This document shows, one piece after another, positions 1 through 64,000 of a DNA stretch of 64,000 bases (the first letter of the stretch is position 1; every line of letters begins with the position of its first letter). The notes under the pieces are model-generated. The model worked only from the letters and a program-made list of their open reading frames with translations. It was not told the DNA's origin and did not search any database. The stretch is taken from IMG/VR virus record IMGVR_UViG_3300022666_000091; one strand, 5' to 3'. Made by a program: the position numbers and the translations under genes. Origin of the DNA: an uncultured virus (IMG/VR IMGVR_UViG_3300022666_000091) (Duplodnaviria > Heunggongvirae > Uroviricota > Caudoviricetes).

Positions 1-9372: not shown

Positions 9373-9461
9373 TGCTCTGCCTTGCAGTGCTTTGTTAGGC
9401 GGCGCATGGTAGTGCCGGGCTAGCCGGGGCTGTGCAGTGCCAGGCCCTCCAATCCAAGGGA
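9373..9461 (+). ncRNA. Pentamer array 2: 15 x (KGY-NN) plus tail CTCCAATCCAAGGGA; putative gapped guide RNA
   Basis: TGC-tc TGC-ct TGC-ag TGC-tt TGT-ta GGC-gg CGC-at GGT-ag TGC-cg GGC-ta GCC-gg GGC-tg TGC-ag TGC-ca GGC-cc; same 15-nt tail as array 1. Confidence 0.8.
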
Positions 9462-9488
9462 AACAAAAATTCATCATAAGGAGAATAC

Positions 9489-12110
9489 ATGAAACCGATA
9501 TACGGAAAAGTGAGAGGCTCGAAAGCAATTCGCGCCGGCATGGGGCTGGAAGAGATCGAGATTGATTTCTCGAAGCTCCCGAACGGCCTGATCGCCGTCT
9601 GCGGCAAGAACGGCACGGGGAAAACCACTATCCTCGACCTGTTGTGTCATCCCTTCAGGTTGCAGCCGTACAAATTGAGGGAGAGCAAGGCATGGTCTCC
9701 CGATGCCTTCTCGTACTACAACGAGTTCTACGGCAGGGACGGCTACTTGGAGCGGGTCTTCGAAATGAACGGCGCCCGTTACCGCTCGATCATCATGATC
9801 GACGCCGAGAAGCGGAAACAGGAATGCTACCTGTACCGGGAAGAGGCCGGGACGTGGATCCCTTACAACGCCGCCGTCAAGGCCGGGAAGACCCGCGCTT
9901 ATGACGAGGCCGTCGAGGAACTGGTCGGCTCCCCCTCCCTCTTCTTCTCGTCGGTCTTCCGCAGCCAGGATGCCCGCAAGCTCTCGTCCTATCCGAGATC
10001 GGAGATCCTGGGAATCGTCACCGAACTCTTGAACATCGACCATATCCGGATTCAGGGGGACAAAGCGAACGAGGTTGTCAAGGCCCTGGCCCGCATGGTG
10101 GAAGAACTGGAAGCCAAGAAGCAGCCGCTCCTGGCTGCCATGTCGAAGCTGGACGAACTCCAGGAGCGGAAGGCCTTCCTGGGAAAAGAGATCGCCCACC
10201 AGAACAACGGCCTGGAAGTTTTCAAGCGGACCCTGACCGACAAGGAACAGTCCGCCCACGACCTGGAACTGGCCTTTGCCGCCGAAGCCGTCTCCCGGAA
10301 GCGCCTCGACGACATGAAGGCGGAACACGCCCGGCTGCAGGCGGAGATTACCGCCTTCGAGCAGGAAACCGCGACACGGCTCCAGGAATATGATGCCGAG
10401 ATCGCCCGGCTGGGGGAGGCCCTGGCTGCTGAGAAGAAGCAGCTGACCGCCGATATCGAGACCATGCAGACCGATCTCGAAAAAGCCCGCCAGGAAGCCC
10501 TGAACGAAGGCGCCGCCATTGAGCAGAAACGGAACGCCCTGAAAGACATCCTCGCCCGGGCCGACGAAATCAACGCCGCAGTCACCCTGGAGAAAGAAGA
10601 AGAGGCGGGCCTCGCCCACTGGAAGGAAAAACTGGAAGCGATCCGGGTTCAGTACGCCGGACTCCAGAAAGAGGCACAGACAGCTACACAGCTGACCGCC
10701 GATATCAAGGTGGCCCAAGGCGATCTTGAGAACATTCGGCACCGCCAAGCACAACGGATCGCAAACTTGAAGCGGGAGCAGGAACGCGACCGGCAACAGG
10801 TCGCCTCACTCGGAAATCTCGACTGCAAAGCAGACGGTTCCGGCTGGATCAACGAAACCTGCCCGCTCCTGGTCGATGCCATGGCCGCACGGCAACGGCT
10901 TGATACGCTGTCGCAGGAGATTGAAGAGGCGGCAAGGGTATCACCGCAGGAAGAGACCTTGACCGCTCAGATAGCCGAAATGAAAGCGAAGCGGACGGAG
11001 ATGGGCGACGTGTCGGCAAGGCTGGAAGCCTGCGGTACCGACGGCAAGGAAAAAGCCCGGCTGGTAGCCGAACTGGAGAAGAAACTGACCGAAACCCGCA
11101 AGGTCGCGCAGTTGGTTTTCGAGCTGGATACGGCGAAGACCCGCATGGAGGAACTGGAGCAGCAGGAACAGGCAGTCTTGCAGCGGCATTCCGACAAATG
11201 CCTCGACGTCGAGCGCCAGGTCACGGCACGCATGGAGCGGTCACGGGTCGCACAGGAGGATATCAAGACTCGCACGGCAGACGTCCAGGCGAAACGGGAC
11301 GAGTACGCAAGAGCCGCCGGCGGCAAGGATGCCGACCTGCGGGGCCGGGCATTCGGCCTTCAGGGAGAAATCGAGCAGCTCTCCACCTCCCTTGACGGCG
11401 GCCTGGAAGCTAACCTGAAGCAGATCCAGACCGAGATCGCCACGGCAAAACAGGAAGTCGAACGGCAGGAAACCACCCTGCGCAATCTGTATGGCCAGAT
11501 CGGCGGCGTTGAGCAGCAGCTGGCGGCCCTGAAAGAATCCCAGCAGGTGGTGGAAGCCATCGACGGGAAGATTGTCAGGATTAATGCGGAAGCCATCAAC
11601 TGGCGGATACTGGCGAAGGCGTGCAGTAATGACGGGATAATCCAGCTCGAACTGGATGACTCGGGGCCTGCGATATCGGCCCTGACAAATGATCTGCTCC
11701 TGTCGGTCTATGGCCCCAGATTCTCGATCCGGCTGGAGACGCAGGCGCTGAAGGCCGACGGCGGACTCAAAGAGGTGTTTGATGTGACGATCTTCGACGC
11801 CGAGCGGGACGAAGAGAAGTCAATCCGCGACATGTCCGGAGGGGAGGTCACCTACATCGAGGATGCCATCACCCGGGCCTTCTGCCTCTTCAACCTGAAC
11901 CGGTCGAACCGGGTGTATGAATCCCTGTTCTGCGATGAGAAAGATGGGGCGTTGGATCAGGACCGCAAGACGGAGTTCCTGACCATCAAGCGGCGGGCGT
12001 TGGAAATCGGTTCGCACCGGCAGGAATACTTTATCACGCAAACGCCGGATCTGTTCGAGCGGGCCGACGCCAGGATCGTCCTGGAGAAAGGAGGGGTTAC
12101 CATCCAATAG
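9489..12110 (+). CDS. sbcC: SbcC/Rad50-like SMC ATPase
   Basis: Walker A GKNGTGKTT, long coiled coil with central Cys pair, signature MSGGE, Walker B/D-loop LFCDEKDGALD. Confidence 0.9.
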   Translation: MKPIYGKVRGSKAIRAGMGLEEIEIDFSKLPNGLIAVCGKNGTGKTTILDLLCHPFRLQPYKLRESKAWSPDAFSYYNEFYGRDGYLERVFEMNGARYRSIIMIDAEKRKQECYLYREEAGTWIPYNAAVKAGKTRAYDEAVEELVGSPSLFFSSVFRSQDARKLSSYPRSEILGIVTELLNIDHIRIQGDKANEVVKALARMVEELEAKKQPLLAAMSKLDELQERKAFLGKEIAHQNNGLEVFKRTLTDKEQSAHDLELAFAAEAVSRKRLDDMKAEHARLQAEITAFEQETATRLQEYDAEIARLGEALAAEKKQLTADIETMQTDLEKARQEALNEGAAIEQKRNALKDILARADEINAAVTLEKEEEAGLAHWKEKLEAIRVQYAGLQKEAQTATQLTADIKVAQGDLENIRHRQAQRIANLKREQERDRQQVASLGNLDCKADGSGWINETCPLLVDAMAARQRLDTLSQEIEEAARVSPQEETLTAQIAEMKAKRTEMGDVSARLEACGTDGKEKARLVAELEKKLTETRKVAQLVFELDTAKTRMEELEQQEQAVLQRHSDKCLDVERQVTARMERSRVAQEDIKTRTADVQAKRDEYARAAGGKDADLRGRAFGLQGEIEQLSTSLDGGLEANLKQIQTEIATAKQEVERQETTLRNLYGQIGGVEQQLAALKESQQVVEAIDGKIVRINAEAINWRILAKACSNDGIIQLELDDSGPAISALTNDLLLSVYGPRFSIRLETQALKADGGLKEVFDVTIFDAERDEEKSIRDMSGGEVTYIEDAITRAFCLFNLNRSNRVYESLFCDEKDGALDQDRKTEFLTIKRRALEIGSHRQEYFITQTPDLFERADARIVLEKGGVTIQ

Positions 12111-12180
12111 AAAACCAACCACGAAGGGAGGTGATATATGCAGGGGTAGCTGAAAATTGAACGAAAACCACAGTCAACAA

Positions 12181-12211
12181 GGGGGCGGATCCCAACCGCC
12201 CCTGCTTTTTT
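12181..12211 (+). terminator. Intrinsic terminator between convergent operons
   Basis: GGGGCGG-loop-CCGCCCC followed by T tract. Confidence 0.65.
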
Positions 12212-12213
12212 GA

Positions 12214-12885
12214 TCAGGAGAGATGCCTTCTGACCACCTCGAAGACCACCCGGTATCCGTCGGGGCTCAGGTGCAGCCCGTCCGCGTAGTATTCCGTCCG
12301 TAGCCAGCCGTTACCATCTGCCAGCAGTACGTGGTCGTCAATATAGACCGCCCCGTAGATCTCGCTCAAGCTCCTGATGACGTCGTTGTATTTCTGAATC
12401 CGCTCCCGGATGCCGATATGATAGGCCGCGAACGGCTGCCCGATAGGGCATACCGCCATGCAGAAGAGTTTCGTTCCCGGCACCTGCGACCGGATCGCCG
12501 CCACGATGTCCTTGTAGACCGGGGCGTATTCGCACTGGAGCATGTCGTTCTGGAGATCGTTAATCCCTATCCGCAGGAAGATAGCCTTCGGCTTCGCCTT
12601 GATAATGGGAGCCAGCCGGGCCAGTACCTGCCGGGAAGTATTCCCCCCTATCCCCTGGTTCGACGTTGCGACCGCCGGGAACTCCTTGGACCAGTTGGCA
12701 TAGTAGGTCATGGAGTCGCCCAGGAACACAATAGCATCAGGCAGCAGCGCGGTCTTGTCGGTAAAGGCCCTGCCCCCGTCCGAAAACCTTGGAGCCCTGG
12801 GGAAGAGAAAAGCCGCCGGCAGCGACCGATTGCCGCGGAACTTGAGGGCTATCCACTGAAACACCTTCTGGAGCCAGCACAACAT
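12214..12885 (-). CDS. SGNH/GDSL-family esterase
   Basis: FLGDSMT, NQGIGG, RIGIND, DGLH blocks. Confidence 0.85.
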   Translation of the reverse strand: MLCWLQKVFQWIALKFRGNRSLPAAFLFPRAPRFSDGGRAFTDKTALLPDAIVFLGDSMTYYANWSKEFPAVATSNQGIGGNTSRQVLARLAPIIKAKPKAIFLRIGINDLQNDMLQCEYAPVYKDIVAAIRSQVPGTKLFCMAVCPIGQPFAAYHIGIRERIQKYNDVIRSLSEIYGAVYIDDHVLLADGNGWLRTEYYADGLHLSPDGYRVVFEVVRRHLS

Positions 12886-12886
12886 A

Positions 12887-13546
12887 CTACCTCCTGAACA
12901 GCGACCGGTACTTTTCCGACCGCTGCAACACCTTGACCGGATACTCGTTTACCGCCTTCCAGAGCGGCCTGCCGTACAGCAGCTTATCCTCTTGCGGGCC
13001 GTGGGCTCCATCCAGCCCCCCGGTCCACCTGTCCGTCGGGATGCCGCGAGACACGGCAACCGCCCGCCTTGCCAGCACCCTCCCCTGCCCCGCGTTGTAG
13101 CTCACCAAGGAAGCCTTCCAGCGTTCGGTATCGTCCCGGAAGAATGGAGTCATGGCCGTGAAGTTGGCCCTGTCCTGGAGCACAAGAAAAGCCAGCTGAT
13201 ACTGGACGTTATACGGATCGTTCCGCCAGTCCCACGCCCGCAGCGCCCGCCACTTGACCGCCTCCCGGTAGATGTTGAATCGTTCGGAACCGTCCGGCCG
13301 GTAGGCAATGGTCATCTGCGTCAGCCCCCGGCCAAGCTCCCGTGAGGTCTTGAGCGTTGCCCGCTCCTTCCATGACGATTCCTGTTCCACCTGGCCGCAG
13401 GGAATATGCGGCAGCGGCATGTTGGGCCAGTGGTCGGCTACGGCCTGACGGTAGACCGGCAGGTGCTGTTGCGCCCGTTCCAGGACTCCGGCTGAAGATG
13501 GTACACACCATAACAGGATCAGGAGTGCAGCCGACAGGTACCTCAA
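12887..13546 (-). CDS. Lytic transglycosylase (SLT) endolysin with N-terminal signal-like segment
   Basis: QVEQESSW, GRGLTQM, SYNAGQG; probable TTG start 13546 coupled to upstream stop. Confidence 0.8.
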   Translation of the reverse strand: MRYLSAALLILLWCVPSSAGVLERAQQHLPVYRQAVADHWPNMPLPHIPCGQVEQESSWKERATLKTSRELGRGLTQMTIAYRPDGSERFNIYREAVKWRALRAWDWRNDPYNVQYQLAFLVLQDRANFTAMTPFFRDDTERWKASLVSYNAGQGRVLARRAVAVSRGIPTDRWTGGLDGAHGPQEDKLLYGRPLWKAVNEYPVKVLQRSEKYRSLFRR

Positions 13547-13959
13547 GGCACAAGCACCATGGCCGCACAGATAAGGATCGTCACCAGCACGGCGAAAAAC
13601 CCCAAGATCACCAAAGCAGCCGACAAGGGCGTTGACGTGGCCTGCTTGAAGGCCGCGGTGAAGTCGAAGTCCGGGAACAGCCCCCAGCCTTCCTTGGCGT
13701 CCAGGATGCGCTCCACGACCAGCAGGATAAGGGCTATCGGAGCCAGGATGACGAGGATCATCTTGAACTGCGACAGGTTGCCGCCGTAGACCAATACCGT
13801 AGACCCAATGACGGCCCACAGCATCCAGGTCTTTTTCAGGTAGTCCCTAAAGGACGCAGGCAGACTCGCCAGCAGGTCCTTTCCCTTCGCCCACATGGCC
13901 GCGAACAGATCCGTTATGACCGTGAGTTTTTTCAACCCTTCGACTATTTTTTCAAACAT
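13543..13959 (-). CDS. Putative holin
   Basis: Several hydrophobic segments; lies between spanins and endolysin. Confidence 0.55.
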   Translation of the reverse strand: MFEKIVEGLKKLTVITDLFAAMWAKGKDLLASLPASFRDYLKKTWMLWAVIGSTVLVYGGNLSQFKMILVILAPIALILLVVERILDAKEGWGLFPDFDFTAAFKQATSTPLSAALVILGFFAVLVTILICAAMVLVP

Positions 13960-14216
13960 CTCTCCACCTCCCGTGACCATAGTTGAAACTCGGAGATGCA
14001 ACCCTGCATCCCCTCGATATTCGCCAGCAGCTTTCGGGCCTCCGACGGCTCCAGCCCGTACAGGCTACCCGCCGGGACGAACTTGACCGGGAGCATCTGC
14101 GGGCAGACTGGGGGAGTCGGAATTGTCGGACGTATCGTCACCGTTCTGATCTCCGGGGAACAGCCGGTTAAGGTCAGTAAGAGTAGGGTCGTCAGCAGCA
14201 ATGTTGCCTTTTTCAT
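13944..14216 (-). CDS. o-spanin (Rz1-like lipoprotein)
   Basis: Lipobox LTGC, Pro-rich, overlaps the i-spanin 3' end. Confidence 0.75.
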   Translation of the reverse strand: MKKATLLLTTLLLLTLTGCSPEIRTVTIRPTIPTPPVCPQMLPVKFVPAGSLYGLEPSEARKLLANIEGMQGCISEFQLWSREVERCLKK

Positions 14217-14523
14217 CTGTCTTCTCCTTGCGGGAAAGCACCTGGGAGCGGCGGGTAGCGGCCTTGGCCTGCCGGTCCTCGCGAGCCGAGTAGTAAACCT
14301 TCAGTTCAGTCAGGTCCTGTTCCAGCCGCTTTGTCTTGGCCCGCTCCTTGTCCAGTTCCTCCTGGGTGGCCTTCAGCTGCTGTTTCGCTTCTTGGGCCTC
14401 GCGGATCGCCGAGTTGTAACTGTGGACGGCGTAGTAGGTACCGGCTATCAGTGTGATTGCGGCCAGGCCGATCAGGATCCATTTCCAGGGGATGGACTTT
14501 GCTGCCATGGCTTCGAGGAACAT
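14065..14523 (-). CDS. i-spanin (Rz-like)
   Basis: N-terminal TM helix followed by coiled coil. Confidence 0.75.
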   Translation of the reverse strand: MFLEAMAAKSIPWKWILIGLAAITLIAGTYYAVHSYNSAIREAQEAKQQLKATQEELDKERAKTKRLEQDLTELKVYYSAREDRQAKAATRRSQVLSRKEKTDEKGNIAADDPTLTDLNRLFPGDQNGDDTSDNSDSPSLPADAPGQVRPGG

Positions 14524-14774
14524 TACAACTCCCCCTTCCTACACTCCTCCGGCTCGATGTTTTCCGCGCAGTGGTTCCGCCCGAACACGGCATCAACCAC
14601 CCGCTGGGCAAACCGGCAGATGGCAATATGCTGGTTCCTGCCGATGCGGCTGCTGATGGTCTCGTCAGGGCTCCCGGCGAACAGCACCACATTGAGGCCC
14701 TGGTCGATCCAGACGAGGATGTTTTTCAGGTACCGCCTTACAACCCCAGTTTTGCCCGCTCGTCCCGTCCCCAT
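14523..14774 (-). CDS. Conserved phage hypothetical protein
   Basis: WIDQGLNV..GSPDETISSRIG..HC pattern; start uncertain. Confidence 0.6.
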   Translation of the reverse strand: MGTGRAGKTGVVRRYLKNILVWIDQGLNVVLFAGSPDETISSRIGRNQHIAICRFAQRVVDAVFGRNHCAENIEPEECRKGEL

Positions 14775-15169
14775 TGCCGTACCCCCTCGATGAAGGTCTG
14801 GAACACCTGAATCAGCTCCATCTCGCCCGGTTCCAGGGTGTACCACCCCGCCAGACTCCCGACCGCGATTCGGGTGAGATATTTCTCGTCTTCATCGCGG
14901 TAGGCAGCCTTGATCTTTTCCTGCATCCGGCTCTCGATCAGTTGGCAGTGAACACTCGCCGCCTTGATCTGCTCCTTCAACTCACCCTCGGGCACAATCT
15001 CCTCCAGCTGCACCTGCTCCGGCTGTTCGGCTGCCAAGACAGCGCCGTCCGGCACGCTGACGTAGGTGAAGCCGTCAGGCAGCGCGCACAGCTCGATAAG
15101 TCCCTCGCCCTGCGGGGTGTAGGTGGTGTACTCGTCTGCGGTCTTGCGGTAGCGGTATATGGCCGGCAT
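14738..15169 (-). CDS. Hypothetical protein immediately downstream of the DGR RT
   Basis: GAGGAG RBS before MPAIYRYRK; overlaps RT 3' end by about 95 nt. Confidence 0.65.
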   Translation of the reverse strand: MPAIYRYRKTADEYTTYTPQGEGLIELCALPDGFTYVSVPDGAVLAAEQPEQVQLEEIVPEGELKEQIKAASVHCQLIESRMQEKIKAAYRDEDEKYLTRIAVGSLAGWYTLEPGEMELIQVFQTFIEGVRQWGRDERAKLGL

Positions 15170-16121
15170 AGTTGCTCTCCTCGATGAGCCGCAGCATGTG
15201 CGGCAATGAATTGGTGCGGCAGGCGTGCCCCAGGATGGAAGCCAGCGCCCGGACGTCGCCCTTGCGCAGTGCTCTCCGGAACCGGTACAGGCTGAACTTG
15301 CGGATGAATCGCTTGCCCCGCCAGGTGCGGTAGCCCACGAAATTGATGCCCCGCTTAGCCCTCTGAAGGGTTGATTTCGACAGCGTGAGCCGCAGGGCGC
15401 TTTCCAGGTAGGCGACGATCCGCTCGCGGTACTCCAGGCACTGTTCACGGGTCAGGCCGATAAGCACGAAATCGTCCACGTAGCGGACGTAGTGCCTAAC
15501 CCCCAATACCCGCTTGACGAAATGGTCCAGCGGATTGAGGTAGATCAGCGCGTACAGCTGGCTTAGCAGGTTGCCGATGGGGATCCCGGTCGGACCGTCG
15601 CACTCGGCATAGAGCATCATCAGGTCGACCAGGCGGCGGTCCTTGATTCTCCGCTCGATGAGACCGCGCAGGATGGACCTGTCGATGCTGTGAAAGAACT
15701 TGCGGACGTCGAGCTTCAGGGTGTAACTATTCGGGTCGCATTGCTTGAGTGCCCGCTGAGTATAGTCACTGGCCCGGTGCGTACCCATGCCGACCCGGCA
15801 GGCGAAGCTTTGGTCGATGAACGTGGCGTTGAACAGCGGGTAGATGACCCGGTAGATGGCATGCTGCACCACGATGTCGCGGAACGCCGGGGCGTGGATG
15901 ATGCGCTCCTTGGGTTCGTACACCTTGAATTTGAAATACGGTCGTGGCCGATAGGTGCCGTCGTGGATCTCCCGGTGTAACGCCGCCAGGTTGTGCCCCA
16001 GGTTGGTTTCAAACTGGAAGCAGGCCCACTTCTTCCTTTTACCCCTGCGGGCGTCCAGGAATGCCTGGTGAAGGTTTTCCGGGGTGAATATTTGGTTGAA
16101 CAAGTTGCCGTGTCGCTTCAA
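15075..16121 (-). CDS. DGR reverse transcriptase
   Basis: GIPIGNLLSQ (DGR-type SQ), YVRYVDDF, LKLDVRKFF; probable TTG start 16121 (ORF open to 16196). Confidence 0.93.
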   Translation of the reverse strand: MKRHGNLFNQIFTPENLHQAFLDARRGKRKKWACFQFETNLGHNLAALHREIHDGTYRPRPYFKFKVYEPKERIIHAPAFRDIVVQHAIYRVIYPLFNATFIDQSFACRVGMGTHRASDYTQRALKQCDPNSYTLKLDVRKFFHSIDRSILRGLIERRIKDRRLVDLMMLYAECDGPTGIPIGNLLSQLYALIYLNPLDHFVKRVLGVRHYVRYVDDFVLIGLTREQCLEYRERIVAYLESALRLTLSKSTLQRAKRGINFVGYRTWRGKRFIRKFSLYRFRRALRKGDVRALASILGHACRTNSLPHMLRLIEESNYAGHIPLPQDRRRVHHLHPAGRGTYRAVRAA

Positions 16122-16243
16122 AAGATGCCTTCCTGATGTTCGGATTTCCCTACCAAAAAGTCCGGCTGGTTGATTTCGCGTAACGCCGGACACCATACCC
16201 CTGTTTCTCCACTTTACGCCTATTGCGTTTTGAGGCCGGAGAG

Positions 16244-16361
16244 ACAGTCACAGCGAAACCCCACATTGTTGTTGGAGTTCGTCCGATAGTTATTCAAATT
16301 CAGATTCCACACGCCGGCATTCGAGGAGTTGTTCCAGTTGCCGCCGGATAGAGCGCATAGC
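16244..16361 (-). repeat. DGR template repeat (TR)
   Basis: AAC/AAT-rich non-coding copy of the target 3' end, located between avd and RT. Confidence 0.93.
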
Positions 16362-16376
16362 GATATGATGCCCGTC

Positions 16377-16778
16377 CTACCACCTGTTTTCTTCCTTCAG
16401 TCTGTTGATCCAACCGCCTATCATTTTGCCCAATTCGTCCACCAGGAGACTGATGGTGCTGAACCGGTGCCCCTCAAGTTCTTCGGGTGATTTTCCCGTT
16501 TCTTTGCCATCCTTGAACCGGAAATACCCCAGCTCGTGGGCCAGGTACAACTGCATCCTGAGCTTTTCGTGGGCGATGTCCAGGTTGCTCAGGGTGGTCT
16601 TTTTGAGGTATCGCTTCTGGCCCTCAGTGATACTGTCGTAAACTTCATAGGCTGTGTTCCTGATCCTGTTCGAAAGCGCGAACTTCTCGTGCTTCGGAAA
16701 GTGATTCAGATAGACGTTCAGGAGTTTGATGAACTCCATGAACTTCCTGTTGAGATGCACTTCACCCTGCTTGCTCAC
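16377..16778 (-). CDS. avd: DGR accessory variability determinant (Avd-like four-helix bundle)
   Basis: FPKHEKFALSNRIR..LDIAHEKLR..ELGKMIGGW; canonical position. Confidence 0.88.
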   Translation of the reverse strand: MSKQGEVHLNRKFMEFIKLLNVYLNHFPKHEKFALSNRIRNTAYEVYDSITEGQKRYLKKTTLSNLDIAHEKLRMQLYLAHELGYFRFKDGKETGKSPEELEGHRFSTISLLVDELGKMIGGWINRLKEENRW

Positions 16779-16795
16779 CGGTCGCTATCGCTCTC

Positions 16796-18385
16796 TCAGA
16801 CAGGGTAACAGGCACAGCGAAACCCACCAGTGTTGTGGGGGGTCGTCCGATCGTAGAACAAATGCAGAGACCACACGCCGGCGCCCGAGGAGCCGCTCCA
16901 GCTGCCGCCGGATAGAGCGCAAAGCTCGTTGCGGATATACTGGTAAAAGTAGTCAGTTCCGAACAGGTTGGTTCCGGCTGACGATATCCCGTTGGCGTCC
17001 TTCGGCAGCCCGAGCCCGGTCAGCAGCCGCCCCGGGGCGGCTACAGCCTCGGAAAGAACCTGGTTGGCGGCGTTGCCGAACCTCTGCGCAAACGCGCTTC
17101 CACCGGGGGCCGCCAGGAGCGGCATGGTTATCGCGTCCATCATGGCGGCCACGCCGGTCGCTCCCCAGTGGTCGGTTGCCAGCGTGTTGCCGCTGGTGAA
17201 ATCTCTCATCCTGGTTGCCTGCTTGGCGGCGTAGAACGTGCCGGTGGTGCAGGATCCGCCGGACGTGAATGCCGAGTAGCCGGTTGCGTTTACGCCGTCG
17301 AGGCTGAATGTATCTGCGTTTATGGCCGTGATGGTATAGAGCTTGTCATTAATCTGAGTCATGCCGCCTACGCTGGCTATCATGACAATCTGGCCGGTGG
17401 TGTAGCCGTGCCCGGCAATGGTAATTACGCAGGGGTTTGCCTGGGTTGCACCGGTGATGGTCTTGCTGGCGGCGACGCAGGTCAGTCCGATGGATATCTC
17501 GTACATCAGGCCGTTAAGATCGGCCACGCCGCACGGTTGCCCGTTATGGGTGGTCTTCGCAAACGGCGTCCCGCTGCCGGTCTTGCCGCAGTTGCTGTAA
17601 CTGTCGGACTGGTAGGTAACGGCGGTGTCGTTAACATCTTTCAGGGCGTTATTGTTGCACCCCTTCGGGAAATTCGTCACACCGGTGCCGTCGTACCATG
17701 CGCAATTGGTGGCGCTGGTCGCCGCCTGGCCGTGGGCCACGGACAGCAGCGCCAGGGCGGAGTAGATGAACCGGGAGCAGCAGAAAAACGGCGAGTTGCT
17801 GTCCACGGCGCCGTTCACGCCGCTCCTGGCACGCGGGGCAATCAGGGCGGCATAGTAGGCATTGACCCCAGCAGTAGCCGTCAGCCCGCCGATGGGGTTG
17901 TGTTCCGCCGCAGTGGACAGCGGCAGCCCGCCCAAGATGGACGAGGCCACAAAACCGGTGCCGAGGGCGTTCTTCGAACACATGTACTTGTCCACAAAAA
18001 AGCCGGACTTTTCGACTCCACCATCAATAAACGCTCGATGCAGGGCGTAGCCGGCGGCGTTGGCGTCATACGTGGTGGCGTAGGTCTTCACCCCCTTCAC
18101 GTCGGTTACGTTCACCGCCAGGCCGTTGGAGCCGGTCCCGACCTTGTAATAGAATTTCGGGATCCAGACCATAACGGAGCCGTCGAGGTACAGGTAGTTT
18201 CCGTAGTTCGGGTGGGTCGGGTCGGTGTAGCCGTACAGCGGCAGCATCCCGGCAGGCAGGGCGGCGGCAGGCGCCACCCCCACCCCGAACCCGGCAGCGC
18301 CGGGCACCCCAATGGAGTTAAGCGATGCGATGATCTGGCCGACCGCTGCGTCTATCTGAGCGCCGGTGTAGTTGGATTTGTACAT
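16796..18385 (-). CDS. DGR target protein (CLec/FGE-type fold), putative receptor-binding protein
   Basis: GFFVDKY, GVADLNGLMYE, C-terminal GGSW..AGVW..GFRCA containing the VR. Confidence 0.88.
   Translation of the reverse strand: MYKSNYTGAQIDAAVGQIIASLNSIGVPGAAGFGVGVAPAAALPAGMLPLYGYTDPTHPNYGNYLYLDGSVMVWIPKFYYKVGTGSNGLAVNVTDVKGVKTYATTYDANAAGYALHRAFIDGGVEKSGFFVDKYMCSKNALGTGFVASSILGGLPLSTAAEHNPIGGLTATAGVNAYYAALIAPRARSGVNGAVDSNSPFFCCSRFIYSALALLSVAHGQAATSATNCAWYDGTGVTNFPKGCNNNALKDVNDTAVTYQSDSYSNCGKTGSGTPFAKTTHNGQPCGVADLNGLMYEISIGLTCVAASKTITGATQANPCVITIAGHGYTTGQIVMIASVGGMTQINDKLYTITAINADTFSLDGVNATGYSAFTSGGSCTTGTFYAAKQATRMRDFTSGNTLATDHWGATGVAAMMDAITMPLLAAPGGSAFAQRFGNAANQVLSEAVAAPGRLLTGLGLPKDANGISSAGTNLFGTDYFYQYIRNELCALSGGSWSGSSGAGVWSLHLFYDRTTPHNTGGFRCACYPV
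16808..16925 (-). repeat. DGR variable repeat (VR)
   Basis: Colinear with TR over 118 nt; by manual alignment 17 of 23 mismatches fall at TR adenines. Confidence 0.93.
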
Positions 18386-18534
18386 GCCTTCCCCCTATTT
18401 CTTGACCACGAATGCGTGGTTGTCGCTCGTGATGAACGGTTCCGACTGGTTGGCGGAGTCGGAGGTGTAAAGGTGGTTTTGTGCTTGTTTGCCCCCACCG
18501 AAACCAAGTCTGAAGAAGTTGAAAAATGACATGG

Positions 18535-18855
18535 CTACATCCCCCACCGTTGCAGGGTCACCGTTGCGGTACCTGCGTTGACAAAGTTGACCGAGGTGAT
18601 CATGTGGTTCAAGATCAAGGGGTGCAGTTGCCACGCACCGTAGGTCATAATCTTGGTGGTGTCCCCATTCAGGTATACGTCCACGTCGCCGGACACTTGG
18701 AAAAGAAGGCACAATAATTGTTCGGTGCCGACTGAAACAGTGTGCGTCGCTCCAGCCGCAATCGTGACCGGCGCCGCACATTTATCCGGATTCGGGGTGA
18801 AGCCTTGTATTGCGGTCCCGCCGGCATCACGGGTGAGCTTTTTTGGACTCAACAT
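18535..18855 (-). CDS. Hypothetical tail-associated protein
   Basis: Operon packing, RBS. Confidence 0.6.
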   Translation of the reverse strand: MLSPKKLTRDAGGTAIQGFTPNPDKCAAPVTIAAGATHTVSVGTEQLLCLLFQVSGDVDVYLNGDTTKIMTYGAWQLHPLILNHMITSVNFVNAGTATVTLQRWGM

Positions 18856-19271
18856 CTTTGCCTCCTTGTTTTTCCGTTACGGGATTCTGTTGGAAATCCA
18901 GGAACCCCCGCACGTTGATGAACCCGACATACGCGAACAGCCAGAAGACCGCCAGGGCGGCGCTCGTCGCGATGGTGAGCACTACAGCATCTTTGACGCG
19001 GTTCGCCAGTGACGATTGTTCTTCGGCCTGCGGCGGCTCGGAAGGAGTTTCATGCCGCCGGTTGCACACTTCCTTTATTTCGTCCACCTCTTTCCGCAGG
19101 TGCTGGATCTCGTTCTGCTGGACGGCAACGGTTCGCAGCGTCTGGTTGATATCCTTCAGCTCCTTGAAGATAGCGGTCTGCCCGTCTATGGTGAGCTGGA
19201 TCAGCTGCTCCTTATCGCATTCGTGGGGCAATGGATCCTCCTGCTTGAGTGCGGCTTCCGCTACCATTTGA
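18843..19271 (-). CDS. Coiled-coil protein with C-terminal TM helix
   Basis: Heptad pattern then hydrophobic AVVLTIATSAALAVFWLFAYV. Confidence 0.6.
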
Positions 19272-20145
19272 TGACGGGTATCAACGCGATGTTGCGCGGC
19301 CGGGTTTCGGTGCCGCCGCCTGATGTCGGGTTGCCGGTATACAATGTGCCCTCGACGGGAGCTCCCCCTATCTCGGCGATGCCGTCCGCCCCCAGGTTGT
19401 TGCTGGCCTGCATCGAGTGGACGTGATTTTTGATGATGTCCGCCTGCCAGCTGCCCAGCGCACGGTTGCCTTGCCCCGTCCACCCGGGATCCACGCCCCT
19501 GCCACTGTCGAGTCCGCGCTCGAACTCTCCTCGGAAATCCGGTATACGGAACGTAGTGCTGCCGTCTCCCTGGCCGAACAGGCCCCACATGGACGATGCC
19601 CAGGAGGATTCAGAAACGACCAGCCCTTTGGCATTGGCGAAGCCCCACAGATCAGCGTAGGTCGTCCGGGATACCAGTTGACCGCCGCGTTCCAGGTATC
19701 CGGCCGGGATGGTGTATTCCATCCGCATCAGCCCCACCCGTTCCGACGGGTCGAGCAGGACATACGCCGTCCCGTTGTAGACGGCCGTATAGACCCCATC
19801 CTTGCGGATGTTGCCGTAACTGAGCGCCGAACTGTCCGCCAGGACCAGAGGAACCGCAGCCAGTTCATTGACGGTCAGAGTCGAACCCGCAGTATTGGTG
19901 TTCGCGGCCTTGAATCGGACCGGCATCCCTGCGATATGACCGGTCAACGGCAGGGTCAGGGTTACAGCATAGGCATTGGCCGACCCGGAATCGGCGGCAT
20001 ATGCAGAGAGCCTGGCAAGCAAATACTGAGTGCGGTCGGCTAACGCCTGCGTCGCGGCATTCATCAGGGCCTCAACGATATCTTCCTGATCGTCAACCTT
20101 GTTGACGTTCGCCGGCCATTGAATGGTTTCGGTCAGGTTGCTCAT
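19261..20145 (-). CDS. Tail fibre protein with tail-collar domain
   Basis: IPAGYLERGGQLVSRTTYADLW..GDGSTTFRIPDFRGEFERG..ETRPRNIA. Confidence 0.85.
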   Translation of the reverse strand: MSNLTETIQWPANVNKVDDQEDIVEALMNAATQALADRTQYLLARLSAYAADSGSANAYAVTLTLPLTGHIAGMPVRFKAANTNTAGSTLTVNELAAVPLVLADSSALSYGNIRKDGVYTAVYNGTAYVLLDPSERVGLMRMEYTIPAGYLERGGQLVSRTTYADLWGFANAKGLVVSESSWASSMWGLFGQGDGSTTFRIPDFRGEFERGLDSGRGVDPGWTGQGNRALGSWQADIIKNHVHSMQASNNLGADGIAEIGGAPVEGTLYTGNPTSGGGTETRPRNIALIPVIKW

Positions 20146-20658
20146 TTATGTCCCCGACTGGAAGGAGATGGTCCAGTCAACCTGGATCTTGTACAGGGTC
20201 GATTTCGCAATAGGAGTGATCACCAACCGCGAGAACAGCTTGCCGGTCCCGCTGGACTTGAGCCCGAGTTCCTGATAGGTGCTGGTGCCCCCTTCGTTCG
20301 CCTCCATGGTGGCGGAAAACTTCACGCTGCTGGCGGACGGATAGGTAACGGTTGCGGTCTTCGTCAGCACCTCGGCCTCCAGTGCAATATTGCCGACTAC
20401 CGGCGCGGTACTGCCGGTCCCGAAGGCCACCTGGTCCACCGCCCCGGCCGCGTATCCAGCATCGCCTCCCAACAGCTTGGCAAGCGTGGTCTTTCCATCG
20501 GTCACGACTAGGTTGTGGTACTGGAGCAGCTGGCTCGTCCCGTCCTCAAATGTCAGAGTCAGATCCACGTCGCCGCGGACGCCGATCTGCTCCCGTCCGG
20601 AGCGGTAGATCGTGGCGAATGCGGTCAGGATAAAGGCCAACAGCAGCAGTTCTTCCAT
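20146..20658 (-). CDS. Baseplate/tail-fibre attachment protein
   Basis: HNLVVTDGK..VAFGTG..ELGL..LFSR..W.ISF pattern. Confidence 0.65.
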   Translation of the reverse strand: MEELLLLAFILTAFATIYRSGREQIGVRGDVDLTLTFEDGTSQLLQYHNLVVTDGKTTLAKLLGGDAGYAAGAVDQVAFGTGSTAPVVGNIALEAEVLTKTATVTYPSASSVKFSATMEANEGGTSTYQELGLKSSGTGKLFSRLVITPIAKSTLYKIQVDWTISFQSGT

Positions 20659-20661
20659 GGT

Positions 20662-22302
20662 TCAGCCTCCATATAGATGCGACGCCACAGCCTCGGAAGT
20701 CCCGGCATCGAGTGTTTGCACAAAGATCTGCTCCTTGATGGCATCGTTGTTGCCGACCTTGAGCCCCGGCGTCCCCACCTTCCAACCGGCCCCCACCTTG
20801 ATCGGTCCCGGCGAAGGCCCATCGGCCAGAAGGATCGTCACGGTAGTGGCCAGCACTTCCGCCAGGGAAACAGTCTCGCTTTCCGCAACCATCTTGCGGA
20901 GGGCGGTTTCCAGGAAGTCGGTCCCGGCGGCCTTGTAGCGGCGCACCAGAGCCTTGACGCGATCAATCAGCAACTGGGCCTCTTCCGGGGTGAGCTCGTC
21001 CGGGATCCCCATGTCCAGCAGGAAACGGCCAACCACGTCTCCCTGCTGCGCGGGCGGCACCAGGTCGACATGCGGTTCCGCATCCAGCATCTGGGCCTCG
21101 ACTCCCAGCGCGTCCCTGATGATCAGCGACAGCGCCACGTTGTTCTGGGTGGCACGCAGGATCTCGTGCTTGATGCGCTCCGCGTAAGCCGCGTCTGCTT
21201 CATCGTCGAATGCTGGGATCCCGAACCTGGAGCCCCAGTCCCGCAGCCAGCTTCCGGTCGCAGTTGGCATATACAGCTGGTCTTCAGCCGATTTGAGCCT
21301 GCCGGGCGGGTCATCCATGGCGCGTGAATAGGTCTGCATCTCATTGTAGAGCAGCGACGTGGGATACAGCAGCGCCAGGGTGCGGGATAGTGGCTGCGGC
21401 GCGATGTCGAGTACCCCCCAGGCCGGGAGATCGGCATATACATCCGGGACGGCGGATAAAACCACGGAACTTTTGGCGTTCAACAGGTATTCGAGCTGTT
21501 GCAGGGTTACGGTGGTCAGGTCGATATTCCAGCCGGATCCCTTCAATACCCGGTCCCTGATGACTATCCCGGCCATATCGTAGATCGCCGGTCCGACTGC
21601 AGTCGCGTCTGTAGTGGGCTTGTACGAGGTCGCGTGATCCTTCTGTTCGAGCTGGAACCAGCAGGCCACGTTGGAGCCCTCGGCTGTCGGGTCGGGTGTG
21701 GCAGACGCATCCGCATTGACCAGGAAGTAGACGCGGCTATCGATCTCCGTCTGTGCTTCGTCGGTAATGACGCTGATTTCCGCCCGCCAGAAAGCGCCAA
21801 CGGGCCTGACCTTCACTCCAACAGGAGCAGACATGCCCGACTGCACAACCCATGTGCCCGTAACCGGGTTGACGATGATGCTTATTGTTTCAAGGCCACC
21901 CAGCAGCTGCACGCAGAAGCCGCCGGAACCTGATAAAGTGTCCCGCTTCCGCAGATAGCACGAAAACGTGTAATCAAGCCCCGACAGCACAGTGACCGGC
22001 TGTGTCCGGTAGTATGGATAATCGTCGGAGGCTGAATCGGTGAGCGTCCATGCCTTCACGGTTCCATCGGGCGCCACGGCGTCCTGAACCATGCTGCCCC
22101 CGGTCCCTCCCGCCGCCCATGGGGCCTGGTCCAGATCGTTCGACTGCAGCAAGAGGTTCTCGGATTCCTCCTCAATTTGGATAAAGCCGGTCTGCCCTTC
22201 CGCTATCCGGTTGTCAAAGTTGAGAGTCGCGACGGTGGCAGCCTTCGGATCCTTGTTGAAGACCCGGTGCAAGCGGGATATGAGACGTTCCGTCAGGTTC
22301 AC
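20662..22302 (-). CDS. Baseplate wedge protein with inserted beta-rich domain
   Basis: TATGSWLRDWG.RFG...E.D..Y..RI motif; follows baseplate J. Confidence 0.65.
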   Translation of the reverse strand: MNLTERLISRLHRVFNKDPKAATVATLNFDNRIAEGQTGFIQIEEESENLLLQSNDLDQAPWAAGGTGGSMVQDAVAPDGTVKAWTLTDSASDDYPYYRTQPVTVLSGLDYTFSCYLRKRDTLSGSGGFCVQLLGGLETISIIVNPVTGTWVVQSGMSAPVGVKVRPVGAFWRAEISVITDEAQTEIDSRVYFLVNADASATPDPTAEGSNVACWFQLEQKDHATSYKPTTDATAVGPAIYDMAGIVIRDRVLKGSGWNIDLTTVTLQQLEYLLNAKSSVVLSAVPDVYADLPAWGVLDIAPQPLSRTLALLYPTSLLYNEMQTYSRAMDDPPGRLKSAEDQLYMPTATGSWLRDWGSRFGIPAFDDEADAAYAERIKHEILRATQNNVALSLIIRDALGVEAQMLDAEPHVDLVPPAQQGDVVGRFLLDMGIPDELTPEEAQLLIDRVKALVRRYKAAGTDFLETALRKMVAESETVSLAEVLATTVTILLADGPSPGPIKVGAGWKVGTPGLKVGNNDAIKEQIFVQTLDAGTSEAVASHLYGG

Positions 22303-23420
22303 GATATGGTCACCGAGATCGTGCCCGGAATGATGATCTGGTTACTCAGGCAGGTTACATTCCCGGTCGGGGCCGAAATGGCGACGTCAACCACGCCCGC
22401 CATACCCATCAGCCGCTCCACCAACTCGTTGAAGACAAGGGTCTCTCCCAGTTGGAGGCTACGGATGTAGTTGTCGATAATGGTTTCGGCCGCGCTCTGG
22501 GAAACCGTGGCTCCGTCCGCAGACGTAATCGTCACGGTCACGTTCTGAGCCACCGTAGTGGCGGCGGCCACCGTTGCCACTATCCCGGCCGCCTTGTAAC
22601 CCGGTATCTTCTGGCCGGTCGCGTCGGTGTAGCCGTCGATGATCTCCTGCGCACGGGCAATCAGTTCCGTGCTCGCCCCATCCACTCCGTTGTAGATGTA
22701 AATCGTGAAGGATCCGGCGGAACCGGTCTCCGGGGGGCCGGTCACCAGCGCCGCCTTGACCTCTTCGGTGATGTTGCCGCCCGCATCGGCCAGGTATGCC
22801 GACTTGGAGCCGTACTCGCAGGCGGCTGCGGTGCCACGGGTCAGCGTTGTTACATACTCGCGGAAACGAATCTCCCGCTGCGCTTCGGACTCAGCTGCAG
22901 CCCCGTTACTGAGCGCCGACGGATTGGCTACGGATGACAGCCCGGAGATGGTGGTCTTGAGAACCGTAATGGTGCCGACCCCGGTATTGCCCTCTGTGCC
23001 GGCCACTGTACAGCTCACCGGAACGGAGACACTCGTCTGGCCCGCCTCCAGCACAGCGGCTTGTGAAGTGGTGTAGATTTTCGCCGGGGTGGTTGAGGTG
23101 GCGACAGTAGAGACCTGTGTGCCGATTGGTATGGCGATGTCGTAGGCCGGGGCAGGTGATGCAGAAAAAGTCACGTTGCCCGCTGCACGTACCGCTGGTC
23201 TCAGGCTGAAGTCGAAGGCATAGTAGATAGATGTGGGGATGGCTTTCTTGATGGCCTGGAAAAACTGGTAGTCCTGCGCCTCAAGCTCCACGGCAACCGC
23301 TTCCAGCTTCGTCCTGGTCTTTCCGCCCACGATGAAATCGGTGATGATCGCCTGTAGGCCTGAAAGCCAGGTAATCATCCGCGCCAGACGGGTTTCGGCT
23401 TTGACGATCTGGAAGCTCAT
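22299..23420 (-). CDS. Baseplate J/gp47-family protein
   Basis: RAAGNVTF, IPIGTQV, AGTEGN, NGAAAES...RFREY..LTRGT, YKAAGI. Confidence 0.88.
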   Translation of the reverse strand: MSFQIVKAETRLARMITWLSGLQAIITDFIVGGKTRTKLEAVAVELEAQDYQFFQAIKKAIPTSIYYAFDFSLRPAVRAAGNVTFSASPAPAYDIAIPIGTQVSTVATSTTPAKIYTTSQAAVLEAGQTSVSVPVSCTVAGTEGNTGVGTITVLKTTISGLSSVANPSALSNGAAAESEAQREIRFREYVTTLTRGTAAACEYGSKSAYLADAGGNITEEVKAALVTGPPETGSAGSFTIYIYNGVDGASTELIARAQEIIDGYTDATGQKIPGYKAAGIVATVAAATTVAQNVTVTITSADGATVSQSAAETIIDNYIRSLQLGETLVFNELVERLMGMAGVVDVAISAPTGNVTCLSNQIIIPGTISVTIS

Positions 23421-23435
23421 GCCGCAATTCTATAA

Positions 23436-23468
23436 AATATTGTATGAGAAACCAAACACTTTAGGCGC
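23436..23468 (-). promoter_or_regulatory. Class-B motif upstream of baseplate J
   Basis: Minus strand CGCCTAAAG-TGTTTG-GTTTCT-CATACA-ATAT. Confidence 0.65.
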
Positions 23469-23469
23469 G

Positions 23470-25371
23470 TCAATTGACAAGTATCCGCATTCTCTTTCCA
23501 TCCGTCTGGCCCACGGTGCGCACGTCCCCCTCAAAATAGACAGCGGTCCCGTCAACCTCAAGGGTCGCGTTCTCGACATTGCTGATCCGCGGATCGTCCA
23601 GCAGGGTGATGATGGCCTCCACCCGGGCGCGTTCGTACCAGACCGGAGTACCGGCCCGGCCGACGATCAGCGGCAGGTAGGAGCCGTACTGCGGATGCCC
23701 CAGCGCGGCCAGCTCCCCCTTGACGGTCATCAGCCGGTGCCGGAGTTGCATGAGCAGATTGTCGGTCCCGGAGATGACCGCGATATCCCCGGCGCCGTCC
23801 GGTATCATGTTGCCGTCGTCATCCAGCTCCTCGTCGGTGCCGAATACCCTTCCGGCGAAATCGGTTCCGCCGTCGATAACCGCCTTGCCCGAGCCCGCGT
23901 CACCCGGAATGCCGATGTGGTCGCCCGGCTTCAGCACGGCCAAGGCCCGTTCGTGACTTGTCACCGTAGTTCCGGCCGGAAACTGGTAGGAAAGCAGGTT
24001 TTCGAGGGTCACGAACTCGCCCGAGACGCTCTCCACGGTTCCAGCCTCCAGGCGGTCATCGGAGGCGAACACCAGGATGTTGCCGACCTGCGGCGTGAGG
24101 CCGCTTATCCACACCGTCCTGGTTGTCGCGGGCTCCACCAGCGTCCCGGTCGCTAATGCTGGGGAATACCCGGACATGTAATCCGCGACGATGAACGGAT
24201 ACTCCAAGCCGTTCAGGATGGCGATCCGCTTCCATTCGCGGGCGTCTCCAAGGGTCCGGTACGCGATGCTCTCAATGCTGTCTTGCAGGTTGACGGGCAC
24301 CTGAAGCGCCGCGACTTCCCGGGCTATCTCGCTCCCTTCCGCGAACAGGGTGCTTTCCGGTGTGTTCATCGCAACTACGCTGTCGGCTACCTGGCCGGTC
24401 GGCAACGGGGCGGTCATGATCTCAAGGCCCGTGGTCGCGGTCGTGCCGGTTATTCCTGCCGTCACCCTGAACTTGTCCTGGTGCAGCTTCAGCGACATGA
24501 GGTTGCGTTTCGTGTCCCGCAACAAGGCCGTGAACTCGTGCGGGATATCGGCAATGCTGGTAATCGACGCAGTGATGGAGTCAACCGTGTTGATGGCGGC
24601 ATCCACCAGGCCGAACGGGGCCTCAATGAAGTCGGTGATACCCTGCCGGAAGGCGGCTATCGCGGCGGCGATGGTGTTCAGGGTCATCTTCAGGTCGTTG
24701 ACGAAGTTGATAACGTCGGACATGAAGGCATAGACGGTCTCGTACCCCTTCAGGATCTGTTCCCACAGCGACAGCTCTTCGGTGTCGGGCTCCCAGAGCT
24801 CCTTCAGTTTGTTGACCAGCTCGTCCTCGCTCATGGTCGGCTGATCCAGCCGGTCCAGGACCGTCATCTGGATGTCGTACTGGTACAGGAAACGGCGGGC
24901 GATGTTCCGCATCAGGTCGAAGCGGTTGATCTGCACCCGGTAGTAGTCCTTGTCGCAGTAGTTGTAGAATCGGATCTCCGGCGGGTTTTTCATGTCCACT
25001 TTGCCTGGAGTGCCGAAGTCTTTGTAGAAGTCGAGGATGGTGGTCTCGATTTCCTTGAACAGGTTCCAGCCGTCCTTGAGGTTCCCGTCCAACTGCCGGC
25101 CGTGCCCCCCGGGAAGCGTCCCGAGAAAGCCGAACGTCCCCTGGATGGCGATGCGGGTAAACCCGAGTCCGATGTTGTCCTCAAACCCTCCCCCCTGCGT
25201 CAGGGTGGCATTCACCCGCGGCGACTCGCTCTTACGGTACGCCTCCGGGTTGATAGGCAGGATGTACTGTTTTTTCGGCAGGCCGCTGGCGGTGTCCATC
25301 ACCTCGAACATGAACGGAAGCGACTGGTCGCGAATGCCTGTCGTAATGGGGCCAAGTACTGCGGGTGCCAT
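23470..25371 (-). CDS. Baseplate protein: tube-initiator-like N-domain, LysM-like domain and gp25-like C-domain
   Basis: LPINPE; DSIESIAYRTLGDAREWKRIAILNGL; GTDNL..L..GEL..HPQYGS..DPRI. Confidence 0.7.
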   Translation of the reverse strand: MAPAVLGPITTGIRDQSLPFMFEVMDTASGLPKKQYILPINPEAYRKSESPRVNATLTQGGGFEDNIGLGFTRIAIQGTFGFLGTLPGGHGRQLDGNLKDGWNLFKEIETTILDFYKDFGTPGKVDMKNPPEIRFYNYCDKDYYRVQINRFDLMRNIARRFLYQYDIQMTVLDRLDQPTMSEDELVNKLKELWEPDTEELSLWEQILKGYETVYAFMSDVINFVNDLKMTLNTIAAAIAAFRQGITDFIEAPFGLVDAAINTVDSITASITSIADIPHEFTALLRDTKRNLMSLKLHQDKFRVTAGITGTTATTGLEIMTAPLPTGQVADSVVAMNTPESTLFAEGSEIAREVAALQVPVNLQDSIESIAYRTLGDAREWKRIAILNGLEYPFIVADYMSGYSPALATGTLVEPATTRTVWISGLTPQVGNILVFASDDRLEAGTVESVSGEFVTLENLLSYQFPAGTTVTSHERALAVLKPGDHIGIPGDAGSGKAVIDGGTDFAGRVFGTDEELDDDGNMIPDGAGDIAVISGTDNLLMQLRHRLMTVKGELAALGHPQYGSYLPLIVGRAGTPVWYERARVEAIITLLDDPRISNVENATLEVDGTAVYFEGDVRTVGQTDGKRMRILVN

Positions 25372-25380
25372 GGTTGACTC

Positions 25381-26529
25381 CTACTGTTGGTGGTTCGGCC
25401 CGAAGGTAATCGAACCGGTCTCAAGGTGCTGATGGCCGTTGTAGATGGTCCTGTCGCCTGACATGTTCCGGATCTTGTCGCCCACCTCGCCATTGATGGA
25501 CTTGATGTTGCCGGTCACGTCCAACTTGCCATTCACCTTCATGTCCTGGCTGCATTCCACCAGCGGGGTTGTCAGCTGGACCTTCGTCGATGCCACCACC
25601 GTTGCGGTCGGGGCCGTGACGGTCGCGTTGCCGTCGGCCTGGATATTCGCCGCCCCGTAGACATGGACGGTCAGGCCGCCGCGAACTATCAGCGTGCCGT
25701 TGCCGGTCACCTCCAGGGTGTCATTCACTCCGACGTTGACCTGCCGGGAGCCGTGGATCGTCTCCGTCTGGTTGCCGGCCACGTCCAGGGTGTCGGTACC
25801 ATCGATGTCTGCCTGGCGGTTGCCGGTGACGTTAAGGGTGTCGTTCACATCGATGGTGGCCGCCCGGCTGCCGTGCACCGTCAGCGTGTCGTTGTCGTCG
25901 ACGGTCGCGGCCCGGTTCTGATGGACGGTGAGCGTATCATCAAGATCCACCGTCTGGGTCCGGTTGCCGTGCATGGTCTCGGTCTGGTCGCCGGTAACCT
26001 CCAGGGTGTCGGTGAGATCAACGGTTATCGACCGGGCGCCGTGGATCGTTTCAGTCTGGTTCTCCACCACGTTCAGGAGGTCGTCTTTCGCGACGTGGAC
26101 CCGCCGGATGCCGTCTTTTTCCAGCTTGATGTCGGTGCCCTGCCAGTGGGTATGGTGCAGGGGTCCATTGGCGGAAACAGGCTGCAACTGGTTGCCGGGA
26201 GTTGGCAGGAAGCCGATGACGACCGGCTGGCAGAAGTCGCCATTTATGAACGCGACCGCCACCTGGTCGCCCGGCTCCGGATCGATGGACTCTCCATTAG
26301 AACGGTTGATTTTTGTGCAAAGTACGGGTACCCTGTAGACGTCCGGCCAGCCGTTGAGGAGCGCGATGTTCACCAGTGTCATGCCGGCAGGATTCTGGCC
26401 GTTGTCGGAATAGAAGATCCCGTTCTCCTGGATGATGCCCAGGAGGAGGCTGTTGCATTGGCGGACGCTTTCTACAGCAGGAGATGTGTAGAAATTTTTC
26501 TGCAGCCTTGAACCGTCATCGTGAAGCAT
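25381..26529 (-). CDS. Baseplate spike (gpV/gp5-like) with beta-helix repeats
   Basis: PEPGDQVAVAFINGD OB-fold; DTLxVxGN repeats; apex YNGHQH. Confidence 0.85.
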   Translation of the reverse strand: MLHDDGSRLQKNFYTSPAVESVRQCNSLLLGIIQENGIFYSDNGQNPAGMTLVNIALLNGWPDVYRVPVLCTKINRSNGESIDPEPGDQVAVAFINGDFCQPVVIGFLPTPGNQLQPVSANGPLHHTHWQGTDIKLEKDGIRRVHVAKDDLLNVVENQTETIHGARSITVDLTDTLEVTGDQTETMHGNRTQTVDLDDTLTVHQNRAATVDDNDTLTVHGSRAATIDVNDTLNVTGNRQADIDGTDTLDVAGNQTETIHGSRQVNVGVNDTLEVTGNGTLIVRGGLTVHVYGAANIQADGNATVTAPTATVVASTKVQLTTPLVECSQDMKVNGKLDVTGNIKSINGEVGDKIRNMSGDRTIYNGHQHLETGSITFGPNHQQ

Positions 26530-26554
26530 TCAAACCTCTGAAAGGAGTTGCACC

Positions 26555-26773
26555 ATGGAAGGTGAAGGCGGTATATCGGTACAGACAGCAACCGATGGCG
26601 GCACCCCGGCAAAAGTAGAGATCATCGGTATTGATTTGACTGTTACCAACATGACCAAATTGCTCACCACCTTGGCAATTGCCGCCATTCCGGCAGCCAT
26701 CATTATCGGGATATTGGGTGGTTTCCTCTTTATCGTGGTTACGGCGATTCTCAAGGCCCTTGTCCCGGCTTGA
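26555..26773 (+). CDS. Small membrane protein antisense to the tail operon
   Basis: GAAAGGAG RBS; long hydrophobic C-half; fills the gap exactly. Confidence 0.6.
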   Translation: MEGEGGISVQTATDGGTPAKVEIIGIDLTVTNMTKLLTTLAIAAIPAAIIIGILGGFLFIVVTAILKALVPA

Positions 26774-28015
26774 TTAATCTTTCTGTCCGCGAGTCACATG
26801 CACTTGCGTCAGATAAGAAGGGCGGGGGAAGACGGTATACTGGTGCCCTACGTGCTCAATCAGGTACTGCTTCTCCTCTTCCTTATGCCTAAGCCCGTCA
26901 CCTGGTCTGATACCGGGCCTGCCATGCATGACGAACGTCCCTGATTCATACTCGTGATTGTTCTTGTTCCAATTCCAGAACAGCTCCGCACGTTCCACCG
27001 CCTTTTCAAGCGTCAACGGGGTTTCCTTTTCCTCAATAGCGAAAGTCAGCGGTACATATTCCGACTTCAGTATGAGTGCTGAAAAGCCGTGCTGCTTGGC
27101 TGAGAGTTCAGAGAATTTGGTGAGTTCCGGATAGGCAAGAGCGATGTCCAGCACGTCGTTCATAACTGTCTTATAAAGTGTAGGCCAATAGCAAAGCAGG
27201 TTGACTCTCTCGTGATCCGAGATCCCGATATCCTCCACTACAACATCTTCCTCGTCGATCTGATGGAAGGTGTCCCTTGTCAATTTTCCCCGCACGTCAA
27301 CCGGGTACTTTTCCAGGACAACATAGAATTTGCCGTCTTTTTCCGTTCGCGTCGTGAGTACGTTGTAAGGCTCGTTCGCCAGAGACTGCATGGCTGCCCA
27401 CGCATCGGTCCCGCGTATGCCAACCATCGTCGGGTAAAAGGTTATCCAGGAATCATCTGTATCGGCCTTGAAATTGATATATTGCGGGTAGTAGGCCCCG
27501 GTAAGCTGTTCCTGAAACATCTTGAATGCCCACTGGACCAGTTCCTTGGCCGTTCCCTGTTGATTCAGGTAGCGTGCAAAATAGGCTGTGACTACTTTCC
27601 CGGCCCCTGTGCCATATTCCATCCGCTCACGGATGCCGGAGATGTCCCAGCCGAGCTGGGTCTTGAGCAGCTTTCCGAAATCCTGACCGGTTATCGTGAT
27701 CGTGCGGCGGAATCCTCCGTCCGCATATTGCCCCGTTCGGGCAACACGATTGATCAACCCGACCAGGACGAACTCCATATCACTCCCATCACCCGCAGCC
27801 AACTCAATGGTGATGATGTCATTCGTCGCGAGAATCTGATCGTAGCGAAGCCCGTCCACCATTCTCCATGTGACAACAATCTGGAAGAGGCCGCTCATCT
27901 GCCCGTAACCCTTATTCACGTTCAGGGAGATCACGTCATCGCTCAAGTCGCAGATCACACCATTGTCAAGCAACTTCCTGGCAATGACTCGATGACGGGG
28001 GGAGAAACTCTTCAT
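26774..28015 (-). CDS. Baseplate hub/tail protein
   Basis: ITITGQDFGK..GRPGIRPG..YLIEHVGH..TRG; lies between tape measure and spike. Confidence 0.7.
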   Translation of the reverse strand: MKSFSPRHRVIARKLLDNGVICDLSDDVISLNVNKGYGQMSGLFQIVVTWRMVDGLRYDQILATNDIITIELAAGDGSDMEFVLVGLINRVARTGQYADGGFRRTITITGQDFGKLLKTQLGWDISGIRERMEYGTGAGKVVTAYFARYLNQQGTAKELVQWAFKMFQEQLTGAYYPQYINFKADTDDSWITFYPTMVGIRGTDAWAAMQSLANEPYNVLTTRTEKDGKFYVVLEKYPVDVRGKLTRDTFHQIDEEDVVVEDIGISDHERVNLLCYWPTLYKTVMNDVLDIALAYPELTKFSELSAKQHGFSALILKSEYVPLTFAIEEKETPLTLEKAVERAELFWNWNKNNHEYESGTFVMHGRPGIRPGDGLRHKEEEKQYLIEHVGHQYTVFPRPSYLTQVHVTRGQKD

Positions 28016-30273
28016 TTGGGCCTCGCTGGCATGGGTTTACGTACTTCTCCGCCGTATTGCGTGCGTGACGCTATCACCTCCAGTGATTCCACCACCCTGC
28101 CGAGGTTGCTCGCTATCTCCCGGAAGGGTGCAGTAAGCTCGCCGAAAATATTCTTGATGACGCGCCCGCCTGCAGCATCGGTCCAGCCTTCGTTGGTCGT
28201 GTCCCATTTATCACGGTCGCCATACACATGCTGCGCCCATTGCACCTTGCTAAGATAATCTCTTGTTCTCGGCCCAATTTTCCCGGACTTGAAATTGTTG
28301 GGGCCAGCGTGATATGACAGAATTACGCTTGTCTCGTCCCCTCCGAACATCTTCTTCAGATCGGACAAGTAGTGGGCAGAAGCGTCGATTGATTTTTCCG
28401 GGTCGTAATAGTCGCTGTCAGATCTCAGGCCATACGCCGGCCCCGTATTCGACATAAATTGGCCGATGCCCTTCGCCTTCGATTCCTTGTTGTATGCAAA
28501 CCGGTTGAATGTGCCCCCGGTTTCCACGTGCAAAATCGCCTTGAGCAGCGAAGGGGAGATATTGTATTTCTTTGCCTTTTCCTGGATCAGGGAATCGTAT
28601 TGCCTGGCTTGCCTTGAACCGCCTCCCGCAGCAACACCAGCCGCCTTCAGGACGCTTGACGAGCCGGTCAATACCCAGTCTTCAATCGGCCCCAGAACGC
28701 TTTCCAACCCCTTGCCGGCTTCGAGCTTGATCAATTCTTTCTGTGCCGCCCGCTGGCCCACATCAAAGCCAGGGGTTTCCTGATAGAGTTTGGCCAGCGA
28801 ATCAATGTCGCCACTCATGGTGGCACCACTTGGCATCCTGGCACCCTGCAGCCGGTCGTAGTTGTCTATGAACCATTCGGCGGTTTCCACGCCGCCCGGA
28901 ACGTTCAACTGCTTCAGGATCTTCTGCGCGAACAAGATCTGCGTGTTGCGGTCGTTCCCGCCGAACTTGCGGATTAGGTCCATGGCAGCCTTGCGATTCT
29001 GCGGGTCATTCAGCCCCTTTGCACGGCGTCGTTGGATTTCTACCAGATCCTTCGATGTCAGCGGCCCTTTCTTAAAGCCGCCAGAGATGGCCCACGAAAG
29101 CATCTCGTCAATGTTGTCGCCGCCGGGCAACAGGGCATTCTGCATCTTATCGAACATGCCGGTCGACATGCCCTGCGTACCACCTGAATTGTACGCCGCC
29201 ACAGTCTGGGCCATGATCTGGCCGACTTGTGAATCGGAAAGGGCTTTACCGCCTTGCGCGTGAAATGCGGTCTGGAGATTCTGGTTGATGTTCTGCAGCA
29301 GGACTTCCGTTCGGCCATCCTTGGCCTGTTTACCCATGTAGAGAAGAGCATCAAGGGCCTGGCGTTGCTTATTGGCATCGGCGCCCGTCACCCCGTAGTA
29401 GCTGCCAGCGAATCCTAACGCCGTTCCTGCATCCAAGTTGGAAAGCCTGGCGAACCGCTCGAACCGGCCAAGGGTCTCCATGTCGCTAGCACCGGTCCCA
29501 CGCCGAAGGCTCATGGCGTATTCGGCCTCTTCCTGCGGGGTGTAGTTCCAGTCAGAAAGCCGCCTGCTATACTGGACGCCCCTTACCGCCAGGCCGCTTT
29601 CCATCTCGGACTGACTCTTGAACTTTTCCCATGATTCTCGCAGCATGCCTAAGATGGACGCGCCACCCCATAGAGCAAGTCCATACCCGAGCATTTTCTT
29701 GATGGAAATCGCGTTCTGCTGATCCGGAGACACCCCAAACCCGCTGATCGTGTCCGTATACTCCTGTGCCCTGCGACCCATGTAGCCAGCCCGCGCATCC
29801 AGTTTCGACCGCCTTGAGAGCTCCTTCTGCAGATCCTCGCGGCGGCCGGTCAGGACCTCAACGTCTTCGAGCATCAGGTCGCGGGCCTTCGCGGAAAGTC
29901 CGGGCGAGGTCATGTCGCGCTGGAGTTGCCGCAGATCGCCGGTCACCTGCTTCAGCTCGTTGCGGAGCTTCTGCGTCTGAGCGGTCCAAGACCCGAGGTT
30001 GGTCCCGATATCCTTCGACAGTTTGCTGACTTGCTCAAACTGTTTCGGGTTGAGGAAGCCGCCACGGTTCTCGCCGGTCCTTGCAAGATTGCCGAGCCTG
30101 GTCAGCTCCAAGCCAACACGTCGTAGCATTTCGGCATCTTTGGCCAGCTCGTCGCCGCCCAATGAAATGTCGAGGCTTTCGGTTTCGCGTGCGGTCTTGT
30201 TCAGCCACTCCAAATCCCTCTTGGCTTGCTTGACCTGTGCGGCATCGACTCGTAATCCAATAGAAAGGGACAT
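28012..30273 (-). CDS. Tape measure protein with C-terminal SLT domain
   Basis: Helical N-part; AKKYNISPSLLKAILHVETG..AKGIGQFM..SYHAGP. Confidence 0.8.
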   Translation of the reverse strand: MSLSIGLRVDAAQVKQAKRDLEWLNKTARETESLDISLGGDELAKDAEMLRRVGLELTRLGNLARTGENRGGFLNPKQFEQVSKLSKDIGTNLGSWTAQTQKLRNELKQVTGDLRQLQRDMTSPGLSAKARDLMLEDVEVLTGRREDLQKELSRRSKLDARAGYMGRRAQEYTDTISGFGVSPDQQNAISIKKMLGYGLALWGGASILGMLRESWEKFKSQSEMESGLAVRGVQYSRRLSDWNYTPQEEAEYAMSLRRGTGASDMETLGRFERFARLSNLDAGTALGFAGSYYGVTGADANKQRQALDALLYMGKQAKDGRTEVLLQNINQNLQTAFHAQGGKALSDSQVGQIMAQTVAAYNSGGTQGMSTGMFDKMQNALLPGGDNIDEMLSWAISGGFKKGPLTSKDLVEIQRRRAKGLNDPQNRKAAMDLIRKFGGNDRNTQILFAQKILKQLNVPGGVETAEWFIDNYDRLQGARMPSGATMSGDIDSLAKLYQETPGFDVGQRAAQKELIKLEAGKGLESVLGPIEDWVLTGSSSVLKAAGVAAGGGSRQARQYDSLIQEKAKKYNISPSLLKAILHVETGGTFNRFAYNKESKAKGIGQFMSNTGPAYGLRSDSDYYDPEKSIDASAHYLSDLKKMFGGDETSVILSYHAGPNNFKSGKIGPRTRDYLSKVQWAQHVYGDRDKWDTTNEGWTDAAGGRVIKNIFGELTAPFREIASNLGRVVESLEVIASRTQYGGEVRKPMPARPK

Positions 30274-30282
30274 ATCTTGAAA

Positions 30283-30652
30283 TTACTCCCTGGGTACCGG
30301 CTCAAACCCGCCGCCGGTCAACTTCTCCCATGCCTCGCTGGCATCCTTCCCGGCCGCGGTCAAGGCCAGGAACTCGTCAACTTCCTTGTCGCCGGTCAGC
30401 GGCGGGGCCTCTTCCGACTCGGGGCCACAGCGCGGGCACTGATCGCGGAACGTCGCCAGGCCGCACTTCGGGCACTCTTTCCGGGGCTCACCCTTGGCGC
30501 ATAGAAACGCCTCGTACTCAACGGCGATCTCCTCGTCGGTCATCGCCAGAAAACGGGAGTCTTTCGGCGACAGTTGGTAATGCTGCCGGAACCAGAACCG
30601 AAGGCTACTCGCCTCCTCCTGCGCCAGGTCCGCCAGCTTTTCCGCTGCGAAA
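30283..30652 (-). CDS. Tail assembly chaperone, second (frameshift) segment
   Basis: Frame is open upstream of Met 30543 and reads FWFRQHYQLSPKDSRFLAMTDEEI. Confidence 0.6.
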
Positions 30653-30994
30653 GGAGTCTACGAACTTCTGCACCTCGTCCCATACCGCGCCCATGGCGGC
30701 CTCGTCGCTTTCGTCGAACATGGTGGCGAGGTTGAACCAGGCGGGCGGCTGTTGTTCCGAGACGGTGTTGACGTAGATTTCAATGTACGTGACGAAATCC
30801 AGGCCGGGCGTTACCTGGCCGGGGTTGACCGTGCCGAAGGTGTTGCGGATGGCAGCCTCTTTCAACGCGATGTTGCGGCGATCCGCGATGGACGGCCGGC
30901 GAACCTGGAAGCTGCCGCCGTATTTCTGGCCGAACGGCTCGCCGGTAACGGGGTTGATGGTCTGCTCGATGCTGAAGGTGTGGTGCTGCTGCAT
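30605..30994 (-). CDS. Tail assembly chaperone
   Basis: Between tube and tape measure; GSFQVRRPS. Confidence 0.7.
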   Translation of the reverse strand: MQQHHTFSIEQTINPVTGEPFGQKYGGSFQVRRPSIADRRNIALKEAAIRNTFGTVNPGQVTPGLDFVTYIEIYVNTVSEQQPPAWFNLATMFDESDEAAMGAVWDEVQKFVDSFRSGKAGGPGAGGGE

Positions 30995-31017
30995 TGGGGC
31001 CTCCTGGGGCTTTAAGG

Positions 31018-31041
31018 TAAAGGCCGCCGAAGCGGCCTTTC
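31018..31041 (-). terminator. Probable terminator after the tail tube gene
   Basis: AAAGGCCGC-loop-GCGGCCTTT. Confidence 0.55.
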
Positions 31042-31053
31042 TCGTTCGTTGCG

Positions 31054-31467
31054 TCAGACCTCTTTATGGATGGCACGGAACTGCACGTCTTCCATGCAGA
31101 CCGCGTGTTTACCGTATGACCTGCCGTAGCTGGCCACCTTGGCGCCGGTATAGAGTTCCAGCGTCTTCTGGCCCAGTTTGTCGAGGATCTCGATCTCGAA
31201 CTCGTTGCCGATTAAGTAGTTCGCCTTCTCCGGCACGTAGCCGAGGTCGGTCAGCTTCTTGTTGTAGGGAAACAGCTTCGACATGGAGATACTGTGCGAG
31301 ACTTTGCCCGTCACCAGCTCCACGGACTCCTCTTCACCAAGGCCGTCGACGTCCTGAAGGCCGAAGTCGTCATTGACGTTCACGTTCTGGATGAAGCCGA
31401 TTGCGACCGCTACCCCGCCGAGCTTCACAATCGCCCGGTTGCCGGTCATGGTATTAAGGTTGGGCAT
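31054..31467 (-). CDS. Tail tube protein
   Basis: 137 aa directly after sheath; TGNRAIVKL..DFGLQDV.GLGE. Confidence 0.8.
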   Translation of the reverse strand: MPNLNTMTGNRAIVKLGGVAVAIGFIQNVNVNDDFGLQDVDGLGEEESVELVTGKVSHSISMSKLFPYNKKLTDLGYVPEKANYLIGNEFEIEILDKLGQKTLELYTGAKVASYGRSYGKHAVCMEDVQFRAIHKEV

Positions 31468-31525
31468 CTTGTCCTCCGGAAACGGCCCCCGCAGGGGCCG
31501 GTTGGTGGTTCACCATACACTCAGG

Positions 31526-33253
31526 TTACAGAACGAAACTGACCATCCCGACATGATACGTTCCGAAGATCCAGTTGATCGGAAGCACCGGGTCTGCCGA
31601 GTAGTCCACGTAACGGATCGTCCCGTCGGCCCGAATTTGGGTCTTCTTGGGATCGTAGCTCCTTATGTAGCCGTCCCGTTTCGCGGTCTGCAACACGGCG
31701 TTGGTCAGGTTGATGATGGTGAGATCCATCAGCTCGTCGCCGGGCTGTCCCACCAGGAGTTCGTGCCGCCTGCGAACCTCAGCGGCGATGTAGTCCGCTC
31801 CCCGTCCGACGGAAAACTCAATCCGGTACAGGTCGTTGTCCTGGCTCCAGGTGGACACCTGTCTGGAAACGACATACCCCGCCCCCTGGACGTTATCCGG
31901 AATCGGGGCCATGCCGCCTGCTTCCAGGATCTCGTCGATTTCCGCCACCCGCAGTTCCACCTCCAGCCCGTAGCAGCGGAGATACTTGCGGGTCAACGGC
32001 TTGACAGGAGATCCGCCGGCCGCAATCCCGGCGTACATGCTGGCCGTGATGTAGGCCGGGTACAGCTTCAACACCCCGTTCGGGTCGTAATGGTAGGAGC
32101 CGAGACAGGCATGGTAGCTGCGGTCGGAGTTTAGCGCCTTGATGGCGGTCTTGATGGCCGCTATTGCCGTGGTGCGGGCGCTCTCGTTGGCCCAGCTCTG
32201 CAACGCGCCGCCAACGAACTGCCGCCGCTCGCTCTTGCCGTTCGGCCCGCTCATCCAGGCCACATGGGCGTCTCCCATGGTGTGGATGGAGGAGCTGTTC
32301 GACAGGGGAACGATGAAATTGACCTGCGTGGTCTTGAGCAGGTCGAAGGCCTCCTGCCAGTCGTTATTGGTGATCGTCCCGTTGGCCCCGCCGGAAAGGA
32401 ACGTCCAGGCGAAGTTGGCCGGGGCCGCCGTGGCGTCCGTTACCCTTGCAAGCACCACATAGGCCGATTTCAGATTCACCGTGTCGATGATGGCCTGGAG
32501 GTCGCTCTTGACGGTATAGGCCGCAGTCTTCACGTCCTGGGCGGTCACGTTGTCCATGTTGAGCGGGACTTCGAGATCCGGCTGATCGCACAGGATGGTC
32601 GCGGTATACTTGCCGGTGGCGTTGACGGCATCAACCAGCTTCCGGATAGTGTTGTAGATCTGGAGATCCAGGCTCAGATTGTCGGCCGCTCCGGTAACCG
32701 TCGTGGTCAGGAGGTGCGTGGCAGCGGCCACGTTGATGGTCATGGTTGCTGCTGAACCGGCCCCGGTGTACTGGATGGAAAACACCGAGCGGGTCAGGTT
32801 GTCGAAGGTCTCGGTCTCGGTCATGTAGGCTACGGTCACCTTCTTGCCGGTGGTGGTGCCGTTTTCCTGCTTGACCTTCACCTGGTTGGCTGGCAGACCA
32901 TATATGTGCGACGTGGCGGTGTAGGAGGTGCCGAAGGTTGCCGTACCCCTTACGGACGGGTTGACCGGAACCAGGATCACCTCGCTGGCTCCCGGTTCGC
33001 CCGGTGACGGCGAAAATGCCAGCTGCACCGCCAGCCTGGCCTCTTCGCAGTCGGGATGAATCAGCATGCTCGCCAGGGACGGCGTGCTTACCCTCGTGAT
33101 TGTCTTCGGCGCCAGAAGCCCGGTCATGGTGCCGAGGATCGCCAGTTTGTTGTCGCTCCCGAGCTGGACCGCGTTCAGCGCCGAGGAGTCGATCCGGGAC
33201 GCCGCCTGCGGCAGCACGAAATACTTTCCGTTCCAGAGGATTCCCTTGCCCAC
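31526..33253 (-). CDS. Tail sheath protein
   Basis: 575 aa; FLSGGANG..WQEAFD, PLTRK, P.LPINWI. Confidence 0.9.
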   Translation of the reverse strand: MGKGILWNGKYFVLPQAASRIDSSALNAVQLGSDNKLAILGTMTGLLAPKTITRVSTPSLASMLIHPDCEEARLAVQLAFSPSPGEPGASEVILVPVNPSVRGTATFGTSYTATSHIYGLPANQVKVKQENGTTTGKKVTVAYMTETETFDNLTRSVFSIQYTGAGSAATMTINVAAATHLLTTTVTGAADNLSLDLQIYNTIRKLVDAVNATGKYTATILCDQPDLEVPLNMDNVTAQDVKTAAYTVKSDLQAIIDTVNLKSAYVVLARVTDATAAPANFAWTFLSGGANGTITNNDWQEAFDLLKTTQVNFIVPLSNSSSIHTMGDAHVAWMSGPNGKSERRQFVGGALQSWANESARTTAIAAIKTAIKALNSDRSYHACLGSYHYDPNGVLKLYPAYITASMYAGIAAGGSPVKPLTRKYLRCYGLEVELRVAEIDEILEAGGMAPIPDNVQGAGYVVSRQVSTWSQDNDLYRIEFSVGRGADYIAAEVRRRHELLVGQPGDELMDLTIINLTNAVLQTAKRDGYIRSYDPKKTQIRADGTIRYVDYSADPVLPINWIFGTYHVGMVSFVL

Positions 33254-33255
33254 TG

Positions 33256-33474
33256 TCAGTTACCTCCTTTTTTCTGGATCCATTCCACCCACGGCATGTC
33301 AACCGGTTTGGTCTGGAACAGTTCATAGAGTCGTTGCCATTCGTCGCGGAGCATCTGCCCTTCCCCTTTCATCAGGGAGCGGAACGCCGCCGCCATTTCC
33401 ACCTGCCTGGCCCCGCCGATAAACTCGTCAACGGTTATCGGGTATTCGGCCGGTTCAACTTCTTTCTTCGCCAT
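33256..33474 (-). CDS. Hypothetical protein
   Basis: Operon packing before sheath. Confidence 0.6.
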   Translation of the reverse strand: MAKKEVEPAEYPITVDEFIGGARQVEMAAAFRSLMKGEGQMLRDEWQRLYELFQTKPVDMPWVEWIQKKGGN

Positions 33475-33484
33475 GTGATTCTCC

Positions 33485-34156
33485 TCACGGCCCGTCGAGG
33501 GCCACGTTGTTTCCGGTCCGGTAGGTGTACGCCGGTACCCGCTTCAGCCAGGTATTCGCAACCTTGGCGCTGATGCTGATGGCCCGGTTGAACACCGTCA
33601 TGGGCTGCATCATGGCCTTGTCGTCCAACTTCAGATCCGCCAGCGAGATGCTGATCTCGTTCGCGCCTATCTGGTCCAGCTCGTCCAGGGCCTCGCAGAT
33701 GAACCGCTGGCAGCAGCGGGACAACCAGATCGCCTCGTCCTTGGTCCCGCACACCACGTCGATCTGCCAGGTGGCAGTCGCCAGGTATCCTTTCTGCACG
33801 TCGAAGGCGACGATATTGCCGTCATCATCGGTCACTGGGAAGCTCTCGCCGGTCGCATCCCCGAGGAACTTGTCCGACTGGTTCTCCTGGCCGAGCGAGA
33901 TTGCTATCTGCGGAAAATTGACCTCAGCAACCGGGTAGTGCGGCAGGATGTAGGCGAACCGCTTGCCCTCCTCGCGGTCCTGCACGCTGTCGGTGAAAGT
34001 GGTCTCGGTCAGGTAGGTGATGATTTCCACCTGTTCGGTCTCCGCTTCCAGGTCGTTGAATGTATCCTCGACGAACCGCTCCAGGTCGAGCTGCACTTCC
34101 TCGAACCGCTGCAGGAACCACTTGACCAGAAACTTGTCAACGTTCGGAAACGCCAT
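33485..34156 (-). CDS. Putative tail terminator/neck protein
   Basis: Position; FPQIAISLGQE. Confidence 0.6.
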   Translation of the reverse strand: MAFPNVDKFLVKWFLQRFEEVQLDLERFVEDTFNDLEAETEQVEIITYLTETTFTDSVQDREEGKRFAYILPHYPVAEVNFPQIAISLGQENQSDKFLGDATGESFPVTDDDGNIVAFDVQKGYLATATWQIDVVCGTKDEAIWLSRCCQRFICEALDELDQIGANEISISLADLKLDDKAMMQPMTVFNRAISISAKVANTWLKRVPAYTYRTGNNVALDGP

Positions 34157-34157
34157 A

Positions 34158-35006
34158 TCAGGACACCGAGATCGTCATGCCGACGGAAATATTATTGAGG
34201 TTGATCATGTCCAGCTGCGCCGCCTCCGTCAGTTTCCGTTCGATGGTCGGCCGGCAGCTATCCAGCACGAACTGGATGTGCGGCTGTGCCTTCTTGCCGG
34301 GATGCCACCAGCTCATGGGGTTTGAGGCATCGGATACGCAGCGGAAGGTCAGGTACTGGCTCTGCGTCTTCTTCCCGTAACTGGCCTGGACCTTGATCAT
34401 CCCCTCGTAAATCCCAGCCTTGTGGGTGTAGGAGCCTTTCTTGAGCACCCCGTTCTGCTCGTAGTAGAAGGTCTTGGTCCGCCGCGGATACTGCTCTTCC
34501 GTCCCGGTCAGTCGCTGGCCGTACTGCACGATTGCGGCACGGTTGCCCATCTTGCCCGTGGCGTGGTTCATCACGATCCTGGTCCCGGCTAGGGTCGGCG
34601 TAAGCGCCCGAGCCTTCTCCAGGATGTCCTTCGGCATGGGCCTGAACTGGGAGTTTTCGCGCTCCACGGTGCCATGCCGGAACGGGATGATGTTGTACAT
34701 GTTCCCGTTCTTGCCGAGACGCGCCTTGGGACCGCCCAAAAGCATCGGCTTCATGTCCCACGGCCCCCTCCCCTTCTCGATATCCTCCGAGATCTTTGAG
34801 GTGGCGATTACGGTCCGTTCCCAGCGGCCCGCTTCCGGCATGTCCAGATTCTTCCCGAGGGTGATGCTGTCCAGGTAGTCCCGGCGCTGTTTGATGGTCT
34901 CGAAGTGGAGCTCAGGGCCGCCCGGATAGGTCCCCTGCACAACCTGGCGCCAGGTATCCATCAGGAACTGCGTGGCGGTGTCCAGTGCTGCGTTCAGGTT
35001 TTCCAT
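34158..35006 (-). CDS. Neck/head-tail protein
   Basis: PWDMKPMLL..IIPFRH..YLTFRCVS..WWHPG. Confidence 0.65.
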   Translation of the reverse strand: MENLNAALDTATQFLMDTWRQVVQGTYPGGPELHFETIKQRRDYLDSITLGKNLDMPEAGRWERTVIATSKISEDIEKGRGPWDMKPMLLGGPKARLGKNGNMYNIIPFRHGTVERENSQFRPMPKDILEKARALTPTLAGTRIVMNHATGKMGNRAAIVQYGQRLTGTEEQYPRRTKTFYYEQNGVLKKGSYTHKAGIYEGMIKVQASYGKKTQSQYLTFRCVSDASNPMSWWHPGKKAQPHIQFVLDSCRPTIERKLTEAAQLDMINLNNISVGMTISVS

Positions 35007-35645
35007 CTACCCCTCGAAGATGTGCCGTTTGCGGAGGATGACCTTGTTGCTGATATCCTTGCTGTGGCTCCGGCGGGTAACCGGCGGGACGAAGGCTATC
35101 CACTCGATATAGGCCATGTACTTAATGGTGTAGCGCCAGCCGGTGGCCGGGAGCGTCCCGTCGGCAGGTTTTCCGTCCCAGGTCCAGACGATCCGCTTTC
35201 CCTCAAACCGGAAGTCCTTGTCCTGGTAGTAGCGGATGCCGTCCTCGTCCACGCAGTAGAGGGCCTTGACCGGCTGGTAGTAGAGCGTGTCGCCGTCCTC
35301 GCCGCCCCGGATGACCGCCTCGCCCGGTCCGTATACCTCCGGCCAGGTAAAGATGATCTTGTCCATCTCGGAGACCACGACGCCCGCCTGCGGGGAAAAC
35401 ACGCAGTCACCAGGAATGAACGCCCCGGTCTCCATCAGATCCTTGTGAAAATTCACTCCGGTCACGATCCCGGTGATGATCTTCTCGTCCTTGTACAACC
35501 AGCCGCCGTTTTCGTGCTGGCGGCAGTTGGGGTCCGGCTGCCCGTCCGGTCGGATGCAGAAGCAGCGCATCCCGATCAGGTGCTTGACTTTCTCCCCTTC
35601 TTCCCGGGTAAACCGGTTTATTTCCGATACCGGGATCGGGCTCAC
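35007..35645 (-). CDS. Head completion protein
   Basis: CFC..PDPNC..GWLY; position. Confidence 0.6.
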   Translation of the reverse strand: MSPIPVSEINRFTREEGEKVKHLIGMRCFCIRPDGQPDPNCRQHENGGWLYKDEKIITGIVTGVNFHKDLMETGAFIPGDCVFSPQAGVVVSEMDKIIFTWPEVYGPGEAVIRGGEDGDTLYYQPVKALYCVDEDGIRYYQDKDFRFEGKRIVWTWDGKPADGTLPATGWRYTIKYMAYIEWIAFVPPVTRRSHSKDISNKVILRKRHIFEG

Positions 35646-37003
35646 AGCGTCACCGTCATCATGCCGCGGTAACGGCTGCCGATAGACTGGCGGTTCCGGT
35701 CAAGCCAGTCCGTGTACTCCTTGATGGAAGCCCCGTACACCGAGCCGTTGCCATACGATGCGGACCGGGACACCCCGTCCTTGCTGATCGACTCGGACGC
35801 CCTCCCCCCCCGGTACGCCTGCCCGGCGATAGTCAGGAGCGGAATGGCCGCCTCGTAGCCGATGGCCTTCAGTACGTCGGCCTCGACCGTGAGCAGCCCG
35901 GAGATCGCCTTGTAGCGCCAGAAGTCAGCGATGTACTCCCGGATGCCCCACATGTCCAGCTGGGCAAAGAAGGTGATGATGTAGGAGTACTCGCTGTTCT
36001 TCGGCAGGATATCTATGGTCCCCTGCTTTACATTCAGCTTCGGGACCCCGCTGGAAACGGTCAGGCTCTGCGCGTCCCCAAACCAGCCGGTGATCTCTGA
36101 AACCTGGTGCACGTACTGGTACGGCAGCGAGATATGCCAGGTCTTGGCCTGCCAGTTGAAGATCTCGCCCCGGTAGAAGGCTGCCGACTGCGCCTTGGCG
36201 TCGAAGTATTCATCGGCCGCGGGGCTGGCGAAGTACGGATCGGTGGCGATCCGCATCGGCTCCAGGAAGGAGCGGATGTAGCGGTGTTCGATCTCCTTGG
36301 CCGCCTTCCGGATCTCCCCCCGGATCGTCTCGTCCGGGATCTCCTCCTGATCGATGATGATGGTCTCCGAGGCATCGGCCGCAGGGAGATCAAAGTGGTC
36401 AATAGTGACTTCGATGTATGAGCCGTCTTCCGCCGGAAGGATTTCGTCGGTAACCGAGGGGTCGAGCTCCACGGCCAGGCCACCCCCCCACTGCAACGTG
36501 CCGTCGGTCTGATTGAAAATCAGCGGGTAAAGGCCTGGAAAGCTGTTGTCAGATACCCCGGTGATGGTGATGCCGGTCACGGCCCGCGGCTGCCGTTTGG
36601 CTGCGAGGACTTCACCCGCCTTCATGGGGAGCCCCTTGCAGTAGGACCGCCGCATCTCGTCCACGGTGATCAGCGACACGGTGAACGACTGCCGCGGGGA
36701 GGTGACGGTAGCTGTTTCCGCCTCCAGGTAGTAGTCGCCGGAAACTACGGTCGGGATCCCAGCGGCGTCGGCGATGGCCGGGAGGTCGAATTCCACGACC
36801 GTACCCTTCGGATACTCCCCGGTACCGAACGTAACGGTACGGGTCGCCAGGACGTGGCCGGACTTCCGGCACAGGTTGAGCGTCACCGTTTCGTCCGGGG
36901 CCGTGGCGGGGGTCGGGATCACCCGCGCCTTTACCACGGAGCGGCCGGACTCGAACCGGGAGTATTCGTCCCGGTTCGTTATGACCTGGAGGGCCGTTAT
37001 CAT
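35642..37003 (-). CDS. Head-tail adaptor-like protein
   Basis: C-terminal SESISKDGVSRS..YGA.I; position. Confidence 0.6.
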   Translation of the reverse strand: MITALQVITNRDEYSRFESGRSVVKARVIPTPATAPDETVTLNLCRKSGHVLATRTVTFGTGEYPKGTVVEFDLPAIADAAGIPTVVSGDYYLEAETATVTSPRQSFTVSLITVDEMRRSYCKGLPMKAGEVLAAKRQPRAVTGITITGVSDNSFPGLYPLIFNQTDGTLQWGGGLAVELDPSVTDEILPAEDGSYIEVTIDHFDLPAADASETIIIDQEEIPDETIRGEIRKAAKEIEHRYIRSFLEPMRIATDPYFASPAADEYFDAKAQSAAFYRGEIFNWQAKTWHISLPYQYVHQVSEITGWFGDAQSLTVSSGVPKLNVKQGTIDILPKNSEYSYIITFFAQLDMWGIREYIADFWRYKAISGLLTVEADVLKAIGYEAAIPLLTIAGQAYRGGRASESISKDGVSRSASYGNGSVYGASIKEYTDWLDRNRQSIGSRYRGMMTVTL

Positions 37004-37224
37004 TAGGTTACGGTCTTGGCGGTAGCAGCTGCCGGGGCACAGGTGGCCTCATAGTCGGTGTCGGTCACGGTCGCGTCGTCATCCAGTTTCGCCAGCAGGG
37101 CGGTCATTTTCGTCTGGATATCGGTCACTTCGGCGGCCAGCTTGTTGAACTCGGCCCGCAAAGCCGCCTGTTCCGAATTGGCGGGGGCCGTCTTACTGTA
37201 AAATTTCCTCGTTCCTCTTGCCAC
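37003..37224 (-). CDS. Hypothetical virion protein
   Basis: RBS, operon packing. Confidence 0.55.
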   Translation of the reverse strand: MARGTRKFYSKTAPANSEQAALRAEFNKLAAEVTDIQTKMTALLAKLDDDATVTDTDYEATCAPAAATAKTVT

Positions 37225-37393
37225 GGGCTATTCCTCCTTGACTATCCGGCGGGGAAACGCCGGGGATTCGGTAAATGGCAGCCCCATGGACTTCAGGGCC
37301 AGTTTGCGCACAATCTCTACCATTTTGTTGTGCTCCTCAATCAAGGCCCGGACCTGCTCGCTGGAGCAGTCCGCAAGGACTATCCGGTCCATG

Positions 37394-38047
37394 TTACTGC
37401 TGCAGGGCTTCGAGCCGGGCGCTCAGAAGTTCGACGCGCTCCTCCCGGTTTTCCCCCTGGGTTTCGGCGGCGATAAGCTCCATCAGCAGGGCGGCGTCGG
37501 TGCAGGCCTCGATGGCTGCGGCCAATTCCTCGCCGTCCAGGGTGCCGTAGGTTTCAGCGGTGAGCGCGGCCGGTTCGGCGTCCGGGGTTTTTTCCTCACC
37601 GGTCACGGCGTCGATCCGGGCCAGGATGACGGCAAGCCGCTTCTCCCGGTTCTCGCCACCCGCTTCCAGGTCGTAGAGGCCCTTCAGGACGGCGGGATCC
37701 GCGCACTTGTTGACGGCGGCAACGAACTTCAGGTGGTTGCCATACTCGCCGTAGGTCTCGACGGTGATGCCACCTTCCCCGCCTCCGGGCTGTGCGGGCG
37801 CTGTCGGATTTCCGGGCTTCAGATCTTCGCTGGTCAGCTCGATTGCGCCCGGCGACCAGTAGTGGGGCCTGCCGATGCCGTCCAGGAGAATTCCGGCCAG
37901 TTCCTCGTCGACCTTGGCGATGAAGACCTCGCTGCCGCCCTCGATCCTGCCGGTCGGTTCCAGGACTACCTTTTCCTGCTTGTCGTTCCTGCGGGTGACA
38001 TTGATGGGGCCGCGATGGATGGAGCAAACGGTGATGTTTCCGGACAT
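37394..38047 (-). CDS. Hypothetical protein with duplicated C-terminal helical domain
   Basis: T.ETYG...C.D.A.L..L...E..GENRE.R occurs twice. Confidence 0.65.
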   Translation of the reverse strand: MSGNITVCSIHRGPINVTRRNDKQEKVVLEPTGRIEGGSEVFIAKVDEELAGILLDGIGRPHYWSPGAIELTSEDLKPGNPTAPAQPGGGEGGITVETYGEYGNHLKFVAAVNKCADPAVLKGLYDLEAGGENREKRLAVILARIDAVTGEEKTPDAEPAALTAETYGTLDGEELAAAIEACTDAALLMELIAAETQGENREERVELLSARLEALQQ

Positions 38048-38069
38048 GTGGTGCCTCCTTGATCAAAAT

Positions 38070-38096
38070 ACGGGGAGGAGGTTCGCTCCTCCCCGT
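38070..38096 (-). terminator. Terminator after the major capsid gene
   Basis: ACGGGGAGGAG-loop-CTCCTCCCCGT, then ATTTT on minus strand. Confidence 0.65.
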
Positions 38097-38116
38097 CGCT
38101 ATTCACGGCCGGCAGA

Positions 38117-39556
38117 TTACGCCGGGGTGTACTTGCCGCAGTTCTTGTAGATCATCACCCTTTCCGGTGCCTTGAGGACCAGGGCGCAGTAGAGCAGCAG
38201 GAGGAACGGGAAGGTGGTCTCCGACTGGGGAAGCGGCATTTTCATCAGCGGGGCCATCTGGCTCATGACCAGATCCCTGGGATCCGGCTTGATGATGACC
38301 GCCATGCCGTTCTGCTCGCCGCCGCTGGAATCGACGGTCATCCAGCCGCCCTGATCGACGAAGGTCGTGGTGGTGGTTCCCTTGGCCACGCGGCCGATCC
38401 ACTTGGCGTCGGAGCCGTCGGACTGGAGCCCGCGATAGACCCGGAAGCCGGTAGCGCCGGTGGTGTCGGCGATGGTCAGGGTGCATTTCTGACCGGCGGT
38501 GATGGCCTGGCCTGCGGTGGTGAGCCCGAGGGATTCGCCGGAATCGTTGAAGGCCGCCACGGTGTAGTAGTAGGTGGCGGCGGCCAGTTTGGAGGTGGCG
38601 TCAGAGGCTGCGGCCGTGGTGCAGGTGGCCGGGGCCGCCGGGGCTCCGCTGTCGGCAGCCGCCAGGGGGGCGGAGTCCTTGATCTCTTCGAGCATCAGGG
38701 TGTGCTCGAATTCGATGGTGCCGAACTGGGTGTCGTAGCTCGGAACGCGGAAGCCGGGCACATACGAAGCGGTCTTGGAGCCTCCCTTGGACTCGCGGAT
38801 GATGTTCCGGTCCTGATACATCTTGTTCAGGCCTTCGGTGACATGCACGGACATATAGGAGGTGTAGCCGTCCACCGAGATCTGCTTGCCGTCCTTGACC
38901 AGCTTGACGGTGGCGTTGTCCAGGTCTTCGTAGGTCAGCGGAGCGCCCTGCTTGTCGATGATGTTGGCCGCGTTCTGGGCTGCCATCAGGGTGAGGAGAC
39001 CGTCGAAATGCACCTCGTTGCCGGAACCGTCCTTGATGGCCTTGTTGCCGAAGATGATTTCACGCTCCAGCCGCTCGAACAGCTCCATGGCCCGGTCGTG
39101 ATTCTCGCGGGTCTCGGGATCCTCAACGGTGCCGCCGTTCTGGCCGGAGACCAGCATCTGGTGGGTCAGGCCCCCACGGACGCCGAGGTACTTGTTGTAT
39201 ACCCCGTGACGGCTGAACGCCGAGGTTCCGCCCTTCGGCCCGCCGCCTTCAGCGAAGCCGATGGAGCCGCGCCGGGTACCGAACGAAGTATGGCGGTTCC
39301 ATTCGAAGTACGGACCGGCGGACGGAACGCGCTGGATGGAGTTGAAGAGCTTGAAGTGCTGCTCGGTCAGCAGGACTTCAGTCATCAGGCCGTCCATGTT
39401 CTCCAGCATCAGCGGAGAGGTACGGGGAACGGTGATCGGGCCGCTGTTGGTGGTGGTCAGAGACTTCTGCATGGCCGCAACGACCTCGTCGCCGGTATAA
39501 TCCAGCTGGTGCGACTTGCAGAGCTCGTCGAAGCTGAAAACTCTGTGTTTTTTCAC
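38117..39556 (-). CDS. Major capsid protein with FN3-like insertion
   Basis: L.LENMD..L, FAEGG, IIFGN, FDGL, IIDKQG; YYYTVAAFNDSGES insertion; follows protease and scaffold. Confidence 0.88.
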   Translation of the reverse strand: MKKHRVFSFDELCKSHQLDYTGDEVVAAMQKSLTTTNSGPITVPRTSPLMLENMDGLMTEVLLTEQHFKLFNSIQRVPSAGPYFEWNRHTSFGTRRGSIGFAEGGGPKGGTSAFSRHGVYNKYLGVRGGLTHQMLVSGQNGGTVEDPETRENHDRAMELFERLEREIIFGNKAIKDGSGNEVHFDGLLTLMAAQNAANIIDKQGAPLTYEDLDNATVKLVKDGKQISVDGYTSYMSVHVTEGLNKMYQDRNIIRESKGGSKTASYVPGFRVPSYDTQFGTIEFEHTLMLEEIKDSAPLAAADSGAPAAPATCTTAAASDATSKLAAATYYYTVAAFNDSGESLGLTTAGQAITAGQKCTLTIADTTGATGFRVYRGLQSDGSDAKWIGRVAKGTTTTTFVDQGGWMTVDSSGGEQNGMAVIIKPDPRDLVMSQMAPLMKMPLPQSETTFPFLLLLYCALVLKAPERVMIYKNCGKYTPA

Positions 39557-39583
39557 TTTCTACCTCCTGTTCGGAAACGATTG

Positions 39584-39614
39584 AATATGTGTGAGAAACC
39601 AAACACTTCAGGCG
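39584..39614 (-). promoter_or_regulatory. Class-B motif upstream of the major capsid gene
   Basis: Minus strand CGCCTGAAG-TGTTTG-GTTTCT-CACACA-TATT. Confidence 0.65.
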
Positions 39615-39617
39615 CAA

Positions 39618-40298
39618 TTAAGCACTGGCGAGCTTGATCCCGTACTTTGCGCGGATATCTTCCGGAATGGCGCCGACTCCGTGCACGTCAACCCTGCCGA
39701 GCAGCCGGGGGTCAACGTCGTCGCCATCGTCGATGGCCTTCTTGAGGAGCATCCTGGCTTCGGACTTGCTGGTGCCGGTCTTGTCGGTGTCCTGCTGACG
39801 GCCGCCGTCAACGCCGAGATGCGCCCTGGAAGCCGCGCCGGGCTGCTCGCCGAATTCCTTCATGGACTTGGCCAGGGAGACGACGGCCTTGCTGACCCCT
39901 GCCACCAGACCGGCAACGCCGTCCATGCGGGCAGTCAGGGTGTCGAGCCGCTCGCCGGTGCCGGTGCCAAAATCCTGGACCGACTTGCAGAGCTTGGCGT
40001 ACTCTTCGGAGGCCTTGACCAGCTCCTGCTCCAGGCCTTCGATGTCTTCGAGGGATTTCTTGGTGCCATCGCCATCCCCGCCCTTATCGTCGCCACCGTC
40101 TCCTCCATCATCGCCATCGCCGCCCTTGTCATCGCCATCCCCGTCTTCGGACTTCTGCAGCCCCTCGAACTCCTCGATGGCCTTCATCAGCTCCTCGATG
40201 GGGTCAGCCTGGCCTTCCTTCTCGGACTTCTCCAGGCTGGCAAGCTGGGCGTTGGCCTCTTCGATCTCTCTCAAAAGCTCTTCTTTGGTCTTCGGCAT
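39618..40298 (-). CDS. Putative scaffold protein
   Basis: Acidic, helical, many xxKS/KA motifs; between protease and capsid. Confidence 0.65.
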   Translation of the reverse strand: MPKTKEELLREIEEANAQLASLEKSEKEGQADPIEELMKAIEEFEGLQKSEDGDGDDKGGDGDDGGDGGDDKGGDGDGTKKSLEDIEGLEQELVKASEEYAKLCKSVQDFGTGTGERLDTLTARMDGVAGLVAGVSKAVVSLAKSMKEFGEQPGAASRAHLGVDGGRQQDTDKTGTSKSEARMLLKKAIDDGDDVDPRLLGRVDVHGVGAIPEDIRAKYGIKLASA

Positions 40299-40315
40299 CT
40301 CGCAGATCCTCCCTT

Positions 40316-41275
40316 TCACCGGACGAAACCGGCGGCTCGTATCAGGGCGGCCAGTTCGTGGTTCTTTTTTGCGCCCGTAATGAGGGCTTTCAGTAATTTC
40401 CGTGTTTCGTCACCGGAATATCCGAGGCAGCCGGTCATGTGGTTGTAGGCTCCCTCGATACCCTTATGGAAACGACCGTTCAGGTCGTAGTGAGTGGTGC
40501 ATGGCGTGTCGCCGTAGAGGACCGTAGTCAGTCCGCGATCCAGGTTCTCCTTCATCAGCGGCGAGGTCCGTTCGGTCATGGCCGGACCGCTATTGGTGGT
40601 GGCCAGGGCCTTTTCCATGACCGCCATCAGGTGTGGCAAGCCGTCCTGGAACTCATAGTGCTTGTTCCCGCTGCAGCAGACGTGGGCGGGATTGAATTCG
40701 GCTGAATCGGGATTGCAGCGGCCGCAGCACAACGACTTGGCAAACAGTTCCACGCTGCAATCGGCATTGACCGGCTTGTGGGTGAGGGCAACGTGGTGCA
40801 CCCTGGCCCTGACGATCTTGTTACCGCGCCTCTCCGGCTTCGGACCTTCCACGGAAAACGCCAGTCGTCGGGCTCCGCCTGCCTTCTGCAGGGCCATTCC
40901 GAGTTCCCACATCTCGTTGGCGAGCCGCATCTGTTCCGATGCCATGGGGTCACCCTGGAGCAGTTCTCCGGCCAGGATGGTGGACTTCTCAAGCCGTTCC
41001 AGCTCCGTGGGATACCCGATGATGATCGGGACCTTGGCTCCTGCGACAATGCGCCGCTGGTGGTCGTAGTTGATATAGCCGCTCTCCATCAGGTAGCTGC
41101 AGTCCAGCCCCTTCTGAAGGATGCTTTCCCCGTCGTGGTCCTCGCGCTCCGTGGACATGACGCCCTTGACGCACCGTTTCCCCTGGCTGCCCTCTTCAAT
41201 GGACTTCTCCAGGAATTCAACAGGGGTCTCGAACAGCGTCTCGAATGTCTCTTCCGTATGTTCCATGGGCCTCAA
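40316..41275 (-). CDS. Prohead protease
   Basis: GVMSTEREDHDGE, INYDH, LAFSVEG, VALTHKPVN. Confidence 0.85.
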   Translation of the reverse strand: MRPMEHTEETFETLFETPVEFLEKSIEEGSQGKRCVKGVMSTEREDHDGESILQKGLDCSYLMESGYINYDHQRRIVAGAKVPIIIGYPTELERLEKSTILAGELLQGDPMASEQMRLANEMWELGMALQKAGGARRLAFSVEGPKPERRGNKIVRARVHHVALTHKPVNADCSVELFAKSLCCGRCNPDSAEFNPAHVCCSGNKHYEFQDGLPHLMAVMEKALATTNSGPAMTERTSPLMKENLDRGLTTVLYGDTPCTTHYDLNGRFHKGIEGAYNHMTGCLGYSGDETRKLLKALITGAKKNHELAALIRAAGFVR

Positions 41276-41448
41276 AACGCAAAAAGGCGGCTACGGAAAA
41301 TCCGTAAACCGCCTCTACCTTTGCTGGCTCCGGCCTTTCGGCCGTGGCTCACTCCGGCAAGCGCACGATATGTAATTTTAGCGTCGGGAGGGGTTGGGGT
41401 GCGGCCCCGTCGGGTCTCGTCCTTGCCCCCTCCCTTTCCGGGGGTTTT

Positions 41449-41616
41449 CTATTCAGCCGTCATGATGACCTTCCCAGCCTTGGTTACGTTCACCTGGTAC
41501 AGGCGTCCGGAGTGGAGAAACCGGATCGGGAAGTCCTCACGCTTCAGGACCGGCGCGTCGTGTCCGCCCCTGCTCTTTCGCAGCAAATAGGGGATTCTGA
41601 CAGTTTTTTCTGACAC
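41449..41616 (-). CDS. Small HemP-like protein
   Basis: GAAGGAG RBS + GTG; IRFLHSGRLYQVNVTKAGKVIMT. Confidence 0.5.
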   Translation of the reverse strand: MSEKTVRIPYLLRKSRGGHDAPVLKREDFPIRFLHSGRLYQVNVTKAGKVIMTAE

Positions 41617-41648
41617 GCTGGCTCCTTCGTATGCTATAAGAAAACCAC

Positions 41649-41712
41649 ATATTGTGTGGCGTATCAAACAGTTTAGGGCCAGGTGCATCATTTTTTTGTG
41701 GTCTCCTTCTCC
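41649..41712. promoter_or_regulatory. Divergent control region: class-B site (41653-41670) back-to-back with class-A motif (41683)
   Basis: Both motifs present at the strand switch. Confidence 0.65.
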
Positions 41713-41758
41713 ATACGTGGGGAGAAAACGGAAATCGAAAATAGAAAGGAGCCCTCCC

Positions 41759-42007
41759 ATGAATACCCAGTTCGTCTCGACGACCGATTGGTTCGCGTTT
41801 GAAAAGTCCCACCCCGATGCCGCCCGCTTTCTCCGAAAAGCGAATCTGTGCGGCGAATACTCCTACCTTGCGAAGCTGGACCGCCGCAACAACTGGCAGC
41901 AGCGGCGGCTCGAAGAACTGGCCGCCCACTTCTCCAGCGTCAAGTCTTACGACCCCAACTACTACTCTGACAACTACCCGGAGGTGATCCATGTACGCAA
42001 AAGCTGA
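41759..42007 (+). CDS. Hypothetical protein
   Basis: GAAAGGAG RBS; follows class-A motif. Confidence 0.6.
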   Translation: MNTQFVSTTDWFAFEKSHPDAARFLRKANLCGEYSYLAKLDRRNNWQQRRLEELAAHFSSVKSYDPNYYSDNYPEVIHVRKS

Positions 42008-42329
42008 AGAGATTAAGATCCTCGAGACCGCCGCCAAGAAGCTCGGCGAAAATTCCTATCTGGGACCGGCCATCCTCGCATTGCTTCCGGCCCTGGAAGC
42101 CGACATGCGAAGCGACTTCATGCCGGACCTGGTTGGTTACCTGAACTGCATGGAAAAGGACCTGGCCGCGAAGAAGGAAGACCTGAAGGATGCCGAGGCC
42201 CGGATCAAGGCTCTCAATCAGCTGAAGCTCGATCGGGAAAACGAGTTACGGCGGCTGGAAACGCACATTGAGGCGGCAAAGGAAAAGATCCGCAGCATGT
42301 GCGGCAGCCTCAACCAGTTGGCGGCGTAA
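41991..42329 (+). CDS. Hypothetical coiled-coil protein
   Basis: GGAGGT RBS. Confidence 0.65.
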   Translation: MYAKAEEIKILETAAKKLGENSYLGPAILALLPALEADMRSDFMPDLVGYLNCMEKDLAAKKEDLKDAEARIKALNQLKLDRENELRRLETHIEAAKEKIRSMCGSLNQLAA

Positions 42330-42388
42330 CGGCCTGGCTCTTTGTGTGCCCGGGGTGTTTGGCCGGCCACTCGTGACAACTCGTTCCA

Positions 42389-42418
42389 GTGCATCATTTT
42401 TCCCTGGTCTCCTTACAT
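42389..42418 (+). promoter_or_regulatory. Class-A motif (copy 5)
   Basis: GTGCATCATTTTTCCCTGGTCTCCTTACAT followed by GC hairpin. Confidence 0.7.
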
Positions 42419-42466
42419 AGTTGCGGGGAGGGAAGCCCTCCCCGACTACTTCTCGGAGGTGTCACC

Positions 42467-42829
42467 ATGGCAAAGCGGAGTCGCAAGACATGTCCGCGTT
42501 GTGGCGGTTCTGGCAGGTTCAGCTTCCATCCTACGCGGGGTACGGTCTGTTTCCAGTGCAACGGTCTGGGTTACATCCTGGTTGACGAGGCGAAAGAGGC
42601 AAAGCGTCGGGCAAATGCTGCCGTAAAGGCCGCAGACAATGAAGCCAGACGACAATTGATGAGCGATGCGTACTGGCAGGTGGTGAACGAGATGAACGCC
42701 CTCTACGGCCCGTTCGACGTAACGACGGCCTTGGGTATTGACCAACTGAACTATGCGACGGCAAAAGCCACTGGCAAGGCGCTCCACGTTATCCGGGACG
42801 AACGAATCAAAAATACACTGCGGAGGTAA
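42467..42829 (+). CDS. Zinc-finger protein (CxxCxGxG twice)
   Basis: CPRCGGSG..CFQCNGLG; GGAGGT RBS. Confidence 0.7.
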   Translation: MAKRSRKTCPRCGGSGRFSFHPTRGTVCFQCNGLGYILVDEAKEAKRRANAAVKAADNEARRQLMSDAYWQVVNEMNALYGPFDVTTALGIDQLNYATAKATGKALHVIRDERIKNTLRR

Positions 42830-42834
42830 TGACC

Positions 42835-43116
42835 ATGGCAAATCATATCCCGACAATCGAAGAAGAACGCGCGGCCCTCAACAAGATCGAAGTCTACCCA
42901 GGCATCACCCGCGGCGACCTGGAAGCGGCCTTCAACAAGGTGTGCGACCCGGCAGACTGGAAGGCGCCGATTCACGCCTTTGTCACGGCCAACGAACTGG
43001 ACATCACGGTCAAGGCAATCGACTTCTTCACCGCCTGCGCTCCGGTGTTTTATGCCAAGGACGGCGGCTATGTGATCGGTTGCGAAGGTTACAGGAACGG
43101 CCCGGCCGGGCCGTAG
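42835..43116 (+). CDS. Hypothetical protein
   Basis: GGAGGT RBS; operon packing. Confidence 0.65.
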   Translation: MANHIPTIEEERAALNKIEVYPGITRGDLEAAFNKVCDPADWKAPIHAFVTANELDITVKAIDFFTACAPVFYAKDGGYVIGCEGYRNGPAGP

Positions 43117-43286
43117 AGGAGAACGCCATGAAAGCCTACCAGATCAAGTTCCCCAACGGGACCACGCTCGAATTCGCCACCAGCGAGGTTGCAGAGAAGT
43201 ATTGCACCAGGTTCAACAACGAGATGACCATCTACCGGTACAGCGTGAAAGAAATCGAACTGATCGAGGAATAGGGAGGAGGTGGC

Positions 43287-43592
43287 ATGAAAGAGTTCAC
43301 CGTCACATGCAGGGGCAGTAAATACATCCGGCACGGAATTGACCAGGCCATCGGATTCATAAGCAGTCAGGCGCAGGTACGGCAAGTGCTCGAACAGATA
43401 CAGCAGGAATTGCAAGCCGCACGGGGCGAATACCGATGGGAACTTGAAGTGCATCCCCGCCGGAAAGAATACGCCATCGTAGCTTTGTGGAAGAAAGACA
43501 AGTGGTATGACACGCAATGGCACAAAACCCCAAGGAAAGCCCTTATTGAGCTTTGCCAGAAAGTGGGTTTGTTGAGCGACTCTTTTGGCTAG
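43287..43592 (+). CDS. Hypothetical protein
   Basis: GGAGGAGG RBS. Confidence 0.6.
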   Translation: MKEFTVTCRGSKYIRHGIDQAIGFISSQAQVRQVLEQIQQELQAARGEYRWELEVHPRRKEYAIVALWKKDKWYDTQWHKTPRKALIELCQKVGLLSDSFG

Positions 43593-43621
43593 TGCATCAT
43601 TTTCTGCAGGTTTCCTTCTAT
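43592..43621 (+). promoter_or_regulatory. Class-A motif (copy 6)
   Basis: GTGCATCATTTTCTGCAGGTTTCCTTCTAT followed by GC hairpin. Confidence 0.7.
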
Positions 43622-43775
43622 AGATGCGGGGTGGAGACGCCCCGCTTTTCTTTTCTCAATACTTTCTCAGAAAGGAGAGACAACACATGAAAAACGTGAT
43701 AATATTTCTGCCGCCGAGGGGAAAGAAAGCGCCGTATGACCGCAACGTAAAGCATAAGGGAAAGGGGGTTGAATC

Positions 43776-44171
43776 ATGCGAGTAGCCATAGATTTTGCCA
43801 GTTACAATCATCGCCGCTACGGGAAGCCCTGGATTGCGGTCGTTACCTCCTGGCCTACCGGCGGCAAGCCGGAAGTCCGCTGGGGTGGCTACTTGGGCGA
43901 TGCACGAAACGGCGGGGCCGGTGAGGCCGAGATCGAGGCGGAACCGGGCGACGTAATCCGCTGGGGGCAGAAGGATAATCGGGGCGGCAACACGGAAGCC
44001 AACTGGGGCGTGGTCAGGCTTGACGGCTCCATATACGAGTGCGATGCTAAGGAGGCCAGGAAAGCATGGGACGAACGGCAGGCAACTCCTCCTGCCGAGA
44101 ATCCGCTGGCAGCGTTCAGCGATGAAGAATTGCTCGCAGAAGTACGCAGGCGCGGACTCATGGAAAACTGA
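43776..44171 (+). CDS. Hypothetical protein
   Basis: 131-aa ORF; C-terminal FSDEELLAEVRRRG. Confidence 0.65.
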   Translation: MRVAIDFASYNHRRYGKPWIAVVTSWPTGGKPEVRWGGYLGDARNGGAGEAEIEAEPGDVIRWGQKDNRGGNTEANWGVVRLDGSIYECDAKEARKAWDERQATPPAENPLAAFSDEELLAEVRRRGLMEN

Positions 44172-44322
44172 CGCTTTCTGTCGCAACCTTAAAGTAAACT
44201 TCCTTCAGGTGCATCATTTCCCTTACATATCATGCAGCGACGCCATGGTCTCCTTGATGGCCGGTTCGTCGAATATCTTGCCGAGCATATCGTCTATGCC
44301 GGTGCTGCGGCTCCTGACCATA

Positions 44323-45090
44323 TCAGACCCCCAGGACCTCGATCAATTCGTCACCCAACAACCTGAACCGCTTCGCGCCGTTGCTTTCCGGCGCATGCTT
44401 GAGCACCGTTTCTCTGTACGCTTCAGCTCGTTGGATATCGGTATTGACCGGTATTGTAGTCTGGAAAACCTTGTCACCGAATTCGCGCCGGATCTGCTCC
44501 ACGCTGACGCGACCGATGGAGGTCCGCAGATCCACCTTGTTGATGACCGCCTTCAGGAAGCGGAGGTCATGATTCACCCGTTTCGTGATGGCTTTGATCG
44601 CATCATAGGCCGCAATGAAGCCGTCAATGCTGTCGCGGCTTCCGCACTCGATGGGGATGATCGCGCAGTCGCTGGCGACAAGGGCCTGGATGACCCAGAG
44701 GCCGAGGGTAGGGGGGCAGTCTATGAGCGTTACATCATAATCCCGGCAGGCCAGCTCACGAACGTTGTCCCGCAGCCGCCAGTAGTTTTCCCTGGCGTTC
44801 TGGTACATGTCGATTTCCAGGGTGGCGGTCGTGGATCGGTTGGGAAGGATATGCACGTTTGCGTAGAAGGTGGAATAGATGCAGTCCTTGCCGGAGATGC
44901 CGTCCGCATACATGTTATAAATGGTGTGGGGCTCTTCCCTGGTTGGCGCGAACCGGGAGGTGGCGTTTGACTGTGGGTCATGGTCGATGACCAGCACACG
45001 CTTGCCGCGATTCGCCAGGGCGTGCGCCAGGTTGACCGTCACCGTCGTCTTCCCGACACCGCCCTTGTTGTTGATGACGCTGATTATCAT
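44323..45090 (-). CDS. parA: ParA/Soj-family ATPase
   Basis: NNKGGVGKTT, VLVIDHDPQSNAT, YDVTLIDCPPTLG. Confidence 0.92.
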   Translation of the reverse strand: MIISVINNKGGVGKTTVTVNLAHALANRGKRVLVIDHDPQSNATSRFAPTREEPHTIYNMYADGISGKDCIYSTFYANVHILPNRSTTATLEIDMYQNARENYWRLRDNVRELACRDYDVTLIDCPPTLGLWVIQALVASDCAIIPIECGSRDSIDGFIAAYDAIKAITKRVNHDLRFLKAVINKVDLRTSIGRVSVEQIRREFGDKVFQTTIPVNTDIQRAEAYRETVLKHAPESNGAKRFRLLGDELIEVLGV

Positions 45091-45173
45091 GCTTCCCCCT
45101 TTCTGGTAATTTGCTGAACATATATCTATAAAATGTTGAATTGTCAACAATTATATTTTCCGCTTGCGCCTGT

Positions 45174-45247
45174 CTAAAGTGTGTGGTATATCAACCATGT
45201 GTGACAAACCAAACGGGGTGCATCATTTTTTGCTGGTTTCCTCATAT
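45174..45247. promoter_or_regulatory. Two tandem class-B-like sites (45180-45197, 45198-45215) abutting class-A motif (45218)
   Basis: TGTGTGGTATATCAACCA and TGTGTGACAAACCAAACG, then GTGCATCATTTTTTGCTGGTTTCCTCATAT. Confidence 0.6.
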
Positions 45248-45264
45248 CTTCGGGAGGGAAAGAG

Positions 45265-45708
45265 ATGAAAGAAATTGTCCGCTGGCTCGCAATAGCCATT
45301 CACCAGCATTTCCAGCACGCCGCCCTGAAGCGGGCGGAAAGGAGAGAACGATATGTCAAGACTTCCGCAGGACTGCCGCGACCTGGCTGCGATGATCAAG
45401 TGGGAGAAAATGCAGGAACGGAAACAGGTTTCGGTTCTCGGCCTGCTGTTTCTGGCCTCCGGATTCGTCCAGTGGCTCCTGGGGGTGTAAGGGAGCGGCG
45501 GGAGACGGCAACGGTCACGTACCGGGAAATCGTCTACATTCCGCTGTGCCCGGCAACCGGTCGCCGCTTCCCGTGGCCGCTGGCGAAACACTACGCCATC
45601 GACTTCGAACTGCACGACGAGCCAGGCAGGGTCCATGACGTGGTAATCACCGTCGAGAATGCCAGCATCGGCCAATGGCTGACCGAGACCTTCGGGCCGC
45701 TGCAATGA
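45265..45708 (+). CDS. Hypothetical protein
   Basis: Follows class-A motif; RBS. Confidence 0.5.
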   Translation: MKEIVRWLAIAIHQHFQHAALKRAERRERYVKTSAGLPRPGCDDQVGENAGTETGFGSRPAVSGLRIRPVAPGGVRERRETATVTYREIVYIPLCPATGRRFPWPLAKHYAIDFELHDEPGRVHDVVITVENASIGQWLTETFGPLQ

Positions 45709-45959
45709 AGCCGGGGGAAGCGGTCAGGTTTTACGATGATGACAACAAGGTCCATCACGGTCTGTGTCTGGCGGTGCTGGGTGATGACATCCTGGCGGAA
45801 TACCGGCGCCCGAAGCGGCCGTTTCTATTTACGGCCCGGGAGAGGGTAGGGAAGGGGGACTGCGAAATCGTCCAGAAGTACACGGCAACCACACTGCCGC
45901 GGAAGTGGCAGATTCTCATTCAGAGGAGGGAAGAAAATTGTCAACAGTCAGCAGGGTAG
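45705..45959 (+). CDS. Hypothetical protein
   Basis: ATGA overlap with upstream ORF. Confidence 0.5.
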   Translation: MKPGEAVRFYDDDNKVHHGLCLAVLGDDILAEYRRPKRPFLFTARERVGKGDCEIVQKYTATTLPRKWQILIQRREENCQQSAG

Positions 45960-46154
45960 CAATTCTAGCGAATCCGGTAAATAGGTTGGTAAGTGCCCTG
46001 GCAATGGCAATGGCGGGAGGAGCGGGGGCCGGTGTCTTTATGGAACCGCCTACACCGAGACTGCCCAAACCGAAGCGGTCCCATGTGCGCCACCAGGGGG
46101 CAAAGGAGAGGGCAAGGCGGTTGCGGCAGAAAGCGAACAGGGGAGGGTAGGGGG

Positions 46155-46430
46155 ATGGGACATACACCGGGACCGTGGACAATTACGACGCATGGCAATC
46201 AATACGGCATTATTTGGGGCGCAGAGCGTGGAGTAGCAGTAATACGAGACCTGAAGGGAGAAACAGAGGCCAACGCCAACCTGATAGCCGCAGCACCGGA
46301 ACTTCTTGAGGTGCTGGAAAACCTGGTCCGATGCCTTCAGCACCATTCGGGCATAACCGGCCTGACACTTGATGCGGTTATCGAGCGGGCAAGGCGGTTG
46401 CGGCAGAAAGCCAAAGCGAAAGGAGAATAG
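46155..46430 (+). CDS. Hypothetical phage protein (HTPGPW...ANANLIAAAPELL type)
   Basis: Common phage small-ORF motifs. Confidence 0.7.
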   Translation: MGHTPGPWTITTHGNQYGIIWGAERGVAVIRDLKGETEANANLIAAAPELLEVLENLVRCLQHHSGITGLTLDAVIERARRLRQKAKAKGE

Positions 46431-46436
46431 AACCCC

Positions 46437-47186
46437 ATGGCGAAAATTGACGAAAAGACCCTGGCTATCCTCAGCCGGGTCACCGTGGAAGGCAACGTGA
46501 TTTTTCTCAACTGCGGCCAGCTGGACCGCAAAGACTACCTGGCCGTGAACAAGATCCTGGGCTCCATGAAAGGGAAGTGGGACCGCACGGTCCAGGGCCA
46601 CGTGTTCAAGGAAGACCCGACCGACAAGCTGGAACACGTGCTGCTAACTGGCGAAATCACCACGCAGCAGGATCTCGGCTACTTCCCGACACCGCCGCCC
46701 TTGGCCAAGAAAGTGATCGATCTCGCGGACATCCGCAACGGCCATGCGGTCCTCGAACCGTCGGCAGGGGAGGGGGGGCTTGCGGATCTGGCGGCCGGCA
46801 TCGTCGGGCATCTGGGGGTTGACTGCGTGGAGCTCCAACAGGAAAACGCCTCGCTCCTGGCGTCTAAGGGATTCGTCAAGGTGATCTGCGGGAACTTCCT
46901 GGAGCTGAAACCGGCGGCCCGTTATGACCGGGTGGTGATGAACCCGCCCTTTGCCCGGCAGCAGGATATCGAACATGTGACGCATGCCTTCCGCTGTCTG
47001 AAGCCCGCCGGCAGGCTGGTATCCGTCATGAGCGCAGGGGTGCTGTTCCGGGAGACGAAGCTGGCCCGGGAGTTCCGGATCTTCCTTGAGAAGAGGGGAG
47101 GGTATGAGCGGAATCCGGAGGGGAGTTTCAAGGCAAGCGGGACGAACGTAAACACGGTTACCATCTGGCTGGACAAGGCGGCGTAG
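46437..47186 (+). CDS. SAM-dependent (adenine-type) DNA methyltransferase
   Basis: YFPTP, VLEPSAGEG, VVMNPPF. Confidence 0.85.
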   Translation: MAKIDEKTLAILSRVTVEGNVIFLNCGQLDRKDYLAVNKILGSMKGKWDRTVQGHVFKEDPTDKLEHVLLTGEITTQQDLGYFPTPPPLAKKVIDLADIRNGHAVLEPSAGEGGLADLAAGIVGHLGVDCVELQQENASLLASKGFVKVICGNFLELKPAARYDRVVMNPPFARQQDIEHVTHAFRCLKPAGRLVSVMSAGVLFRETKLAREFRIFLEKRGGYERNPEGSFKASGTNVNTVTIWLDKAA

Positions 47187-47399
47187 GGGAAGGTAGATTG
47201 TTCGCGGCTCCTTTCCTCCATAGGAGGGGCCGCACTTTTTCAAGAAACGAGAGGAGGTGACCGATATGAAATAAAAGGTAAAGGCTTTCCGCAAAAAGAA
47301 AGGGCCGTCTCCAGGGAACGGCCCAATCACCGGGAAAGGTGAAAATGACTTTTGCATCATAGCAAACACGTTCCCAAATGGCAACTATTTTAGGAGGAG

Positions 47400-47642
47400 G
47401 TGAAAACAGTGGAACAGTCGAAACAGCTCGCAAAGTTGTGGTTGACATTGGACGAGGTGAAGACGAAAATCGACAATGAAATTCTGCCGGGGGCAACGCA
47501 CCTCGGCATGGACGACGAGGAGTTGATGACGGCCCTGGAGAACCTCAGCCGGGAGATAACCGCCCACCAGGAGCGGTTCTTATTGCAGGCCCGACCGGTC
47601 GAAAACGGGAGCAAAATCGGGTATACCCGTAACGACCGATAA
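47400..47642 (+). CDS. Hypothetical protein
   Basis: AGGAGGAGG RBS. Confidence 0.55.
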   Translation: MKTVEQSKQLAKLWLTLDEVKTKIDNEILPGATHLGMDDEELMTALENLSREITAHQERFLLQARPVENGSKIGYTRNDR

Positions 47643-47738
47643 CAAAGATTATGTCAAGTTAATGAAATTTGCAATGCAATCAGCAGTAGATTTGCAGCTT
47701 AGGGGGGGATTGACTCCAGGAGGTCGCCCCCCCTCTTT

Positions 47739-48050
47739 TTATCTTCTCCTGGCCTTCTTCTTGACCAGTTTCCGCTTCCGATGGATCACCCGTTCACAGG
47801 TCAACAGGTACGTCCCCGCCTCATTCACCACGAACCGCCACCCTTCGGCCGTGTAGTAACGGACCGGCATCATCCCATTATCCAGCAGCCGCAGTACGGC
47901 GCCGCCTCCAAGGTCTTCCGGCTGGGCAACCGATAGCAGCCGCCGCAACGTGCCGTTAGGACATGCCGGCACCGACCCGAGCCAGGTCTTGTGCCTGGTC
48001 ACGAACTGCCGCCAGGCGTGACGGGATATGATGACCGCCTCGGCGTTCAC
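47739..48050 (-). CDS. Hypothetical protein
   Basis: IISRHAWRQF; last gene of minus-strand unit. Confidence 0.55.
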   Translation of the reverse strand: MNAEAVIISRHAWRQFVTRHKTWLGSVPACPNGTLRRLLSVAQPEDLGGGAVLRLLDNGMMPVRYYTAEGWRFVVNEAGTYLLTCERVIHRKRKLVKKKARRR

Positions 48051-48421
48051 CTTTTCATCAGCTTCCGCAGGAAGCCCCCCAGGCTGTGCTTTTTCGTGAA
48101 CGCCCCGTCCACGTCCCGTTCATCATGCCGTTGCGGTTCTGTTGGCGGCTCGCCGGTAGTTTGTTCATGCAGTCCCCGTGCGTACTCAATGGCCGCATAG
48201 AGCCCGGACCGCACCCGGTCGTATTCGTCACGCTTCCGCTGCAAGGCTTCGTTGCCGGGATCGGCCTTGAGCTGATCATCGAGATCCGCTATCTTTGCCG
48301 CGGCCTCGTCGTGTCGCTGTTCCGCAATCTTCGCGATCCGTTTCAGGTCGCTGCAGGCTACGGCCTCGGCTGCCTTGACGGCTTTCATATTCCGGACCAG
48401 GCCGTCGGTTACGGTTGCCAT
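48047..48421 (-). CDS. Hypothetical protein
   Basis: TAATG coupling to upstream gene. Confidence 0.6.
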   Translation of the reverse strand: MATVTDGLVRNMKAVKAAEAVACSDLKRIAKIAEQRHDEAAAKIADLDDQLKADPGNEALQRKRDEYDRVRSGLYAAIEYARGLHEQTTGEPPTEPQRHDERDVDGAFTKKHSLGGFLRKLMKR

Positions 48422-49641
48422 TACTCCCCCCTCTTCAGCAGGAACACTCCCGCCGTCATTGCCTTTTCGATCTTTTCCAGTTTCGTGTAGTAGTGAGGAT
48501 CCTCCTTGAGGTGTGCCAGGACGATCTTCGCCGTCGTGACGGCATTGCCGCCGGTCACGTCCCGGTGTTCCTCTTCTACGAACATCCCATCGCAGAACTC
48601 GTCCAGGTCCACCTCGTTCCAGTCCACCCCGAGCTGGTCGCCGACCTGTTTGCATAGGGCCTCGCCGGACTTCCGGAGACCAAGCGTCGCCTTCACCAGC
48701 CCCAGGAAGCCGATCAGCCCCTTCGCCAGCTTCTTCCACAACAGCCGGTACTTGCGCTCGTTGAACTTCGGCCGGTCCGCAATATAGGCGGTTACCACCG
48801 TGTAGAACTTCTGGCCCCTGGAGTAGCGGACCTCGACGATGTGGATCTTCTGTTCCTTCCCGCTGTCGGACACCAGTGCCAGCCGACCACCGCCGGCATC
48901 ATAGACGGCGTTGAAGCTCTGCAGCACGTCCTCGACGAATGCCTCCTCGCTGTCATAGCCCGCTTGCCGTATCTCCTCGCCGTGCTGCACCGCGATATGC
49001 TCCAGGCCGAAGCCTCGATGATCGCCGAACTGCTTGCCGCGCACCAGCCGGATCGGGGCCGCCGGGACGCCCGCTGCCTTGGCCACCTCCTCGGGGATGG
49101 CCCCGAACTCGCGGACCGGTTCGTCCGGATGCGGCTGCCGCTTGTCATCGTGCTCCCTCACATACACGCTGCGACCTGTTGAGGTGTGGCGGGTGTATCC
49201 TTGGATGTGACTCTTGACCATCTTTCCCTTGCACTGGTAGATCTTCTCCTTGAACTCATCGAACGGCATCTCGGTCATGGAGCCGAAGAAACGGGGATCA
49301 TCGTATTGCTTCAGGTAGGCCTCCCGTGCGGCATCGGCCGACGAGAAGGCCAGCATGCACTTGTCCTCGTCGTAACTCGTAAAGTCAGGCGGTGCCATCT
49401 GGTGAACGATGTAGACCATGGGAGCGTCCCAGTCGGGACCGATGTAGACGTCGAGTTGGTCGCCGTCGGTGCCAAGGGTGCCCCGGATGTAGCCGTAGGA
49501 GTACCGCATGCGGGTCATCCCCTCGGTGTTGTTGTGGGGATCTTTCCACGCCCGGGCAGAGTGTTTCCAGTTCTCGACAGAGACTGGTAGACCCCTGAAA
49601 TCCAATCTTCCGTGCAGCGGCCTGGCTTTCAGTAGCAGCAT
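48421..49641 (-). CDS. Polyvalent head-associated protein: inorganic-pyrophosphatase-like, barnase/PBECR-like and DUF5661-like domains
   Basis: YGYIRGTLGTDGDQLDVYIG..YDEDKCML; FGLEHIAVQH..YTVVTAY; GMFVEEEH..IVLAHLKEDPHYYTKL. Confidence 0.7.
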   Translation of the reverse strand: MLLLKARPLHGRLDFRGLPVSVENWKHSARAWKDPHNNTEGMTRMRYSYGYIRGTLGTDGDQLDVYIGPDWDAPMVYIVHQMAPPDFTSYDEDKCMLAFSSADAAREAYLKQYDDPRFFGSMTEMPFDEFKEKIYQCKGKMVKSHIQGYTRHTSTGRSVYVREHDDKRQPHPDEPVREFGAIPEEVAKAAGVPAAPIRLVRGKQFGDHRGFGLEHIAVQHGEEIRQAGYDSEEAFVEDVLQSFNAVYDAGGGRLALVSDSGKEQKIHIVEVRYSRGQKFYTVVTAYIADRPKFNERKYRLLWKKLAKGLIGFLGLVKATLGLRKSGEALCKQVGDQLGVDWNEVDLDEFCDGMFVEEEHRDVTGGNAVTTAKIVLAHLKEDPHYYTKLEKIEKAMTAGVFLLKRGE

Positions 49642-49642
49642 C

Positions 49643-49903
49643 TCAACCTTCCTTTCGGAACCTGTAGACCTTGTATATCCGGCGCCTGCCGTCCCAGTCC
49701 AGCGGCACTATGCGCGTGCCGAACGTGACCTTGCCCTGTTGCACGCTGGCCTTCAGTAACTTCACAATCCGTTTCTCGCCCAGGCCTGTCAACTCGACCA
49801 GTTCCTGCGTTGTGAAGCCGTCATCGTTCCTGGAAGCCTCGGACTCCAGCCGCGATATCTCGCGAAGCCATTCGTCTACCGTGATATCGTTTGCCATTCT
49901 CAC
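49643..49903 (-). CDS. Small winged-HTH-like protein
   Basis: GFTTQELVELTGLGEKRIVKLL. Confidence 0.55.
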   Translation of the reverse strand: MRMANDITVDEWLREISRLESEASRNDDGFTTQELVELTGLGEKRIVKLLKASVQQGKVTFGTRIVPLDWDGRRRIYKVYRFRKEG

Positions 49904-49904
49904 C

Positions 49905-50735
49905 TCACTCGACCGTAGGCCGCTGTAGATGCCATACCTTGTGCCGCACGATTGCCGCGTCGTCTTCCCCGGCCCGTATCAGGATGCCGCCGAATTGTGG
50001 TAACGAGATCCGGCCGCCGGGGATTTTGTAAGCAAAGGGGGTCTTGCATTGCCAACCCGCGGTGACCACGGAAATCATCTCACCGTGGGCCGACGAAAAC
50101 GAAGTCTTGAAGGAGCGGTGCCGGTGCGATCTCACGATCACGGTAGGCGGCTCCAGCCCCTGGCGGGCGGCCTCGGTCAGGCTCTCGGTCAGTTCCTTGT
50201 GAACGGCGGTTGACTCGTAGGCCGCCGATCCCGTGGTGCCGATGTGATGCATGGCGTGCACCAGGGCCTTGCCGACTCGTATCCAGAGTTCATGCCTTGC
50301 GTACTGGCCAGCGGCGTTTGGAAGTGCCCCGAGCCGCTTGGCAAGCCGCTCCTCTTCAACGCCACTTTTTCCGACGTGCGCTTCGGTGCCGCGGACCATG
50401 AAAAACCGTTGCGCCTTGGCGACGACCGGCTCCAGCACCTCCAGGGCGATCCGCGCCTGGTCCTCCAGGTTGTGTGATATCTGGTGTGTCGAGCCGTGGT
50501 GACTGCCGTCTATGGTGTCGCCGTTGACCACGACGTCGAACGGCTCCCCATGGGTTACCTTGGGGATCCACTCGCTCCAGAACTCCTGCCACATGGCCCA
50601 CACCTTCTTCTGGATTTCCGATGGATGGTAACGGCCCCCTTCATCGAGAAGCACGCCCCCGGACGGGCAGAGGCCGGTCTGGCAGCCACAATGAAGATCC
50701 GATATGACGACAAGATTCCTGGTCTGGCTTGGCAA
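49905..50735 (-). CDS. Calcineurin-like metallophosphoesterase
   Basis: SDLHCG, NGDTIDG, GTEAH, HH, SHRH. Confidence 0.8.
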   Translation of the reverse strand: MPSQTRNLVVISDLHCGCQTGLCPSGGVLLDEGGRYHPSEIQKKVWAMWQEFWSEWIPKVTHGEPFDVVVNGDTIDGSHHGSTHQISHNLEDQARIALEVLEPVVAKAQRFFMVRGTEAHVGKSGVEEERLAKRLGALPNAAGQYARHELWIRVGKALVHAMHHIGTTGSAAYESTAVHKELTESLTEAARQGLEPPTVIVRSHRHRSFKTSFSSAHGEMISVVTAGWQCKTPFAYKIPGGRISLPQFGGILIRAGEDDAAIVRHKVWHLQRPTVE

Positions 50736-50744
50736 GTGGCCTCC

Positions 50745-51098
50745 TTATCCGAACAGCCTCTTCAGCTCCTCCACGGAATGGACTACCGGGATCCCGTGCT
50801 CCAGGGCGAAGTCGAATTCGCGACAGGCACCCTTCGACTTGGCCCAGCCGGGATAGAGAAAGATCGCGTGACATTGCTTGAGCAGCGGGAAGCAATATTT
50901 TTCCAGCCAGTCGCCATGAGTGTATCCGGCGAAGCGGCCGTCCAGGTCCCAGAACTCAGTAATTTTGTGGGGAACGACCGGCACGAACCCAGCCGCCAGC
51001 ACCTGCTTGCCGTACTCGACCGCCCGGGCGACATTGGCGGCCACCTCATCGCGGGTAGGGGCGGTGTAGGGGCCGGCAACGTAGGTCAGTTTTCTCAT
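50745..51098 (-). CDS. Nucleoside 2-deoxyribosyltransferase-like protein (DUF4406/DUF1937 type)
   Basis: YVAGPYT..VPH..PGWAKSKGACREF.FA. Confidence 0.75.
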   Translation of the reverse strand: MRKLTYVAGPYTAPTRDEVAANVARAVEYGKQVLAAGFVPVVPHKITEFWDLDGRFAGYTHGDWLEKYCFPLLKQCHAIFLYPGWAKSKGACREFDFALEHGIPVVHSVEELKRLFG

Positions 51099-51457
51099 AG
51101 TGCCGGGACCTCCGGGTGCGCGGTGGGCTCGAAGCCGGGCATGGGCGATTGGCGTTCCGCCCTCTCCCGGTCAAACGCAATAATCGCCAGTGCGGCATAG
51201 TTGATCAGGTCCATGAAGGTATCCCGGATTCCCTCGTCTTTGACCTTGAGGATGCCCTGCTTGCAGAAATTCTTCAGCCGGTGGTACTTATCGGAGATAC
51301 GCACCACGATTCCCCGCCAGCCGAAATCGTCGAAGTTGCTCATGGCCGATTCTTCTCCGGCATAGTCGTGGCCCTTCTCTTCCGCAATCTCCAGGCACCG
51401 GTCAAAGATGGCCCGCATTCGTTCGATTTTTTCCTGCTGAGTAAACTTTCCAGCCAT
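51095..51457 (-). CDS. Nucleotide-modification-associated (DUF1599-like) protein
   Basis: KGHDYAG..VRISDKYHRL..DTFMDLINYA. Confidence 0.75.
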   Translation of the reverse strand: MAGKFTQQEKIERMRAIFDRCLEIAEEKGHDYAGEESAMSNFDDFGWRGIVVRISDKYHRLKNFCKQGILKVKDEGIRDTFMDLINYAALAIIAFDRERAERQSPMPGFEPTAHPEVPAL

Positions 51458-51752
51458 GCCTTCCCTCCCTTTCGATGATTCTCCACCGGCGGCCCGTCGC
51501 CCGGCTGTTCGCACAGCATGCACTTTACGCACCCCGCAACAGGCCCGCCGCCTCGTGGACATTCCATCACGCCACCTTGAAGGTCAGGTAGGTGCCCTTG
51601 TCCGTCACCTCCCGCCGATAGTTCCCCTTCATGGCTGCGTCAATCACCCTTGAGAACTCCTCCCGCTCAACCGGGGCATTTGGAGAAATCCCCGCCTCTT
51701 TCCAGTCCAGCACCTTTTCGTCTCCCCGGATCTTCGGTTCCATCTTCTTCCC

Positions 51753-52172
51753 CTATCCCATGGCGTGAAGCTGCTTCTGGGCCTGCTGGAACAGTCCGAT
51801 GATGTGGTTGGCCTTGGCCTTCAGCTTCTCGTTGACGTGGGCCTCCCGGGTTCTCACGTCATAGGTTACCCCCTGCTTCGAGAATTCGTGGATAACCCAT
51901 TCCATGTAGCGTTTGACGTTCCCCTTGTTCACGTCGCCGGCTGCCGCCTTCATGCCGACGGTCTCCAGCCCCTTCTTGACGATGGTGACTATCTCGTCCA
52001 GGGAGAGTTTCCCGAGCCGCATGCCGCCGCCCTTCTGTTGGTGGGTTTCTTCCTGGAAGTGCCTGGCCTCTTCGGACGGCTTGCGGCGGTCTTCGTGTTC
52101 GCGAACCATGGAAACCTTGCCGGTCTTCGATGTGCGGGAATGGGCGGTGACGTGGGATTTAATCAGAAACAC
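51753..52172 (-). CDS. Hypothetical head-associated protein
   Basis: LIKSHVTAHSRTSKTGKVSMVREHED motif. Confidence 0.6.
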   Translation of the reverse strand: MFLIKSHVTAHSRTSKTGKVSMVREHEDRRKPSEEARHFQEETHQQKGGGMRLGKLSLDEIVTIVKKGLETVGMKAAAGDVNKGNVKRYMEWVIHEFSKQGVTYDVRTREAHVNEKLKAKANHIIGLFQQAQKQLHAMG

Positions 52173-52174
52173 TC

Positions 52175-55100
52175 CTACCTCCTTGCCAGCAGATACAGAG
52201 ACTTGCGGATGGCCCGCTCCTTGCCTACCAGATCCCCGATGGCCTTCTTCTCCTGGAGCCTGAGCTGCGTGCCGATATCGTGCGGCGTGTTGGTCAGGAT
52301 CAGGTGGGCATCGACGTTCTTCTTCGCTCCGGTCCGGTCTGCTCGGGAAAAGAACTGATCCAGCGGTGCGTAGGAATCCTCGCCGGAAGCAATGGCGATG
52401 GCCGTGGTCCCCCCGCCCCCGTTGCCATCGTATTGCAGGTTCAGACCTTCAACGCCCGCACGCATGTGGATCGAAAACTTCACCTTCGGGTCGTGCTTGT
52501 ACCGCTGCTTGTTGGCATCCAGCTCACTCTTCTTCGTGGCCCCGGTGAATTCCACCCGGTCGAACTCCGGGTAATGCTGGGAGAGGAAGCTGTTGATCTG
52601 ATCCACCGTCTCCCGGTTCTTGGCATAGAACAGCACCTTTTCATCGGCGGCCTTGGTCGCCAGGTGCTGGTCGATGATCTTTTTCGCCTGCGCGAACTTC
52701 GGGTTGATCTTGTGATCCGTGGCGTTCAGGACGGAGTTCAGCCGCTGATCACGCTGGAAGGTGACAATCTCCTTCCGCCTGAAGGCGTCGGTTGCCTCCT
52801 TGTAGGCCTTCCTCTGCGCCGGGTGCAGTTCCACCTCATGGGTGTGCAGGTTGAAGTCGTAGGTCCGTGCCTTCTTCTTCCGGGTGTGGATGTAGTCGCC
52901 CAGGTATTGCTCCATGAAGCCCTGGACCTGCGCCTTGTATCCAGCCCCCTTGTGGACCGAACCGAACAGGTGCATGAATTCCTTCTGCGAAGAAAACCGT
53001 TCCGGATTCATGATGTTGGCGTGGAAGTAGATCTGGGACAGGTCGTCCGGCGCCGGGGTGCCGCTCATGGCGATGTAGTAGGGGGCTTGTGAACCGGCCT
53101 CGGCCAGGCCGCGAGACATCTGCGACTTGCCCCTTCCCTCCCGCTGGGTGATCTTGTGGGCCTCGTCGGCAACCACCAGGTCGAAGCCTGCCGCGTTGAT
53201 GGCGGCCTTGTCGAAGTTCATCTTCTCCTTGTTGACAAGAACGATGGTGTTGGGGTCGCTGTTGTACAACTCCCGCCGCTTGGCGGGCGTCTGGTCGTTG
53301 ACCATCACCACCTTGTAGTTGGAGAACTTCGCCACCTCATCACGGAAGTTGGGGAGGAGCTTGGCCGGCATGGCGACGATCATCTTGACCGGCTTCCCGG
53401 TCACATCCTCCAGGTGCGCCTTGGCCGCTATCGCTCCTTTCGACTTGCCGGTCCCTGCCTCCCAGTTCCAGAAAACCTTCTTCTGTTTCGCCAGGAGCCG
53501 CAGGCCTGCCTGCTCCTCGTCGTTGAAGAATATCTTCTGTCGGACGCCGTTCTTGTCAGGCGGCGTGTAGGCATTGATCCCGGAGGGATGGAAGTCGTCG
53601 GTGTTGGCCTTCCCCTCCTTGACCTCGGCTGCGGTATGCTCCAGGCCAATCCCTTCACCGTGGGCCTTGGTGCCTTCCTCCCGGATCATCCGGTCGAAGG
53701 AGCGCGGCGGCACGGTCATGGTGTAGCCGCCTTCCTTCCCCTTCTTGATGGTCACGTCCTTGGAACGTAGCCCGAGCGCCTTGCGCTTCTGTTCCAGTGA
53801 ATCGGCGTGCGAACCGTGAAACTCAATGGCCTCGCTGGAACGGTTCTTCAGCGCGTAGAGCAGTTCCGCCCCCTGGTTCAGCGCCCCTTCTGCCTGGCCG
53901 TAGGCCTCATAGGCCTTGTTCATGTACTTCAGGGACGTTCCGGTTGCCTGGGCCATGGTCATGATGTTGTCGGACCCGAGTCCGAACTGCCGCACCTTGT
54001 CGGCCAGCCCCATGAAATACTGGCCCCGCTCGTTGGCCTGGAAGGCAACCGGGTTACTTTCGCCGGTCAGGTAGTTTTCCAGATCCCGGGTGACCTGTTT
54101 CAGGTCGTGCCCGGCGGACACCAGGTAGTGGCGGGTCAGGATGGCGGCGTTCTGTGACCCCAGCGCGTCATACACCTTCTTGGTCAGAATGGCCTTGCCG
54201 GTGTGCTGGCCGATGAAACCGGTTGCGGTCTCGAAGCCGCCCTGTCGGATATTCCCCTCCATCCGGGCGTCGCCCTTGGCATCCTCCACCCCTTCAACAC
54301 CGCGAGTGGTCCGCATGAGGTTGTAGTGGGCCTCCAGCTCCTTCGCCAGGGCGTGCTCATCGGCAACCGCCTTCCGGATATCGTCTCCAGACAGCGGCTT
54401 GAAGCTCGCCATGACGTCGTGGCCGGCACGGAACTTTTCCGATGCCTTGCCGACCCTTACCAGCTTCCGGATATCAGCCCGCTCCTTCTCCAGGGCTCGA
54501 ACCGCCATGTGCATGCCGACCAGCTCCTCGGCGTGCTCCTTGACCACGGTGGCGATTCCTTTGCTTCCCTGTGCGGCTGGCTCCTCTTCGAGCAGGGCGG
54601 CCTTTGCCTGCTTGACGATGCTCTGGATTGCCTGATCCTTCTCGTTCAGGATCCGTTTCGTCTCGATCCGCTCCTCGACGGCACGCTGTACCGGGTCGGC
54701 AATGGCCTGGGTCCGCTTCTCGATACGGGTCTTCTCTTCCGGTGTCAGCTCGCGGGAGACCCCTGTCTTTTCCTGGATGAAGCCGTACAGGGCGCTCTTC
54801 TTGTCCTTGATCTGTTGTGACAACTCGTTGATGTGAGACTCAGCCTGTTTCTTCTGGTCCTCGGAGAGTTCCGGCTTTTTCTTCTCCTCCTTGGCTGGTG
54901 TCGCCTCTTTCTCAGACGACCCCGTAGCGGTTTCGCCGCCTGGGCGATCCGCTACATCTTCCCCCTTGTCGCGTTTCAGCGACAGGGTTTTATGCCGCAG
55001 CGATGATCCACCCCCGATAAGAACAGAGGCGGTGCCGTCTTTGTGCGGCAGGATGTAAAGGTGGCGATGGTTCAGCGGACTTGAATCATCATTAATGGTA

Positions 55101-55231
55101 ATCCATCTACCTCCGGGGTGCTTCTGCTGGATCTCCGCAGAGAACGACTTTCGCAACCCTTCATCTAAGGCTAGCACCGTACCGTACTTAGTCTTGACTA
55201 CAATAATCTGTGAACGCAAAACATGGATCAT
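52175..55231 (-). CDS. Large SNF2-family helicase-domain protein
   Basis: EAGTGKS, VVADEAH, MSGTP, EGLNLQ, QFFSRADRTG. Confidence 0.85.
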   Translation of the reverse strand: MIHVLRSQIIVVKTKYGTVLALDEGLRKSFSAEIQQKHPGGRWITINDDSSPLNHRHLYILPHKDGTASVLIGGGSSLRHKTLSLKRDKGEDVADRPGGETATGSSEKEATPAKEEKKKPELSEDQKKQAESHINELSQQIKDKKSALYGFIQEKTGVSRELTPEEKTRIEKRTQAIADPVQRAVEERIETKRILNEKDQAIQSIVKQAKAALLEEEPAAQGSKGIATVVKEHAEELVGMHMAVRALEKERADIRKLVRVGKASEKFRAGHDVMASFKPLSGDDIRKAVADEHALAKELEAHYNLMRTTRGVEGVEDAKGDARMEGNIRQGGFETATGFIGQHTGKAILTKKVYDALGSQNAAILTRHYLVSAGHDLKQVTRDLENYLTGESNPVAFQANERGQYFMGLADKVRQFGLGSDNIMTMAQATGTSLKYMNKAYEAYGQAEGALNQGAELLYALKNRSSEAIEFHGSHADSLEQKRKALGLRSKDVTIKKGKEGGYTMTVPPRSFDRMIREEGTKAHGEGIGLEHTAAEVKEGKANTDDFHPSGINAYTPPDKNGVRQKIFFNDEEQAGLRLLAKQKKVFWNWEAGTGKSKGAIAAKAHLEDVTGKPVKMIVAMPAKLLPNFRDEVAKFSNYKVVMVNDQTPAKRRELYNSDPNTIVLVNKEKMNFDKAAINAAGFDLVVADEAHKITQREGRGKSQMSRGLAEAGSQAPYYIAMSGTPAPDDLSQIYFHANIMNPERFSSQKEFMHLFGSVHKGAGYKAQVQGFMEQYLGDYIHTRKKKARTYDFNLHTHEVELHPAQRKAYKEATDAFRRKEIVTFQRDQRLNSVLNATDHKINPKFAQAKKIIDQHLATKAADEKVLFYAKNRETVDQINSFLSQHYPEFDRVEFTGATKKSELDANKQRYKHDPKVKFSIHMRAGVEGLNLQYDGNGGGGTTAIAIASGEDSYAPLDQFFSRADRTGAKKNVDAHLILTNTPHDIGTQLRLQEKKAIGDLVGKERAIRKSLYLLARR

Positions 55232-55317
55232 GGCATGTCCTCACATACAACAAAGCCTTGCATCGGGCAGTGTTTGTGTGTATGATATACCAAACACACA
55301 ACACAAGGGGGGTGTAG

Positions 55318-56016
55318 ATGTCAATTACGAAACGCGACAGCCGCGGAAAAGTGCTCGAAGCCGTTCTTACGGAAGCAGAACGCAACAAAATGCATAATGC
55401 TCGTTGGGGCCAACGCACGGAGAGGTTGAATGCAGCCACCAAAGATGAACTCTATGAGCTTTATTGGGTAGAAAGTTTGAGCACACAACAGATCGCAGGT
55501 CTTTATGGTGTAATGAAAAACGAAACGGTAATGAAACGGCTTCGACACTTCGGTATTCCTATGCGTACCAGAAGTGAGGCTTGTCGAATCCGTTGGGCCA
55601 CTAGCCCCGAACTGAGAGCGCGAATTGGACAAGCGTCTGGGCTGTCCCGCACTGGTAAACCAATTGCTGAGGAAAATTTGGTTCGTCGCGCCATAACTCG
55701 ACAGGCACGACCAAAGCCATCGGAATGTGAACGAGCCCTTGCCAAACAGCTGCACGATATGGACATTCAGGCTGTCCTGTGGTACGCATTCGGACGCTAT
55801 ACGATTGATATCGCGGTACCTGAAAATAAAATTGCGATAGAGATTGGTAACGAATGCCATCGTTGTAAGCTGGTAATAGAGCGTGACAATCTGAAGAAAC
55901 AACTCCTTGAAGAAGCGGGTTGGCAGGTGATCTACATAGCGATTCCCCATGTCCGTTACAATGCGCCCGATGCTGCGCAAATTATTGCTGCTGCCATCCA
56001 GGAAAGAGCTATATAG
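55318..56016 (+). CDS. Free-standing endonuclease (HTH plus DUF559/Vsr-like domain)
   Basis: LYELYWVESLSTQQIA..; SECERAL..YTIDIAVPENKIAIEI..RD..L..AGWQVIYI; antisense orientation and lower GC. Confidence 0.7.
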   Translation: MSITKRDSRGKVLEAVLTEAERNKMHNARWGQRTERLNAATKDELYELYWVESLSTQQIAGLYGVMKNETVMKRLRHFGIPMRTRSEACRIRWATSPELRARIGQASGLSRTGKPIAEENLVRRAITRQARPKPSECERALAKQLHDMDIQAVLWYAFGRYTIDIAVPENKIAIEIGNECHRCKLVIERDNLKKQLLEEAGWQVIYIAIPHVRYNAPDAAQIIAAAIQERAI

Positions 56017-56030
56017 CACAAACATTTGGA

Positions 56031-64000: not shown

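Follow-up and report, generated by a model that had tools for sequence, protein, structure and literature searches.

The region described here lies in a stretch of 64,000 nucleotides from an uncultured virus (IMG/VR record IMGVR_UViG_3300022666_000091; Caudoviricetes), which, at its full length, we call the window. Two tracts of pentanucleotide units, each a three-base core followed by two free bases (NN), precede genes for an SbcD-like nuclease and an SbcC-like ATPase. The features are as follows.

5159-5842: gene for a PolB-exo-like 3'-5' exonuclease, the upstream neighbour of vipr
5839..6405, + strand: vipr (188 aa, phrog_4652), a small RAMP protein, predicted coat of the guide RNAs
6410..6494, + strand: vrRNA1 repeat tract (array 1), 17 units of K-G-Y plus NN, 15/17 fitting KGY; starts 4 nt past the vipr stop
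6495..6507, + strand: conserved 3' tail core of vrRNA1, TCCAATCCAAGGG; the sbcD start is 28 nt further on
6536..7852, + strand: sbcD-like nuclease gene (phrog_100, E 1e-21; Metallophos, E 4e-10)
6950..6999, + strand: resident sbcD site resembling the vrRNA1 target, LAALTLLPSPCKGNIVA; 21/34 bases, in frame
9178..9369, + strand: small DUF6011 gene (PF19474, E 7e-11), its stop 4 nt 5' of vrRNA2; a neighbour without demonstrated role in the system
9373..9447, + strand: vrRNA2 repeat tract (array 2), 15 units of K-G-Y plus NN, 13/15 fitting K-G-Y
9448..9460, + strand: conserved 3' tail core of vrRNA2, TCCAATCCAAGGG; the sbcC start is 28 nt further on
9489..12110, + strand: sbcC-like ATPase gene, 873 aa (phrog_77, E 5e-44)
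9639..9683, + strand: resident sbcC site LLCHPFRLQPYKLRE, codons 51-65, directly after Walker A (GKNGTGKTT); 19/30 guide bases

The period-5 array in front of sbcC had been singled out by the original prediction, and it is present as described there, its free dinucleotides forming exactly the series that had been written down. From 9373 on, its units read TGCtc TGCct TGCag TGCtt TGTta GGCgg CGCat GGTag TGCcg GGCta GCCgg GGCtg TGCag TGCca GGCcc. About half of the units in the window begin with T, not G, making the core K-G-Y rather than GGY. A search for six KGC-NN units with at most three mismatches gives 33 matches in the window against 4.67 expected (none of 100 shuffles gave 33), nearly all of them within 9373-9447 and 6410-6494. 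The two arrays differ in their NN letters and are followed by an identical 13-mer, the tail core. vrRNA2 is some 3 kb from vipr, within the same co-directional + strand gene run. As for sbcD, its true start is the ATG at 6536, the GTG at 6473 of the open reading frame list falling inside array 1. Standard annotation is silent on these tracts: Rfam gives no match at gathering score, no tRNA is found, and TRF does not report the arrays. On the + strand both array leaders have unremarkable predicted folds (z -1.09 and -1.04), and no sigma-70-like promoter adjoins either array.

The nature of the arrays follows from the gene that ends just before the first of them. Its product is assigned to phrog_4652 with E 2e-20, and a profile of 20 homologues matches PDB 36pp_D, 'SUSP1 Vipr protein', over residues 4-183 (E 4.1e-12); the single sequence matches the same entry at E 1.5e-6, its G-loop GLGDFRPARKGPFGKF being aligned to GVGDWRPR----FGRF. 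An AF2 model (pLDDT 86.6) finds Csm3/Cas7 subunits as its best Foldseek matches (E 3e-6). Because this gene is Vipr, by its 36pp match and its Cas7/Csm3-like model, the period-5 arrays are, judged from sequence, the guide RNAs (vrRNAs) of a VIPR system. The family is large and conserved (1657 proteins at E<=1e-3); the window's copy is intact, with 69-89% identity to 119 relatives among the matches listed. Of 82 stretches carrying Vipr, 70 have period-5 arrays on the same strand as vipr and 5 have them on the other strand; none of 30 sbcC control loci contains such an array. Beside vipr in the window we recognised no accessory vap gene, and adjoining it we saw no CRISPR repeats, no cas1/cas2 and no other cas genes.

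VIPR, a CRISPR-like silencing system of viruses of which seven types are distinguished, was described in preprints of 2026. Its vrRNA is there an RNA of ~100 nt that co-purifies with Vipr, and the complex of the two represses transcription. In the text available to us, the guide consists of a repeat tract of 9-16 pentanucleotides (GGY or 'a related consensus' plus hypervariable NN) and an invariable 3' tail, with alternative repeat forms listed (bioRxiv 10.64898/2026.04.26.720920); the 17 units of vrRNA1 exceed that range. A TCCAATCCAAGGG-type motif also follows period-5 arrays in L119, L128, L130, L133, L139 and probably L123=L138. A search of metagenomes for three units plus the tail motif yielded 21 stretches, from which L128, L130, L133, L139, L136 (identical to the window) and probably L123=L138 were accepted, while the remaining ones look like chance. 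The bare 14-mer tail motif was discarded as a probe: it occurs in 117 IMG/VR stretches, all chance-like, and in each of them at most 4 of 17 KGY units precede it. The likeness to VIPR thus comprises a RAMP protein with a G-loop, pentanucleotide arrays, an invariable tail, the strand of the arrays, targets read by the skip rule set out below, and no self-target at 80% or more. The window adds a distant clade to a kind of system already known.

The rule used in the original prediction to decode the array is the '1-nt skip rule' of the same preprint (bioRxiv 10.64898/2026.04.26.720920), by which each NN pairs with two bases of the target and the third, wobble base is skipped. The decoding is reproducible. 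Taken as its reverse complement, with one base skipped after each pair, the NN series becomes GGn TGn CTn CAn CCn TAn CGn CTn ATn CCn TAn AAn CTn AGn GAn, and the last 13 units read L-H-P-Y-R-L-M-P-Y-K-L-R-E, the SbcC family consensus just after Walker A. The claim had been that the guide spells a segment of a non-self sbcC allele, and it is supported both by homologous proteins and by foreign DNA sites matching at 80-87%. Our search found 50 SbcC homologues, several of which bear the name exonuclease SbcC in their source records; the consensus at the site among 49 of them is DNL-HPYRLMPYKLRE, so that the family norm agrees with the guide and not with the resident motif. The last 13 guide units are compatible at all 13 positions with two of the 49 homologues, at 12 with seven and at 11 with five, against 10 for the resident protein. 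A perfect target did not turn up: the exact 13-unit pattern has no occurrence in IMG/VR. An upstream extension by two degenerate units (9363-9372), suggested to add S-K, is not supported: both units are without the G-Y core and coincide in part with the stop codon of the preceding gene, and the sole E-S-K allele examined, that of L228, encodes Ser as AGC, not TCn.

At the DNA level, the homologous in-frame site was compared with the guide in 30 IMG/VR sbcC loci. It matches 26/30 bases in L231, 25/30 in L228 and 24/30 in both L238 and L235, the maximum for 1000 permuted vrRNA2 guides in IMG/VR sbcC loci being 23/30. A natural VIPR target is taken in the preprint to have an NN match of at least 80% (bioRxiv 10.64898/2026.04.26.720920), a line that is a bioinformatic convention; the word 'mismatch' is absent from the text of the VIPR cryo-EM preprint. 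The phages with sites at 80-87% are distant, with 36-43% identity to the resident SbcC over the whole protein. None of the five best-matching target phages has phrog_4652, which the same search detected in G002. Foreign sbcC, in phages devoid of vipr, is the predicted target of vrRNA2.

The other array gives a second decoding of the same kind, and does so more weakly. By the same rule vrRNA1 reads F-T-L-L-P-S-P-D-K-S-N-L-I of SbcD, and the SbcD homologue P0173 is compatible with it at 13 consecutive units. Its best foreign site, in sbcD of L228, matches 24/34 bases (71%), a score attained by 5 of 1000 permuted guides and below the 80% line of the preprint. The resident sbcD site is the unique best vrRNA1 site of the whole window; permuted guides reach its score in 33 of 5000 trials.

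The window's own sbcC had been reported to share 7 of 15 dinucleotides with the guide and to be compatible at 10 of the last 12 residues, and both counts are correct. As a raw score, 19/30 is no more than chance would give for the top site among some 128,000 positions in the window. Nevertheless, no other site on the two strands of the window scores as high with vrRNA2, and this one is in frame within the gene that directly follows the array; permuting the order of the units gives 19 in frame in sbcC in 19 of 5000 trials. Each gene stands directly behind the guide that matches it, at 63% for sbcC and 62% for sbcD. These scores, 19/30 for vrRNA2 and 21/34 for vrRNA1, are also the self-match maxima of the window, which has no site at 80%; self-targets at or above that level are likewise not reported in the available text on VIPR systems (bioRxiv 10.64898/2026.04.26.720920). 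We infer that the resident copies escape the guides through mismatches.

The form of these mismatches deserves attention. Against the family consensus, the resident sbcC site has one extra codon and two changes of residue (Y>F and M>Q); against the guide, it also differs in the codon family of Leu and Arg. Guide and resident agree on Leu, Arg or Ser at eight positions, and at six of these the resident uses the other codon family (expected 3.12, P 0.013). The rare TTR and AGR families make up 5/6 of the Leu/Arg codons in the site, as opposed to 17/150 elsewhere in the gene (Fisher P 2e-4), and five such codons, the maximum, are found in 3 of 859 windows of 15 codons in sbcC, that of the site included. 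One of them, Arg 14 (AGG), matches the guide. The sbcD site gives no rare-codon signal (P 0.58).

Reasoning by analogy with the systems of the 2026 preprints, we think it probable that vrRNA1 and vrRNA2, together with the Vipr protein of this phage or prophage, constitute a VIPR system that silences the sbcCD genes of rivals while the mismatched resident copies escape. The guides would be produced, most likely by excision from the operon transcript. One Vipr protomer would bind each K-G-Y unit, building a helical filament that presents the NN pairs, and double-stranded DNA would be read two bases at a time, each third (wobble) base being skipped. A stable complex would then block transcription, as in the preprint systems, so as to silence sbcCD of rival phages, whether co-infecting or resident.

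The layout invites a further step, which we put forward tentatively and consider rather less likely than its opposite. Each guide and the diverged gene behind it may form a linked cassette, weapon plus immune allele: the consensus sbcD or sbcC of rivals would be silenced while the carrier relies on its recoded copy, and the whole would spread as a selfish allele-replacement module. Since the guide adjoins the immune allele, recombination would move both together, and therefore the cassette would spread. Metagenome relatives have their breaks exactly at the cassette edges, which we take as a hint in this direction. In one of them (X7), position 5842 is joined to 7316 and 791 other letters replace vipr, vrRNA1 and the 5' part of sbcD, so that the PolB-exo-like exonuclease keeps with the backbone where vipr has been replaced. 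X3 and X7 also include contigs that stop at 9342 and further ones that begin at 9367-9369, where vrRNA2 has its 5' edge. Chimeric SbcD or SbcC proteins, with an identical C-terminus and a foreign N-terminus, were sought among the homologues and none was found, all being 42-66% identical throughout. Elsewhere, L201 (with an array before its own vipr) and L209 display a similar match of a guide to the gene behind it. Across 108 pairs of an array and its downstream gene, p<=0.01 is seen in 4, two of them from the window, and p<=0.05 in 6 against 5.4 expected: a guide before its own gene is not a general VIPR rule. When 156 other arrays were searched for targets across loci, short guides of 9 units reached 80-89% by chance in the quantity of DNA covered, and the search is therefore uninformative, except for vrRNA2 against L231 and L201 against the vipr of L202. 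The phage occurs in wastewater and biofilm metagenomes. Other searches for relatives were unproductive: the nearest virus record (G001) is without the region, blastn against INPHARED phages gave no match, searches of genome contigs with SbcC and of IMG/VR with SbcD found nothing, and a single-protein SbcC search of IMG/VR returned one distant locus, without array.

That the best site of each guide in the whole window lies in frame in its own downstream gene, to which the guide is physically fused (tail, 28 nt, start codon), would also be expected if the guides acted on the carrier's sbcD and sbcC, the partial matches of 62-63% allowing weak, tunable repression. We consider such autoregulation improbable. 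Foreign alleles match far better, at 80-87%; the extra codon, the two amino-acid changes and the rare codon families of the resident site look like avoidance, not tuning; and self-matches of at least 80% are absent from what the available VIPR preprint text reports (bioRxiv 10.64898/2026.04.26.720920). Still less credit goes to the idea that the guide derives from, or co-evolved with, an ancestral sbcC and is now unused, its similarity to the consensus being a relic. Metagenome relatives (X3) have vipr partly deleted and array 1 kept, with a joint from 6271 to 6400 and unlike sequence before 6178, and the system therefore decays in some lineages. In the window, by contrast, vipr is intact and, at the identities given above, highly conserved, the K-G-Y cores are kept in 13/15 and 15/17 units, and both tails are identical.

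TRAP binds GAG/UAG repeats, and a TRAP-like or CsrA-like leader was considered until the neighbouring protein was recognised as Vipr. That the repeats are a cis-acting mRNA leader, bound by a ring-shaped or oligomeric RNA-binding protein controlling translation of sbcD and sbcC, would fit the fixed 28-nt distance from tail core to both start codons, the absence of a stable predicted fold (z -1.0 and -1.1) and of promoter-like sites adjoining the arrays, but it is highly improbable given that the adjoining protein is Vipr, that arrays flank vipr in 70/82 stretches, that the free NN letters are gene-specific, information needless for mere protein docking, and that in G002 a lone array stands between a promoter-like site and a terminator-like hairpin. 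Vipr binding may have a secondary effect on translation of the fused sbcD and sbcC.

Returning to VIPR, the closest known systems are the type II ones of SUSP1 and a Pseudomonas fulva prophage (bioRxiv 10.64898/2026.04.26.720920 and 10.64898/2026.04.26.720927; PDB 36pp). As far as the available text describes them, they share with the window a small homologous RAMP protein, pentanucleotide repeats (three-base core plus two free bases) with an invariable 3' tail, codon-framed reading with a 1-nt skip, and no self-site at 80% or more. Similarity between the two Vipr proteins is distant, as seen in the single-sequence score. Their cores are GGY, those of the window K-G-Y with T or G first; the tail core TCCAATCCAAGGG is set apart, by description, from the SUSP1 pseudoknot tail; and the window's guides, instead of being clustered round vipr, are each fused to the 5' leader of a resident gene. 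Worked examples in the preprints target satellites (a satellite recombinase among them), prophage switch regulators and other VIPR loci, whereas the guides here are predicted to aim at the SbcCD nuclease of other phages, at conserved motifs in its catalytic region; SbcC and SbcD are not mentioned in the available supplement text. What is new, then, beyond a distant clade with its own core and tail, is the choice of target genes and the placing of each guide beside the carrier's own diverged copy.

A further parallel is offered by the 'solo' vrRNAs of the SUSP1 family (bioRxiv 10.64898/2026.10.15.759431), which, in the text available, aim at a rival's copy of a shared item with a lower match to self and are wobble-aligned on conserved codons, as in the window. 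There the shared items are VIPR components; here they are DNA-repair and recombination nuclease genes, the guide preceding its carrier's own diverged copy. The same text stresses that escape needs amino-acid changes; in what is available of it 'six-fold' is absent and 'synonymous' appears once, in 'non-synonymous'. Unlike that escape, the difference between resident and guide in the window is partly silent, lying in the codon families of Leu and Arg. It offers a concrete case of how a carrier or a target might evade a wobble-skipping guide: by changing amino acids, by inserting a codon and by switching silently between the two codon families of Leu and Arg. According to the available text of the VIPR preprints, the code leaves no room for silent escape. 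Should the silent switches be protective, this statement would need a qualifier; if the cassette reading is true, a wobble-skipping code would be escapable without protein change; and if guide and immune allele travel together, conflict between phages at the level of alleles would take a new form.

The RAMP fold with G-loop of the window's Vipr is also that of the Class 1 CRISPR backbone, Cas7/Csm3 on crRNA. According to the VIPR preprint, both kinds of system place one protomer per fixed RNA step, a protein thumb periodically interrupting the pairing; VIPR advances by 5 nt, of which 2 pair, and CRISPR by 6 nt, of which 5 pair.

The + strand of the window carries two guide-like arrays, each directly ahead of an SbcD- or SbcC-like gene:

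5839-6405, + strand: vipr, the phrog_4652 gene, ending 4 nt before the first array
6410-6494, + strand: tract of guide vrRNA1, the twin array, 17 units, found by pattern search
6495-6507, + strand: vrRNA1 tail, a 13-mer identical to that of vrRNA2
6536, + strand: ATG of the SbcD-like gene, exactly 28 bases past the vrRNA1 tail 13-mer
6950-6999, + strand: resident sbcD site, matching vrRNA1 at 21/34 bases
9373-9447, + strand: tract of guide vrRNA2, 15 five-base units, each a three-base core (T/G, G, C/T) plus two free bases (NN)
9448-9460, + strand: TCCAATCCAAGGG, the vrRNA2 tail core, directly after the tract
9489-12110, + strand: SbcC-like gene (phrog_77, E 5e-44)
9639-9683, + strand: resident sbcC site directly after Walker A, reading LLCHPFRLQPYKLRE

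The core is kept in 13 of the 15 vrRNA2 units, and an A-rich stretch of 28 bases, which includes a ribosome-binding site, separates its tail from the sbcC ATG. A scan of the whole window found just these two arrays, both on the + strand; six KGC-NN units with at most three mismatches matched 33 times against 4.67 expected, a count reached by none of 100 shuffles. The true start of sbcD is likely 6536 (MRILHTGDTH) rather than the GTG of the ORF list at 6473, inside the array, and an automatic annotation would probably absorb part of the vrRNA1 guide into the gene (6473-6535). Both leaders fold no better than shuffles (z about -1), and Rfam returned no match. The alternative of a protein-docking leader was discarded because the neighbouring phrog_4652 protein matches Vipr (PDB 36pp).

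A profile of 20 phrog_4652 proteins matches PDB 36pp, 'SUSP1 Vipr protein', with E 4.1e-12, and the window's protein alone does so with E 1.5e-6, its glycine-rich loop being aligned. In structure, its AlphaFold model (pLDDT 86.6) comes closest to Csm3/Cas7, which form the backbone of CRISPR complexes of types III and VII (E 3e-6). According to three 2026 preprints on VIPR, vrRNAs consist of 9-16 YNNGG repeats and an invariable tail, coated by Vipr protomers (10.64898/2026.04.26.720920; 10.64898/2026.10.15.759431; 10.64898/2026.04.26.720927). Double-stranded DNA is reported to be read by NN pairs with one base skipped per unit, mostly at codon wobble positions, and binding of Vipr-vrRNA represses transcription (10.64898/2026.04.26.720920). 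The decoding rule of the original prediction, the reverse complement of the NN series with one skipped base each, is this published code. Since this kind of system has already been described, the window holds a new, divergent VIPR member; what appears new is the predicted targets, an unreported class, and the layout of a guide beside a diverged own copy.

Relatives were sought by scanning with the tail motif and a few units. The array and tail architecture recurs in the complete 112.6-kb phage G002 (L119) and in metagenome contigs L128, L130, L133 and L139, and probably in L123 (the same as L138). The element lies immediately 5' of the phrog_4652 gene in L130, L133 and L139; in G002 an array sits just upstream of it, with a promoter-like site on one side and a terminator-like hairpin on the other. 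Across 82 Vipr stretches (81 IMG/VR loci and the window), arrays share the strand of vipr in 70 and lie on the opposite one in 5; none was found in 30 sbcC control loci. The free-standing guide of G002 (L141:1189-1370), about 130 nt upstream of its vipr gene, reads TTGACA, 18 nt, TAGTAT, 14-16 GGY-NN units, TCCAAGGG, then a GC-rich hairpin and a T run; a third guide (L119), which has the longer tail TCCAATCCAAGGG, is found at a distance of 14 kb. In some Vipr loci (L197:2006-2470, L200:2248-2477, L196, L201) a period-5 tract runs without a break for 30-93 units, much more than a single guide; such tracts may correspond to the staggered or fused arrays of the preprint.

That vrRNA2 spells a non-self sbcC allele, as originally predicted, is supported. 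The 15 units at 9373-9447 decode to G-[CW]-L-[HQ]-P-Y-R-L-[IM]-P-Y-[KN]-L-[RS]-[DE], and the resident site agrees at 7/15 dinucleotides, with 10 compatible residues among its last 12, both as had been claimed; in bases it matches at 19/30. Among 49 SbcC homologues, retrieved with the N-terminal 160 residues, the consensus is DNL-HPYRLMPYKLRE, the form that the guide spells; the resident site has one codon more than this consensus. All of the last 13 units are fitted by P0123 and P0154, 12 by seven homologues, 11 by five and 10 by the resident (n=49). The best foreign sites match better in bases as well.

Matches to vrRNA2 at homologous in-frame sbcC sites of 30 IMG/VR loci, with the resident copy
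L231: 26/30
L228: 25/30
L238: 24/30
L235: 24/30
L229: 23/30
Six further loci: 21/30 each
Resident (window): 19/30

On the 13 tail-distal units L231 agrees at 25/26 bases, and none of 1000 guides whose units had been permuted scored above 23/30 at the same loci. The matching phages are distant relatives; vipr was absent from the five best (0/5) in a search positive in G002, and a 13-unit pattern scan of IMG/VR found no exact vrRNA2 target.

The vrRNA1 guide parallels vrRNA2 toward its neighbour gene, more weakly. It decodes to V-[KN]-A-[FL]-T-L-L-P-[RS]-P-[DE]-[KN]-[RS]-[KN]-L-[IM]-T; 13 consecutive units are fitted by homologue P0173 (KAVFTLLPSPDKSNLIA), and the score of the top foreign site (L228 sbcD, 24/34) was reached by 5/1000 permuted guides.

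Could the guides face their own genes? Among about 128,000 window positions, the top site of each is in frame in the gene directly behind it, and permuted guides reach the resident score there in 19/5000 (vrRNA2) and 33/5000 (vrRNA1) cases; each guide is therefore related to the gene behind it, though not to the allele carried there. Natural targets are called, by convention, at an NN match of at least 80%, and no self-sites at that level are reported (10.64898/2026.04.26.720920). A reading in which resident codons avoid the guide draws on a small sample: of eight Leu/Arg/Ser positions shared by guide and resident, six use the other codon family (3.12 expected from window codon usage, P 0.013). 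Rare TTR/AGR families supply 5/6 Leu/Arg codons at the sbcC site against 17/150 elsewhere in sbcC (P 2e-4), and the site is one of the 3/859 15-codon stretches of that gene holding the maximum of five. Against codon avoidance, the signal is absent at the sbcD site (P 0.58) and one rare-family codon of the sbcC site agrees with the guide.

A guide before its own allele is not general: p<=0.01 was found in 4 of 108 array/downstream-gene pairs (the two pairs of the window, plus L201 and L209) and p<=0.05 in 6 against 5.4 expected. The 11-unit L201 array (L201:2407-2461), directly before its own vipr, matches early vipr codons of another phage (L202:310) at 19/22, in agreement with the vipr-targeting guides described in 10.64898/2026.10.15.759431, though its self-match, 18/22, is high.

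Metagenome relatives, seen as contigs only (runs including X3 and X7), hint at modular exchange at cassette edges. In one X7 contig 791 other letters connect 5842 with 7316, a block replacement that takes out vipr and vrRNA1 together with the 5' part of sbcD, guide-facing site included; an X3 contig, unlike the window before 6178, joins 6271 to 6400, having mostly lost vipr and kept vrRNA1 unchanged. Context also changes at the vrRNA2 5' edge, where contigs stop at 9342 and others start at 9367-9369 (two studies). One variant differs within 6950-6999 at five bases, all at wobble positions. The 244-aa gene of unknown function at 7849-8583 looks dispensable, relatives showing two different deletions, 7783-8592 (joint 7782>8593, X7) and 7960-8418 (7959>8419, X9).

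Elsewhere, a reverse transcriptase of the diversity-generating-retroelement type (15075-16196, - strand; phrog_1423 E 4e-104, RVT_1 E 1e-14) neighbours tail-fibre and baseplate genes, and at 62001-64000, the window end, G+C drops from about 0.6 to 0.42, which may mark a prophage/host boundary or a foreign insert.
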